Shown: in pieces, positions 1-64,000 of the stretch | How the letters are laid out: each line of letters starts with the position of its first letter | How positions within the stretch are numbered: position 1 is the stretch's first letter | Assembly: GCA_965112155.1 (NCBI GenBank) | Contig: OZ218098.1 | Strand: one strand, 5' to 3' | Source of the DNA: Podarcis liolepis | Lineage: Eukaryota | Length of the DNA stretch: 64,000 bases | Translations under genes and position numbers: made by a program | The notes under the pieces: generated by a model | Told to the model about the DNA's origin: nothing | Database searches by the model: none | The model's input: the letters and a program-made list of their open reading frames with translations, nothing else

Positions 1-1231
1 CCAGCTGTCTTCTTATGATGCATGTACTCAGTAACTCAGTGTCATGGTTGCACCTCCTAAACAGGTCAACCTGTATCCTTCAGGTAAAGAGATATCAGAA
101 GAGCAGTATTTTAAAAAGTGAGAATTGTTGCTTCCTGGAAAGTGTTCATCCTGCAATCAAGAAGGCCCATAGCGTACAGTCTTTCTACTTGTGAAGATTT
201 TAAAAAATCCAGTTTACAGTACATTGTTATTGATACCACATCAGCATATGTATAAAACTCATACAGAGTAAGAGGTCAAGAAATATCATCCTCTATCCGA
301 CAGACAGCTTACAATACAAAAAGAAAGTCACAACTGACTTGATGACTTACATAAAAACAAATTTCTCCATTGTTCGAAAGCATATGATTTTAACATTGTA
401 AACTGTTGTGCTCAAGTTACATTTTTAAACCTTTTCTATCCACAAGTTTCCCAAACCTGTCTATGGATTTTATTTTAAATAATTAAAAAAGAATACTTTA
501 GATGTCAGACTTGTATTAGTAGGAAGCTAAAATTAAATTTGTGCACTAGTTATCCTTGATTAAAAACACAACTGAGTATGAAATTCTGTCACCACCGTAA
601 CTGAACAAAAGGCCTCATGTAACGAGCAGGAGGAAAATTATCAATGCCTGAGTTGAAGCAAGTCCACCATGTTTTTCTATAGATTCCTCTAGAAATATTA
701 TAAAGTCCAACAAGGGAATGATCCCCTATCCATGCAGATGAAAACTGTGTGCCAACAAAATGACTCCCATCCATTTTTAGAATTTTAAAGTTTATTCTAA
801 TATTTTAAAATGGAGAAGGGAAAGAAGAGGTTGGTGTATTTACATAAAATTCAATTATTTTGGTTTGTGGTAAGCACAGATGTTTCTAAAACATGGGTCT
901 TTTTAATATTTACAAGGAACAGTTTAGAAGATGAATATCAGAGACTGTGTACAGCAGCTGCAGTAGTTTATGAAACAATACCTGTAACTGTACCTGGTGA
1001 GTGAAAAACCACCAATGCAGAATTCAGATAATTACAACCAAGGAAGCTGGGGTGAGGGCAGGAGGGAGGGAGAAGGGACCTCAGTGTAACAAGATGGAAA
1101 AAAAATTCACATTTTCTACATTTAAAAAATACAGGTCTCACAAATGTCTCTTGAAGACAGAGAAACTTCAAAGTTCTTCAGTGATGCAGAACAAAAGTTG
1201 AAATGGCGCCCCCAAAACAAAAAGGGATTCT
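1..1231 (-). other. RBM25: RBM25 3' UTR (end uncertain)
   Basis: AT-rich, repeat-free sequence after the stop; minus-strand AATAAA at 791-796 and 469-474; TGTAAATA elements at 907-914 and 837-844. Confidence 0.6.
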
Positions 1232-1324
1232 TTATTTCACCAGCCCAATTTTTTTGGCTTCTGTTTCATATATTAATAACCTCCACATTTTGACTATAAA
1301 AACTTCAGCTTCTTCATCTAGCAC
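1232..1324 (-). CDS. RBM25: RBM25 last coding exon
   Basis: VLDEEAEVFIVKMWRLLIYETEAKKIGLVK-TAA. Confidence 0.95.
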   Translation of the reverse strand: MLDEEAEVFIVKMWRLLIYETEAKKIGLVK

Positions 1325-4300
1325 CTACACCAAAAAAGAAGAAAATAGGGCATTAAAAACCAAAGGAAAAAGTACATCTGAATACATTTAGTGAAGGTGA
1401 TTCTTACAGAAGAGCTCTAAGTTTACACAAATTAGAAATTCTGGATGTGGCATGTTTTTCCTTTACTCACCATAGCAACATCATCCAAGATGCTCTGCGG
1501 TGAACTATGAGCCATAACCTGAAAAAGAGAGGCATATCAACATTGAGAACACAGCATTGTATGACTGAAAATTGAACCATGCAAGATTTAGAACTGTTAC
1601 CTGCATAACAGTAACATTCTAGCAGGTAGCAAACACATGTATCTTAAAATAAAATCCATGAAAAGCAAGCCCGTTGCTTTCAATTTTAAATAAGGTTGTT
1701 TGTTCCAGGGGAAGCTTCTGAGAATGGAAGCAAGCACTGTGATTTTTACTGTTTCCCCCCTTCCCTCTGCAGCTCCTTGCACCTCAAAAACCTGTTCCAG
1801 AAGATTGGGGGGGGGGGCTTTTGGAAGAGCACGGGAGGTGTTACAGGTATGTAGGAAAAATAGGGAATTTAGGAAACGGCTTCTCTTCCCATTCCATTTA
1901 CAAAAGCCTCTGCTGATCAAAAACCCTTATTGTGAGTAGAAACACAACTGGACACAAACCTAAATGATTTGAAAGGTGGACCAAAAGGCATTTTTAGTTT
2001 CAACCCCCTTGTTCGATTCATAACAGGTATTTGATTGCATTTGTAAGTGACCGTGGTAGATCAAGAACAGTGAGAAAGGAAAGTTACCACTTGTGTCCTG
2101 CCACCTTAGTTATCTCAAAACAAAACCCTCACACTGTTTGCTGTCATGTTGGAGCAGACTGTACTTCCCAAAATAACTGATGCACAAGCCTGCAGGTTAT
2201 GTGTGTAGATTTGCTTGTCCAGTGTAGCATCACTGAGTTGGGCTTCCTTGCGCCTCTAGTGGATGAAGGGAGGAGTACCTTTTACAGGAAATGGGCTGAC
2301 TCCTCTTTAGTTTTGCATACTCACTGAGCATGAACAGTCCAGAAATGAAACTCAGACTAATGTTAACCTATATCTACAACAAACCATTAACTGAAAGCCG
2401 GCCGTGCTACCTGAGGTGGGAAGAGGTGTTGCAGGCTATGCAAGGGTGTGGCCTCGGTGATGCTACATTGGACAAGCAAAACGACTCTTCAGATAGGTAC
2501 AATGGTGCTATTTCACTTGCCCATGTAGCATCACTGGGTTGGGATGTACAAAAGCCCAACCAACTAGGGTGGATCTCAACGGCAACAACTTACTACTCCA
2601 GCCAATGCTGTTTCAGAGGAAGCAAAGGGTGTGAGACAGGCATGCTGTAGAAGTACTGAGTGGCCAGACATGCTGCCTGAGGTTTGAGCCAGACAATGCT
2701 GTGTTGTGACTCAAAGGGTCTCCCATCCACCTGGACCAGTTGCCCCTCGTAATGTGCTCCAATGCACTCATGTAGCGTTGAGACTGCCATCCTACCCTAT
2801 AAGGGGGATATTAGCTCCATTGGTGATGGGAATGCCACACACAGCTGTGGTGTCCTCTAGGCCTGGTCTAGCCTGCTCAGGAGTGTTTGGCCTACTTCAG
2901 GCCTTGGTGGCTTGGGTGCATAGGGGATGGGAAACAGTTCGTACTTTAACTAGTGATGACAGTATACATTTCTAAGAATCCACCTCAGCCGATGACACCT
3001 CTGTAAAGGCTGAAAATTAAAAGCCTGCAGAGAGGTAGATCTCTCTGTATCACTGCTGCTAAGGAGGGCAATCCAATTATCCCTAAAGTGGGGGTGGGGG
3101 GCAAGCTTCTTGTGTCTCCTTCTCAGAAGCCAGTCTGTGAAGATGAGGGAAAGGAAGTCTAATTTTTATTTTTAGTATTTATACATAGAAAGAACAGTAG
3201 AAACAGCAGAATCACAGAAGAAAATTGCTAAGCCGAAATGAAAGAGTAAAAGGAGCCAGACTATTTGCTGTAAAAGCTATTCCTGCCTTAGTCCACCAGA
3301 GGTGCAAGTAAGCCCAACTGGCAAGCAAAATTATAGCACCAGCCACCTAAAATACGTATTTATGAAGAAGTTTACCTTTGAACAAACAAAGTCAACTAGC
3401 GTTGCTTCTTCTTCACCAATATATTCTATTATTTTCTTGTTGATCCATGGTCTAATTCGACGTTCCATTAATGTCTAGAATAGAAAATAATATCATTTTA
3501 AACAGTTTCCATTTTTTTTTAATTTGGAACATACATTGCTTTCATCCCTTGTCACTTATAAAAGGTAAAAGTAAAGGTAAAAGTAAATGACCCCTGGACG
3601 GTGAGGTCCAGTCAAGGGCTGGGGTTCAGTGCTCATATCGCTTCAGTCTGAGGGAGCCGGCATCTGTCCACAGACATCTTTTCAGGTCATGTGGAGAGCA
3701 TGACTAAACCACTTCTGGTACAACAGAACACCGTAACGGAAGCCAGAGCGCACGGAAACGCTGCTTACCTTCCTGCCACAGCGGTACCTATTTATCTACT
3801 TGCACTGGTATGCTTTTGAACCGCTAGGTTGGCAGAAGCTGGGACAGAGCAACAGGAGCTTACCCCATTGCACGGATTCAAACCACCAACCTTCAGATCA
3901 GCAAGCCCAAGAGACTCAGTGGTTTAAACCACAGCACCACCCACGTCCCTTTGTCACTTATAGCAACAATACTGTATTAACATTGAAAGAAAATCTCTGC
4001 TAGTTCAGACTAAAGGCCTATCTGGTCCTGCAACCTTTTTCCCAGAAAGGCCAACCAGTTGCCTCTGGGAAACTAACATGTAAGATATGAATGAAATAGC
4101 CCTTTCCCACTGTTCCCCAGTGACTTCTGAGGAATTTTGCCTCCAGATCCTGGAGGCAGTATAAAGCCATTGTGCCCAATAGCTATTGAAAGCCTTGTCT
4201 ATGAATTTGTCTAATCCCATTTTAGCTGGTGGCTATGACCACATCTTGTAATGTAGTGTGTAAAGAAGTACCTATTGTGTTTATGACTACAAGATTTAAA

Positions 4301-6168
4301 TGGGCTTACATGAGTAAATAAACCAAGTAAAGCTTGAATTAATTTTAACTACTGGTGCTATTTTTTAAAGATTTATCTGCTTCTGGTGTTTAATTATAGC
4401 AGAATAAAAAAAAAATGTTTGAGATTGCAACCCTACACACCTGGAAAGATGTCCCACTGAACTCAATGAGACTTACCGTATTTTGCGCCCCATAGGACGC
4501 TCCGGCCCATAGGACGCACCTAGTTTTTTTGGGGGGAAATAAAGAAAACATTTTTTATTCCCCCCCCCCCCAGGTGCGGGGCTGGAAGAACCAGGTCGGG
4601 GAACAGTGGGAAGGCACGCTCTGCCTCCCCGCTGTCCCCCGAGCTTGTGGGGCTGGCGATGGGGAGAAGTGCGCTGATCCCAGGACTGCAGGCAGCTCTG
4701 CGCCGCCATTCGGAGCGGGGCGGGGCTTCGCCCCCCCGCTCCCGATGGCCGCGCAGAGCTGCGCTGATCCCAGGACTGCAGGCAGCTCTGCGCTGCCATC
4801 CGGAGCGGGGCGGGACTTCGCGCCCGGCTCCCGTGGCCGCGCAGAGCTGCGCTGATCCCGAGACTGCAGGCAGCTCTGCGCAACCCTCGGATCCTGTCTC
4901 CCGAGGGTTGCGCAGAGCTTCCTGAAGCCTGGAGAGCGAGAGGGGTCGGTGCGCACCAACCCCTCTCGCTCTCCAGGCTTCAGCGAAAGCCTGCATTCGC
5001 CCCATAGGACGCACACACATTTCCCCTTCATTTTTGGAGGGGGAAAAGTGCGTCCTATAGGGCGAAAAATACGGTACTTCTAAGACAATATGCACAGGAC
5101 TGCACAGTTAAGATGGCATTTCCTTAATCAAAATTTGCTTTAAATTCCTTCGATTTCAAGGCATGTACTGTATGTAACGTAAAAAAAATAAAAAAAAAGA
5201 CCAGTTAAAAGATAAAATGTTCATGAACTTAACATTATTCAATTGGTAGCTAGCTCTTGCCAAACTTGCAAGCCAGGATCCAAAATAGGACATGAGCAGA
5301 TGTATCAGTACAACAGGTTTTAGTTGCCTCCCTAATTTGACTGAACAGCAACATGCCTCCTTACTTCTTGCCTGCTATATATTCCATGCTACCACTACTA
5401 GATGATCTGATATATTTTTCGCTCTGTAAGATGCACCAGATCATAAGACGCACCTAGTTTTTGGAGGAGGAAAACAAGAAAAATAATATTCTGAATCTCA
5501 GAAGCCAGAACAACAATTGGGATCGCTGCGCAGCGATCCCTCTTGCTGTTCTGGCTTCTGGGATAGCTGCGCAGCCTGCATTCGCTCCTTAAGACTCACA
5601 CACATTTCCCCTTGCTTTTTAGGAGGGAAAAGATGAGTCTTATAGAGCAAAAATTACGGTAAACGGCTTGAATCCAGAATTCTCTTTCACTGATGAAAGC
5701 ACAGTGAGCAGAAGTGATTTCCTCTTCCCCACAGCCTCTTGTGTCCTCCATACAGTGGTACCTCGGGTAAGTACTTAATTCGTTCCGGAGGTCCATTCTT
5801 AACCTGAAACTGTTCTTAACCTGAAGCACCACTTTAGCTAATGGGGCCTCCTGCTGCCGCTGGAGCACAATTTCTGCTCTCATCCTGAAGCAAAGTTCTT
5901 AACCCGAGGTACTATTTCTGGGTTAGCGGAGTCTGTAACCTGAAGCATATGTAACCTGAAGCGTATGCAACCCGAGGTACCACTGTAATGTGTTCCATAG
6001 GTTTCGGGGACTTTCCAGAACATTGTGGGAGAGCTGTAAGATGAACAAGTGAATATTGTCTCCCCTTCCTACTGCTAGTGGAATCCTTTGCTAGATTGGA
6101 AGCCTTTCACAAGCAGAGGGGCACTTAGAAACTTAGGATCCAAGCCAATCTTTGCATTTCGGTAGAAA

Positions 6169-6204
<36 letters not shown>

Positions 6205-9200
6205 TAAATAAATATCTACCCTAGCCACTCTGGGTGGCTTTCAACAGAACATAATTAAATTAAAATGATGTGACATGCCTATGTATAGGGTAGCATTCCC
6301 CCCCCCCCCCCAGTTAAAGCTAAATCACAGGCATGGGGGCTTGGTTATGTACTGAAATAAGGATTTTCCCACAGAGCTCATATTATTCAATGAGGTGCAC
6401 AAATTTTACCTATACTCAGTGTTGAACCACAAGAGCTGGCAAATCAGTGCAACACATGTCCTGTAGTTCATACTCAAGATTTTGTAAAAAATTACACTTA
6501 CTGAATCCACAATAGACCAGTCAAGAGGATAAGCAAAGAGTTCTGGTTTGGCTGTGGGAATTTTCTCAATTAGACTCTTAATGTGCTTGCGCTTCTCCTC
6601 AGTATTGACGCTGCCTTTGGAGGAGCCTTTGTCTTCATCACCGTAATCCAGGGGCACCAGTTTCCTTTTTCGTGGCATGTCATCACTGTCTTCATCCTCA
6701 AACTTATTGAAGACACTGTCCACAGTGAGTTTCTTTCTTTTCACGGCATTGGGCTGGTTAGGACTATTGCAGGCACCTAAAATATAAAGAAGATTCATTC
6801 TAATATATTTAAACACAATCTGGAGACTCTTCCAAATTCAGGTAAGAGCTGCACTTTTAAAAACAATGGGCTATCAACAAAATAATAATAATAAAAGGCT
6901 GGGGAGAGAAAAATCAACCATAGAGCAAAGTGGCTACGATTAAAGAGTTTATTCTATGCTGCTTCACTCAACTGCTCTGCTCTCAAATGGATCAATAATA
7001 ATTATACAATCAAAAGGTTCAAAGAAGGGAAGCACAGAATCTGACTTCCTATCTTTGTGCTCTCCTTCCTCACATGGATAGAAACAAGGGAAAAAACTTG
7101 CCCAATTTGAGGCTAAGCCCTATTTTAGGCCTGTACTCCTCTGGCTGCTGCTGATCTGGCGAGTTTTCATGTGGGATGATAATACCACAGGGAGATTCGT
7201 CCCCAGGAGTATTAGGAGTTGCATTGCCACTTGCTGAGGAAACAGATGGGGCAGAGCTGATGGGTCGCAAGGTTGGTTTAAGGCAGGGCTTTTGCTCTGG
7301 CTCTTCCTCTTCTTCTTCAGGTTCTTCCCTCTTCTCTTCCTTTTCTTGCTTTTCCTCCTCCTCTTCCTCGGATTCTGGCTCCTGTTTGGTTTGTGGCTGT
7401 CGACGCCTTTCAGCCTCTTGTTCCATCTAGGGAACAAAATTGTGGTCTTATGCACATTCTTCACCAAATGCACTTATTAGGAGTTAAAACATGCAAAGCA
7501 AGCCTGGCTGTCCCCGTAAATGGATAATCCTAGTTAATCCGAGGCAGTTTTTCAAAAGCTCAAATTTATTTGGCTTTATAAGTAAGGAATAATCCAGATT
7601 AACAATACTATGATACTTATATAAAGAGATCTGAAACAAAAAACTGCTTTCCACATGAACATGGGACATGTCAACCAAAAGTGTCAGTCACAAATCTCTA
7701 GCTTACCAATAGTCAAGTACATGACATGGTCTACTATTCTAAAAATGCTCATTCACCACCCTTTGCCAAAAAAGGAGTTTCTTACCCTCTGTAGCTCTGC
7801 GTCTGGATCTGGGTGTCCTTCTGCAAGAAGACGTTGCCGGATTTCTTCCAGTTCTTCCTTTTCCCTTTTCCGATCTCTTTCATCTGCTTCCATTTCCTTT
7901 TCCCTATCTCGCAATCGCTTCTGCAGAGCGCTTCCCCTGTAACATGTATTCACTTTTGTTTTAAAGGTCTCGTGGCACTTGTTTCCCACAAATATTTGTC
8001 AAAAACAGCACACCATAAGCACCCGATACAGAATATTGACTATAAAGTTTCATGTTTCATTCCCTACATCAGAGAAATAAAATATTCTGTTTGGAGTAGG
8101 ATTTAGCCATGTACTTCTTTGCATCTGAATTCTTACAAGAACATGCCAGGAAGGAATAGCAATTCTTAAAACTAGGGAAATAAAAGGTTCTTTAGTTTGA
8201 AAGTGATTACGAGTCTCCTCATTCTTCCAACACAAAGTTATCTGAATATGTTCAGTGCTTTTAATAAAAGAGGTATTTGCTAGGATTTGTCTAATGATCA
8301 CTCTTATTGGTGCTGCATTAAATTTACAAATTTGGGGCTGCCATTTCCATCACTGACACACAGGTTTCCTCTGTGGCGTGGAGCACCTTCGGCCAGCTTA
8401 ACCCGATTCACTCACCACATACCCCACATTGGGCAGAAATATCCCTGCATTGCTGTGGGTTCGACTAGATGACCCTCGTGATCCCTTCCAACTCTACAAT
8501 TCTATTCTTCTAAATCACACTGTAAACCTCTCCTACTCATCACATGTTGGAACACAAGGTTTCCTACATATGTCTTTCTGATAGGGGTCACGTTGACGAA
8601 ACCTGAGAACACAAACTGATTTATCTCATGAACCGCCCTGAGAACTGCAGGTATAGAAGGGTATACAAATTTAATGAATAAATAAAAATCTCCTGCAGTT
8701 CATGCTAAGCATACCTGTAGTATTTTGGATCATCTCTGTCATCATCATAATCTTCTAGAAATTCTTTTAGACGCTTAGCTTCTTTTGCCTATAAGAGAGT
8801 TGAAAACATTTAATTAATTTCAGACAGAAATTAGCTCATCACCCTTGAAGGAGCAGAAGTTATTCCCTACCAGAAAGTTTCTAGAGTAGCACCTTCCTTT
8901 AAGTAGATAGCAAGTCACTACTAGTTTGCTTTTCCTGCTTCGGAAACGGTATTTCTTCCTCACAAACTACTGAACCCTCTGAAGCTTGAGTTGAGAATGG
9001 ACTTCCCAGTTCTGAACTAAAGTGTAGAGGCATGAGATAAGTTAGCCAGGCTTTGCAAAAGGGACCTGAAATAATCGCTTTGAGTGCAAATCTGCCTCAA
9101 GTAGCCTGTCAGTTCTGGCTAGGATGCAAGAGAACCAAGTTAATGAGCTCTAAATGCATGAGAGGAATTTGGGCATGCATTTTAGAAAGCAGTTTCCTGT

Positions 9201-11018
9201 GCCAATCCACTTTTGAAAACAGTCTACAATATAGCTTTTGAAAATGGATGGGTCCTGCTGTTGAAAGAAACATGTAAAAATGTCACTAGGCATGCAAACT
9301 TAGATCCAGCTTCTGCTCCCGCGCAAGTAGGAGCGGAATCATGGCTGCTTAGCTGGGGAATGCAAAGCCCCTGTTTCCCAGGTGAGAGATCTCTGACCCC
9401 ACTCCTGCTTGCATGGGAGCAGAAGAGGGGACAGCTGAGGAGGTGCAGGCTCCATCACACTTTTCCTGTGAGAGATGTGTGGCCACGTTCCCCTCAATGG
9501 AGAAGTTTAAATGAGCACCACCTGGCAAGGCGGAGACAGCCTGACAGCTGCATAAGAGGCAGTGCAGGGGTTCTCAGATGCAGCTGCGGGCTGCAGAAGC
9601 GGGATCATGGCTCTCTCAGCTTGGGAGGAAGGGCTTGAACTCCCCAGGTGAGCAATCCCAGTCCTACTTGCATGCAAGCTGGAGTGGGAGCGGGCATCTC
9701 TCAGGTGGGAAGCGGACCTTTTCACTTTATAAGGAACAAAGTCTGTAAAGCAGCCAAACACTTTCTTTTCGCATAATGCTTTTTTAAAAATTGCGGCAAC
9801 ATACAGACTCAGCTATTTTGCATTCACATTTGTGAGCTACCACTTAAGTCACAAAAATATTACGACTACTACTACTGCCACTACAGGACACCCTTGTATA
9901 CCAGCACAGAGATTCTGCCATTTGAGCATCTAATAAAAGCACTGCAAAAAATAATGAACCCCTTACCATTTCTCTTCGCCTTTCTTCCTCCCTCTCAGCT
10001 TCTTTTTCATATTCTCTAGCTTTTTTCCGTTCTCTGATCTCCCAGTTTTTAAGACGCTGAAACCAAATAATCTGTTTACCATTTACTGAACCAGAGAGGA
10101 AAAAATCCCATATGTCACTTGAGAGAAGCAAAACCATACACATTTAATTATATCACCCAGTCTTCTATTTCAATACAGAGGTTCTGTAAAATGCTCTGAA
10201 GTTTGATGGTCAATGCTACAAAATGATTAGAATACAGGTATGGGCAGGAAACATGCTCCACGATAATGGAGTTGGATCTTTAACAACTGTGATCAGACCT
10301 CCATTCAGAGAATGGGGCTTTCACCCTGAAAAGGGACAACCTCCTTTCAACAAGTGCCTCCTGAGGCAGCATGGGGTACTGGGGGAGAGGGGCTTCAATG
10401 CAGGGCTCTGCAGCCAGTGGGTGGGATGGTAGAGTTAAGATTCTCACCCCACCCCTGAAAACCAGGTGTTTTCCATTTGCAACAGAATCCCTTAGAATCC
10501 AATCCCCAGATCAGAAGCAACCTCCTCCTATACCTCTTGATAAGCTGCTTCCTTTTCACGGAGCTTCCTTTCCAGTTTGCGCCGCTCATAGGCATCTTCT
10601 TCATCCTCTTCTCTATCCCGTTTCTTGTCCTTTTCTCGCTCTCTCTCCCGTTGTTCTCGTTCCCTTTCCCGCTCCCGTTCCCTCTCTCGCTCCCGTTCCC
10701 TCTCCCGTTCTCTCTCTCGCTCCCTTTCTCTGTCTCTACTTTTCTCTCTGTGGACAAATATCATGACAAATGATTAATGCATTTAATACTGCTGGTAACA
10801 GAGGTTAGGTCTAACAAAACTAACTCTACTAGATAATTAAAACACCATACAATACGAGGTTTACAAAAGTAGTGATTTTGAGATCACCGAAATTAAGCCA
10901 AAACTCAAAACCAATGTTAAGTTTTTCAAATTAGCCACAACATTGCTTGTGTAGTGATTAGACAAATGACGTTTTGAACAACAGACACAGTACATCAGTC
11001 TGCTGTCTTTACATTGAT

Positions 11019-11049
<31 letters not shown>

Positions 11050-14000
11050 TCTCTGTACGTTGGTTGTGGCTTTATTCCGTCAGCCAAACCATACAAAAGG
11101 GCCTGAGGGACAGGGCACCACGGCTGTCAGCAAATCATACTATTTAATTCATTGCCTCATGGCTTATTGCATGCTGGTCTTCAAAACAGGTTGCATCCAT
11201 GAATTATTTCCTTAAGAACCACTGTCAAATTTATTAACAAGTATTCATTACACCGCACAATTTACCTGGATCTGCTCCGATCTTTATTTCGGTCTGAGCT
11301 TCTTTCGCGGTCTCTGTCTCGATCTCTTTCCCTGTCCCGGTCTCTGTCTTTAGTGCGGTCCCGATCTCTGTCCCGTTCTCGTTCACGCTCCCGTTCCTTT
11401 TCCTTCTCTCTTTCACGCTCTCTCTCCCTCTCTCTTTCACGCTCCCTTCTTTCTCTTTCACGCTCCCGCTCCCTCTCTCTTTCACGCCGTTCTTTTTCAA
11501 TTTCTTGTCTCTCTTTCTCCTTTTTGCCTTTTTCCTCCTCCAATTTCTAGAAACCAAGAGGATTTTCAAAGTTAGCATGTAGCTATAGTCGGAGGCCCCA
11601 CCCCACCACCACGCACAACACCCAAGGCTGGTAGTGAGCATTTCAAGAACACCAATAATTTAACATTTAAATATTTAACAGCTTACTGACAGCTCATAAG
11701 AAAAAAAGTTCTGCAATTGTAAGGCTAGATTTCGTGCAAAAAGCATATATCTAACATAGACTGGCAATCTCCAACCTTGGAAAGAAGGGCAATGCTCACC
11801 TCATATATGCATATGCTGACAATTACATAGTGCATTGCCATCAATAGTTCACAGAAAACTCCCGAGCCACGAAAGATAGAAAAGAGCTTGAACACAGATG
11901 AATTTTTAGCTGGCAAAGTTAATCCTGCCCATGTAGGCAGATCATTTAGTAGGATGCTGACAGACAAGATTACCTCATACCACAGCCAAACCAAATTCAT
12001 TCTATGCAAGGATGGGAAGTAAAATCAACTTCAACTGTGTACGTTACTTGAAATGTTTGGAAGGATACATCTTACCAATCACTTTATTCTCCCCAACTTT
12101 TTTTATTTTTTTTGCATTCACTGCTTAAAGTAATGGTTTCTAAAGAACAGGATCCTCAAGAAGGTTGGAAATCGCACATAGACAAGACTAAAAGGTTATA
12201 CAGTACATTTTTAATGAATTCTATACAAAAGTGCATTTTTTAAATTCAAAAAGTCATGCCTATTACCAAAACTCCCATGAAGACAATAGAAAAATAAAAT
12301 CTCATAAAAATGATAGATAAATCCATCCTTGGAAGCAATTGGTGTGTGTTAACTTACAGGTGCTGTGCTAGGACATGGACCGCCAACACTGGATTAACCT
12401 TGCCTACAAGCTATATTTCTGGGAGGAAGAGCAAGTACATGGTTCACAAGTAAACCCAAAAAAGGAAGGAAAAAAAACATAAGCCAAATATCAGCCTGAT
12501 GGGTGCCAAAATATTAAGGGCATGGTCCTTCCACATCCACGTGTTGTGCCTGAAGAGATCAACGTAGGGCTTAACAGAGCCCATTTCTCACGCCTCCTCT
12601 CCTTAGCGCACATGTGCAACCAGTGCACCATACCATTTCAGCCAATAAGAGGCTCTTGCATCACTACTCAGCCCCCTCTTGTCACTTGGTGGAAGGAGCA
12701 GGATCCGTTCCTTCACCAAGTGGCAAGTGGAGGAGGGTGTAAGAGAAGGGCACAAGCCTCTTATTTTAAGCAGTGGCCTGGTTCATTGCCTGCATGTATG
12801 CTAAGGAGAAAGTAACAGAGCACCATTATTCCTTACAGGATCTGTCTGTGCACGGGTGCAGCATGAGTGAGGAAGGATTACACCCTAAATATATTGTATG
12901 CAGTTGATGCAAGGGGGGAAGAGCAAAATCGCCCCATTTGGCACCGTGTTTACCACCGTTGAAATAATTTATAAACTGGAACAATAAAGTGTGCATTTAT
13001 TTCTCTCAACAAAGAATTTAAGACAACTTTAAAAACAATCTTACCTGTCAGACAGTCTTCTCGTGTGCGCTCATGGACCAGAGAACCAAAACAAAGTCAC
13101 AGTAATAAAACTAATAAACAAAAGGTCAATATATCTAACCACCACACTAAATGGCACCAAAAGTGAAATATAGGGAGGATGGTGTTAGATACATTGAACT
13201 CACAAAAGAAAAGGGTATTTGAGAATGGTAGAGAACAGCCATAATGGAGGAGGAAAAAGTGAAAGTGTACAGAATGTGGCAACCTACTTTCTAAGTGAAA
13301 TGCTCTCATACAATATAATTTCATTTAGTGTATTAAGGTTATGCTAGCTATATTAACTTTCAAAAGCAGAACTTACCTCAAATTTCGTATACTTTTATAG
13401 AAAAGTTTATATACTGAAATGATCGATACTTACAGATTATTTTAGTAGTTCCAATAAGAATGTCTTTGGTTAAGTTCCGGGATTCCCCCGCAAAAATTTC
13501 TTTTGTAGTAAAAGCCATGATAAAAATTTGCATTGACTTTTGGCATCTTAAAGGCTTTTATTTCAAGCTTCTCTTTTCTTAAAAGCCAAATCAGCACTGC
13601 TGCTTCATATTGAAAATTTAAGTAATAGGCTGCTTCCAAGTGAACAAAAGGATGTTTTATAGGAAATGAGGGGTGGAAAGGATTCAGGATATGCTAATAA
13701 AGTAATGAGCAAAGAAGGTAGGTAGAAAAAAAAATGTAAAATCTTACCTTCGGTTCTCTTCAGACTCATCTGTGCTGTAAATGGACACCCCCTGCAATGC
13801 TGATACCCTAACAGTCCGATTGTTTGTAAATTCTAACCAAAAAACATGCAAAGGTTCACTGTGCTCATTAGCCAGCCCCTTTTTGAACATCCCACCCAAT
13901 ATATGAAATGGCCATTTTTTATTAGATTTAGTTCCATCTATTAGAAAAGGTTAATTCAAAATATTCCCCCAATAGGATAGATCAAAGGCAGCAAAATGCC

Positions 14001-17000
14001 CGATTGCTTCTGAAACAGTGAAGCATATTTTGATTTTGTTTTAACCACATTATTTCTTTACATTTCAGAGGTATGTTGGGGCTTGGAAATAAGACGATGT
14101 TTCACCACTGAACAGTTTCATACATCTTCTGGAACAATTATCCTCAGGTTCTCATTCCAAAGTTATACTACAATATGTTGCATTGCCAGCAATGTACATC
14201 CATTTTTGCTTTAAAGTAAGTGTGATCCTGTAACCAGAGTACTTTTTACCCGTTTTGTAAATTCACACCATTATACCAATATTAGCAAACTACAAGCACT
14301 CATTTCAGGGATAAATACTTCACTGAGCGTGCAGTACTCCAGCCTTGGTGGGCAGTTCATATTCCCTTAGAAGCTAACATCAAGAGACAGTGCATGCATA
14401 GCTTGAATTTCACCCCCCCTTAAACCACCCTTCCCAACCGGAACACATTCACAAATTCACATTACAGAAACTTCTGTAGGTGGGAACCCTGAGGTAGGAT
14501 TTGCTGTGTAAACACATTTCCAAGCCAGTTACCCCTTTGCATATTTTTCTGAGGGGGCATCCATAAATAATAAAAAAAACAGAAGCTCATACTTACATCC
14601 TATTCCATGTTACTTTCCAAGCTGTGTTTTTCATCTTGCATTAGTCACCATATGATCTCTATCATAATGGTGGGGGTCAATGAATAGATTAGCTTAATGG
14701 GAATTTACAGTTCTTCCATGCATCTAAATTTTGGTAAAGTCTGATAACCACTAACCTAATTTAATTTCACCCCCATTCTCAACTCAGAGCTATTAAATTA
14801 AATCTCAAGTTTAAATTAAGCAGCAGAGCTCAGTAAAACAGAGTTTGAATTATGTCTTACAACTGCTTGAATGATGTGGGGGCCAGAATGTTTTACGCAG
14901 CAGCCCAGTCTAATTATTGGATCTTATGTAAATGGTTTTAGCTGCTTTGGGTTAATTTTAAGAAAAGTGGGGTAGATGTGTTTGATTTTTTAATGTATTC
15001 ACACTGAGGAGACTGCAAGGTAGTCATTAGAAAATAAAAAGGACAAAATAAGACGATTTAAGTGGGATTTTGTCCTTAGTGGCTTTTTAGACACACATTA
15101 CGCCTACTATATGTGATATGGTCATGTGCTTTTAAATTTTCTAAAGGGGGAGGGAAACTGGATTTTGCAAAAACCTAATTTTGTATAAGGTACAAAAACA
15201 AGTATACTACCTTGTGCGTATCTCTGAATTTACTGATCTCTCGGGATATCAGGTCCCTTTTATCTTCTTCCATTTCAATAGCATTTATATCCTCCTGTAA
15301 GAGAGAAAGGGGGGCAGAACAGGAGACAGAATATTAAAACCCATCTGCACAGAAACAGGAGAACCAAAAGAAAAGCTGAAGGTTAGATGTTTTGTACCAG
15401 TCTTGTAAGAGATAAATAAAGGCCTTCTGCAGTACCAAACCTCACAGTCTGATGTTAAATGAATGAAAAAAAAAATTAGATGGACACGAGTCACAAATCT
15501 GGTAACTAGCAGTAAACATAGTCATTGTCAAAGCCTACAATGTAAACGAACCTTGGTGATGAGTGGATAGGGTATCAGTGGGGCCACTGGAAATCTGCGG
15601 AAAATCTGCGGAAAAATCCACGGAGATTTCTTTTTTAAAAAATAGATTGCACACTACTCTGGAAAAAAAACAATGTTCTGTATGTTTGCAGAATAAGCAA
15701 TATTGCATTGCTGTGACCGTAGGTCTGACTCAACAAAGTTACAGAAGAACCTCGCTAATTCTCCGTTTACTGATCTACTTCTCGGCAAAGGTTTGCTGGG
15801 TGCCACCTCACCCTGGCATGTCTCCATTTAAAATTGCAGAACATTAACATTCTAGGAAATCTTGCAAGCTAAGCTACGCTTGTTAAAAGTGGCCTTTTGT
15901 GGTACTATTATAAGCCTTGTTTTGTTTCTTACTCGCTAATTCGCAAAATTGTAATTATATCAAGGGGCGGGTTGCCAACAGTTACTGCAAATTAGCGAGG
16001 TTCCCCACATCTGAAATCAAGAGTCAGATTTCACTTGCCATTGCTTTTCCCCGCACTCTCAATTTTCCCACATTATCCCTCATCTTTTCAACCAACAGAA
16101 TGGGCAAGGGAACCAGTCACAATTATAAGCATTCAATAAAGGGGATAACAGTGCCTCAAAACCAGCTTTACACGGCACCCACCACAGTTTTATATACTTC
16201 CCTCCCCCCACCATGCACAGAGCTTTCTTAGTCCCACACTTCCCAACAGATAAGGGGATGAGAAGTCATGCTCGTGTCCCATGTTCATCCTTACAAAATA
16301 AAGATGCACTTCCACTATTTCAAGGGGCAGGAAGACAAGGACACAGTTAAATGTTTCATTGTTCTGATAGACCACACTAAATTTAAAACCCAGCTACATC
16401 AGCAAGGTGTGGCTACAGGTCACCCTAAAACTAGCAGTTATTAAAGGAGGAAGATCAATATTCAGTTCTTTTAACATGGGCTTCTAAAAAGTAACCTCTC
16501 AGTACCATTATGTCTCTCGATACCATTATATTCTTGATTATATACATAACACAATCCATAGCATGGATAATAACTTTTAAAGAGAGAGACATGGCTTGCC
16601 TATAAATAAGTGCAGAATGCAAAAAAAATCAGTGCAAGATTAAGTTAAGTGGAAGCTAAAGAACAGTGGGAGGTGCACTCACTCCCTGAGTGAGAAGCAT
16701 TATTTCTTGCACTGCCTTTTCATACACTTCACCAGCAGCCCAAGCTATCTTATTGCTTGCTATCAGCACAACATAAGGGAGAAAGTTAAGCTTAGTAAGA
16801 AAGGCTGCAGACAGAAACCAAAATTCACCCCCATCTCTTGCTATGAGTGGCAGGTATTAAGAGCCCATCATTGAAACAATCATGACGCATTTTCAAGGCT
16901 GGCATAATTACTACTAAGCTGTACCCTTTCCCCCCAGAGGAAAGCAAAAATTAGTGTAATCATCAGCAGGGTTATCCACAGAAGGGGGATTATAGCATTT

Positions 17001-20000
17001 TGGGTCAAATGTTACACTTATAAAGTATGGACGTCACTGGCCCAACAGCCAAATATTAACAAACCATTTTGTAACATCATGGCTTTCATCCCTCAAGGAT
17101 AAGAAAGAGCTTCTTAGCTATGTGCACAAACATAATTAAATCAGGACAGTGAAGAAGGGCTGCCAATCAGCTGAGTTGTGGCTATAACACCAGTGCAAAC
17201 CTCTATGACCCAGTGACTTAGGGCATTTAAGATGTCAAACATTACAGGCAGAATCTCTTTTAGGGTCTTAAAATCATCTCCCCATCTCAAAAAAACATTT
17301 TGCAATTACTTCAATACATGTATTTTAGAAGGGATGAAAGGCTGAATCAAACCTGCTGAGATTCAAACCTGTAGCTCCAAGAAGTCTAGGCATTTGTGAC
17401 CTTTGTGTTCACAGACCTACAACATCCACAGGGTTTGGCATCTAGAACTGATTTAATTTCAGTATGAAACATGAAAACTTCTGCTAACATCAAGGTTTGT
17501 TGATTTGTGTTCTCATCAGATGCTTTGAGCTAATGTATTGGCACAGGGTTTGGCCCTTATGTAGGGAGATGAAGTAAATCTGTTTGTGTCCAAAATCAAA
17601 ACACATACATCCTCCTTCTTTTCTTTTTTCTTCTTCCTGGGATGAGAGTCAGACTCTTGGGAGGGGGCATTGAGCTCGCTGGAATATTCCCGTATTAACA
17701 CTTCAATGGCCCCTTTAATTAGCTGGTCTCTTCTCTTTGCTTCTTCATCGAGGGCTTCGTCATCATCAGTTGTAGTTTCTGGCCTGGTGTTCTAAAGAAT
17801 AACACAAATCTTGAAGTCAAGCATATGGGACATAGCAGAACGGCATCCAAAATGTTTACTTCATATGAACTAAATAGGTCTATTACATGTAGCTAGCAAG
17901 TGGAAGTGTTAGGTGTACTTAACATCCTTACAATCAGCCTTTAACTACGGATTCTAGTAGGTCCTGGCTAGGGCTGGGCGATATCTGGTTTTCAACATTG
18001 TGCTATATCACCAGCTAAACATTGCAATATACTGATACATCACAAGGTCTGAAATAAGGATAGAGCTATGTAGAGGCATTGGCTGGCTTCAGTTTTCCCA
18101 CATTGGGATTTCTGCATAACTAACACACCCACACAGCCACACCCCATGATTCTCAATATATTGCCAGGTCAAAAATTATGAAACCGATATAATGATATGG
18201 ACTTCAACCAGTTTTGGATGGTATATCAATACGTTGCCCAGCCTTAGTCCTCACAAGAGTGATACACAGAATTTTTCAATTGGCAAACCCAGAAAGTTCA
18301 CATATATCCCCATCATTTTCTCAAGACAAAAGGCCTTCCTAGCACTCTACTACTTATTTTCATTGTTGGAAGACAAAGCTAAATTAATGACTAAAGCACT
18401 GCTTGTGCTGCAAGAATTCAAAATGTTTTATTTTGTACAGAACCAAACAGCTGACAAAGCTGCAGAGTGATCACACACAACAGCATTGCCTTCAGTAAAG
18501 ACCAGCTGAGTAGTGCTCGGCACTTGCTGCAGAAAGGTCCTCTGTGCATTTCTGGGAAGTGGTACCCAATAACTCCTGGGTGAAGAGAGCAGCATGCACT
18601 CTTGGGTGCTGCACAAAGGTGCATAAGATGCATTTAGGCAGCAAGATCCAACACTTTTCGTGCCTGCCAATCCTTTATAGCTAAGTCTCTTTTGGTTCCT
18701 CTGCCATACCACCTTCCTCCCAATTTTGAAGCTGGGGCGGTGGCAGGAACCACCACTCTACTGCTGAGATGTACCTTTCAAGCTGAGAATAATGCTTGCC
18801 ACTCATCACACATGACAGAGGGCAAATGAATTTGTTGAAGCCTGGCACAAACTTTAAAGAGAATGCTACACTACAATGTGTGTGCTCTCGGAAGAAATAG
18901 AAATAATTTAGTGTGGATTCATGTGATATTTTTATGCAGCAAGTACAACATAATACAGTGCAGGTTTCAAATTAATACGCTATGTCAGCAGTTATAGAAA
19001 TATTCTGTTCCGTAGGATTAAGAATGCTGTTCAACAAAGCGGAGAACACATACAAGGCAACACCGTACCAACCTACCCTTTGGGTCACACATTACCAAAC
19101 TTATACACAAAGTTTGTCTGCAGTATAAAACAGACTTTTGGATGTAAGTGGTCATACTGCACAATGACAATACATGTGTGTAAAATGCTTTAACATACAT
19201 ATCTGTAGACTGTCACTTCCACACTAGAATTGCTGAATTTCAATTTTCCGTGTAAGATGAATGTAACATAGACCTTAAACTATTAATAAAAACATTAATA
19301 TATACACAGTTGCCTACAAAACTTTAGTGATTATATATTTAAAGGCTTATAGCTTGCCTCTCGGAAGGCTCAAAGGGGCTCACAACAATTCTAAATCTAA
19401 AAATAAATAAATCACAGAATCAAATACAGTAAGAAATGAAAATCCCCACTTTCCTCCTTACAAATAGTAAATAGATAAATTCTCATCTGCACATAGAAGT
19501 ATGAATGACCTGAGGCCAAGTGACTTCAACTTGCTCCAGGCCATTCTCAGCCTATAGCCTGGCTGCAAGGAAAACCTAAATACAGAAAAAGAATGTGCAT
19601 ATTACATTTTTTAAAATCTTCCATCCCATCAAACATTTGTCACTGCTGTTGCTACTGAGGAGCAGTGGGAAAAAACAGGCAATGTCCTACCATGTTTTCC
19701 CTCCCTTTTTCATACACTTGTATTAAACTTAAATAATAAATTCTTGCCTTAAAAAGAGGGGATGGGAATCTCACCTGAGAATAAGAGATGGATGTCCAGT
19801 CAAATGCCAAGTGGATAAAGAGTGAATAGAAAAGAGACAGGCTTATGGAGAAGCAGTAGCTAAGAAGTAGGGGCAGGAGGGGATTTTCAGCTGGTGCAGA
19901 CGCTGCAATGTCAAGGAGGAACAGCCTGAAATGACCTAATAGGTAGTGCTGCTTAGGTGGTAGTAAAAGAAATTAAGGGGGTAACAGTATTAGTCAGGGA

Positions 20001-23000
20001 TGGAGCCAGACATCTGCCTTATTTAGTTTCTCCATATTTTAAGACAGCAGGAATTTATGGAGAGCTTTCTTGTCTGCTCATGTGAAATAAATGCAGTGGT
20101 ACCTCGTGTTACGTACTTAATCCATTCCGGAGGTCCATTCGTAACATGAGGCGCGCTTTTGCTAATGGCGCCTCCTGTGCCCCTGGAGCGCAACTTCCGC
20201 TCGCATCCTGGGACAAGGGGCATCTACTTCTGGCTTAGCGGAGTGTGTAACCCACAGTATTCATAAGGCGGATGGTACGTAACACGAGGTAGCACTGTAC
20301 TAAAATACTCTTACTTTACAGGCTGTGTATCAAAAGGGTAAACCCTGAACCCCTTTCTATGGCACATGGATAACTAAATTTAACTCATTAAAAGCTTTTA
20401 ACTACTTTATCACACAAACATAGAAAAAAGTTAACAATGCATTAAAACACTTATAAAGATGTTTCAGTGAGCGGGTTGGCTGTGTTTTGCTTCTGGTCTT
20501 TATTTCTCCCTTCCTTGCCCCAAGGACAAATTACAGTGGTGCCTCTCAAGACGAAAAGAATCCTTTCTGTGATTCTCTTCGTCTAGCAGTTTTTTCGTCT
20601 TGCGAAGCAAGCCCATTGACAGATTAGCGGATTAGCGGCTTATCTGCTGATCAGATCAGCTGATAAGCGGCTTGCGAAGCAAGCCCATAGGAAATTCGTC
20701 TAGCGAAGCACCTCCAAAACGGAAAACTCTTTCGTCTAGCGAGTTTTCCGTCTTGTGAGGCATTCGTCCTGCGGGGCACCACTGTATAGTGAATGGTGAG
20801 GCATGTATTCCTAACCAGGAGTCTGCTGAAGCTGCTAGAGTACAGCAACACTGCAAGCTATGCAAGATTGCTTAAGTTACTACAATTAAGAAAATGCACT
20901 ATATTTCACATCTTCTTTGGCTGAGCCTAGGCTACAGATTTACATCAAGATAAAAAAATTCTAAATATTTTGTGTTTTTCTCTCTCTAACATTATTTCAG
21001 AAAAGCTGTAGTATTAGGTAAGGTAAAGGTAAATGACCCCTGAACGGTTAAGTCCAGTCAAAGGCAACTACAGGGTGTGGCGCTCATCTTGCTTCAGGCC
21101 AAGGGAGCCAGCATTTGTCCACAGACAGCTTTCTGGGTCATGTGGCCAGCATGACTAAACCACTTCTGGCACAACAGAACACCATGACGGAAACCAGAGC
21201 GCATGGAAACATTGTTTACCTTCCTACCACCACAGTACTTATTTATCTACTTGCACTAGCATCTACTTTCTTGCATGGATCCAAACTGCCAACCTTCCGA
21301 TCGGAAAGCCCAAGAGGCTCAGTGGTTTAGACCCTTTAACACTGTATTATTAGCAGACAGCTTATTATTATATACATTTTTTAAAGTGAAATCACTGGTT
21401 GATAGGCAAGCCTGTAAAAAAATTCAAGGACTTGCAACTTGTGAACTTATTTGAAATTTTGATATAGTGCACCTGCGTGAAATGACTCACTTTCTAGACT
21501 GATTTCCTCATGTTTTGCATCTTAGCCAGGGCTGACTGTTCTTGGGACTATTATATGCCTCACTTCTTCCAATCTTACTATTTTCTCTTCTAAATACTTA
21601 ACTGGGAGGGTGTTTACAAATGTGATTTGACATGCAGTTTGTGGCTAGGTTCACCTGCTTGTGCTTGTTATGAAGCTATCACTTAAATGGTTAGGTTGAA
21701 CTATGGTGGCCTGAGAACATATATGGACACAGTGCTTGTTGGCAGAGGACATGCAAGCACATGTACAACTTTGTACATTAAGCAAAGCTTTTCATGCTGG
21801 CCATACCCAGCTGGAATCAGATTTTTTTTATTTTGGAGTTGGCAGACTCTGCTCTGGATCAGCAAGTCTAGCAGAGAGCAGGGCATCTGGTTTCCTCCTG
21901 AAAATGGTTGGGTTTGATCTGAGAGACTCCAGCTGCTCATCCCTTAACCTTCTTCTGTCAGCCAAAGTTTTATAATCCAGTTTCTCAAGCAGAAAGTGCA
22001 GTTTGTTGGGGATTTGAAGTTTACACTCAAATTCTGATCATGAAAATTAAACAAAAGAACAGTGCAACAGTCATCTGCAGAAAAGGTGTAATAAAGTCAG
22101 CATAGCAGGTTAAATTGCAACAGAGAATAAGCAAATCAGGTAAAAGAACCAAGAGCACTTAATGCCAATCCAATTTATTTGTAATTCAATTGTTTCCTGT
22201 CCCAGTTTAGCATAGTTACACACAACATACCCCATTGGAAGCCCTTTTCTTCGCTTTCCATTCATCTAGCTGAGCCTTCGTCTTGGCATCAACTTTCACA
22301 AGTAGTTTCTTTTCTCCAATTTGGAGATCATGTAGTAGCCTGAGCGCACGTAGTGTGGATTCTGGTTCTTTATACTCGCAGAACCCAAAGGCTAGGGAAT
22401 GAATAATTGAGATTTGTAAAAGCAAATTTTAAAAAATTATATATGCACATGCGAGCAACACTCACACACAATTGCCTTTAATGTCAACTATTTGTTTTAT
22501 GATTTCACCAAATATATGGCAGAACCTCAGTTAAAACACATTTTCAGCCCAATCCCATAAACCCAAGCAATTTCAATTCAGAGGATGAAGGCTACACCCA
22601 TCCTGTGCTGCTGCCTTTCATCTGGAATCCCATTACGGTCAGTTACTAGTTTTTCAAAAATACTAGGTTGCTGCAACATTTAACTGGCTGCATAAAGTTA
22701 CAATCCACTCTTCAGTAGTGGGGGAAGCTGGTTAGCATGGCAGCATTAATTCTCAGTGCTATGTTGGTACAGTACAATTGGGTAGCAAGCAGTACCAGAT
22801 CAAGGGCCCAGATCACCACTGATCTGCAGTGGAAGGCACAACTTGTGTTCCATCCGATACACTTATTGACTCACAGAATAGCTCAGAGTAAAAATAAAAT
22901 TAAGCCCTTGCTGCTGAAGCGTGGGCACTTCAGTAATTTAACCAAGCTTGCGTATATCCTCATAGCTATTAGAGGGAAAAGGAAAGGATATATACCTTGA

Positions 23001-26000
23001 AGTTTTCCAGATGCTCCTTGAACTCTCTTCCAACTCAAAACCAAGCCACATTTCTGTAAAATATTTTTAACATAATGTTTATTGAGGCAATTGATTTTTT
23101 ATTTTATTTTTTGCTACTCAGAAAACTTCTCTCACTCTTGAAAGTTCTCAATGTATTTTGTGTCAGTTGAGAAGACATCCTAAAAGAAATTAACACACCT
23201 AATAATTGTGGTGGCATCTAGTATTTTGTTATCACAACCCTGCTAATCATCATTATTTAACCTCTTCTACCACCTCCACAGACAGCTCCTTACTCCTTGT
23301 ACATAAAAGTTTGTCTTAAAACATATCCTCTATTATCTCTCAGTGGGTTTGATTATTTTTTAAAAGGAGAGGAAAAATAACCAGATTTTTTAAAATACTA
23401 AACAAAATTTCAAGTTACCACTTCCCTATTTATAAAGTGTCTCTTTAAAAACAACCTGGTTTAAAATGAAATATGAATTAAGAACTGTACTTCTATATAT
23501 TGATAGGGTTGCATCTTATAAAGCACGGTCGTACATTGGGAATTGCACTACCAAAATCTGGAGAATTAGGCGATACACCAGAGCAAATTCTGGGGTTTGT
23601 ATGTGGCTGGAAAGGGAAAAATCAAAATCAAAGTCTCATTCTGCAAATGGGTTGCCAGAATTGGATCTCACTTATAATTTCTTAAAACCCTACTAATCAT
23701 GATAATTTATGATCACTTGGTTGGTTAGGTCATGGTGCTGATAACACCAAGGTTGCAGGTTCGATCCTTGTATGGGACAGCTGCATATTCCTGCATTGCA
23801 GAGGGTTAGACTAGATGATCCTTAGGGTCCCATCCAACTCTACAATTCTATGATTCTAAAGGCTGCCCTATTCTGCAACCCTGGTGAGTTGAAGGTCTGC
23901 CATCTCCTTCCAAATACTCATTTCCTTGACTGAAGTCTTTGCAATAAGGCCCTGTTACATCTGCTCCTATTATCTGAGGCATAGCAATTAGATATGGTCT
24001 TTTCAGTAGTGGTGCCCCAGCTATGGAACATTTTTCCTAGACAGAAATATCTTTAAAACTTTACACAATGAAAACCTATTCTTTCCTGGATATTTGCCCT
24101 TCAAATCCAATTTGATTTAAGTTTTTTAATTGTGCCATTGTAACCCACTAGATAGGAATCTGGTTTTAATTTTGAAATTCATTTGTAGCTCATATTTGAT
24201 TTTTATTGTTATTGTTTTTATTTGCTATTTCAGTTTCTGATTTAATGTATATGTTTTAGTGTTCTCCACTAAAGAACATAAGGCCAGCCATCCTGGATCA
24301 GGCCACTGACCCATCTAGTCCAGGATCCTGTTCTCACAGTGGTGAACCAGCTGCCTATGGGAAATCTTCAAGAAGGACCTGAGAGCAACTGTACCTCTCC
24401 CAGCTTGTGTTACCCTTGACATACTGCTAGTGAAGGCATAGCCTAGCCTTATTTTCCATGAAAAGAGCTACTCCAAGAGTTTAGTTTGGTAACAGCCTAA
24501 ACTACATCCACCCACCACTGACTATCCTAACACAATGCAAACAGATTGGTAAATTAGTAAATTTGTACTTAAGCTTCAGGGCTGAAATAATATGTAGCAA
24601 TAATCTAGCATTTCATAGATTCAGGCAGCCCTGTATTGGGAAATTTTAAATGTCTGATGTTTCAACAATTTTTTATATGCTGTAAGCCGCCCACAGTGGC
24701 TGGGGAAACCCAGCCAGATGGGTGAAGTATAAATATCATCATCATCACCACCACCACCATCATCGAATTGTAGAGTTGGAAGGGACCATGAGGGTCATTA
24801 GTCCAACCCCCTGCAATGCAGGAATTTTTTGCATGTCTATTGGGGGTAGATTATTTATCTTTGTAGGGCCGCCCCTCATGTGTCATGAGATATGGTCTGG
24901 AGGGCCCTGATCTTGAGGGTGGACTTTCCAGAGGTATGGGGAAGAGGTGAGCTAAAAAGCCCTGCATGCATATGGAACACTTAACATGAAAGAATTTAGC
25001 TAACATTTTAAAGAATACAAAAAGTCAATGAAATCAATGAAAAATTAAGCAACACTAAAATCTCTAATCAACACAATGCAAGGTTGCTTTCTAAAAGGCA
25101 ATTCCACTTACGGCAAGAAGCTGTCGTATAAGCATGTCTGAAGCCTTTTCAGATATGTTGCCTACGAAAACAGTAGTAGTGGGACCGCTGTTTTCATCAT
25201 TTTCCTTGTTCTTTAGACCTGGATGTTCCTTTCTAACTCCCATATGTTTTCCAACCATTGACACGGTAGTTGGGACCAGAACCTGAAAAATGAGGAACAA
25301 ATACCTCTTGTGATTTTTTCCCCACTGCAACAATTAGTAAGTTTAAAAAGCACTGTTCCTAAGGTACCAAAAGCAGGAACTTAGCATTAATTATTTTTGC
25401 CTGAACAGATTAGCCTGCAAAGGAAATTTCATACAGTTCCTTTGAGTCGATTCTACTTCACAAATTGCAATACACGTGCTTTATAAATAAAAGCACACAG
25501 GAAATAACATATAAGTCAGGAACCTTGTATTTAAATGTGTTACACTGTTACAGCCTTGCAATTTTTCATGCGCATTCTTTTCAAATTCAAAGACGTCACC
25601 CCAACCATAGTTAGTGTCAGTGCAGATCCAATGATTAAACATGGTTAAAGCCAAAAAGCAAAAGGAGGTAGGACTTTGTTTTGGAGGAGGGTGGGTCATG
25701 TGTTCATGGGAATGGTTCCCAATTTGCTAACTATGATATGGGATCAGTACAGTGTTACATATACAGTAGGGAGAAGATGAACACAACTATGCTGTGTTTT
25801 AATATTTGATGCTGCTAATTGTGGCTTTATTGTTATTTATTTTAATGCTTTTTTATAAAGTTATCATTTAAATTAAAAAGATATTTACAGTGAACAGTGG
25901 CTTATGCGATACTTACAGTTGGTGCAGGAGCCATAATACCCATTGGCACAGGAATCATCGGTGTCCCTGTGAAATAAGAGGTTGCATTAATAGTCTCTGA

Positions 26001-26323
26001 GCAAGAGCTATCAAAAACCGATATATATATATATTCAAATCTGGTATTAAATAGGCGGAACAGAACTGTTAAGTGCTCTCAGGAAGTATAGAAGCTGCAG
26101 GATTATTTTGTTCACATGTCACAAAGAAAAACTAAACACCAACCTAAAATGTTAAGATATTGCTGACCAATATAGAAGAATGAGGTTTATCAGACAAGCT
26201 TCTGATAGAAAACTTACCAGGAGGTACAGGTGGAGGAAAACCTGGAAATTGTGGAGGTGGAATTCCAGGTGGAAGCGTTGGGATACCCATAGGAGGGCGA
26301 TTCAAGTGAGGCGGAAAAGACAT
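1232..26323 (-). CDS. RBM25: RNA-binding protein 25 (RRM, RE/RD-rich, PWI domain splicing factor); spliced CDS, 18 coding exons, 838 aa
   Basis: Exons in transcript order: 26323-26218, 25966-25917, 25282-25112, 23053-22996, 22391-22231, 17791-17609, 15605-15552, 15294-15211, 11546-11266, 10747-10534, 10056-9967, 8788-8715, 7936-7786, 7426-7102, 6776-6502, 3474-3376, 1518-1471, 1324-1232. Sum 2517 nt with compatible phases. Starts MSFPPHLNRPPMG, ends LIYETEAKKIGLVK*, matching vertebrate RBM25. Confidence 0.97.
1471..1518 (-). CDS. RBM25: RBM25 exon 18
   Basis: VMAHSSPQSILDDVAM; donor gtgagt. Confidence 0.94.
3376..3474 (-). CDS. RBM25: RBM25 exon 17 (PWI motif)
   Basis: TLMERRIRPWINKKIIEYIGEEEATLVDFVCSK. 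Confidence 0.95.
3561..3950 (-). mobile_element. Sauria SINE, full length
   Basis: tRNA-like head (GGGACGTGGGTGGTGCTGTGG on minus strand), (ACCTTT)-type tail, 12-bp TSD ttgtcacttata at 3549-3560 and 3951-3962. Confidence 0.9.
4476..5074. mobile_element. Non-autonomous TcMar (Tc2/pogo-like) MITE with internal ~89-bp GC-rich repeats
   Basis: TIRs CCGTATTTT(G/T)CGCCC(C/T)ATAGGACGC, flanking TA; internal unit gcgctgatccc..gactgcaggcagctctgcgc at 4671, 4761 and 4849. Confidence 0.88.
5410..5659. mobile_element. Shorter, older MITE related to 4476-5074
   Basis: Right TIR gagtcttatagagcaaaaattacgg-TA; shared subterminal sequence gcctgcattcgc...cacacatttcccct; central hairpin. Confidence 0.8.
5753..5985. 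mobile_element. Tigger-like TcMar MITE
   Basis: TA-cagtggtacctcggg ... cccgaggtaccactg-TA. Confidence 0.9.
6169..6213. repeat. (TAAG)n(TAAA)n microsatellite at an L2-type tail
   Basis: direct reading. Confidence 0.85.
6502..6776 (-). CDS. RBM25: RBM25 exon 16 (start of PWI region)
   Basis: ACNSPNQPNAVKRKKL...KIPTAKPELFAYPLDWSIVDS. Confidence 0.95.
7102..7426 (-). CDS. RBM25: RBM25 exon 15 (followed by GC-AG intron)
   Basis: MEQEAERRRQ...KIGLSLKL(G); donor TGG|gcaagt. Confidence 0.93.
7786..7936 (-). CDS. RBM25: RBM25 exon 14
   Basis: GSALQKRLRDREKEMEADE...PDAELQR. Confidence 0.95.
8715..8788 (-). CDS. RBM25: RBM25 exon 13
   Basis: AKEAKRLKEFLEDYDDDRDDPKYY(R). Confidence 0.95.
9967..10056 (-). 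CDS. RBM25: RBM25 exon 12
   Basis: RLKNWEIRERKKAREYEKEAEREEERRREM. Confidence 0.95.
10534..10747 (-). CDS. RBM25: RBM25 exon 11 (RE-rich)
   Basis: EKSRDRERERE...KEAAYQE. Confidence 0.95.
11019..11046. repeat. (AC)n microsatellite
   Basis: direct reading. Confidence 0.9.
11266..11546 (-). CDS. RBM25: RBM25 exon 10 (RE/RD-rich)
   Basis: KLEEEKGKKEKERQEIEKERRERE...DRSRS(R). Confidence 0.95.
15211..15294 (-). CDS. RBM25: RBM25 exon 9
   Basis: EDINAIEMEEDKRDLISREISKFRDTHK; donor AAG|gtagta. Confidence 0.95.
15552..15605 (-). CDS. RBM25: RBM25 exon 8
   Basis: IFRRFPVAPLIPYPLITK; 54 nt; weak donor AAG|gttcgt. Confidence 0.92.
17609..17791 (-). CDS. RBM25: RBM25 exon 7
   Basis: NTRPETTTDDDEALDEE...KKKKEKKED; 183 nt, phase 0-0. 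Confidence 0.95.
17969..18246. mobile_element. hAT-type non-autonomous element
   Basis: TIR tagggctgggcga / ttgcccagcctta; degenerate 8-bp TSD gtcctggc/gtcctcac; partial second copy at about 51192-51270. Confidence 0.75.
20094..20297. mobile_element. Tigger-like TcMar MITE
   Basis: cagtggtacctcgtgttacgtac ... gtacgtaacacgaggtagcactg-TA; related to 5753-5985. Confidence 0.87.
20534..20784. mobile_element. Tigger-like TcMar MITE (cagtggtgcctc family)
   Basis: TA-cagtggtgcctc ... ggggcaccactg-TA. Confidence 0.87.
21017..21333 (-). mobile_element. Sauria SINE, internally deleted/truncated
   Basis: Collinear with the 3561-3950 copy; aggtaaaggtaaatgacccc tail. Confidence 0.85.
22231..22391 (-). 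CDS. RBM25: RBM25 exon 6 (RRM RNP1)
   Basis: AFGFCEYKEPESTLRALRLL...KKRASNG. Confidence 0.95.
22996..23053 (-). CDS. RBM25: RBM25 exon 5 (RRM)
   Basis: KCGLVLSWKRVQGASGKLQ; AG/GT boundaries. Confidence 0.94.
23715..23857 (+). mobile_element. tRNA(Ile)-derived SINE with CR1-type 3' tail
   Basis: gctgataacaccaaggttgcaggttcgatcc head; gactagatgatcc...ccaactctacaattctatgattct tail. Confidence 0.8.
24680..24825. mobile_element. L2-type 3' tail (plus) with (CAT/CAC)n abutting a CR1-type tail (minus)
   Basis: gtaagccgcccacagtggctggggaaacccagcc..., then gaattgtagagttggaaggg...agtccaaccccctgcaatgcagg. Confidence 0.7.
25112..25282 (-). CDS. RBM25: RBM25 exon 4 (start of RRM)
   Basis: VLVPTTVSMVG...TTVFVGNISEKASDMLIRQLLA; canonical splice sites. 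Confidence 0.95.
25917..25966 (-). CDS. RBM25: RBM25 exon 3
   Basis: (G)TPMIPVPMGIMAPAPT; cag| and |gtaagt. Confidence 0.93.
26218..26323 (-). CDS. RBM25: RBM25 exon 2, first coding exon (acceptor AG at 26337-26338)
   Basis: ATG TCT TTT CCG CCT CAC = MSFPPHLNRPPMGIPTLPPGIPPPQFPGFPPPVPP; donor G|gtaagt. Confidence 0.95.
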
Positions 26324-29300
26324 TTTTAGCAGTAACCTAGAAAAAGAATGAACTTATTAGCTTCAAATCAGTGCTTGTTTACATGTGTTTCTACTCTACC
26401 CCTAAATGAGAAAGATGCTTAAAACCAGGTAGAAAACAGGAGCTCTAGCCTAACTCTAGCTGCCTAAGCACATCTTGCTCCAAGTTATCAGATATGAGAT
26501 AGCTAACTGTGAAACACCTACAGAGAAAGCCCATTGAGCATGGTTCTCACTTCAGGTTGTTGCTACACAAACTACCCCCCTATGTAGGTAGGGCTAGCAA
26601 GTTTTGTGGAGATAAAAGGCTCAGTCAGGAACACAGCTGATCCTAATAGCCACAAAGGTCCGGTCTGGATAAGAATTGCAGCTGAGCTGAATATTCCTTC
26701 CTTGCTGCTCCCTTCATTGCACACCAGCTTTGATGTGATGACCCTGGCTTGTATTAAGCCAGAATTCCCCATTATATCCAATGCTGGATGACTAATCCTC
26801 AAGCCCCACCCCCAAGTCCTAGTCAAAGAGAAGTGTCTTCACCAATCTACAAAAAGTCAGCAATGTCAGTGATAAGATGCATCTCCAATGAGAAAATAGT
26901 TCTCCCATGGGGAAAGCATCGGTTAGGACCGTTATGTGAACCATATGACACAAATTTTTAAGCAGGCTCACTAGATTCCCATGTGCTTCCAAGTACAATT
27001 CTGGTACTGGTGTTTTATATGAAGTGTTAGTATGGCTTTGACTCAGGAGGATTGCTCCTGCTAGATCAAAAGCCCTTGTACTTGGACAACAGCATCAACT
27101 GGATATAACCTACTATGTTTTTGGAGGTTGCTTTTAGAGCTGGAATTTTTGCTTGGATTGTTTTTGTCTGCTGCTGCCCTGTTTTTAGATTTGATGTTGT
27201 ATCATCTTGGTATTTACTGCTTGCTTGTGTTATTTTATTATTACTACAATAAATAAAATAAAATTTTAAAGAGGTGGCATATAAATTTATAAAAGAAAGT
27301 AAATATTAGACAAGGCACTTAATGCTTTTATTTGTTCAATTCTATACATGTTTACCTGAAAGCAAGTCCCGTTGAAATCAGTACTTCCAAGTAAATGAAA
27401 TATGGGTGCACCAGACCAAAAATAACCTAAAGGTCAACAATAAAAAGCATGAAGGCTTGCTCTAACCATATGACCTCAGGCTAAGCTCAGTAGTGGAGCA
27501 CCCTTTGCATGCGGGTTTCAGGTCCAGTTGTTGGCATCCGTAATGAAAAGATTTCAGGCTGGGAAAGACTCTTTTACCAGTTAGACTGAACAATATAGGA
27601 CAAGATGAACAAACAGTTGCTGCATCTGGATGACACAAGAAACAATCCTTTATCATAATGAGAATGAGTCTAGGTGAGCCTTGGGTTTGCGTGTCCCTAA
27701 ATCTTCTTTAATAGTCACTAAATTTTTGTAATAAGTCTGTGTTGCCTGAACCTGAAAAACTACTGTTAATCTTAACTATGATTTATTCAAATAAATTACT
27801 TTCCAACCACAGGTAGTTAAGATTAACTAGAGTTTGTCAGATTGGTATGTCACCTCAAGCTGCAGTTAATAAAAAATGAAATCAAGACTGTCTAAAGTCC
27901 TCTCTGCTTAGGCTTATTCTCGTGATATACCAAAGTTTAATGTGATGTCTGAAAGTGGTCAATATAAGGCAGCTTCTACATTACAACATGAATGATAATT
28001 TAACCAAGCAGCAGTAAGAATAGTGCAAGGGAAAGGTTAACTGATATCAAAGGGATACAGAAGTGTTGACTTTATAGTGACCTAGGGAAGAAAGAAGTAG
28101 TTGGTCCGAGGAGCATCTGAAAGTCGAAAGGAGTGTGGATTCATGAGCAGAAAATGGAATGGCTGGTCAATAAATAAGTAAGATTATAGCACAAGGCAGG
28201 AATGCAGGCATGGAAAATAAAGAAAACAAGTTGAAAGACGGGGAGATAAAGAAACAGAGGGAGTCTTGGGTAGTACAGTAATAGAAAAACAAAGGGATGA
28301 AAGACCCAAAAATGTAAAGGAGAAAAAAGCCCTTCAGCTGTCTGGTGTGGAAAACCTAAACATTTTGGGGGTATTAGATGCTGTTTCATGAATCAATCTT
28401 CTACCAATTATGAGTAAACATTTAGAAGATTAGTAAAAATATTATTACTGCTACCCTTTGTTCCAAAGGATAAATTAACCAATAAATAATTAAAATCCTA
28501 TTTTAAAAAGGCAGGATTGGCAATCATACAATGGATATACCACTGACATATTTATCACACCTGCCTCCTGCCCACTCCCGTACATGCAGTATTGCTTTAA
28601 TTTTTTGGATAAAGTCCATGCTCAGTCACCAAGCTCACCACTTGCATGCGTAAGTCCACCACCTTATTGCCTGTCTGACTGTTCATTACATTAATCCAGT
28701 TACCAATGCATGGACTATGGTGGCCAGAATATTCCAATCCAGATATGGCTTTTGCTGGTGTAGTAGGTGAAACTGATTGAAGACCCAACTTTTGCATACT
28801 GCTTCATGCCAAAACAAACTTATAAAGGGTTTGCAAGTAAACAAATCAACTACTGTACAACTATAAACACCCATAATTAAAATATAGAATGTAACACTTA
28901 AATCACACAAAGTACATTTTAAAGAGATATTTATACAGCATGAAAAATTGGCATGATATACTTTTTAACCTCTCACTACTATATAAAAGTCAAACATGCA
29001 TGCCATATCCAAACAGTTTAGGGCAGCATTACATTTTCTAATTAATTCTCCCTGCTCAGGAAATCCACATCCTAAGTAGAAAACAATGGGGAACATGTGA
29101 AAGCAAGTCACGAATGAAATTACAGAAGTGTTAGGTCTGAAGATTACAAGAGAAGCATTCTAATTTGACTGCTGGAAGGAAGGTTAGCAGACAGGAGTCG
29201 CAGAAGTTCAAGCCAGTTATAACCATATATAAACAAGTTAGCAGTAAAGAGATAGATAAACCTGGAAAGACTGAATGACTGATAAAACCTGGCCAAAAAC

Positions 29301-30374
29301 CTTGGCATGGATGGAGAAAAGTGCTTATTCCTAGAATGCTGCCTTAAAATAAAGAGTTCTGTCATAGTCATACATATAAATGTAAAAAAAACCCAAAAAA
29401 AACTAAAAGATTTGTGTATTGAATAAATGCCAAGAAATAAAGGAATAAATTAAAACTTATTTCTGCCATGTTGAACTCTGGATACTAGCAAGACAGCTAG
29501 ACAATAAACAGAGCTCGGGAGGATTCCAGGAGAGAGGGATGCAGGTGAAAATCACATCAGAGCCATCAACTGTCCTTTGGGAAGGATTCCAGGAGAGATG
29601 GGAATGCAGGCAAAGAGTACATCAGAACCTGCTCCAGTAGATTTCCCCCATATTTCCCAGAGGGCAATCTACCACCATATGTACTGTGGAAAGAATCCCA
29701 ATGGTTCTGTATGTTGCTACTTCTTACCATGTGTTGCTTTACTTTTTTAACATAGATTAATGTTACTTATAAGCTAGCTCGGAAGCATGTGTATCCTGAG
29801 AGGTGAGATACATGTGTGTGTAATAAAGATGAGACATTAGGACTGAATTTCCATTTGCACTTAGTTGAGAGTAAATTCCATGAAAAACAATGGTACTTAA
29901 GAGTAGACATTGCAAGACATGTCTTGCAAATATGGCATTTTAATGAATCCAGCTTTTATGATGAGGCTGTTCAGTATGTAAAAAGAGAAAAATAAGGAGT
30001 TAAAGGATGAATTCCATAGAATTCATGGAGTCAGATAGTAAAAATCTTGGACAAAGCCAGGCTTTTAGATGCATGAAAGAGAAAAAGTTCCTGGTCGTGT
30101 TATATGATCCCAGAATATTTTCCATTTCTCATCTGTTGAAATAGTTTTAATAAAGTTTAAATTAAGAGGGACATAGTCATACACCAAACCACATTTCCAC
30201 CAGCGATCCTATAAATACCAACAGGTTTTTGCAGCTGTTTAATTTTTGCTTACCAAGTCATCTTAATGTTAATCTGTATTTTAAAAAAATGATATTTCAT
30301 GTTTATATATCACCTTGAAATGTATGGTGGCATAGAAATATATATATTAGTAAATATAGATGACCAACAAAATA

Positions 30375-30846
30375 CCGTACTTTTCTGTGTATAAGACTAG
30401 GGTTTTGTTTTTTACTAAAAAAGGTTTAAAAACTGGGGGCAACTTATACATGGGTAGTGGGTAGGGGTGACAGGTGATTGGTTGCAGCCGCGAGCTGCAG
30501 ATTGTCATTGGCGATTTGTAGTGTGATTGGTGGCTGCGGCAAGGGTTCTTTGTATTGGCTGTGGGAAATGGGTGTGTGATTGGTTGCTGTGTCAAGGGCT
30601 GCTGGGGATTGGCTGCCACTGCGGCAACTGTGCTTGCTATTTACTTCCGCTGTTGGCGATCGGGCAGCCTCCTGTAGCTGATGAGATTGTTAACGAGCAG
30701 CACAAGCGATTTCAATTGCCGGGTTAGTGATTTACTGCATTCTCCCCAAAAAAGCTCAACAACTTTCGGCCATTTTCTGAAATTGGAATCCCCAAAAAAT
30801 AGGGGCGTGCTATACAAGGGGGCATGTTATACATGAAAAAGTACGG
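30375..30846. mobile_element. TcMar (Tc2/pogo-like) non-autonomous element
   Basis: TA-ccgtacttttc ... gaaaaagtacgg-TA. Confidence 0.82.
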
Positions 30847-31339
30847 TATTTGCAATACTATTATGCTTAGAAAAGAAAAAAATGCCAAGACTATATAGAA
30901 GTTTGTTTTGATACACCTAAAATTATGCTATTTACATTGTATTAATTGTTTTAAGGTACTCCTCTTCATCCTGCTATAGATAATTTTATGCTTGAACAAA
31001 TATCAGTAATCAGTCTGCACCAGAGACTGCAAGTTTGGATTAACTGGTGGCATCTTGGTTTAAAAAACAAGAAATTATAGATGCAATACAGTTAGCATTT
31101 TTTCTTAACATTTTATCAAAATGTTGCCTAAACACAAGTAGACAACTAGTTTGAGGGTCACCGGAAACAGAGCCAGAGGACTATGAACTACTGTATTTTG
31201 GAATTGCATAAAAAGATCTGAAATGTTCAGTGCTAATTTAACATGAACTTTCTGGAGATAGAGATAAAAAGCAGTCAGACCACACAGCCTTCTAGTTCAG
31301 CAATACCTAGGCTGATTGGCAGTCTCTCCAGGATTTCAG

Positions 31340-31430
31340 ACTAGAGTCTTTCCCAGCCTTACCTGAAGATGCTTGGAACTGAATCTGAGACCCTCTGAAT
31401 GCAAAGCTGATGCTCTACCACTGAGCTATG
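31340..31430 (-). mobile_element. Degenerate tRNA-derived SINE head
   Basis: Minus strand reads catagctcagtggtagagcatc...; related plus-strand copy at about 27478-27620. Confidence 0.6.
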
Positions 31431-32049
31431 ATCAATATGCCAGCTCTCCCAGCATTATTTCTGCTGCAAGTCTAATTCATACCAAGTTCCATTGGGGTTT
31501 CATTTCAGGTAAATGTTATTAAGGCTTAAAACACATTTCTCACACACATAATGGAAAACCTCCATTGAAGATGTGCAGATTCATTACCGTTACATCCCAC
31601 AGCCTTGCCTGCAATAAAGGAACAATAACCTGCTACTTAAAACACAGTTATGAATGATTGATCCCAACCACATTATGTGGGCATGTTGCAGGTACTTCTA
31701 TGAGATTATTTGCATGTGCAAGTACAGAAGCTGCAGGGTTTTTGTTTTTTTTTACACGCTGAACTTGAAAGATAGCGAAGTTCAGCTTGCTGCTCAACAT
31801 TTTGTAATAAAATTACCCATTTGCCAACGCACTGCCATATAGAAGCTTATTTTGCACGAGTGAGACCTTTCAAGAACACTGCGCTTTAACAAGCTGACAA
31901 TTCTGCCTACGGTGCGTGATCTGCGATGGCCCCATTCACACGTACCAGTCAAAGCTTGATGCTCGTCAAGCTCTGAACACGCACGTCGTGAATCGGGCCC
32001 ATGTACAAAACACGCAGGGGGCTTCCAGGAACACAACTATGAGGCTTCG

Positions 32050-33020
32050 TTCTAAACGGGCTAACTCGCAGGGCGGTTGAGCGTGTGACCCTCCCTTCCT
32101 AAGAAGCTCTCGCCCACTAGCGCCCCCCACATCATTTCCCTCCGCCCATCCGCTAAGAAAGGGGGGGAACCTCCAAACACCCCCCTCCCCGCGAAAGAGG
32201 ACCCGATCCCGCCGCCCAGCTCCCCTCCCCCCCCTCGTGGCCTGTAGGTCGCGGACTCCGCCGTTCCCCCTCCCCCAGGGAAACCAAGAGCGGACCCCCC
32301 CAACCCCCTCGACCCGCTCCCGCCCCCTGCTAGAGTGGCGCCCAGTACCGCAGGTGCCCCATGCCGGCGAGGCCCGTCATGTCCTCGCCCCCTCCCCGTT
32401 CCTTGAGGAGGATTAGCGGCAGCGGCCCGGACGTCACCCGCCTCTCACCGCAAGCGCTGCCGGAGGAAACGAGGCCTTTCCCTCGCGACGCCTCTAAACC
32501 CGGCAAAGGCAACTAGGCCGCGAACGCACCGCAATGAGCCACAGGCGCCGTCGCGTTACGCCGCTGGTCACGTGAGGGGCCGCCCCTGAGCGCCTTTCGT
32601 CAGAAGACCGGGCTGCAGCGCGCGCGGCCGAACATAGAGATAGGAGCTAGAGCGACACCCGCTCCGAAAGGAAACAGAAACCTCTAGGAATCACCTCAGC
32701 TCTTCCCCACGGCCTGTCCGCCCGTCTCTCAGAGGGTAGAGTTGTAACTGACTAGTTTTCTCATTGAGCAAAATCGCCGAGGATTAAAGCTGAGTTAGAG
32801 AAAAGTGCGAACCTCTGCCCCTGCTGCAATGTTTCCTAGGAGTAGCGGCCTCCTTTGGCTCACACAAGAAGAGCGTCAGAAGGAATGAAGTCTGGTGCAT
32901 CTTGTCAATATCTTCAAAGAGGGCGGCGAGCGGCTTGACGACTCTGTCGCCATCTTTGTTGTGGGCCGTCAACACTACCGCATAATGTTTTGCGGCGAGC
33001 CGCCATTTCCCGGTCACATT
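32050..33020 (-). promoter_or_regulatory. CpG island / RBM25 promoter and non-coding exon 1
   Basis: Abrupt GC/CpG-rich block in CpG-poor DNA. Candidate exon-1 donor GCG|gtgaga (exon end 32449). E-box GTCACGTGAG 32567-32576 next to a GC box. YY1-type CGCCATCTT 32948-32956 and GCCGCCATTT 32999-33008. Confidence 0.8.
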
Positions 33021-33462
33021 TGAGCTTCTTTGGATTCTTACCATGGAAAACCAACATTGTAGAGCGTCTCTGTTCTCATCGACCCCTTCATACCTAAGCA
33101 TACGCCAGCGCTACAAGCAAAGCTATTGGGGCTCTCTTCGTTTCCGAAATGGCTTCCTAGACACGCACAGCCACGATAACCATTCAGGAACCCTGAACTG
33201 TAGGGCTCCGTACTTCAATAGTAGAGTGCCTTCGGAAAAACTATGAAAATAGGAACCTGCTATGGCCTTGTTCCTAGGTAGCGAAGCCAAGGTGTCTTGG
33301 TGTAGGCCAGCTTTATTCTTGAAACTTGAAATCCAAACAACTCTGTGAGGTAGATCAAGTACTGTAGTAACTGGCCAAAGGTCACCAAGTAAAATTCATG
33401 GGGAGGGGGGATGATTTTGAACTTGTGTCTGATTTCCCCTGTTGTGGTTTGGCATTATAACC

Positions 33463-34237
33463 TGTTACAAGAATTTTTAGGTCATATATATATCATAGCT
33501 GTCAACTTTTCCCTTTTCTTGTGAGGAATCCTATTTGGAATAAGGAAATTTCCCTTAAAAAGGGGAAATGTTGACAGCTATGATAATAATGACAAATGTT
33601 CATAAATGTACCAAGCAAACACATATATAAATACAGTATATAAAACCACATGTCTGAAACCCATAGGAAAAGTCCTAAAGCCATTTTGCCTCTTTCAGTC
33701 ACCTCAGATATTTCTCTACAAGGTCAAAGGAAATGCAGAAACCTCCCCATTGTCCCTGTCCTCACAAATCTTGCCTTAAGGGCACATTTAAGGTGTGAAT
33801 AGGGTGAGCCTGTGACCTGGCTCAGGAATTAAGTATTATCATTACAAAAGGATGGCTAGACTCCCCAGGTAATCCGGTCAAGTGACCATTAACAGGTAAC
33901 CTGACAGACAGGGTAAAAACAATGCACTCAGATTTCTGTGATGTAGGGATGATGTATCTGGGGGGTGGTGTTGGACTCCAGGGCGGGCAATTTGAAATGT
34001 CTATATAACAGCGGGCACACCTTTGTTCTGGGTCCTCCTCCTCTCTCCTGCGTGTGGGGGAGCACCCTGTTGCAACAGTTTTTTAAACTAAAGATCAGGC
34101 TTAACTAGCCGTCTTGCTTTTCACTAGAATTCTGATCTGGTCTCTGTCATTTTACTAGCCAGTAAGGGCTTTCAATTGTGCTCTGCCAGAGGTCCAGGCT
34201 CCCTCCTGGAGAAGGACCCCTTTTAACTCTTATTACA
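33463..34237 (+). mobile_element. Solo LTR (775 bp)
   Basis: TG...CA ends with short IR (tgttacaaga / tcttattaca); 4-bp TSD aacc at 33459-33462 and 34238-34241; TATA box near 34002; degenerate polyA signal (actaaa) near 34087. Confidence 0.8.
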
Positions 34238-35554
34238 AACCACTAATACACAACACCTCACGTACATACGCTCAGGGCCCAAGCTACATTATTCTCTAGG
34301 CTGTTCATATTTTACAAGCTCTTAAGTAGAAAAACTGACACTTCCCCCACCCCCCATTTATTCATAAAATTCCATGTGTCTTTCTGCGCATGAGTACAGT
34401 TGAATCTATGCTAATGCATGAATTACAGTAAATGTCAGTATTAGCCTGGGATAAAAAAGTACTAGTTAATCATGTAAATCCAGGCCTCTCTAACTGGCCC
34501 TCAGGCCTCTCCAGACCACACCTCTCACCATCCCTGCTTTGCACCCTTGGGTGATTTTTTTATGGCTAGAAACTGTCCTTTAACACATATTACATTTCTT
34601 GCTTGCCTAGATGGAGGTTAGTGAGGGGTGTGCAATTCTGTGAATAAACTAGCTTACCACACAAAGGTAAAATACAGATTCATTGCTCTGCCCACATTTG
34701 CCTGTGATTTTACCAACCGCTGGCATGTGGCTCCAGGAAGGTTGTCCAGAAAGGAATGTGGCCCCTTGGGTTGAAAAGGGTTCCCCTCCCCTGGTGTAAA
34801 GTACTGTAATGTAAGTTGTGAAGGAGGATGGGGTGGTGGTGGAACTAGCATACCTGCCCCCACTCTTTCAGCTTTTGCATATTACTTATTCATTAATATA
34901 ATGCCTGAATAGGGATAGAAAGAGAGTAGAAGGACAGACAGAAAGACTACGGGTCATGGATTTATATTTAGCCTTTGTTGTTCCATAGGCTCAGAGTAAC
35001 AACCGTTTTTAAACAACTAGCAGCCTTACAATACAATGAAGATACAAGTAATAATATTCAGTGGGAATATTAAGATGTGGCAGATGATCTGGCTATTGAT
35101 GAAGCAGTTTCCAACTAAACTCAGTAGAGTAACAACTATATTTTAAATTATTCTTTATGCAATTACATTTACATATCTTGCATTCTGATCCTGTACACAT
35201 CATTACACTGGCTGATGGACAACTCCGCATTAAGCAGTCAAAACAATACAATACAATTTCAAGATTTATTTGCTTGTAAATTGGCATTCCCTCAATAGAA
35301 GCTAAGGTCGAAGTTTCCTGAGAAAAGGTGTGTGTGTGTTTCTGTGTGACTAACAGAAAGTGATCATGCTGAGAGTTTGGACAGTGTTAGCTAAACTGTG
35401 ATGCAGCCTTGGTTGGGGCTACAACAGTTGCTCTCAAAAAATTAGAATACAATCCTAATCGTCGTTCAGCAGAGCTTGATGGAGTGGCAAAGCCAGCTTC
35501 ACATCTACAGCCCAGTTCTTGTACTGGCCAAGGCAAAGTGCAGTAAAAATACTG

Positions 35555-36745
35555 CTTTACTTTGCTAGCTCCGAAGCTCCCCACTCAGATAAAGTTGTGC
35601 TATATTCTTATTTACGCCAGGTCATAGAATTGCCTCCAGTACACCATTATAGCTGATGCATCCTATGCCTGCTAGACATGAGGTTAGTAATAACACATCT
35701 CCAAAGAAAAAACAAAAACAAGGGTAGATGTGCCCACCCTCGCTCCCTGATGCAGCTCAAACATATGCCACAACCACTAACAATGGCCACTTGACATGTG
35801 GAGGTAGCCAGTATCATTGCAATGATTCAGGCACTTCCTCAACCACGCCACCCAGAACGTACACTGCTACAGTGTACTCACTCCATAAGGCACAGTTTGG
35901 GAAAGAAGTTTGAACACCACCAGGGGAGAGTGGGCTAATGGGAAGCACCCCAACAATCCTTCCCAGTGGATATAGGACTTGAGACCACACTTCAGATACC
36001 ACAGAGCAGTTGCCTACACACTTAGCCATAAGAGCAGAAGGCAAGTACAGACGTCATGGAACATTTGTCATTCTGAAGCCCACAACCCCAACATGCAGTC
36101 ATAGGTACCAGGAACATAGGTGATGCAAGAGGAGCCCTGGGCTGGTGGAACAATTTCTGCATGCTTGGAGGGCCCTAAGTCAAATTCAGGGTACACAGCA
36201 GACTAGGAAAGAAGGATCAGCCTCCACACTCAGACACACCTGAGCTAACCAGGAGGAATGCTGCATGGAGTAAAATCCTGCCCCTCCATTAGCCAGCTAG
36301 CCATATTGACCCCTCTTTTCTCCATGGCAACTTTCCCTGTATTGCCTGATAAGCCCAATGTGGTAGCATTGCAGCAGGACTCCATCATCCTATCTAGACC
36401 AACTGACTACGTATGCTATTCTATTTGAGTAGCCTGGGAAGCATGCTCTCTTAAAGCTTACAGGACCTAAGTGAACAGAGAAAGGAGGTGCAGCTGCCCA
36501 TTAGCAGATCCAGCTCCCTGCCTTACAGTCACCTCCTGAAGTCAGCTACAACCAGATCACACTATGTTGTGGAAATCAGAAGACACCTGTGGAGTTGCCA
36601 ACCAGCAGCTTTTGTGCTTTGATGGTGGTTCAACGCACAAACTTAGCTCTAACAACTTTCTCAACTTTACTTTGCTAGCTCCGAAGCTCCCCACTCAGAT
36701 AAAGTTGTGCTATATTCTTATTTACGCCAGGTCATAGAATTGCCT
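35555..36745 (+). repeat. 81-bp exact direct repeat (35555-35635 and 36665-36745)
   Basis: ctttactttgctagctccg...catagaattgcct identical in both copies. Confidence 0.95.
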
Positions 36746-37889
36746 TTCTCAACATGCATCTCAACATGCCTTTCTCAACATGCATCAACATGCATCAACT
36801 TTCTCAACATGCATCATTTTATAAACTATCATGTCCGCTTACTCTTAATTTTTTAATTTTTTTTGGTAAATTAATAAGTCCCAAACATCGTAGCCTTTTC
36901 TTGGAAGTGAGTTGCTTCTGCCTCCTGATTATTTTGTTTGTCATTTTCTACACCTTTTCCAGCTCTGTGGTAACCAGAACTGTCAAGAGAATTCCAAGAG
37001 TGATCACGCCATAGATTTGTATAAAGGCAGCAAGAAGGAGTCAACATCACAGGAATAAGTAGATAGAGATCCCATTTTGTTTGCCTTAAACTATGAGATA
37101 TCTGTGTGTTGTAGTTATGGAGTTTTGAATGTTGCCTTGGGTTCACCATGTGAGTAGAAAAATGGTTGAAAAATTGTATAAAATGTTCATATCCAAAGTG
37201 GTTGCACTCTACTGTTCATACCAGCCCAGTACAATTTTGTCCAAGTGCATTCAGTGAAGCTTACTTCCAGAGAAATGTGTACAGGCTTGTAGCATTGCAC
37301 TGCATTAGTACGTTTGTTTACTCATAAATAAGCCATTTACTAAGGGTTTAAAGGATTGCAACCCTATAGTCCAATGAGAGTGAAGATACATGTTGCAGCT
37401 GAATGCAAAATAGAAACAAAAGGTTTTTCTCATGAAGAATTCTATTGAATTCAAAACATGTTGGTCATTTTTGGTCTCAATAAGCCTTGTATACGCCTAT
37501 AGAAATCTTTGCTAATTTACACGTTTGGATGTTCATCTTTATTGAACCTACGTGACTTTATTGGCCACACATTTATTCAGTATCATGCTCATATTAGCAT
37601 ATGCATTGGCATCTTTGTTTAATACCCAACACATGTACTTTATGTATAGCATCTGTTTCTATTAATGTGTTAATGTAACATAATCACTTATGCTCAACTA
37701 ATCTTATATTATTGATGAATAGTTTGAAGATTTCCATTTATACATATATATCATAGTTTCAGGCACTTTAGTTCAAAGTACAATTATTCTGGGAGTGTGT
37801 GCTCTACACCAGTGTGTTTGGGAACTGGTGTATAGGAAGGGCAATCACAAAGGAGATTCTGACTAAACATCCGGAAGAACTTGAAGACA

Positions 37890-38060
37890 GAAAGAGCTGT
37901 TTGTGGCAGAGACTCCCACAAGAGGTGATGGACCTCTCCTTCCTTGAAGGTTTAAGTAGAGATTGGATGGCCACCTGTCATGTATGACCCAGTTCAGATT
38001 CCTAAATTGTGGGTGTTTGGACTAGATGACCCTTGAGGTCCCCTCTAACTACAATTCTAT
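37890..38060 (+). mobile_element. CR1 LINE 3' end fragment
   Basis: gactcccacaagaggtgatggac...ggactagatgacccttgaggtccctctaactacaattctat; similar tails near 8442-8510 and 55850-55980. Confidence 0.7.
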
Positions 38061-38449
38061 AGTCCATTTTATCTGTTCCCTTTTAGTGCAACTTGTATTG
38101 TGACTGCAGACCGTGCCTGACATCCTCTTCATCCTTCATCAGATTGTTATATAGCGCAATCACTTTCAGGTTCCAGTTCAACTCTACGAGTTTTCTGCCA
38201 GTAGAACACCCAGTGCCAAAGCCAAGTTTAACGGACCAACTTCACTCATAGCTATACGGAAGTCCTGCTAGCAATTGGACAGAAGTTCACCGTCCATCAA
38301 AAAGATGGAACCGGGAGAACAGGTTCGAAGCGCTTTCTGTTAACAACTCCTGCAGCCCTTGGGATCCCAAGTTTTTGCGGCTAAACTGAAATTCTAAAGA
38401 TAACCAGAAGGAAGCCTCGCTTTGGGAATAAACCAGAGGGGAGTTTTAT

Positions 38450-39000
38450 GGGGCTCTGTTGCAACCTCCTCCTTGCTCCCTTAGCCAAACTGAACTCCCA
38501 GGTGCGCCGCAGTCAACCCTAATATTCCATAAAGGCGAAGAGCTTACATCTACACGAATTTCCACCCCTACCCGATAATCTCTCTTTATCCCTCCGCGTT
38601 ACACAACACGTTATGCCACATCACACCCATCCATGCATTCTCCTCCTCCTTCTCTGAAACCTCACTCTGTCGCCGCGGCTTGTCACAATTACGAGCCCAG
38701 GGATTGTTGAAACTACATCTCCCGGGATGCTGTGCAAGTCGGCTCAACTTCTCTCCGCAGTGCATGTTGGGACATGTAGTTCTGTCCCCGCTCCGAACGC
38801 GTTGAAGCGCCGCCCCCTGAGCACTACGATTCCCACAATGCACCCGGCCTTTCCCCCCTCGACCGCTCACCTTCCTGTCTTAGAAAAAAAAATAACCCTG
38901 AAGTTCCCTGCGATCAGCTGATCAAGACTGACAACAAGGGGAGAAGGAGAAGAGCTTTGGACTGGCCCCGATCCCTCCTAGGGGGTCCCAGGTCTACATG
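38450..39000 (+). promoter_or_regulatory. ZFYVE1 promoter (weak CpG island with three ZNF143/SBS motifs)
   Basis: ACTACATCTCCCGGGATGC 38712-38730; ACTACATGTCCCAACATGC on minus strand 38762-38780; ACTACGATTCCCACAATGC 38823-38841; local CpG enrichment. Confidence 0.75.
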
Positions 39001-40075
39001 GTGGGGCTCAGGCACTGTGGGAGTTAAGCCCTAACCCTGCGGGGGAGAGGAAGGATCTGCCCACAGCTCGATCCTTGAAGCTCAGAGGAGGAGGAGGAGG
39101 AGACTGTGATCTGATTACTTAGTCACTAAGACTTCCAGGGAGGAAGAGGAGGAGGAAGGTGCCTACTGTTTTTGTAAACAATAGATCGGGATGTTGGGGG
39201 GATATTTTACTCCTAGGCAGACCCTGTCATTCCGTTTATTCTGTTTCCTCCCCACCCCGTTGTTGTTTATGAGAAGATCTACTAGTTTAAAAGAAATGTT
39301 TAGTATATAGCAATATTTTCCTATTGTGATTTAAAGTAACCTTAAGTAAGCAGCTCGTTAGGTATATGTTTTGCCCTTTTTTTAGGCAATATGGGCAGAT
39401 AAAAATTTATTGTGCTTTAAGGCAAAAGGTCCTGTTTTGGAAGCAAATAAGTTACAAATGTAAACAGATGGAATGGTCTTACTGTAACACCCCTACCCTC
39501 CCTTCCACCCCGTTTGCTGGCTTAAACATTGCTTGACTTACGTTTTTAATTTGTTATTGTCCTAATTTAAGGTAAGTAGATACTCACCACTGGGGAAAAA
39601 TAAAAACCCAGATTGTAGGGTTTAAAAATATGTGGCGCTTTGATGTGGCTCGCCCTGGTCAGAATTGTTTCCGTGCTTCCTAAGGCTGTAATCCTATATA
39701 CTGCCACCAGACTTAAGTCAGACTTATTTCTGAGTGAAAATACATAGAATTGGGGCCTATGCCACTTATTTTTTATAAAGGCCCTTCTGCTTATTTTGTG
39801 TGATGAACTTTAGTTCGTTCAGATGTAATTGCAGCTGAAATAGAGATCTTGTCTGAGATAGCATTGCTGTGAGCAGACAAATACATTCCTTGTTTTGCAA
39901 AAAACATAGATCCAGAAAATGTCCACAAGTGCTTTGCATTGTTCAGGAGGAGTTGAATTGTGGCAGGAAAGCACAAGGTTTACTAATATTGTCTGAATTT
40001 TCTGTTGATTTTTTTTTTTAATTTAAAACCACTGATGTTATCTTTATAAATCTTTTTCCTATTATTTTTTTTCAG

Positions 40076-40397
40076 GCCTTTCAGGGAAAAGATCTGGCTT
40101 GCATTTTAGAAACATATCCTTGTTTTGCTTACACATATCTAACCTCAGTGTGACTTTTAAGCCCATAATTCATTTGGGCCTGTCCTTAATTGTGGAAAGC
40201 TGCAGTGTTTACATTGGCTTTGCATATGATGATACCATTATAGACGAGAGAAAATCAAGACGGAGACATTCTTTAATAGAAATATCAACATATGCAGAGT
40301 TTCCTCAATGTTAAGATAAATACAAATTCTAATCCTTTGGAAAACCAATGTACATATCTGTTAAAAAATTGTAAAGCTAACAGTAAAATTTCTGAAA
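40076..40397 (+). other. ZFYVE1: ZFYVE1 5' UTR portion of first coding exon
   Basis: Strong acceptor ttttttttcag| ending at 40075, upstream of ATG 40398; candidate upstream donor AAG|gtaagt at 39571/39572. Confidence 0.65.
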
Positions 40398-40889
40398 ATG
40401 AGTGCCCAGCCTCCAACAGCAGATAAGGGACTGAATACTGCCCTTTTGTGCCAGGAAAGCTATGCTTGCAGTGGCACAGATGAAGCAACCTTTGAGTGCG
40501 ATGAGTGTGGAAGCCTGCAGTGCCAGCGGTGTGAAGAAGAACTACACAGGCAGGAAAGGCTACGAAACCATGAACGGACCCGAATTAAAGCCGGCCATGT
40601 CCCATACTGTGACACCTGCAAGGTTGCCAGTGGGAATATCATGCAGAGCAATATCATAAACTCCAGACAGAGGGCAGCAATAAGATGCCAAGCATGCAAA
40701 ATTAACCTCTGTGTAGAGTGTCAGAAGAGGACTCATGCGGGTGGAAACAAGAGGAAGCACCCCATTACTGTTTACCATGGCAACAAATCTCACGAGGAGG
40801 AGGAGGGGATGGATGAGGAGACCAAGAGGAAGAAGATGACAGAAAACGTTGTAAGCTTCCTGTTGGTAGATGAAACAGAGGAGATCCAG
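40398..40889 (+). CDS. ZFYVE1: ZFYVE1 coding exon 1 (Cys-rich zinc-binding region)
   Basis: MSAQPPTADKGLN...VSFLLVDETEEIQ|gtaaga. Confidence 0.95.
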
Positions 40890-43800
40890 GTAAGAAATGT
40901 TGTGAATTTTGAAAGGCAGACATAATGAAATAGTCCACATACTGTGCTAATAATAAAAGTTATCAACCATCTACAACAATAACATATACTACAAATCACC
41001 CGTAAAACATCCATTTTCAAGCTCCATAGATGAAAAGCAACTTCTACATTTCTTAAACAGATTCCAACTTGAATTATATAATGCAATTGTTTTTTCTAGG
41101 TAGCTGTGTGCTGCAGTTCTTCTAACTTAAAAGTATTTTCTTTTATAGAAAAATTATTGCCTATAAGGTACATTAGTTCCCTGCTTTATCTGAGGGACTC
41201 AAGGCAGCATCATATTGGGGGGAATAAACCCAAAGATATAGTATAGGATTATTCATTGTGACTTTTCAACTTGACAGTTGTGGCGTGAATACTTTCTTAA
41301 GTGGGCAAGATGCACAGTAAGTAGCTAACATTACAGCCTCAATGCAGTCTTTAAAGAAATTTTTTTGAGAGCCTCTACATATGTGGCTTACATTTAAATC
41401 TGTCTCTCTCTCTCTCTCTCCCTCCCTCCTATATGTAGCGCATATAACAAGTATTAGCAATAGCAAAATCAGTTTCCCCTTCTTCCTCCGCCCACCCACT
41501 TTCCCTCCCACTCCTCAACTTGCAAACTTTAACAAAGCCACTTGGTTCAAATACATACAAATGAGGTCATGGTCAAAGTCACTTAAATCTGTCCTAACAG
41601 AGAAACTCTTCTGTAGTTTGTAGCATACACTGAAGTCAGGAAGCAATGGCTTCTTTGCTATGATGTCACAGTAGGCAGAGGCATCATAAGTCTTCTTGCT
41701 GCCACTGGGTTAACTGCTCTGATGTCACAGAAGGAACCTTTGGTCTGGCCGCTAGAGGAGTTGACATCTTAGAATTTGAATTCCAAAGTCCACAAGCAGC
41801 TTTGAACTGCATAAGTATGACCAATGCAAGTTGGTTAAGATGTAAACAGACAGATACTTGCTGACAGGGGCGCGGACTTATAAAAAATATTGGGGGGGCC
41901 CAGGAAAGCTCATGAATAATAAATAAGCTCATGAATATGCAGATAAAGTGGCGCCGCCTCCTCGTGAGCGAATAGGGGAGAGCGTGCTGCGCCTATTAAT
42001 CAGCTCCGAAGGAAATTGGGTGGAGCTTTTGCTCGGGAGGGAGGGCAGGAGGCATGCAGCCCGACCCTGTGCATTTTGGGCTGGGGGAGGGTCGGCGGCA
42101 GCGCTCTGCTGGAGGGGCGCCCGAGATTATTGGGGGGGCGGAGCCCCCCCAAACGAATTTTTGAGGGGGCTCGGGCCCCCTCAGGCCCCATGGAGTCGGC
42201 GCCTATGCTTGCTGATTTGTTGGATGTCAGAATTGAACCTTCATTCCAATTTCTTTTGTAACGGTGCCTACATAATAGTTCTGTTTTTCTGCACTGTGTC
42301 TTGCATAGTCTGTTCAGGTTTGAGAGTGCTGTTTGCTGGACCTCAAGACTATCATGGCAGTTAATCATCATACTTACAGTGTTCTTAGTTTTGCAATCCA
42401 TTGAAAGAGTTAACCTACTGGGTATAAGGAAATTAAAGGGAGGCTGAGATTGAGCAGATAAGTAAAGAGCTTCAAAGAGAATGATGAGTTCCTGTAGAGT
42501 CTTGCCAAAATCAAACTCTCAGCTGTAATATGCCTTTAAGGTTAAGGAAGCTTACTGTTGCCTTCGTGTTTGTGTTTGCACAACAAATGGGAACCCAAAT
42601 TATATCCAAATAGTCCACATACTGTGCTAATAATAAAAGTTATCAACCATCTACAACAATAACATATACTACAAATCACCCGTAAAACATCAATTTTCAA
42701 GCTCCATAGATGAAAAACAACTTCTACATTTCTTAAACGGATTCCAACTTGAATTATATAATGCAATTGTTTTTCCTAGGTAGCTGTGTGCTGCAGTTCT
42801 TCTAACTTAAAAGTATTTTCTTTTATAGAAAAATTATTGCCTATAAGGTACATTAGTTCCCAGCTTTATCACATTAAAAGAACAACAACAACAACTCATA
42901 TTTATTGGTTTCTAAATGTGCTTCAGTAGTTAGAACAAAACAAGCTGTCTGAAATACTACTGTAACATTATTGGCCTAAGGAAACTCTCCTAATATTACT
43001 TCTCTGTTTTGTCAGCTGGACAACCTTCACTCCTTTGACAGGACAATGACATACTTCTTCCATACACATTTTAAATAACATAAATGCCCATCAAAATATA
43101 TCCAAAGTGGGAAGGCGTAGTATAACATTGACCTTATTACGGAAATGTTGTGAAATCAAATCTTTAATTTAAACCATTGGGAGAAACTGTCTTTAATGTA
43201 TCAATTCAATATGACTCTTGCTGAGTAATATTGCTGAGGATTTGAAATTTTTGTTCAGTTGCCAAAAACTTCAAATGCTACGGTGTATGGTTGTATACCA
43301 TGAAATATGGAAGTAATAAAGTTTCAGTTGTTCTAGTTCTGATCTTACTGCTCAATGATCCATAATTCCAAAATTCCACTTTTTTTGTTGTTTCTCCATA
43401 TACACGTGGACAAGGATATGCAATCACATAGATCACATGTGTGGAGTGACATGTAATGAAATCCCTTAAAACAAAAGCTTTACCATCTTTAGGATTAAAA
43501 AATTGTTTTGTTTGTACAGGTTGTACAGATCTGGAATATTAACTTTGTTAAAATGTCCTTTAGTAATAAAGGGTTTCATGTGGTAAAGTGTAACTGAATA
43601 TACTATTTTTTCCTTCACATTTAAAGATCCAATATCCTACAACAGGCAAATCCTGGAGTATCTTATATTAAGTATCCGTGTTTCAGTACAATATGTCTAA
43701 TAGGGAAAGGTATTCTGTTACATTTCATATACCTGAAAAGGTTTTCCCCCCTGCTTTTGAACTGACCTCTTATCCTACAATAGCTCATACTCAATATTTA

Positions 43801-46800
43801 GCCTTCTTTATACCCTCTTGATGAAAATCTCTTTGTTTCAAATCGTGTGTCTGTGTCCCTTTATTCAAAATATTGGACAATTATATTTCAGTCTTAGAAA
43901 TTGTCCAAATGGCAGTGATACATGTGGAATGATTCCTGTTTTAATATATAATACGATGTTATTGTCGCTTGTACTGTATTTTTTACACAAATTTGTCAGT
44001 GTTATTTATAAGTAAAAAATTATATCTATTAAAAATCCATGTGCACTAGTGATATAAGGATCAACTGTGTTCATCCAGGTAAGAAATTCCCAAACACCAC
44101 TATTTAAACCCACACTGATATATATCATCAGTGATATATATCAGTGATATATGCCATGCAGTGTACATGTGGATTTTTCTCTTTGTACAAAATTGTGGTT
44201 GTTTCTAAGTGGGACATATATTTATAACATTGCTCATCAGAATTTGGGTGTTTTGGAATTTCTTACTTGGCTGAACAGGGTTGATTCCTGCATCAAATTC
44301 ACTATGGATTCACCACATGTACCATTTTTGGACATTTATGTCCAATGCTTTCTAACAAACAAATCTGACTGACTGACTGACTGACTGACTGACTAGGTGG
44401 GGCTGAGAATGCCCCCTGTCTGGCACCCTGGAGGGCTGTTCAAGCCAAACAATAGAGGGACCAAATAATCAGACTAGGTATAAGGCCACTTCCTAAGTAA
44501 GGCATCCACTGTCAGTTTCCATACTTAGTGATAAGGGAATAACTTTCCCCTTATCCATCTATACTGTTTCTATTGTATAGTCAAATGCTAGTGACTGACA
44601 CTGAGGTAAAGCTTTCTCTGTTACAGAGATAAGGAAAAGTGTAACTGGGTGGGGTTCTGGGTATGAGGTTGCTATTGCAGGCAGAAGAAGAGCACAAGTG
44701 AAATAAAATGGCAGCCCTAACAACAGTGTGAAAGCTTACAGGCTTGTAAAATGCGTTGTAACTTCTGTTCTCTTCTTAGGCAAGTCTAGAGATGGGAAGG
44801 CCTGGAAAAAACCCGGAAAACTGGGGGGAAACCAGTCCCCCCCTTTTTTCACCCCCCCAAGCTGTTTTTTCCCTGTTTGGGAAAAAAACGAAAAAAACCC
44901 CTGGTTTTTCTCCCAATTTTCCGCTTTTTTCCCAGGCCTTCCCATCTCTAGACGGTGGTAAGGTTCCTCATCTACAGGTCAGATTGAAAATAACCCATTT
45001 ATAAACTGGTGCAGTTCCACTGACTTTGAATAGACTCCTTAGGAGCAAGGGTGTCATATCTCATGGGCAGCAAGCAGTTATGAATATCCTTTTAGAGAAA
45101 GCTTTTAAAAAATGATTTACCTATTAACTTTGACTTTATTGTGGGGTGCTGTTTTTAGCTCTTTTATAGCTTGACTGTCATGCTGTCTTGGATTTTCTTT
45201 TTTTATTACTGTTTTATATCTTTTTAAAGTTGAAAGTTCTTTTGAAAGAGTTATCTCTCTGATGCAACTACAAAAGTTGTTGAATTAACAACACAACCCT
45301 GTACTCGGAAGTGAATCTCACTCTGTTCAACAGGGCATACTCCCAAGAAGGTTTTTATAGGATTCAGCCTCAGTTTTCTATCTCATTTGTCCTTGTTTCT
45401 AGCTGTTTCATCAGCAATGGGTGGGTGGATGGAGCTGTTTTCTAATGCCATAGATGTCAAGGTTGTATTTGACTTAAGTGAGGACAAACCTTCCTGTGGC
45501 TTGGCTTTAAGGCCTTCAGTTATGGCTTAGCAGCACATCTGTTCTCTTTTCTAATACAGTGGTGCCTCGCAAGACGAAATTAATCCGTTCCACGAGTCTC
45601 TTCGTCTAGCGGTTTTTTCGTCTTGCGAAGCAACCCTATTAGCGGCTTAGTGGATTAGCGCTATTAGCGGTTTAGCGGCTATTAAAGGCTTAGCGGCTAT
45701 TAAAGGCTTAGCGGCTATTAAAGGCTTAGCGGATTAGCGGCTAAAAGGCTATTAGCGGCTTAGCAGCTTAGAAAAAGGGGGGGAGCGGGAAAAAATCGGA
45801 ACACTTGCAAGACGTTTTCGTCTTGCAAAGCAAGCCCATAGGGAAAATCGTCTTGTGAAGCAGCTCAAAAACGGAAAAGCCTTTCGTCTAGCGGGTTTTC
45901 CATCTTGCGGGGCACCACTGTAAACATAATGGTGACATTGAAAGTGGATCCCTGACAATTAAGGTTGCCGATTTGCAACCTGGAGAGTCTGCTTCTCTAA
46001 CAGCCTCAAAGAAGTAGAAGAGAATTCAGGTGTGGCTTCTCCCTCAAAATATCTACCTTCATTTAAATAGTGTACATTGTGGAAAATTGCTGTACCATTT
46101 TTAAAGGCTGCAAGACAAGCAGAAACTTTTCCTCTCGCTTCAGCTGTATGCCAGGAAAAGCCTCGTCCGCTAAATTTTGCTTATCACACAGTTGTTAGAT
46201 GTAGAGGAGTCCTGCTAAGGAGAAGAAAGATGGTACAATTTATGTGATATATGCTTTAAATTATATGTATAATTTCATATCTCATTGACAAAGTCAAATT
46301 GATGCTGCGGTTGGACAAGAAAATACATGACATCCATTCATATATGACCCCCCCCCCAAATAGTTCATAGTTTTAGTTCACATTTTCATTGGCTCACTCC
46401 ATACTGGAAAAATGTATGTCAGTTGTATGTAATTAAAGTGGCAAAGAATCTATGATTGGATCATATTTTTTCCTGGAGGTAAGATAACAGCATAGTTCAA
46501 CTACGCTCAAATATAATAACAGAATGTTTTCTAGATGCTAATAATTTTAAAATAGAGTAAGAGTAAAGGGATAAATCCTTGCACAATCATTTAAGTTTTT
46601 TGCCCCTCTTGCTAAGATGCGACATCCTTAGGCAGGAATGTAAATATTCCTGTGTGGGCTAGCTATGTTACCGTCCATTCCTTGCCTAAACAAAAATGTC
46701 TTTAGCAGGCACCAGTATCTCAGAGTGTTACTGGCTAAAAGAATGTCACTTGCAGTTACAAGTCATGTCCCAGAAGCAGGACTGTTTCAGCAGTGGGTTC

Positions 46801-49800
46801 TTTCCATTAAAAAGTTCTAACGCAATCTTTCTCTTCTTGTCTTGGAAGGTGGCAAACGAAGACGAATTTATCAGGAAACTGGACTGCAAACCTGATCAGC
46901 ACGTAAAGGTGGTGTCTATTTTTGGGAACACTGGGGATGGCAAGTCTCATACCCTTAACCACACTTTCTTCTACGGCCGTGAGGTTTTTAAAACATCTCC
47001 CGCTCAGGAGTCTTGTACGGTAGGGGTTTGGGCAGCCTATGACCCTGTCCACAAAATGGTGGTGATTGACACAGAGGGTCTTCTGGGGGCCACTGTCAAC
47101 CTGAGTCAGAGGACCCGGCTGCTTCTGAAGGTCTTGGCTATTTCGGACCTTATCATCTACCGTACTCATGCTGACAGACTTCACAACGATCTCTTCAAAT
47201 TTCTTGGAGATGCCTCAGAGGCCTACCTAAAACACTTCACCAAAGAACTGAAGGCAACCACAGCCCGTTGTGGCCTGGATGTTCCCTTGTCCACTTTGGG
47301 CCCTGGAGTCATTATCTTCCATGAGACTGTATACACACAGTTACTAGGTGCTGGTGAGTAGACGCACGTTGGTTGCTGCAATGTCAATCACTTGGGATGG
47401 ATCTGTATCATAACACAGCCAGAGTTGGGTGTTGCTACGTGGAAGATTTGGGGACTGAATCCTGACTTAGCTCACTATCTAGAATATAGAAGGTGGGAGT
47501 TAATGTGCTGGGAGTTTGCATCTGGCAAATAGCAAAGCATAAGCCAGTTAGCTTGGATTATGTGTATTTTGTGTGACTATGACTTTTGGGATCACATTTC
47601 ATCGTCCTTTTTTTAAAAGCAAGGAGAAGAAGGAAGTTTCTAGATAGCCTAGCTGTAAAGCTAGGGTTGAAAGCATGTGTATACCACCTGTTGAAATCTC
47701 AGAAACTAGAGGCAGGGTTGACCAGAATTTCCAGTGGCAGGAAGCATGGCTTCATTGTCTTCCATAGTTTTTCCCTTGATACCTAACAGAAGCAGACTAA
47801 ATTATGCAATAGATGCAAATCCTGCTTGCATATTATAGAGTACTTTTATACATATTTTAAAAAATAAAAAGCTTGGCAGTATGTACGTCCCGGGTATCAG
47901 CCCCTCACTAAAAGGAAAGGAATTCCCTGTGGACTGACTTTGCTGAGCATTACCAGTAGCTCTGGAGAACACCAGTGAAACAACCGAAAAACTGACAAAG
48001 ATGCAGAAACTATTTTGTTTTATTTAAGATGTTTTAAAAATCTGCCTTTCAATAAGATGCTTCAGAGCTTTGAAGCAACAATATAATCAACAACAACAAA
48101 ATGTAAATTAATAAAACAAGCAGTAAACAGTAAAGACAGCCAAATAAGCATTTTAAAGAGCAGTGGTAAGTGGTCCAGCTGGTATATTCAGCAGCTGAGA
48201 TCTGATCTGAATGAAAGGAGTTTCAAGAACATGTTCCTGGAACTTTCTTGCAGGAGATGATTCTGCCATCTCTGGAGTATAATGAAGTATAATGTCATTG
48301 CCACTGATTTCACAGAAATAGGTAGAGTAGTAAAAAAAAAACAACCACCAAAAAAACTCCGCCACCACTTGTGCACACAAGAAAACAAGCGGTATTATAT
48401 AAATTAAAAATCCCTTGTTTATAGACCATGGTAGTACAAGTAGTTTATGCTGTTGGAGGAGGAGGCTTTCATCAGTTGCACCTTGCAGTAGATACACTTT
48501 TAAAAAAATAATGTGACCCCATCAGTAGGCCATCAATACAAGTGAAGGCAATAGCACTAAAATTGCAGAAATTTAATTGCAGACCTGCATCTAAATAATG
48601 ATGTAATATTGATGGTAAGGTTTCCTATAAAGGGCTTCTTCTTCTTATTCCCCATTTCTTTCCTCTAATAATCTATTTAGGTTAACAATTTGTAAGCTAC
48701 TTTTTTTAAGGTATGTGCTGGCAGCATGGAGTTGGATCCAGTGATCCTGTCATCTGCTAATAGAAAAGGGCAGCTGGTTTTTTTACCAGCCTCCCCCCTT
48801 CCCTCTAATCTACTCCAGAACAGCATAGGTGACAGGGCGGTGGTGGTGGTGGTGGGACTGCAGGGATTGGAAGAAATTGCCCCTCCACCGGATTGAAGGC
48901 CCTTGTGTTCACAGAAATGTTGTTTCTGGGAAAGAAAGGTAACCTTTGGGTCCAGCCTATGCTTTGCTCTAGGTGTTTCCTATTATTTAGGAGAGAATTT
49001 GTTGTTTTGATCAAGAATGCACATGCAAATACGTGTAAATACGTATGTAAAAAAAATGTAACTATGTGTGCAAACCTCACGATAATATAGCTAAAGTGAT
49101 TGAATCTTTTAGATCACCCTTCTGAGGTGCCTGAGAAGCTTGTCCAGGATCGGTTCCGGAAACTTGGGCTCTTCCCTGAAGCCTTCAGCTCGATCCATTA
49201 CAAAGGAACAAGGACACATAACCCCCCAACGGATTTCTCTGGGCTCAGGCATGCCGTGGAGCAGCAGCTAGAAAATAATACGACCCGTTCTCCCCGGCCT
49301 CCTGGAGTTATCTACAAGGCACTCAAAGTAAGTGTAAGATGGTGAATTACTGTTCCTCTATACAAAGACCACAGATTCCGTCGTCACAGCCAGCAGCTCT
49401 GGGGGCAGGTGGCTATATTTCAAATTGCAAATTCCTCCAGTTTCATTCGTGGAGGGTTGGACTTTGATTGCCATCAGGTCCCTTAGAAATCAAAGTCCAA
49501 CCCCCGTCCCAAAGCAGGGTCACCCGCACTCCTCCTATCCATGGAGCAACTCCCATAATATAAAGCAAACAGCAAAGAATGAGAGTTGACCAGAGTAGAC
49601 AGTGTATCAGAGCTCCTGAAGAGTAGGCAGACCCAGAACAGTACGGCAAGTGAGCCATGCCAAGAGAAAATGGACACCCCGCCTCCAGTTAGGCTGACAC
49701 CGAGGGAAATTGAGGACATTGGCAGGCTTACAACTAACACTGAGGTCTGATTTGTACTTCCTGACTATTCCAGTTGCCCAGGGCATATCAGCTTCTGTGA

Positions 49801-52800
49801 GTTGTTTTCTTCTTTTAAAAAAAGGCCGGAAGAAACTTTGGACTGGGTTTGTGGAGTAGGTGAAAAGAGTACTTCATCAAGCCCATGTCTCTTTAATACT
49901 TTCCCCCAGTGTTTACAAATGTAGTTTCTACAGACACTGTACTTCTACTAGTAGTAATGTGCCATAAATGGCTAAGCAAGGCAGGACTAAGCTGCTGTAG
50001 TACAATGGAAAGATCCTTCTTGTTGCCAGGGTAACTGAGAGTCAGGACATGGTCTCCAGGCAACAACCTATTCTCTGACTTGCCTTGATTTTTTCCCTCA
50101 GTTTCCTTAAATGGTTTTTCATCTGTAGATAGCAAAGATGTAACATCTGGAGCTAGTGGAGGTCAAGAGCACAGCTCTTCAGGGGACAATGTAAGAGTCT
50201 GAGTGGCTGTCAGGGAAAGTGTGTGAGCAAATGCTTGAGTATTTTAAAACGAGGGTGGATATGTTTTTGGAGGAGAGAGTTTATATGTTTGCAATTAGAA
50301 GTTTTACTGCAACACATCCTCCACTGAGCATTTATTATACAATTAGATCTTTCCCATGTAATGAGAAGATGTATTTTTTGACTTCTTCCTATATTTATTG
50401 TGGTGTTGTCACTAGCAACACAATCCTTAACATGTTCTCTCAGAATCCTATGATTATTTAGGCTGTGCTCAGTGGGGTTTACTTCCCGGAAATTGTGCAT
50501 GGCATTGCAGCTGAACTTTTCTTTTCCACAACCCCTCCTTGTTCAGTTTATGATTTGACAGGCATTTTTACAGTACGTGAAGAGTATAGTTACCCATGGT
50601 TTTAATGTTCATTATTCATTCATGGCTTATCTATTTATGGATGTTGCAGTGTGAAGTATACACTTTCTGATCATGAGGTATTTCATGTTTTGTTGCCAGA
50701 AGAAAAGTTTCTCATCTGAATTGAAATCAGTTGCACTGTCTTAATCTACGGTTCTTGCCTGCTGAGCCAAAGAGAGATTTTGTGGCTTTAATAACTGTGC
50801 AGCAGGGAGGAGTTTGTAAAGTTCTGCTTCTCCCAAAATGCATGTAATGGCCAGGCAATGATACCCCTGTAGTCTAAAAGGTTTCCAGGGTCTGCTTGGT
50901 GCTTTTGCAATCTTTACATTCAGTCTTTGTGAGCAGGGAATGTGGAGAGAAGTTGCTTACAAAACATTCAGGGAAATTCCTGCCAGTAGGATGCCAATGT
51001 AGGAGTAAGCTCTTTGCCTCTCTTTCTCTTTCCTGGAAATTTTGGGTTTTATGATTTATTTTTATTTTATGAAATTTATATACCATTTAATTGTAATAAA
51101 AGCCTCAAAGTGGTTTACAAAAAGAATAAATGAATGGCAATATGGCTAGAACCTAACAGTTTTGACAGTCTTTCCATCCTTGTTGAAGATCGGGCTGGGC
51201 AATAGCTGGTTTTCAACATCACAATATATCACCAGCTAAACATCACAATGCCTCAATCTATCACGATATATATCCGCCACAGCAGAGAGCCTCGTCAGTC
51301 CTCCCTACAGCAGAGGAGGAACTTACTGACAGCAGACCCTTGCAGAGGGCAAGATTGTACCCTCCGCTCATCAGCTTGTGAGCAGAGAGTTTTGTCCTGC
51401 TAGGTGCTGTGTTTCCTGTGGGGAACATGCAGGCAAAGCAGACCTCTCCCTCACAATTCAGTTTTGACAGATTAGTGGAACCATCAGATGCTTGTCAGGG
51501 AAGTGGCACTGTGCATCTGTTAAAGTTGGCTTGCAGGGTGCGGGGAGAGAAAGATCTGACATGCCAGGCCGAAATAAGAGGTGCTTCACGCTCCTATACC
51601 GTTCCATAAAAGTTGGTGTCCCTCTAGCTCTATACTCACTGCTGGTTTCTCTCTCTGTGTTCTGCAGGCACTGAGTGATAGGTTCTGCGGTGAGATCCCA
51701 GATGATCAGATGGCCCACAGCTCCTTCTTTCCAGACGAGTATTTCACCTGTTCCTCTGTATGTCTCAGCTGCGGGTAGGTGGAATGGGAAGAACACTATT
51801 TGAATAAGATCTGCAGTGTCAGAATTATGCTTTATATTACAATATAATGATTATGTTACAAGCAACCCAGTCATAGGGAGTTGCCAATGTCACTGTTAAA
51901 TAAAACTTGGCTGAGAAATTCTGCCGTTGGTTATTCATGTCGGGAATTTGCTTTGTTTCTTGTGTTGTTGGGAGAACACTATGCTTCCGAAACGATCTTA
52001 TTAACTTTAAATAAAATCCAACATTACTGTACAGTTGTACCTCTGTTTACGTATCCCTCTGGATACGTAAACTTCAGGTTGCAAATGCATACACTCCCGG
52101 GTTTCACTGCATGTGCAGAAGCGCTCAATTGCGCCGTGTGCGCGCGCAGAAGGGCGTCTCCAGTTACGAAGTTTTTGGGATGCGGCTGGTCCTCCGGAAT
52201 TGATCCCGTTCATAACCGGAGGTACCACTGTACGGTATATATATTTAGTGTGTAAGGCATTGGGTAACATCATAAACCTGGAATCTATATATTTGGGGGT
52301 GGGGAACCACTTTTAGCTAGTGGGCCAGATCCAATTGTAACCAACAACCCATGGGCCACATTTGACAGGTGGGCAGGGTTGCCCATCTGCCAGTCATCTG
52401 ACATAAGGTTGATCTGACTGCCAGCTGAAGCAGTGTGGCTTGCATGTGGCTTGTAATTGTAAAGAGCAACCACTGCAAGCCACAACTGCAAAAGAATGAT
52501 TGGGAGCCTTAGAGATCCACTGGGGAGCTTCCGGTCAGCCTGCCTTCTGAGTATTTATGTGCTTTGCTTTGAAACTCCAGGTGTGGATGTAAAAACAGCA
52601 TGAACCATTCAAAAGAAGGGGTACCTCATGAAGCCAAGAATCGGTGTAGATACACCCATCAGTACGATAACAGAGTGTTTACATGCAAGGTGAGTGGAGC
52701 AGGTGAAAGAGAGCTTCTGGTACTGGAGGTTGACAAGAAGAGCCTGCATAGCTTATAACCTGCTAAGATTAATGTAGCCCCATCAATCCATGTTATTGTA

Positions 52801-55800
52801 ACTTGCAAGGTGCTTTGCAACCTTTGATGGGTATTCCCTGTATTTTTGAAGTTTTGTCAACTTACCTGAAGAGGTTAAGGAGCAAACTCTGCACCCCCCT
52901 CCCTCTGTACATTACACAACCCATCTATGTTTGCAGTTGGAGGCAGAAACAAGAGGATCTCTGAGCCTCTGCTGGGCTGTGAATTCACTTTGGTGGGTCA
53001 AAGATTTCACAGCTTTGGGCTAGAAAGAACTAGGGTTTTCCCTGGCCTGTTTTCTGGCACCCACTGTCTACTGAAGAACAGTAAGTTCCTAGTTTTAATG
53101 CTGTTAATGTTTTCGTGCATATGTTCAAACCATGCCATTCCTCGTTGCCTCCGTTTTGGGGGAACTAACACCTAACTCTTCGTTGTAAATGGAAGGCATG
53201 GACTTTGAAATCTGAAGATAAGTCATTTTAATTGATATTTTGCATTCCAGGCCTGTTATGAACGTGGGAATGAAGTTAGAGTGGTGCCCAAGACCTCCGC
53301 TTCCACTGATTCCCCTTGGATGGGACTTGCCAAGTATGCCTGGTCAGGGTGAGTACAGGAGCAGAGGAGCTGTTTTCTCCCTTCATCCTTCCCTGCTCCC
53401 ATTCTCTTCACTTGGCACATGCTCGAGTGACCAGCTCTTCTTCCTTCTTGACTGCAGGTATGTGATTGAGTGCCCCAACTGCGGAGTTGTGTACCGCAGC
53501 CGACAGTACTGGTTTGGCAACCAAGACCCTGTGGATACCGTGGTGAGGACAGAAATTGTGCACATCTGGCCAGGTGTAAGTCTACTTGCATACATTTGTT
53601 TCTTGTCCTTTTAATTGAAGGGGAAACGATTAGGCTGCCACAGTAGCAGGCGTTCCACCCCTCTTGTGTTAAATCATCGCATTTCAGGAGATGTTGGCGA
53701 TGAGAGACGTTTTACATGCCCAGGCCGTTAAAGCCAAGTTTGACACCACCATGTTGTGTCTTGGAGAAATGGATTGAGAAATATGTAAACCAGATCTCTC
53801 CTGCCCAGCTTCAAAAAATATTTCCTGTATTCATCCTGGTTCATCTCCTAACCTCTCCATTAAGATGCATCCTAGTGTGTTTAGGCCACACATTCCAAAG
53901 CAAAGAGTGAGAGTAAGGGACCAGAGCCCTGCATTTGGAACTTCCATGCCTCTAGACAGAGCTCCTATTTTGAATTCCTTCTAAGGAATTTACATGAAGA
54001 TCTGGGGCGTCCCAGTCAGTAACAGAAGTCTAATTTCCTTATGTGGTTGCACCGGTGAGTCACTTCCTTTCTCCAAATAAAAGACAATGTATATCTTCTA
54101 ATATTTGGTAGAGGTCAGCAGGTCAGCAGCAGGCAGGCACAATGAGATGCTAATTGTGCTGAATATCCATTTTTGTTGCAGACGGATTGCAGTCTGAAAG
54201 ACAACAACAATGCTGCTCAGCGCCTCATAGACGGGATGAACTTTATGGCACAATCAGTGTCTGAACTGAGCCTGGGACCCACAAAAGCAGTGACCTCTTG
54301 GCTGACGGATCAAATCGCTCCAGCCTACTGGAAACCCAATTCCCAGATTCTGGTATCTAGCAGTCATCATACTTGCATGCTGATGAGAAGTTCTTTTACT
54401 TTCCCCTACTTCTCTTTCTCCAAAGAGATGAAATAATGGTTCATTGCTTGATGTAATGCCTCTGTTGTGTTCTACAAATCTGTTGCCTCTAGCAGACACA
54501 GTGAGACAGCCCTGTGTGCAGTCTCCCCCTTTGTGGGCTCTCACTCCCCTGCTTCCCACCAGGAAAAAAGAAAGAAGCCTTTCTGCTCGAGGCTCAACAG
54601 CTGGGCCACAGACACCTTTGACGCAGGTGCCAATCCTGAGCCTCATGACAAAATGAATTGTGTCCATCCTGTGGTTAGCTCTGAGGCTGTAGTAGATGCT
54701 AAATACCCCTTCACACCTGCTTGCCTTGTCCTAGCTTGTCTCAGGAGGCCTTTAGCAGAGAGCTGTGTCCTCACCATAGGAGCCAGCTCCTAAGGGCAAG
54801 GTCCCTTTGCCCCCCTGAAATATTTGAGTGGTTTGGGGCCCCCAGGTTGATAGGCATTGCCATTCAAATGGTGTGTGTGCATTGTGACTTGTGATTGATT
54901 ATGTGGGGTGCAGCTTACCTTGGCCCACCCAATATTCAAGTTGGCACTCCTAGTCCATACACACACACACACAGTGCCATATCAGGTGTAGGAACAAGTG
55001 GATATAGCTTGAGTTCTCTGCTGGCCAGATGTTCCCACCACCAATTTAGCTGACTGAAAAACTAAAAATGCCTCTTCACCCTCTTTCACCAAACTACTTA
55101 GTCCAATGGCTTGTTGTCGTGTTTTTTTATCTCCTTCAGAATTGCAGAAAGTGTGGCATCTCTTTTAAAGATAATGACACCAAACACCATTGTCGGGCTT
55201 GTGGAGAAGGTTTCTGTGATGGTTGTTCATCCAAGACCCGCCCTGTTCCTGAACGTGGCTGGGGCCCCACACCTGTGCGAGTGTGCGATGGCTGCTATGA
55301 CAGCAGGGGCGTTCAGTTAGGTAATCCCATCCTGACCATAGTAGGTGTGTGAACCAAAGGGGGGGAACCTATAACCTTCTGTGTGTGTGTGTGTTGGTGT
55401 ATCATGTTGTGCTTTTAAATGCTTGTCCTTGTTGCCTTTTGTCATCTCCCAGCTGAACTTGAGGTCAGGCTATGTGAGATGTTGAAGATCTGTGATTAGA
55501 TGTCTTGCTTTGATTCTTCAAAAGCAGCCATGGGGTCCCTGAGTTGGATTGGGATGGCATCATGTGGAGGAAGCTGTTAACCTGTGCTATTTGCATCATC
55601 TAAATAATGTGCGTGGAGCCTTTGGCCCTCCACCTGTTGTGGAACTACAACTCCCATCAACCCCAGCAAGCATGGCCAGTGGCTAGGGATGATGGGAATT
55701 GTAGCCCAGCAGCATCCGGAGGACCAAAGGCTTCTCAACACCTGATCTAAATACACCCCAAAGTCACTATTTGCCCCATGGGTGGGAGAATGTTCTGATT

Positions 55801-58800
55801 TAAGGCCTTCTGGTTGCTTATGAAATAAATCGGGGGCTCTAGCTGTGGATTTCCAACATCTCATCTCTTTCATTAGAGGTTTTAAGCAGAAGCTGGGTGG
55901 CCACCTATAAGGGATGTGGTAGCACTGCATTTCCTGCATCAGGCAAGATGATCTCCTGTCCCTTCCAGTTGAGTGATTCATCTAGTTTGGACCTGACACT
56001 CACCTGCGGTCCTTCCTGTATCCAAATGTAGAGGGCAATTCCCACCAAACAGCAAAATAATGAGAAAGCAAAATGAAGGAGCATAATAATACATTTTAGT
56101 TTCCAAATTTCTCAGTGCATTTACAATTGAAGTCTTCTTCCTCCAGGAAAACAACTCACCTAAATCTTAAGAAATCGCTATTCAGATTGAATTAAATCTG
56201 CTTCATTTTAACTCTAGAATCAATGGATTTATTCACCGGTTGTAAGAAAATGATCTATTTAATGGCAATAGAGAAGAACAGTGTGTATGTACCGAGTAGC
56301 TTCCCCAGAGGAAGGAGGTTGTTGATGCTTTCTTGTCGTTCTGCTCCTGAAGCTGCTCAGTTCCAAACCGACACTTTCATCATAGTTGCCCATGGACCCT
56401 GGAGAGCTGACTGGGCTGATGCTGTCATTCTTTATTTTGTTTTGTTTTAATTTCTGATGAGCACTGAGCTAATTGAACACAGCAGCTATCATCTTTTCAT
56501 ACCCTAGAATTCCCAAGGCATTCTGGATTAATAAAGATGGCAGCAGACAGCTGCTTTGCTTGGCGCATTGCTGGGGAGCACCAGGCTGAGTGCTGCCACC
56601 CATCTCTGCTGCTGCCATGCTGAGCTTACAAAGGGAGGAGGTGGCAGCACTCAGTGTGGTGCTCACTAGAGAAGCCTTGTGTGCAACCTTGGAGGGCAAC
56701 CTGCCCAGGGCTATACCAAAGCTGTTTATGACTCTGATAACATACCATTTCAAGACACTTGTGCATGATTCAAGCTAGGAGAACGTATTATAGAGGTTGC
56801 TTATACACCTGTGGATAAATGAGAGTTGATTCAACAAGGGGGTATCATAGTGTTTGGACAGATGAAAAAATTTCAGCAGCGAGCCTGTTGTGAAATGTAC
56901 CTTCCTCTGCTCCAATCAAACGCAGGAAAGTCCTGATGTTCTGGTTTTCAGCAGATGCTGAATTTGACCGTGTCAGTTGGCTAGCCATTTTGTCATTCAC
57001 AAATCCACTTCCTTCTCAAAAGCAGTTTTNNNNNNNNNNNNNNNNNNNNNNNNNNNNNNNNNNNNNNNNNNNNNNNNNNNNNNNNNNNNNNNNNNNNNNN
57101 NNNNNNNNNNNNNNNNNNNNNNNNNNNNNNNNNNNNNNNNNNNNNNNNNNNNNNNNNNNNNNNNNNNNNNNNNNNNNNTCAAGAGATAGCTAGCCAAGAT
57201 CCTTGTGTTTTAGGTTCTCTCCCTGACCCCCTACCCTGCAAAGCAGGCATCCGCCGGAAGCGTAACGTGAGACGGTGCCATTGCAAGAGTGGCAGTGGTG
57301 GTAGGGAAGAAGACAGGAGTGGCTGGTGCAGTGGGGTGGGACAGAGTAGCAGTGTGGCAAGGACTTCGCTGGGGCAATGGTGGGAGTGCCAGACTGGCTC
57401 TGCCAGTGAACCCACACATCCCTGATCTTTCCACTGCCAGTAGCTGGGAGCAGGGCTGCTGTACCAGGAAGGCACTCCTGCTGCATTACCCTGCCATGCC
57501 AGCCGCTTCTGAAAGCAGAGCTCCCTCCACAGCAGAAAAGCCTTCCTCTTCTTTGAAGGCGTATCTGTTTGCATCCCGAAGAATCAATCACACACTTTTG
57601 TTGACTGTCTCAAGGATCCTATGGCATTACAATGAATTCAAGAACGCCAGTCACCCTTTTATCCCTGGTATAATGGGCCTGTTGTTATTTACAGGGTCTC
57701 TTAACCTGAAAGTGGGACGCGGGTGGCGCTGTGGGCTAAACCACAGAGCCTAGGACTTGCTGATCAGAAGGTCGGCTGTTCGAATCCCCGCGACGGGGTG
57801 AGCTCCCGTTGCTCGGTCCCTGCTCCTGCCAACCTAGCAGTTCGAAAGCACGTCAAAGTGCAATTAGATAAATAGGTACCACTCCGGCGGGAAGGTAAAC
57901 GGCGTTTTCGTGCACTGCTCTGGTTTCACCAGAAGCGGCTTAGTCATGCTGGCCACATGATCTGGAAGCTGTACGCCGGCTCCCTCGGCCAATAAAGCGA
58001 GATGAGCACCGCAACCCCAGAGTCGGCCATGACTGGACCTAATGGTCAGGGGTCCCTTTACCTTTACCTTTACCTTTACTTAACCTGAAATAAAACAAAG
58101 GGGGATCAAGAACCTGTTTCTCCCATGTTCAGCTCATTTCCAACTCATGCTCATGTAGAAACATGTCTTTAAGCATGGACAGATAAGTAAGCTGCAGACT
58201 GAACAATTTGTTGCCTAAGCATGAGAAATCACAGCAAATTTTCCTATGGCAGTTAGTCCCCTCATCTGTTGCTACCTTGAAAACCTTCACAGTCACACAG
58301 ATAGCCTATGCCACTGATAGGGTAGTGAAGCACAATAGTTTAACTCACACTATTGTGAGGATATGGCCCTGCTTTGTGCCTTGCCCACTTGGCAGTAGCT
58401 GAAAGTAAAGGTAACAAGAAAGGCAAATTGTGAGCTTTCATCTCTTCTTACTCATGGATTCTGCCCACAAAACAGTTTTTGGTGGTATCGTCCTGAGGAG
58501 GTGAAGATCTCAGTATGGAAGATCTATGGATTTCAGTTATTGTCCCTTACAATGTTAGGGACCAACCACTGACTGCAGCTGGCTGCTACTTCTGGGGGAA
58601 CGTCAATTTTAATTCTAAATAGAACAGCTGTGTCTTAGGCTGGAGTTGTGCCTTTGTCTCTGAGCCCTAACCTCTGTCATGCAGATGTGCCTGAGGCTCC
58701 AACTGATGAGGAAGGGGGGACAGTGATTGCCAGGAAGGTTGGTGAAGCTGTGCAGAACACTCTTGGAGCTGTAGTGACTGCCATTGATATCCCGTTGGGT

Positions 58801-59530
58801 AAGTGTTATTGGTGCATTTAGAAACCTTTTAGCTTCTCAGTTCATTGGGTATGTATAGAATTGGAGGCTTTTCTTTCCCCCTCAGCAAGTAGCATTTAGT
58901 GAAATAAAAGAAGTCCAGTGAAGCAGAAGACCAGGGCTCTCCAGGTGGCAGGTGTGGGGAATCTGCACAGGTACTGCCATCCTTCCCTCTCCCCCACCAA
59001 GTTAATGCTAAGATGCAGAGCTTTGCAATAGGTTGTTTTATTCTCTAAACCTGGTTCCCATACATAAGGTTGCACCCAAAAGCGCAAGCAGGGAAAACAG
59101 AAATCTTGGGCTTATCGACAACTTGTTCACTAATCCTTTATAAGCCACAGCCTGAGAATTACTTGAACCATCCTATAGATTAGTCTTAATCCTTCATTAA
59201 GGGCAGCAAAAGCAGAGGTGGGTTTTGTACAGTCCCTCCTCTTTATGGATAACAAACAGAAATGGTATTGTGGGTTTCCCCCCCTAACTCTCTGTAGGTC
59301 TTGTGAAGGATGCTGCCAGACCTGCCTACTGGGTGCCCGACCATGAAATCTTACACTGCCACAGTTGCCAGAAGGAATTCAATATCAAGCTGTCGAAGCA
59401 CCACTGCCGTGCCTGTGGCCAGGGTTTCTGTGACGAGTGCTCTCTGGAGCGCAGAGCTGTCCCTTCCCGTGGCTGGGATCATCCTGTCAGAGTCTGCTTT
59501 AATTGCAATAAAAAGCCTGGTGACCTTTAA
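40398..59530 (+). CDS. ZFYVE1: Zinc finger FYVE domain-containing protein 1 (DFCP1; omegasome/lipid-droplet P-loop NTPase with two FYVE domains); spliced CDS, 11 coding exons, 780 aa
   Basis: Exons 40398-40889, 46849-47353, 49113-49327, 51668-51774, 52581-52689, 53251-53348, 53458-53575, 54182-54352, 55140-55320, 58685-58798, 59298-59530. Sum 2343 nt with compatible phases. Walker A GNTGDGKS, DTEG motif, two FYVE KHHCRACG motifs, C-terminus NKKPGDL*. Confidence 0.97.
40928..42870 (+). repeat. 263-bp direct duplication (40928-41190 and 42608-42870)
   Basis: aaatagtccacatactgtgc...gctttatc repeated at offset 1680, five substitutions seen. Confidence 0.95.
41865..42207. mobile_element. hAT-type MITE
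   Basis: Perfect 8-bp TSD cttgctga (41857-41864, 42208-42215); imperfect TIR caggggcgcggact / agtcggcgcctatg; GC-rich insert. Confidence 0.88.
44365..44394. repeat. (CTGA)n microsatellite
   Basis: direct reading. Confidence 0.9.
44784..44953. mobile_element. Fold-back MITE (probably hAT)
   Basis: 22-bp perfect inverted repeat gtctagagatgggaaggcctgg / ccaggccttcccatctctagac; homopolymer-rich interior. Confidence 0.78.
45557..45920. mobile_element. Tigger-like TcMar MITE with internal minisatellite
   Basis: TA-cagtggtgcctcgcaagacg ... catcttgcggggcaccactg-TA; same family as 20534-20784. Confidence 0.9.
46849..47353 (+). CDS. ZFYVE1: ZFYVE1 coding exon 2 (P-loop NTPase)
   Basis: VANEDEFIRKLDC...GNTGDGKS (46924-46947)...DTEGLLG...TQLLGA; donor G|gtgagt. 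Confidence 0.95.
49113..49327 (+). CDS. ZFYVE1: ZFYVE1 coding exon 3
   Basis: (D)HPSEVPEKLVQDRF...VIYKALK|gtaagt. Confidence 0.95.
51668..51774 (+). CDS. ZFYVE1: ZFYVE1 coding exon 4
   Basis: ALSDRFCGEIPDDQMAHSSFFPDEYFTCSSVCLSC(G). Confidence 0.94.
52032..52230. mobile_element. Tigger-like TcMar MITE
   Basis: TA-cagttgtacctc ... gaggtaccactg-TA. Confidence 0.85.
52581..52689 (+). CDS. ZFYVE1: ZFYVE1 coding exon 5
   Basis: CGCKNSMNHSKEGVPHEAKNRCRYTHQYDNRVFTCK|gtgagt (not in the ORF track). Confidence 0.94.
53251..53348 (+). CDS. ZFYVE1: ZFYVE1 coding exon 6
   Basis: ACYERGNEVRVVPKTSASTDSPWMGLAKYAWS(G). Confidence 0.94.
53458..53575 (+). CDS. ZFYVE1: ZFYVE1 coding exon 7
   Basis: YVIECPNCGVVYRSRQYWFGNQDPVDTVVRTEIVHIWPG. 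Confidence 0.95.
54182..54352 (+). CDS. ZFYVE1: ZFYVE1 coding exon 8
   Basis: TDCSLKDNNNAAQRLIDG...APAYWKPNSQIL. Confidence 0.95.
55140..55320 (+). CDS. ZFYVE1: ZFYVE1 coding exon 9 (FYVE 1)
   Basis: NCRKCGISFKDNDTKHHCRACGEGFCDGCS...VRVCDGCY. Confidence 0.95.
55608..55744. mobile_element. Palindromic squamate MITE
   Basis: gcctttggccctcc...actacaactcccatca // tgatgggaattgtag...ggaggaccaaaggc inverted arms. Confidence 0.75.
57030..57178. other. Assembly gap (149 N) inside a ZFYVE1 intron
   Basis: N run; flanking coding exons join in phase, so no constitutive coding exon needs to be hidden. Confidence 0.99.
57712..58078 (+). mobile_element. Sauria SINE, full length, young lacertid-type copy
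   Basis: GGGACGCGGGTGGCGCTGTGG head, B-box-like GTTCGAATCC, (ACCTTT)n tail, 12-bp TSD cttaacctgaaa at 57700-57711 and 58079-58090. Confidence 0.92.
58685..58798 (+). CDS. ZFYVE1: ZFYVE1 coding exon 10
   Basis: (D)VPEAPTDEEGGTVIARKVGEAVQNTLGAVVTAIDIPL(G). Confidence 0.94.
59298..59530 (+). CDS. ZFYVE1: ZFYVE1 last coding exon (FYVE 2)
   Basis: LVKDAARPAYWVPD...SKHHCRACGQGFC...VRVCFNCNKKPGDL-TAA. Confidence 0.95.
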
Positions 59531-61430
59531 CCCTACCTACCTTTCTGGGTCCTCCGTAACACCTTAGCTTCTCAGGGTTAGATAAAACAGAAGTCACCCT
59601 TTTTAACCTTTTACAGCCAGAGTGCATGCTCCTGATCTCTGGCCCTTTTTCCCCATGTGTGGATTTCTATAGGATTGCTGAACAGCTAGTTTTAACAAGT
59701 TCTGCAGGACTTGGCCAATTTGGGATGTATGGAGAAGCTTGCAGTAAAATGAGGAATCCAAAAATCCAGTGTATTATATACCAGTTTAAAGTATGTATCT
59801 CTATATCTATATTATTGAGTATGCTAAGAATGCAGCTGGCTGATGAAGCATTGATGATTTACAATTAAAACAAGCAAAGGTAAATAGAACCGTTTTCTGA
59901 AATGTAATGGGGGTCAAGCATACAGCTTCTTGAGTGCCTTGGAATTCTTTTGTGTGAAGCATTTTGCTGTTTGTTTACAGCGTCTTAGACTTACAAAGGC
60001 TTTGGTTCTATACACCTTGAGCTAACCGATGTTCATACTCCCTGTTTCGAGCAGTGAGTCCTAAGCTTTTGGGTCTGACCCTTTGGAACTCCCATCACCC
60101 ATATTTATTTTACCCCGATGGCTTTTGTTCTGTTTATAGGGCCTTGTCATCCAGAGCTAAGGAGTTTCCTCATGGCTGAAAACAGCCGGAGAAATGAGGA
60201 AGCTGCTCTGTACGGGTCCTGATAAAAATATGTGCTGCTGCAGAAAGGATGGTAATCTTAGAAGGGCCATGCGCTAAAGGCAGTGGAAGTATGGGAGGAA
60301 TCAAACAATGTAACACAAAACTTAAAGCTGGTCTTTTAACAGCTATTTCAGCTTCACTTTGGGCTGATGAGGCCTTATTTCTCTTGTTCACATTCCTCTA
60401 TGCTTGGTTTTCCTTGTTGATGGACTCTTCCCCGCCCCCCCCCATCAAAAATCTTCAGGCTAAGAGCAAAGGTAAGTACTAGGCAAGACCCACAAACCTG
60501 CAGTGTAGTGTTTGCTTAGCATCTTAGTCACTTGTCTTCTGTAAATGGTCCCAAGTATAGATTCTTAGCAGTATCTATGTGAACCACCCTTAAAGCACTC
60601 ATATAAACCAACTTGGAAAACAGTGATGTACTTCTGATGACATTGGGGGATTGTCTTTTTGGAGGGAGAAAACCCTGCATTGAACCACTTTGAGACACCG
60701 ATCAAACCACTGAGTAAAATTATCGCATTAGACTTTGATGTGGATCTCTGCTTCCATGACAAGAGACCTTCAGAAACCCAATCAGTTTGAAGAATGAATC
60801 CCCTTCTCCTTTTTACTCCTGAGAATGGCACATTCCCATGGCAGAGATTTGTCGTCACTCATAACAGCTGGAGTTTGGCATGATAGTCAGGCACAATACC
60901 CTGGCACTGTTGTTTCTCCCACTTATTAAAATATAACCTTGTATACCTTGATGACTGACCCCTATTTTAGAACTGTAATATGAAATTAAGTGCTATAAAG
61001 GACTATCCCTTCTGAACAAGTGTGCTGATTTCTTCTGTATATCTACCTAATCTTGCTGTGTCTTGGGAAGGGAGAGACAGTTTCCGGCTTGCATGCCAAA
61101 ATGGAACTGGATTATGTAGTAGTACATTCCTGCTGTCTAAACTCTACAGGGATTAATATGTGTTTTGTAACTAGAAGCTGATAGGTTTGGGGTTTTTTTC
61201 TTCAAGGGATAGAAGTGGGAGAAGTTATCTTGTAGTGATTTTTCAACCTAGGTAACTGCACTTTGAAGTGTTTTATTTTTGACTCTGTGGTGGAAAATAC
61301 AAGTGAAACCTGTTGTGTAGTCCATGCCCTCTGTATGTTCTCCATGCATGTAGGTATTCTACCATGTTATTGCACACCCAGAGACCACCCTTGGCATTCC
61401 TTGTATAAAATCTTCACTTGTAAGCTTCTG
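59531..61430 (+). other. ZFYVE1: ZFYVE1 3' UTR (end inferred)
   Basis: Repeat-free stretch after the stop; ATTAAA near 60925; TATAAA variant signal 61404-61409 followed by a GU/U-rich tract. Confidence 0.5.
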
Positions 61431-64000
61431 TTTCGTTGACTTGTCTGGGTTTTGTTGTTACCACAGAACAGCCTCATTCTCTTAAAGCCAGCTATTGCAT
61501 TTCTACAGTGCGTGCCATGGTGGGTTCAGTGTATCTGAGGGATAACAGAAAGCCTGTTAGCACAATCTCCCTCACTCTCCTGGCCCTCCCCTCTCCCCTT
61601 AAGTCACTTAGCTGTTCTAGAAAGTGGAGAAAGCTTATAAGTGGCCATGCTCTTAAGAACTGGCTCAGTTTCCACAAAGTAGAAATAACGTGCCATAATT
61701 TTTAGAAGATGGGGAAGTTGAACCTGTAATTTTGCTTGGCCCTGCAATACTCAGTATTATATTGGAAACAAGAGGGAGGTTTATGCTTCCAAGAGCAACT
61801 GGTTGCTTTCCCTTAGTTTCAAAATCATACCCAAGTAAAAGATTGGAATCTCCAGATACAAAAGGACTCAAGGCATCAAATAATTAGGGTGCCTTTTTTT
61901 TCTAGACAAGCTAGGTATCTGAATGACTACAACCCCTCAGATAAAAAATTAGCTGTATCAGTAGCAAACCAAACAAATCTAGAAAATTTCTAGCAAGAAA
62001 CAAGACTTCAAACTACTGGGGCTCTCTGTGAGAAATACTATTGGTGGGATTCTGCTAACCTGCCACTGCTGTGGAAGCCCAGCACAAGGACTTTCAGAGT
62101 TTAGCGTTTACCTGCACCTAAGACATAAGGAGTGTCTGCTGGTTCAGGCCAAGGTCTAGTATCCTTTCCCCAATAGGGAGGGCCTGTCCACCCATTACCC
62201 TGAGGCAGTCACCATGGACAGCAGATCCGGAAAGGAAGGTGAAGGGATCCTTGTGAACCTTTGCCGCTCCTTTGTCTGTAAATATGTGCTGCTGCTGTCA
62301 TACCAGTCGCCCCCTGAGGGGGAACGGTCCCTCTGGTACCTCAGAACAGGAGCTCTGAAGAAGCTCTGAAGGCCTAGAAGCACGTCACCCGCTGCCTCCT
62401 GAGTTTGTCATCTGTGGCTGCTGCCTGGAAACAGCAAGGCCACTGCTGTCGCCATCTGCTCCTCTCCAACCTCCTTTCCCCCTCCTCATCACCTTCAGCA
62501 CGCTGAAGTGTCCCTGAGCCACCTCTGGTTGCCTCAAGTGGTGGCAAAGGTGGGGGACGTGCACCATTTTATGTTTTGCCTCAAGTGATTAAAAAGCCTG
62601 GGGCTGGCATTGCTGCATGTGTAAGTACTTTTTTTATATATATAAAAAATACATTTCTGAGGTATTTTTCCAGCCAAAGCCAGACCACCTCAAGTGAGCC
62701 ATTGGAGCAGTTGTTTTGAATCAGTGTGCTGTGGCACCCTAGGGTGCCTTGAATGATGGTCGGGGTGCTGCGGGCAACACTGGCCTTTGTCCCTCTTTCC
62801 TTCCTTCCCTCCTCTGATGCCCTCTTGCGTCTCTGCCTCCCAAAGGCATGCATAGCTGTTTGTTGCAGAACCCCTGGCTACAAGCTCAGCAGGTGAATGT
62901 TGCCTCTGGGGCTGGCCAGGCGGTGCTTCCCAGGCCCTTGTGGGGCAGTGTGAGGAGGCACCTGTCTTTGGGGCAGGGGCGGCAGCTGCGGCTGCCCAGA
63001 GGACTCCCGAGGAAAGGGGGCTGAGGGAACACTCCACAAGGGAGGGTGTTCAAAAAGGGGTGAGGGGCTGCCAGCTCTGCATGCAAGGGGTGACATAACT
63101 GGGCTCCACAAGAAAGAAGGTAGTTGGTCAAGGGAGCCATGGACTCAAAAGAGGTTGAAAACCTCTGCATTAGAGGGATATGCCTAAGGGAGCCTGGGGG
63201 AAATGGCATTCATCTTCCTTAAAAATTTTTTTTATGACAAATAAGCAAATGTACCAGGCTAACATAACTATGAATGTCCAAATTAAGTTTAGTGTGCACA
63301 AAGTCAATAAAAGGCAAGATATCTGAAAAGCCTTCTCTCCTTCCCTTTCCACCTTGCTGCTTCCCATCTCCTAACTGGGATTTTATCCGTAAGAAGGGCT
63401 TATATGCCAAAAATATCAACCTTTGCCATGGACTTTAGTTACACCCTTTTCATAATCTGTTGACAAAAAGAGATGTGTGTATTGGTGCTAAATTAGTACA
63501 GCTAGGAGTAACTAGCACAAAAAATACAAATAAAAATTAGCAGATTTTTCAAACATATATACATAATTTTATTTGTATGGCACCTTTCCATAGTTGAAAC
63601 TATGCTCATGGCAGCTTACAAAATGAAAAATACATAATTATAACGTAAAAAGTAGTCATAAACAATAAAACATCAAAAAGTACACAACCACATTAAAAAA
63701 AAATCCATATAAATCATAACACCAACATAAAAATACAAAAAAAAGTAACAGCAACAACCCCCCACCTGGAAGACTCAGTCAGTCGAGCCCCAAAGTCTGT
63801 TCAGCGGCCTCAGCTTTTGTAGCTGAAGTCAGTCCGGGCCCAGGTCGTCCCAGGCCAAGTGGGAAAAGGCTTGCAGGGCAGGGAACAGCTCTCCCAGGAC
63901 TCACAGCCAGGATGGGAATTTAAATGGGAAGCCAAAAGTAGGTGTCTGCTCACAAAGGAATTGTCATAAGATAATACAAATTACTGAAGTGTCTTTGGCT

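Follow-up and report, generated by a model that had tools for sequence, protein, structure and literature searches.

The question raised by this locus is whether three short elements in one intron compete for pairing in the pre-mRNA, and whether they have been kept by selection. The original prediction placed them in intron 7 of RBM25, on the minus strand of the window, by which we mean the whole 64-kb stretch of DNA that was analysed (Table 1). The assignment of the gene holds: one exon of the window matches the PWI domain of PDB entry 3v53, 'RNA-binding protein 25', with an E-value of 4e-17, and the RBM25 exons of the window have Pfam matches to PWI and RRM_1. Protein searches used the exons singly and not as a joined (spliced) model, and a search of the protein collection with exon 7 returned ORF fragments only. 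There are only 4 RNA reads over the locus, near exon 7.

The trio lies upstream of a small exon, exon 8 (the IFRRFPVAPLIP exon), and arm A ends 138 nt short of the acceptor of this exon. The donor of exon 8 is weak (AAG/GUUCGU), and its peptide is missing in the fish-like RBM25 proteins P0008, P0035, P0039 and P0041. The acceptor is duplicated in a tandem repeat whose second AG lies 11 nt downstream, and its use would shift the frame.

Table 1. Features of RBM25 from exon 7 to exon 9 in transcript order (positions in the window; exon numbers are nominal)
Feature	Position	Strand	Remarks
Exon 7 (…IEVLIREYSSELNAPSQESDSHPRKKKKEKKED)	17609..17791	-	
Intron 7	17608 down to 15606	-	
C' element, shared 'docker'	15986..16006	-	sense GGGGAACCUCGCUAAUUUGCA; pairs with B or A
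B element, proximal partner	15932..15945	-	sense UGCGAAUUAGCGAG; 14-bp hairpin with C', 40-nt loop
5' splice-site-like GUAAGA	15927..15932	-	sense CGA/GUAAGA; starts on the final base of arm B
Short conserved island within the loop between A and B	15868..15883	-	sense CAAG[C/U]GUAGCUUAG
A element, distal partner	15744..15761	-	sense GAAUUAGCGAGGUUCUUC; 18-bp helix with C'
Conserved intron stretch from arm A to the exon 8 acceptor	15606..15743	-	80-92% identity to contig L001; presumably contains branch site and polypyrimidine tract
Tandem 11-nt repeat duplicating the exon 8 acceptor	15591..15612	-	CCGCAG/AUUUUCCGCAG/
Exon 8, 54 nt	15552..15605	-	encodes IFRRFPVAPLIPYPLITK
Exon 9 (EDINAIEMEEDKRDLISREISKFRDTHK)	15211..15294	-	lies at the downstream end of a conserved block (15159-15780)

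The prediction started from a 10-mer, CTCGCTAATT, said to occur twice directly and once inverted. We found it at 15751-15760 (+), 15932-15941 (+) and 15990-15999 (-), and no further exact copy is present in the window. The direct repeat shared by A and B spans 11 nt; the inverted repeat 15747-15760/15990-16003 is perfect over 14 nt, while the inverted repeat 15932-15945/15986-15999 covers 14 nt with one mismatch. As had been proposed, both these repeats and the duplex energies of the sense RNA (the minus strand) allow C' to pair with either of two downstream partners. Pairing with B, 40 nt away, gives 14 bp including one G-U (-20.5 kcal/mol), and pairing with A, 229 nt away, gives 14 perfect bp, or 18 bp with 3 G-U (-26.9 kcal/mol), enclosing a loop of about 229 nt. 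The two helices are mutually exclusive, because the same C' bases (15989-15999) pair in both. Complementarity of the flanks is split, with GAAC common to A and C' and YGCA common to B and C'. The cores are not embedded in longer duplications; flank similarity is at shuffle level. The deviations from perfect pairing had been described as G-U wobbles in the sense RNA and mismatches in the antisense, and the antisense duplexes are indeed weaker, at -22.5 kcal/mol for C':A and -17.6 kcal/mol for C':B.

When the window is shuffled with its dinucleotides kept, 0.08 inverted repeats that are perfect over 14 nt and lie within 300 nt are expected. About 12 clusters of perfect inverted repeats of at least 13 nt within 300 nt occur in the window, at least some of which are TE-like. 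The inverted repeat alone is not decisive because of these similar clusters; the cross-species data were.

A scan with the two-arm pattern identified two metagenome contigs, L001 and L002, which carry the RBM25 ortholog of a much more diverged reptile. The two contigs stem from separate metagenomes and share 99.8% identity; L001 and the window are colinear for about 16 kb. Between the window and L001, 23 of the 107 third codon positions in exons 7-9 differ (about 21%), and deep intron 7 is about 50% identical in a global alignment. The same scan of genome contigs and viral contigs gave no match, nor did a protein search with the ORF spanning B and C'. The comparison covers two independent lineages only, the window's own clade (organisms A to H) having at most 2% divergence, which is uninformative for conservation.

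Conservation beyond the species was one of the points on which the prediction had been said to depend, and A, B and C' are all kept in L001 and L002. A and B are each 100% identical to L001 and C' is 95% identical, and none of about 1400 deep-intron background windows of equal length reached the identities of the arms. Exact runs extend over 26 nt at A (15739-15764) and 22 nt at B (15929-15950), with 13 (+4+3) nt at C'; elsewhere in the intron interior, the only exact runs of at least 12 nt are three 12-mers near exon 7. B and C' form islands of about 20 nt in an otherwise unalignable intron, and the conservation of A continues into the block around exon 8. Exon 8 and its flanks (15504-15624) differ from L001 at 1 of 121 nt, and the tandem acceptor repeat is unchanged. 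The arms hold four CpGs (15753, 15934, 15942 and 15996), all of which are kept in L001, compared with 0 of 4 in the loops. Conservation alone is not rare in RBM25, because its introns carry many conserved patches, and the invariance of the arms is by itself silent on pairing.

The evidence that bears on pairing comes from the way in which the conserved sequences fit each other. Among 84 conserved runs (1544 nt in 16 kb), the only complementary matches of at least 10 nt are A:C' and B:C', and about 0.005 matches of 14 nt would be expected by chance among these runs. The conserved extent of C' corresponds to the union of its two pairing footprints, and the conserved blocks, 21-26 nt long, extend a few bases past the helices. 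A single substitution is present in the 53 arm bases, an A/G difference at 15989 in L001 and L002, which replaces U-G by C-G in both helices of the sense RNA and would be a C-A mismatch in the antisense; the change is neutral on the sense strand. With the conserved G-U pairs that exist only in the sense RNA, the window's A:C' helix reaches 18 bp and that of L001 reaches 21 bp. Compensatory changes had been proposed as a further check: this one-sided G-U/G-C change is compatible with pairing, but no double compensatory change was found within the arms in the two lineages compared. Since the arms are invariant, there is no strict covariation proof. An outer extension of A:C' with one two-sided change (C-G to U-A) was rejected as not significant (p ~0.10). 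Taken together, the sequence comparisons support the view that purifying selection acts on A, B and C' jointly.

Could the trio be something other than a selected RNA structure? A young transposon or MITE was our first reading, on the basis of the CpG excess and the TE hairpins in the window, and it was suspected because the lizard genome is MITE-rich. The more general form of this explanation is a neutral remnant of a small transposon (a MITE whose inverted repeats are both terminal and subterminal) or, alternatively, a local templated duplication without function. It is consistent with the other inverted-repeat clusters mentioned above, with a CpG observed/expected ratio of 0.69 in the element as compared to 0.09 in the rest of the intron, and with ACA at both ends (15741-15743 and 16007-16009), a possible 3-bp target duplication that is at chance level. 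However, the pattern in L001 and L002 led us to reject the young element, and it makes the neutral remnant very unlikely as well: the site is orthologous in a deeply diverged species, and a decaying insertion cannot leave the arms intact and the interior randomised. The element occurs only once in the window, and over it the organism H DNA contigs show neither excess depth nor extra contigs; in these data, there is no sign of the dispersed transposon named in the original prediction as a possible source. A transposon origin followed by exaptation may apply. The comparison also indicates that host DNA in metagenome contigs can serve as an outgroup that separates a selected hairpin from lizard transposon hairpins.

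Selection could also act on the DNA or on unpaired RNA. The three CTCGCTAATT copies might be transcription factor sites in an intronic enhancer or silencer, their orientation being irrelevant and the complementarity a by-product; the 10-nt core is present in all three copies in either orientation, it contains a homeodomain-like TAATT, and the invariance that withholds strict covariation proof would suit such sites. We consider this unlikely, as the conserved blocks are longer than one site, the flank complementarity is split with C' matching the union of the helix footprints, the sole change and the conserved wobble pairs make sense on the RNA strand, and B and C' are isolated islands of 20 nt, not a multi-site enhancer block. 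Quite unlikely, too, is that GAAUUAGCGAG, which occurs twice, binds a protein or a trans-acting RNA in single-stranded form, with C' as a mimic, a decoy or unrelated. That A and B share an 11-mer in the same transcript orientation, and that conservation runs past the helices, would be explained in this way, but the exact reverse complement in a third island and the split flanks would not, and no Rfam family or known small RNA was matched by the element. An RNA structure may, finally, be selected for an output other than exon 8 splicing, such as intron turnover, transcription pausing or the processing of an intron-derived RNA. The evidence for structure alone names no output; we nevertheless give this possibility little credence, given that A runs on into the conserved block around a nearly invariant, weak-donor exon and that no RNA family was found.

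Having weighed these alternatives, we conclude that the intron 7 pre-mRNA of RBM25 probably holds a selected, bistable RNA structure. With loop costs included, the C':A and C':B states differ by about -7 to +2 kcal/mol, and they are close in energy both in the window and in L001, where both helices are intact. Arm B is paired at 100% in both species, and the C':A helix is present in the MFE fold of L001 (z -4.4). The single-sequence fold of the window's sense strand has a weak z-score of -1.17, and the dominant helix varies with the length of the sequence folded.

The order of the elements in the transcript suggests how such a structure might work. Transcription reaches C' and B before A, and the C':B hairpin would therefore form first; C':A could replace it later, so that the module could act as a co-transcriptional switch with attenuator-like logic, in which A would be the regulated site, C' would mask it and B would compete for C'. 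While C':B is formed, the donor-like GUAA at B would be closed and A free; once C':A is formed, A would be masked, 229 nt would be looped out, and B would be exposed together with its donor-like motif. The pyrimidine-rich GGUUCUUC within A lies at the upstream border of the conserved block that leads up to exon 8. The most likely output would be the usage of the weak-donor exon 8, that is, its inclusion, its skipping or the use of a non-productive site. The donor-like GUAAGA that the prediction had noted at arm B lies where it was placed, but it is conserved only in part: L001 has GUAAAU, in which GUAA is kept and the +5 G is lost.

Two candidate exons in this intron were rejected. For a 52-nt pseudo-exon (15984-15933) with splice sites in the C':B arms, the acceptor AG reads CAC in L001, and a 40-nt poison exon (15812-15851) shows background identity and has lost its donor GU in L001.

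RBM25, whose yeast homolog Snu71 belongs to the U1 snRNP, is a factor in the choice of 5' splice sites (PMC9808567), and feedback of RBM25 on its own pre-mRNA is therefore plausible. A more ambitious model would have an ancient, squamate- or amniote-wide co-transcriptional switch through which RBM25 senses its own level. It would alternately hide and expose a decoy donor at B and an exon 8 control site at A, setting productive versus non-productive splicing, and would act with a second conserved helix and conserved donor-like motifs in intron 9; as a whole, we regard this model as doubtful. Our literature search found no paper tying RBM25 to such an RNA structure. In a catalogue of conserved complementary regions (PMC8052449), RBM25 is absent from the main text, and the supplement names it once, in a table that lists accessions of ENCODE data files, and not as the host of a structure. 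With three elements of 14-21 nt near a nearly invariant exon of a core splicing regulator, the locus offers a compact model in which kinetic switching of RNA during splicing can be tested directly. If the structure feeds back on RBM25, it would add a layer of RNA structure to splicing-factor homeostasis.

To our knowledge, few competing RNA structures of vertebrate pre-mRNAs are well supported, and ATE1 is the textbook case. The mechanism itself, competition between conserved helices within introns, is established: in mammalian ATE1, the intronic elements R1 and R4 compete for R3 (PMC7797038). RBM25 resembles ATE1 in having one conserved intronic element with two conserved, mutually exclusive partners in a vertebrate gene, as well as in similar helix lengths and energies near balance. 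In contrast, ATE1 chooses between two homologous, mutually exclusive exons, as shown by mutagenesis, whereas the competition proposed for RBM25 has one small exon downstream and none duplicated.

The likeness to docking sites that had been suggested holds for the geometry. As in insect Dscam1 exon 6 and 14-3-3zeta (PMC4691838, PMC6071210), a docker lies upstream of its selectors and the pairings are exclusive, and selector A is upstream of the exon that it could control. RBM25, however, has only two selectors and no cluster of variable exons, and B is followed by no alternative or conserved exon; the 170-nt interval from B to A contains no conserved exon-like unit. Judged from its sequence, the trio is not a true docker/selector system, because the exon cluster is missing. 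By analogy, the logic proposed for RBM25 matches that of bacterial transcription attenuators (terminator, antiterminator and anti-antiterminator), in that three segments are made in order, the middle pairing would form first and could be replaced by a stabler one, and kinetics would decide, although these belong to another domain of life and RBM25 would have splicing, not termination, as its output.

Among intronic structures, the trio is also similar to PCCR-type boxes, for which conserved complementary regions have been catalogued (PMC8052449): conserved complementary intronic sequences of at least 10 nt in one intron, with an energy below -15 kcal/mol. It would likewise adjoin a regulated exon of a gene-expression regulator, exon 8 of RBM25 being a putative one. 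PCCRs are two-part, whereas RBM25 has a three-part arrangement with a built-in competitor. Both arms lie in conserved intron, and the two duplexes have energies of -26.9 and -20.5 kcal/mol.

RBM25, the minus-strand host gene, was identified from a window exon that matches PDB 3v53, 'RNA-binding protein 25', in its PWI domain (E 4e-17); the Pfam domains found were PWI and RRM_1. Its intron 7 carries three short elements, of which C' can pair with B in a local hairpin or with A in a long-range helix. As originally predicted, CTCGCTAATT, a 10-mer, has plus-strand copies at 15751 and 15932 and a minus-strand copy at 15990; these are its only exact copies in the 64-kb window. The repeat finder returned two 14-nt inverted repeats here, 15747-15760/15990-16003, which is perfect, and 15932-15945/15986-15999, which has a single mismatch; it also linked A and B by an 11-nt direct repeat. 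On the sense (minus) strand, both proposed pairings were recovered, with 18 bp including three G-U pairs for C':A (-26.9 kcal/mol) and 14 bp including one G-U pair for C':B (-20.5 kcal/mol); the antisense versions are weaker (-22.5 and -17.6 kcal/mol, respectively). Single-sequence folding gave z values of -1.17 (sense) and -2.13 (antisense), and an Rfam search returned no meaningful match.

A search of metagenome contigs with both outer arms, spaced as in the window, yielded L001 (Ga0181612_179854) and L002 (Ga0065711_1048871), contigs of 9-12 kb from environmental or host-associated metagenome assemblies. They are colinear with the window over ~16 kb, a stretch that includes exons 7, 8 and 9 as well as the ER-rich exons. 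Each derives from a separate metagenome, and the two are 99.8% identical across their 4.8-kb overlap. Both are reptile-like host DNA, not human; host DNA in metagenome contigs can supply an outgroup where no genome collection is at hand. Of 107 third codon positions compared in exons 7-9, 23 differ from the window, most intron sequence is unalignable, and deep intron 7 shows 50% identity in global alignment, which is the background level. The conservation evidence comes from two independent lineages. The intron is also present in public runs under eight organism labels, the farthest of which (H) is only ~2% different; near the element it differs at 15765 and 15847 and has a deletion at 15968, all outside the arms, which is meaningless at this distance. 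Depth over the element was flat in the public runs, zero extra contigs aligned to it, and the four reads obtained from an RNA run all fell close to exon 7.

The predicted elements persist as exact or near-exact islands in the distant reptile ortholog. In L001, A lies in a 26-nt exact run (15739-15764), B in a 22-nt exact run (15929-15950), and C' reads, in the sense direction, GGGGAACCTCGCTAATT, then one variable base, then GCA; none of ~1400 deep-intron windows of equal length reached the identity of any arm. Loop lengths are alike between the two species (40 vs 36 nt; 170 vs 178 nt), while loop sequences are unrelated. The conserved extent of C' is the exact union of the two pairing footprints, identity ending at the next base on each side. 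The sole substitution in 53 arm bases, at 15989 (A in the window, G in L001), turns a U-G pair into C-G in the two helices simultaneously in the sense RNA; on the antisense strand it would produce a C-A mismatch. This agrees with the sense-strand G-U pattern claimed before. The G-U pairs that extend A:C' only on the sense strand are conserved, and the L001 A:C' helix, with 21 contiguous pairs, dominates the fold (z -4.4). The arms are nearly invariant and show no double compensatory change, and an apparent one in the outer A:C' extension is not significant. Scanned without bias, the 84 conserved exact runs (1544 nt in 16 kb) contain no complementary matches of at least 10 nt other than A:C' and B:C', the chance expectation for a 14-nt match being about 0.005 by our own arithmetic.

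A young transposon remnant was the reading initially expected because perfect inverted repeats of at least 13 nt form about a dozen clusters in the window, at least some TE-like, and because the element is CpG-rich: its 263 nt hold 8 CpGs (o/e 0.69), whereas the other 1.6 kb of the intron has an o/e of 0.09. For perfect inverted repeats of 14 nt with arms no more than 300 nt apart, dinucleotide shuffles gave 0.08. The single-sequence folds did not speak against the transposon reading. This reading was overturned by the distant ortholog, where the arms are kept and the interior is randomised. Since all arm CpGs are conserved (4/4) and none of the loop CpGs is (0/4), the sequence pattern indicates that the CpG richness is constraint, not youth. 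The same island pattern contradicts neutral transposon decay, though the module may still have arisen from a transposon that was later exapted. The main rival, a DNA-level motif cluster with a TAATT core, leaves unexplained the split complementarity of the flanks, the match of C' to the helix footprints and the G-U pattern on the sense strand; likewise, the 11-mer as a binding site for a protein or trans-RNA would not explain its conserved reverse complement. Four other places in the window carry perfect inverted repeats (13-22 nt, arms within 300 nt) and look like ordinary lizard MITEs: 5751-5988, which has a Tc1/mariner-like TACAGTGGTACCTCGGGT end, 20100-20292, 44784-44953 and 4872-4984.

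The probable target of the paired module would be the exon 8 region, with A bordering its conserved block. A forms the upstream edge of this block (15159-15780, 86% identical to L001), which spans exon 8, intron 8 and exon 9, and the exon 8 acceptor sits 138 nt downstream of the end of A. Exon numbers 7-9 follow the original prediction, and exons were searched singly. Across the 121 bases of exon 8 and its flanks (15504-15624), a single one differs from the distant ortholog, compared with ~10% in exons 7 and 9; the exon 8 donor is weak (AAG|GUUCGU) and the acceptor duplicated. The fish-like RBM25 proteins P0008 (Coregonus), P0035, P0039 and P0041 lack the exon 8 peptide, the exon 7 peptide being joined directly to that of exon 9, including in the one from Coregonus. 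Because near-invariance, a weak donor, a duplicated acceptor and absence in fish-like proteins are usual marks of such exons, exon 8 looks, from sequence comparison, like a regulated, possibly tetrapod-specific exon. A second AG lies 11 nt downstream of its acceptor, and its use would drop 11 nt and shift the frame.

As transcription proceeds in the order C', B, A, the weaker local C':B hairpin could form first and the stronger long-range C':A helix then replace it. With either helix forced, the ensemble energy of A:C' minus B:C' varied with folded flank length, from -6.9 to +1.9 kcal/mol in the window and from -7.2 to -3.0 kcal/mol in L001. The GUAAGA donor-like motif proposed at B is present in the window, but L001 has GUAAAU. 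In its mode of working the trio resembles both the competing structures in ATE1 introns (PMC7797038) and docker/selector systems (PMC4691838, PMC6071210), but the lack of an exon cluster keeps it outside the docker/selector class proper; it belongs more broadly with conserved complementary intronic regions (PMC8052449). Our literature search found no paper describing such a structure in RBM25. RBM25 acts as a 5' splice-site factor and is homologous to Snu71, a protein of the yeast U1 snRNP (PMC9808567), and tethering it at downstream intronic positions promotes alternative exon inclusion (PMC12868881); given these activities, RBM25 could plausibly feed back on its own pre-mRNA.

Features of the RBM25 locus in the window (L001 and L002, metagenome contigs with the orthologous reptile locus)
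Feature	Position	Strand	Detail
Exon 7	17609-17791	minus	peptide …KKEKKED
C'	15986-16006	minus	intron 7
B	15932-15945	minus	intron 7
Small conserved island	15868-15883	minus	CAAG[C/U]GUAGCUUAG, within the A-B loop, the rest of which is randomised; kept in L001
A	15744-15761	minus	intron 7
Tandem 11-nt repeat doubling exon 8 acceptor	15591-15612	minus	CCGCAG/AUUUUCCGCAG/; conserved in L001
Exon 8	15552-15605	minus	peptide IFRRFPVAPLIPYPLITK
Exon 9	15211-15294	minus	peptide EDINAIEMEEDKRDLISREISKFRDTHK
Second conserved complementary pair, intron 9	14514-14566 with 13840-13867	minus	duplex -29.3 kcal/mol
Donor-like motif AGGUAAGAUU	13037, 13740	minus	in conserved runs common to window and L001/L002
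Donor-like motif CUGUAAGUAU	13426, 14589, 25909	minus	in conserved runs common to window and L001/L002

The core of the intron 9 pair, AAAAAUAUGCAAAGG with CCUUUGCAUGUUUUU, ~650 nt apart, is identical in L001. In the small island between A and B, nine bases in L001 equal the U2 snRNA segment CAAGUGUAG, probably by chance.
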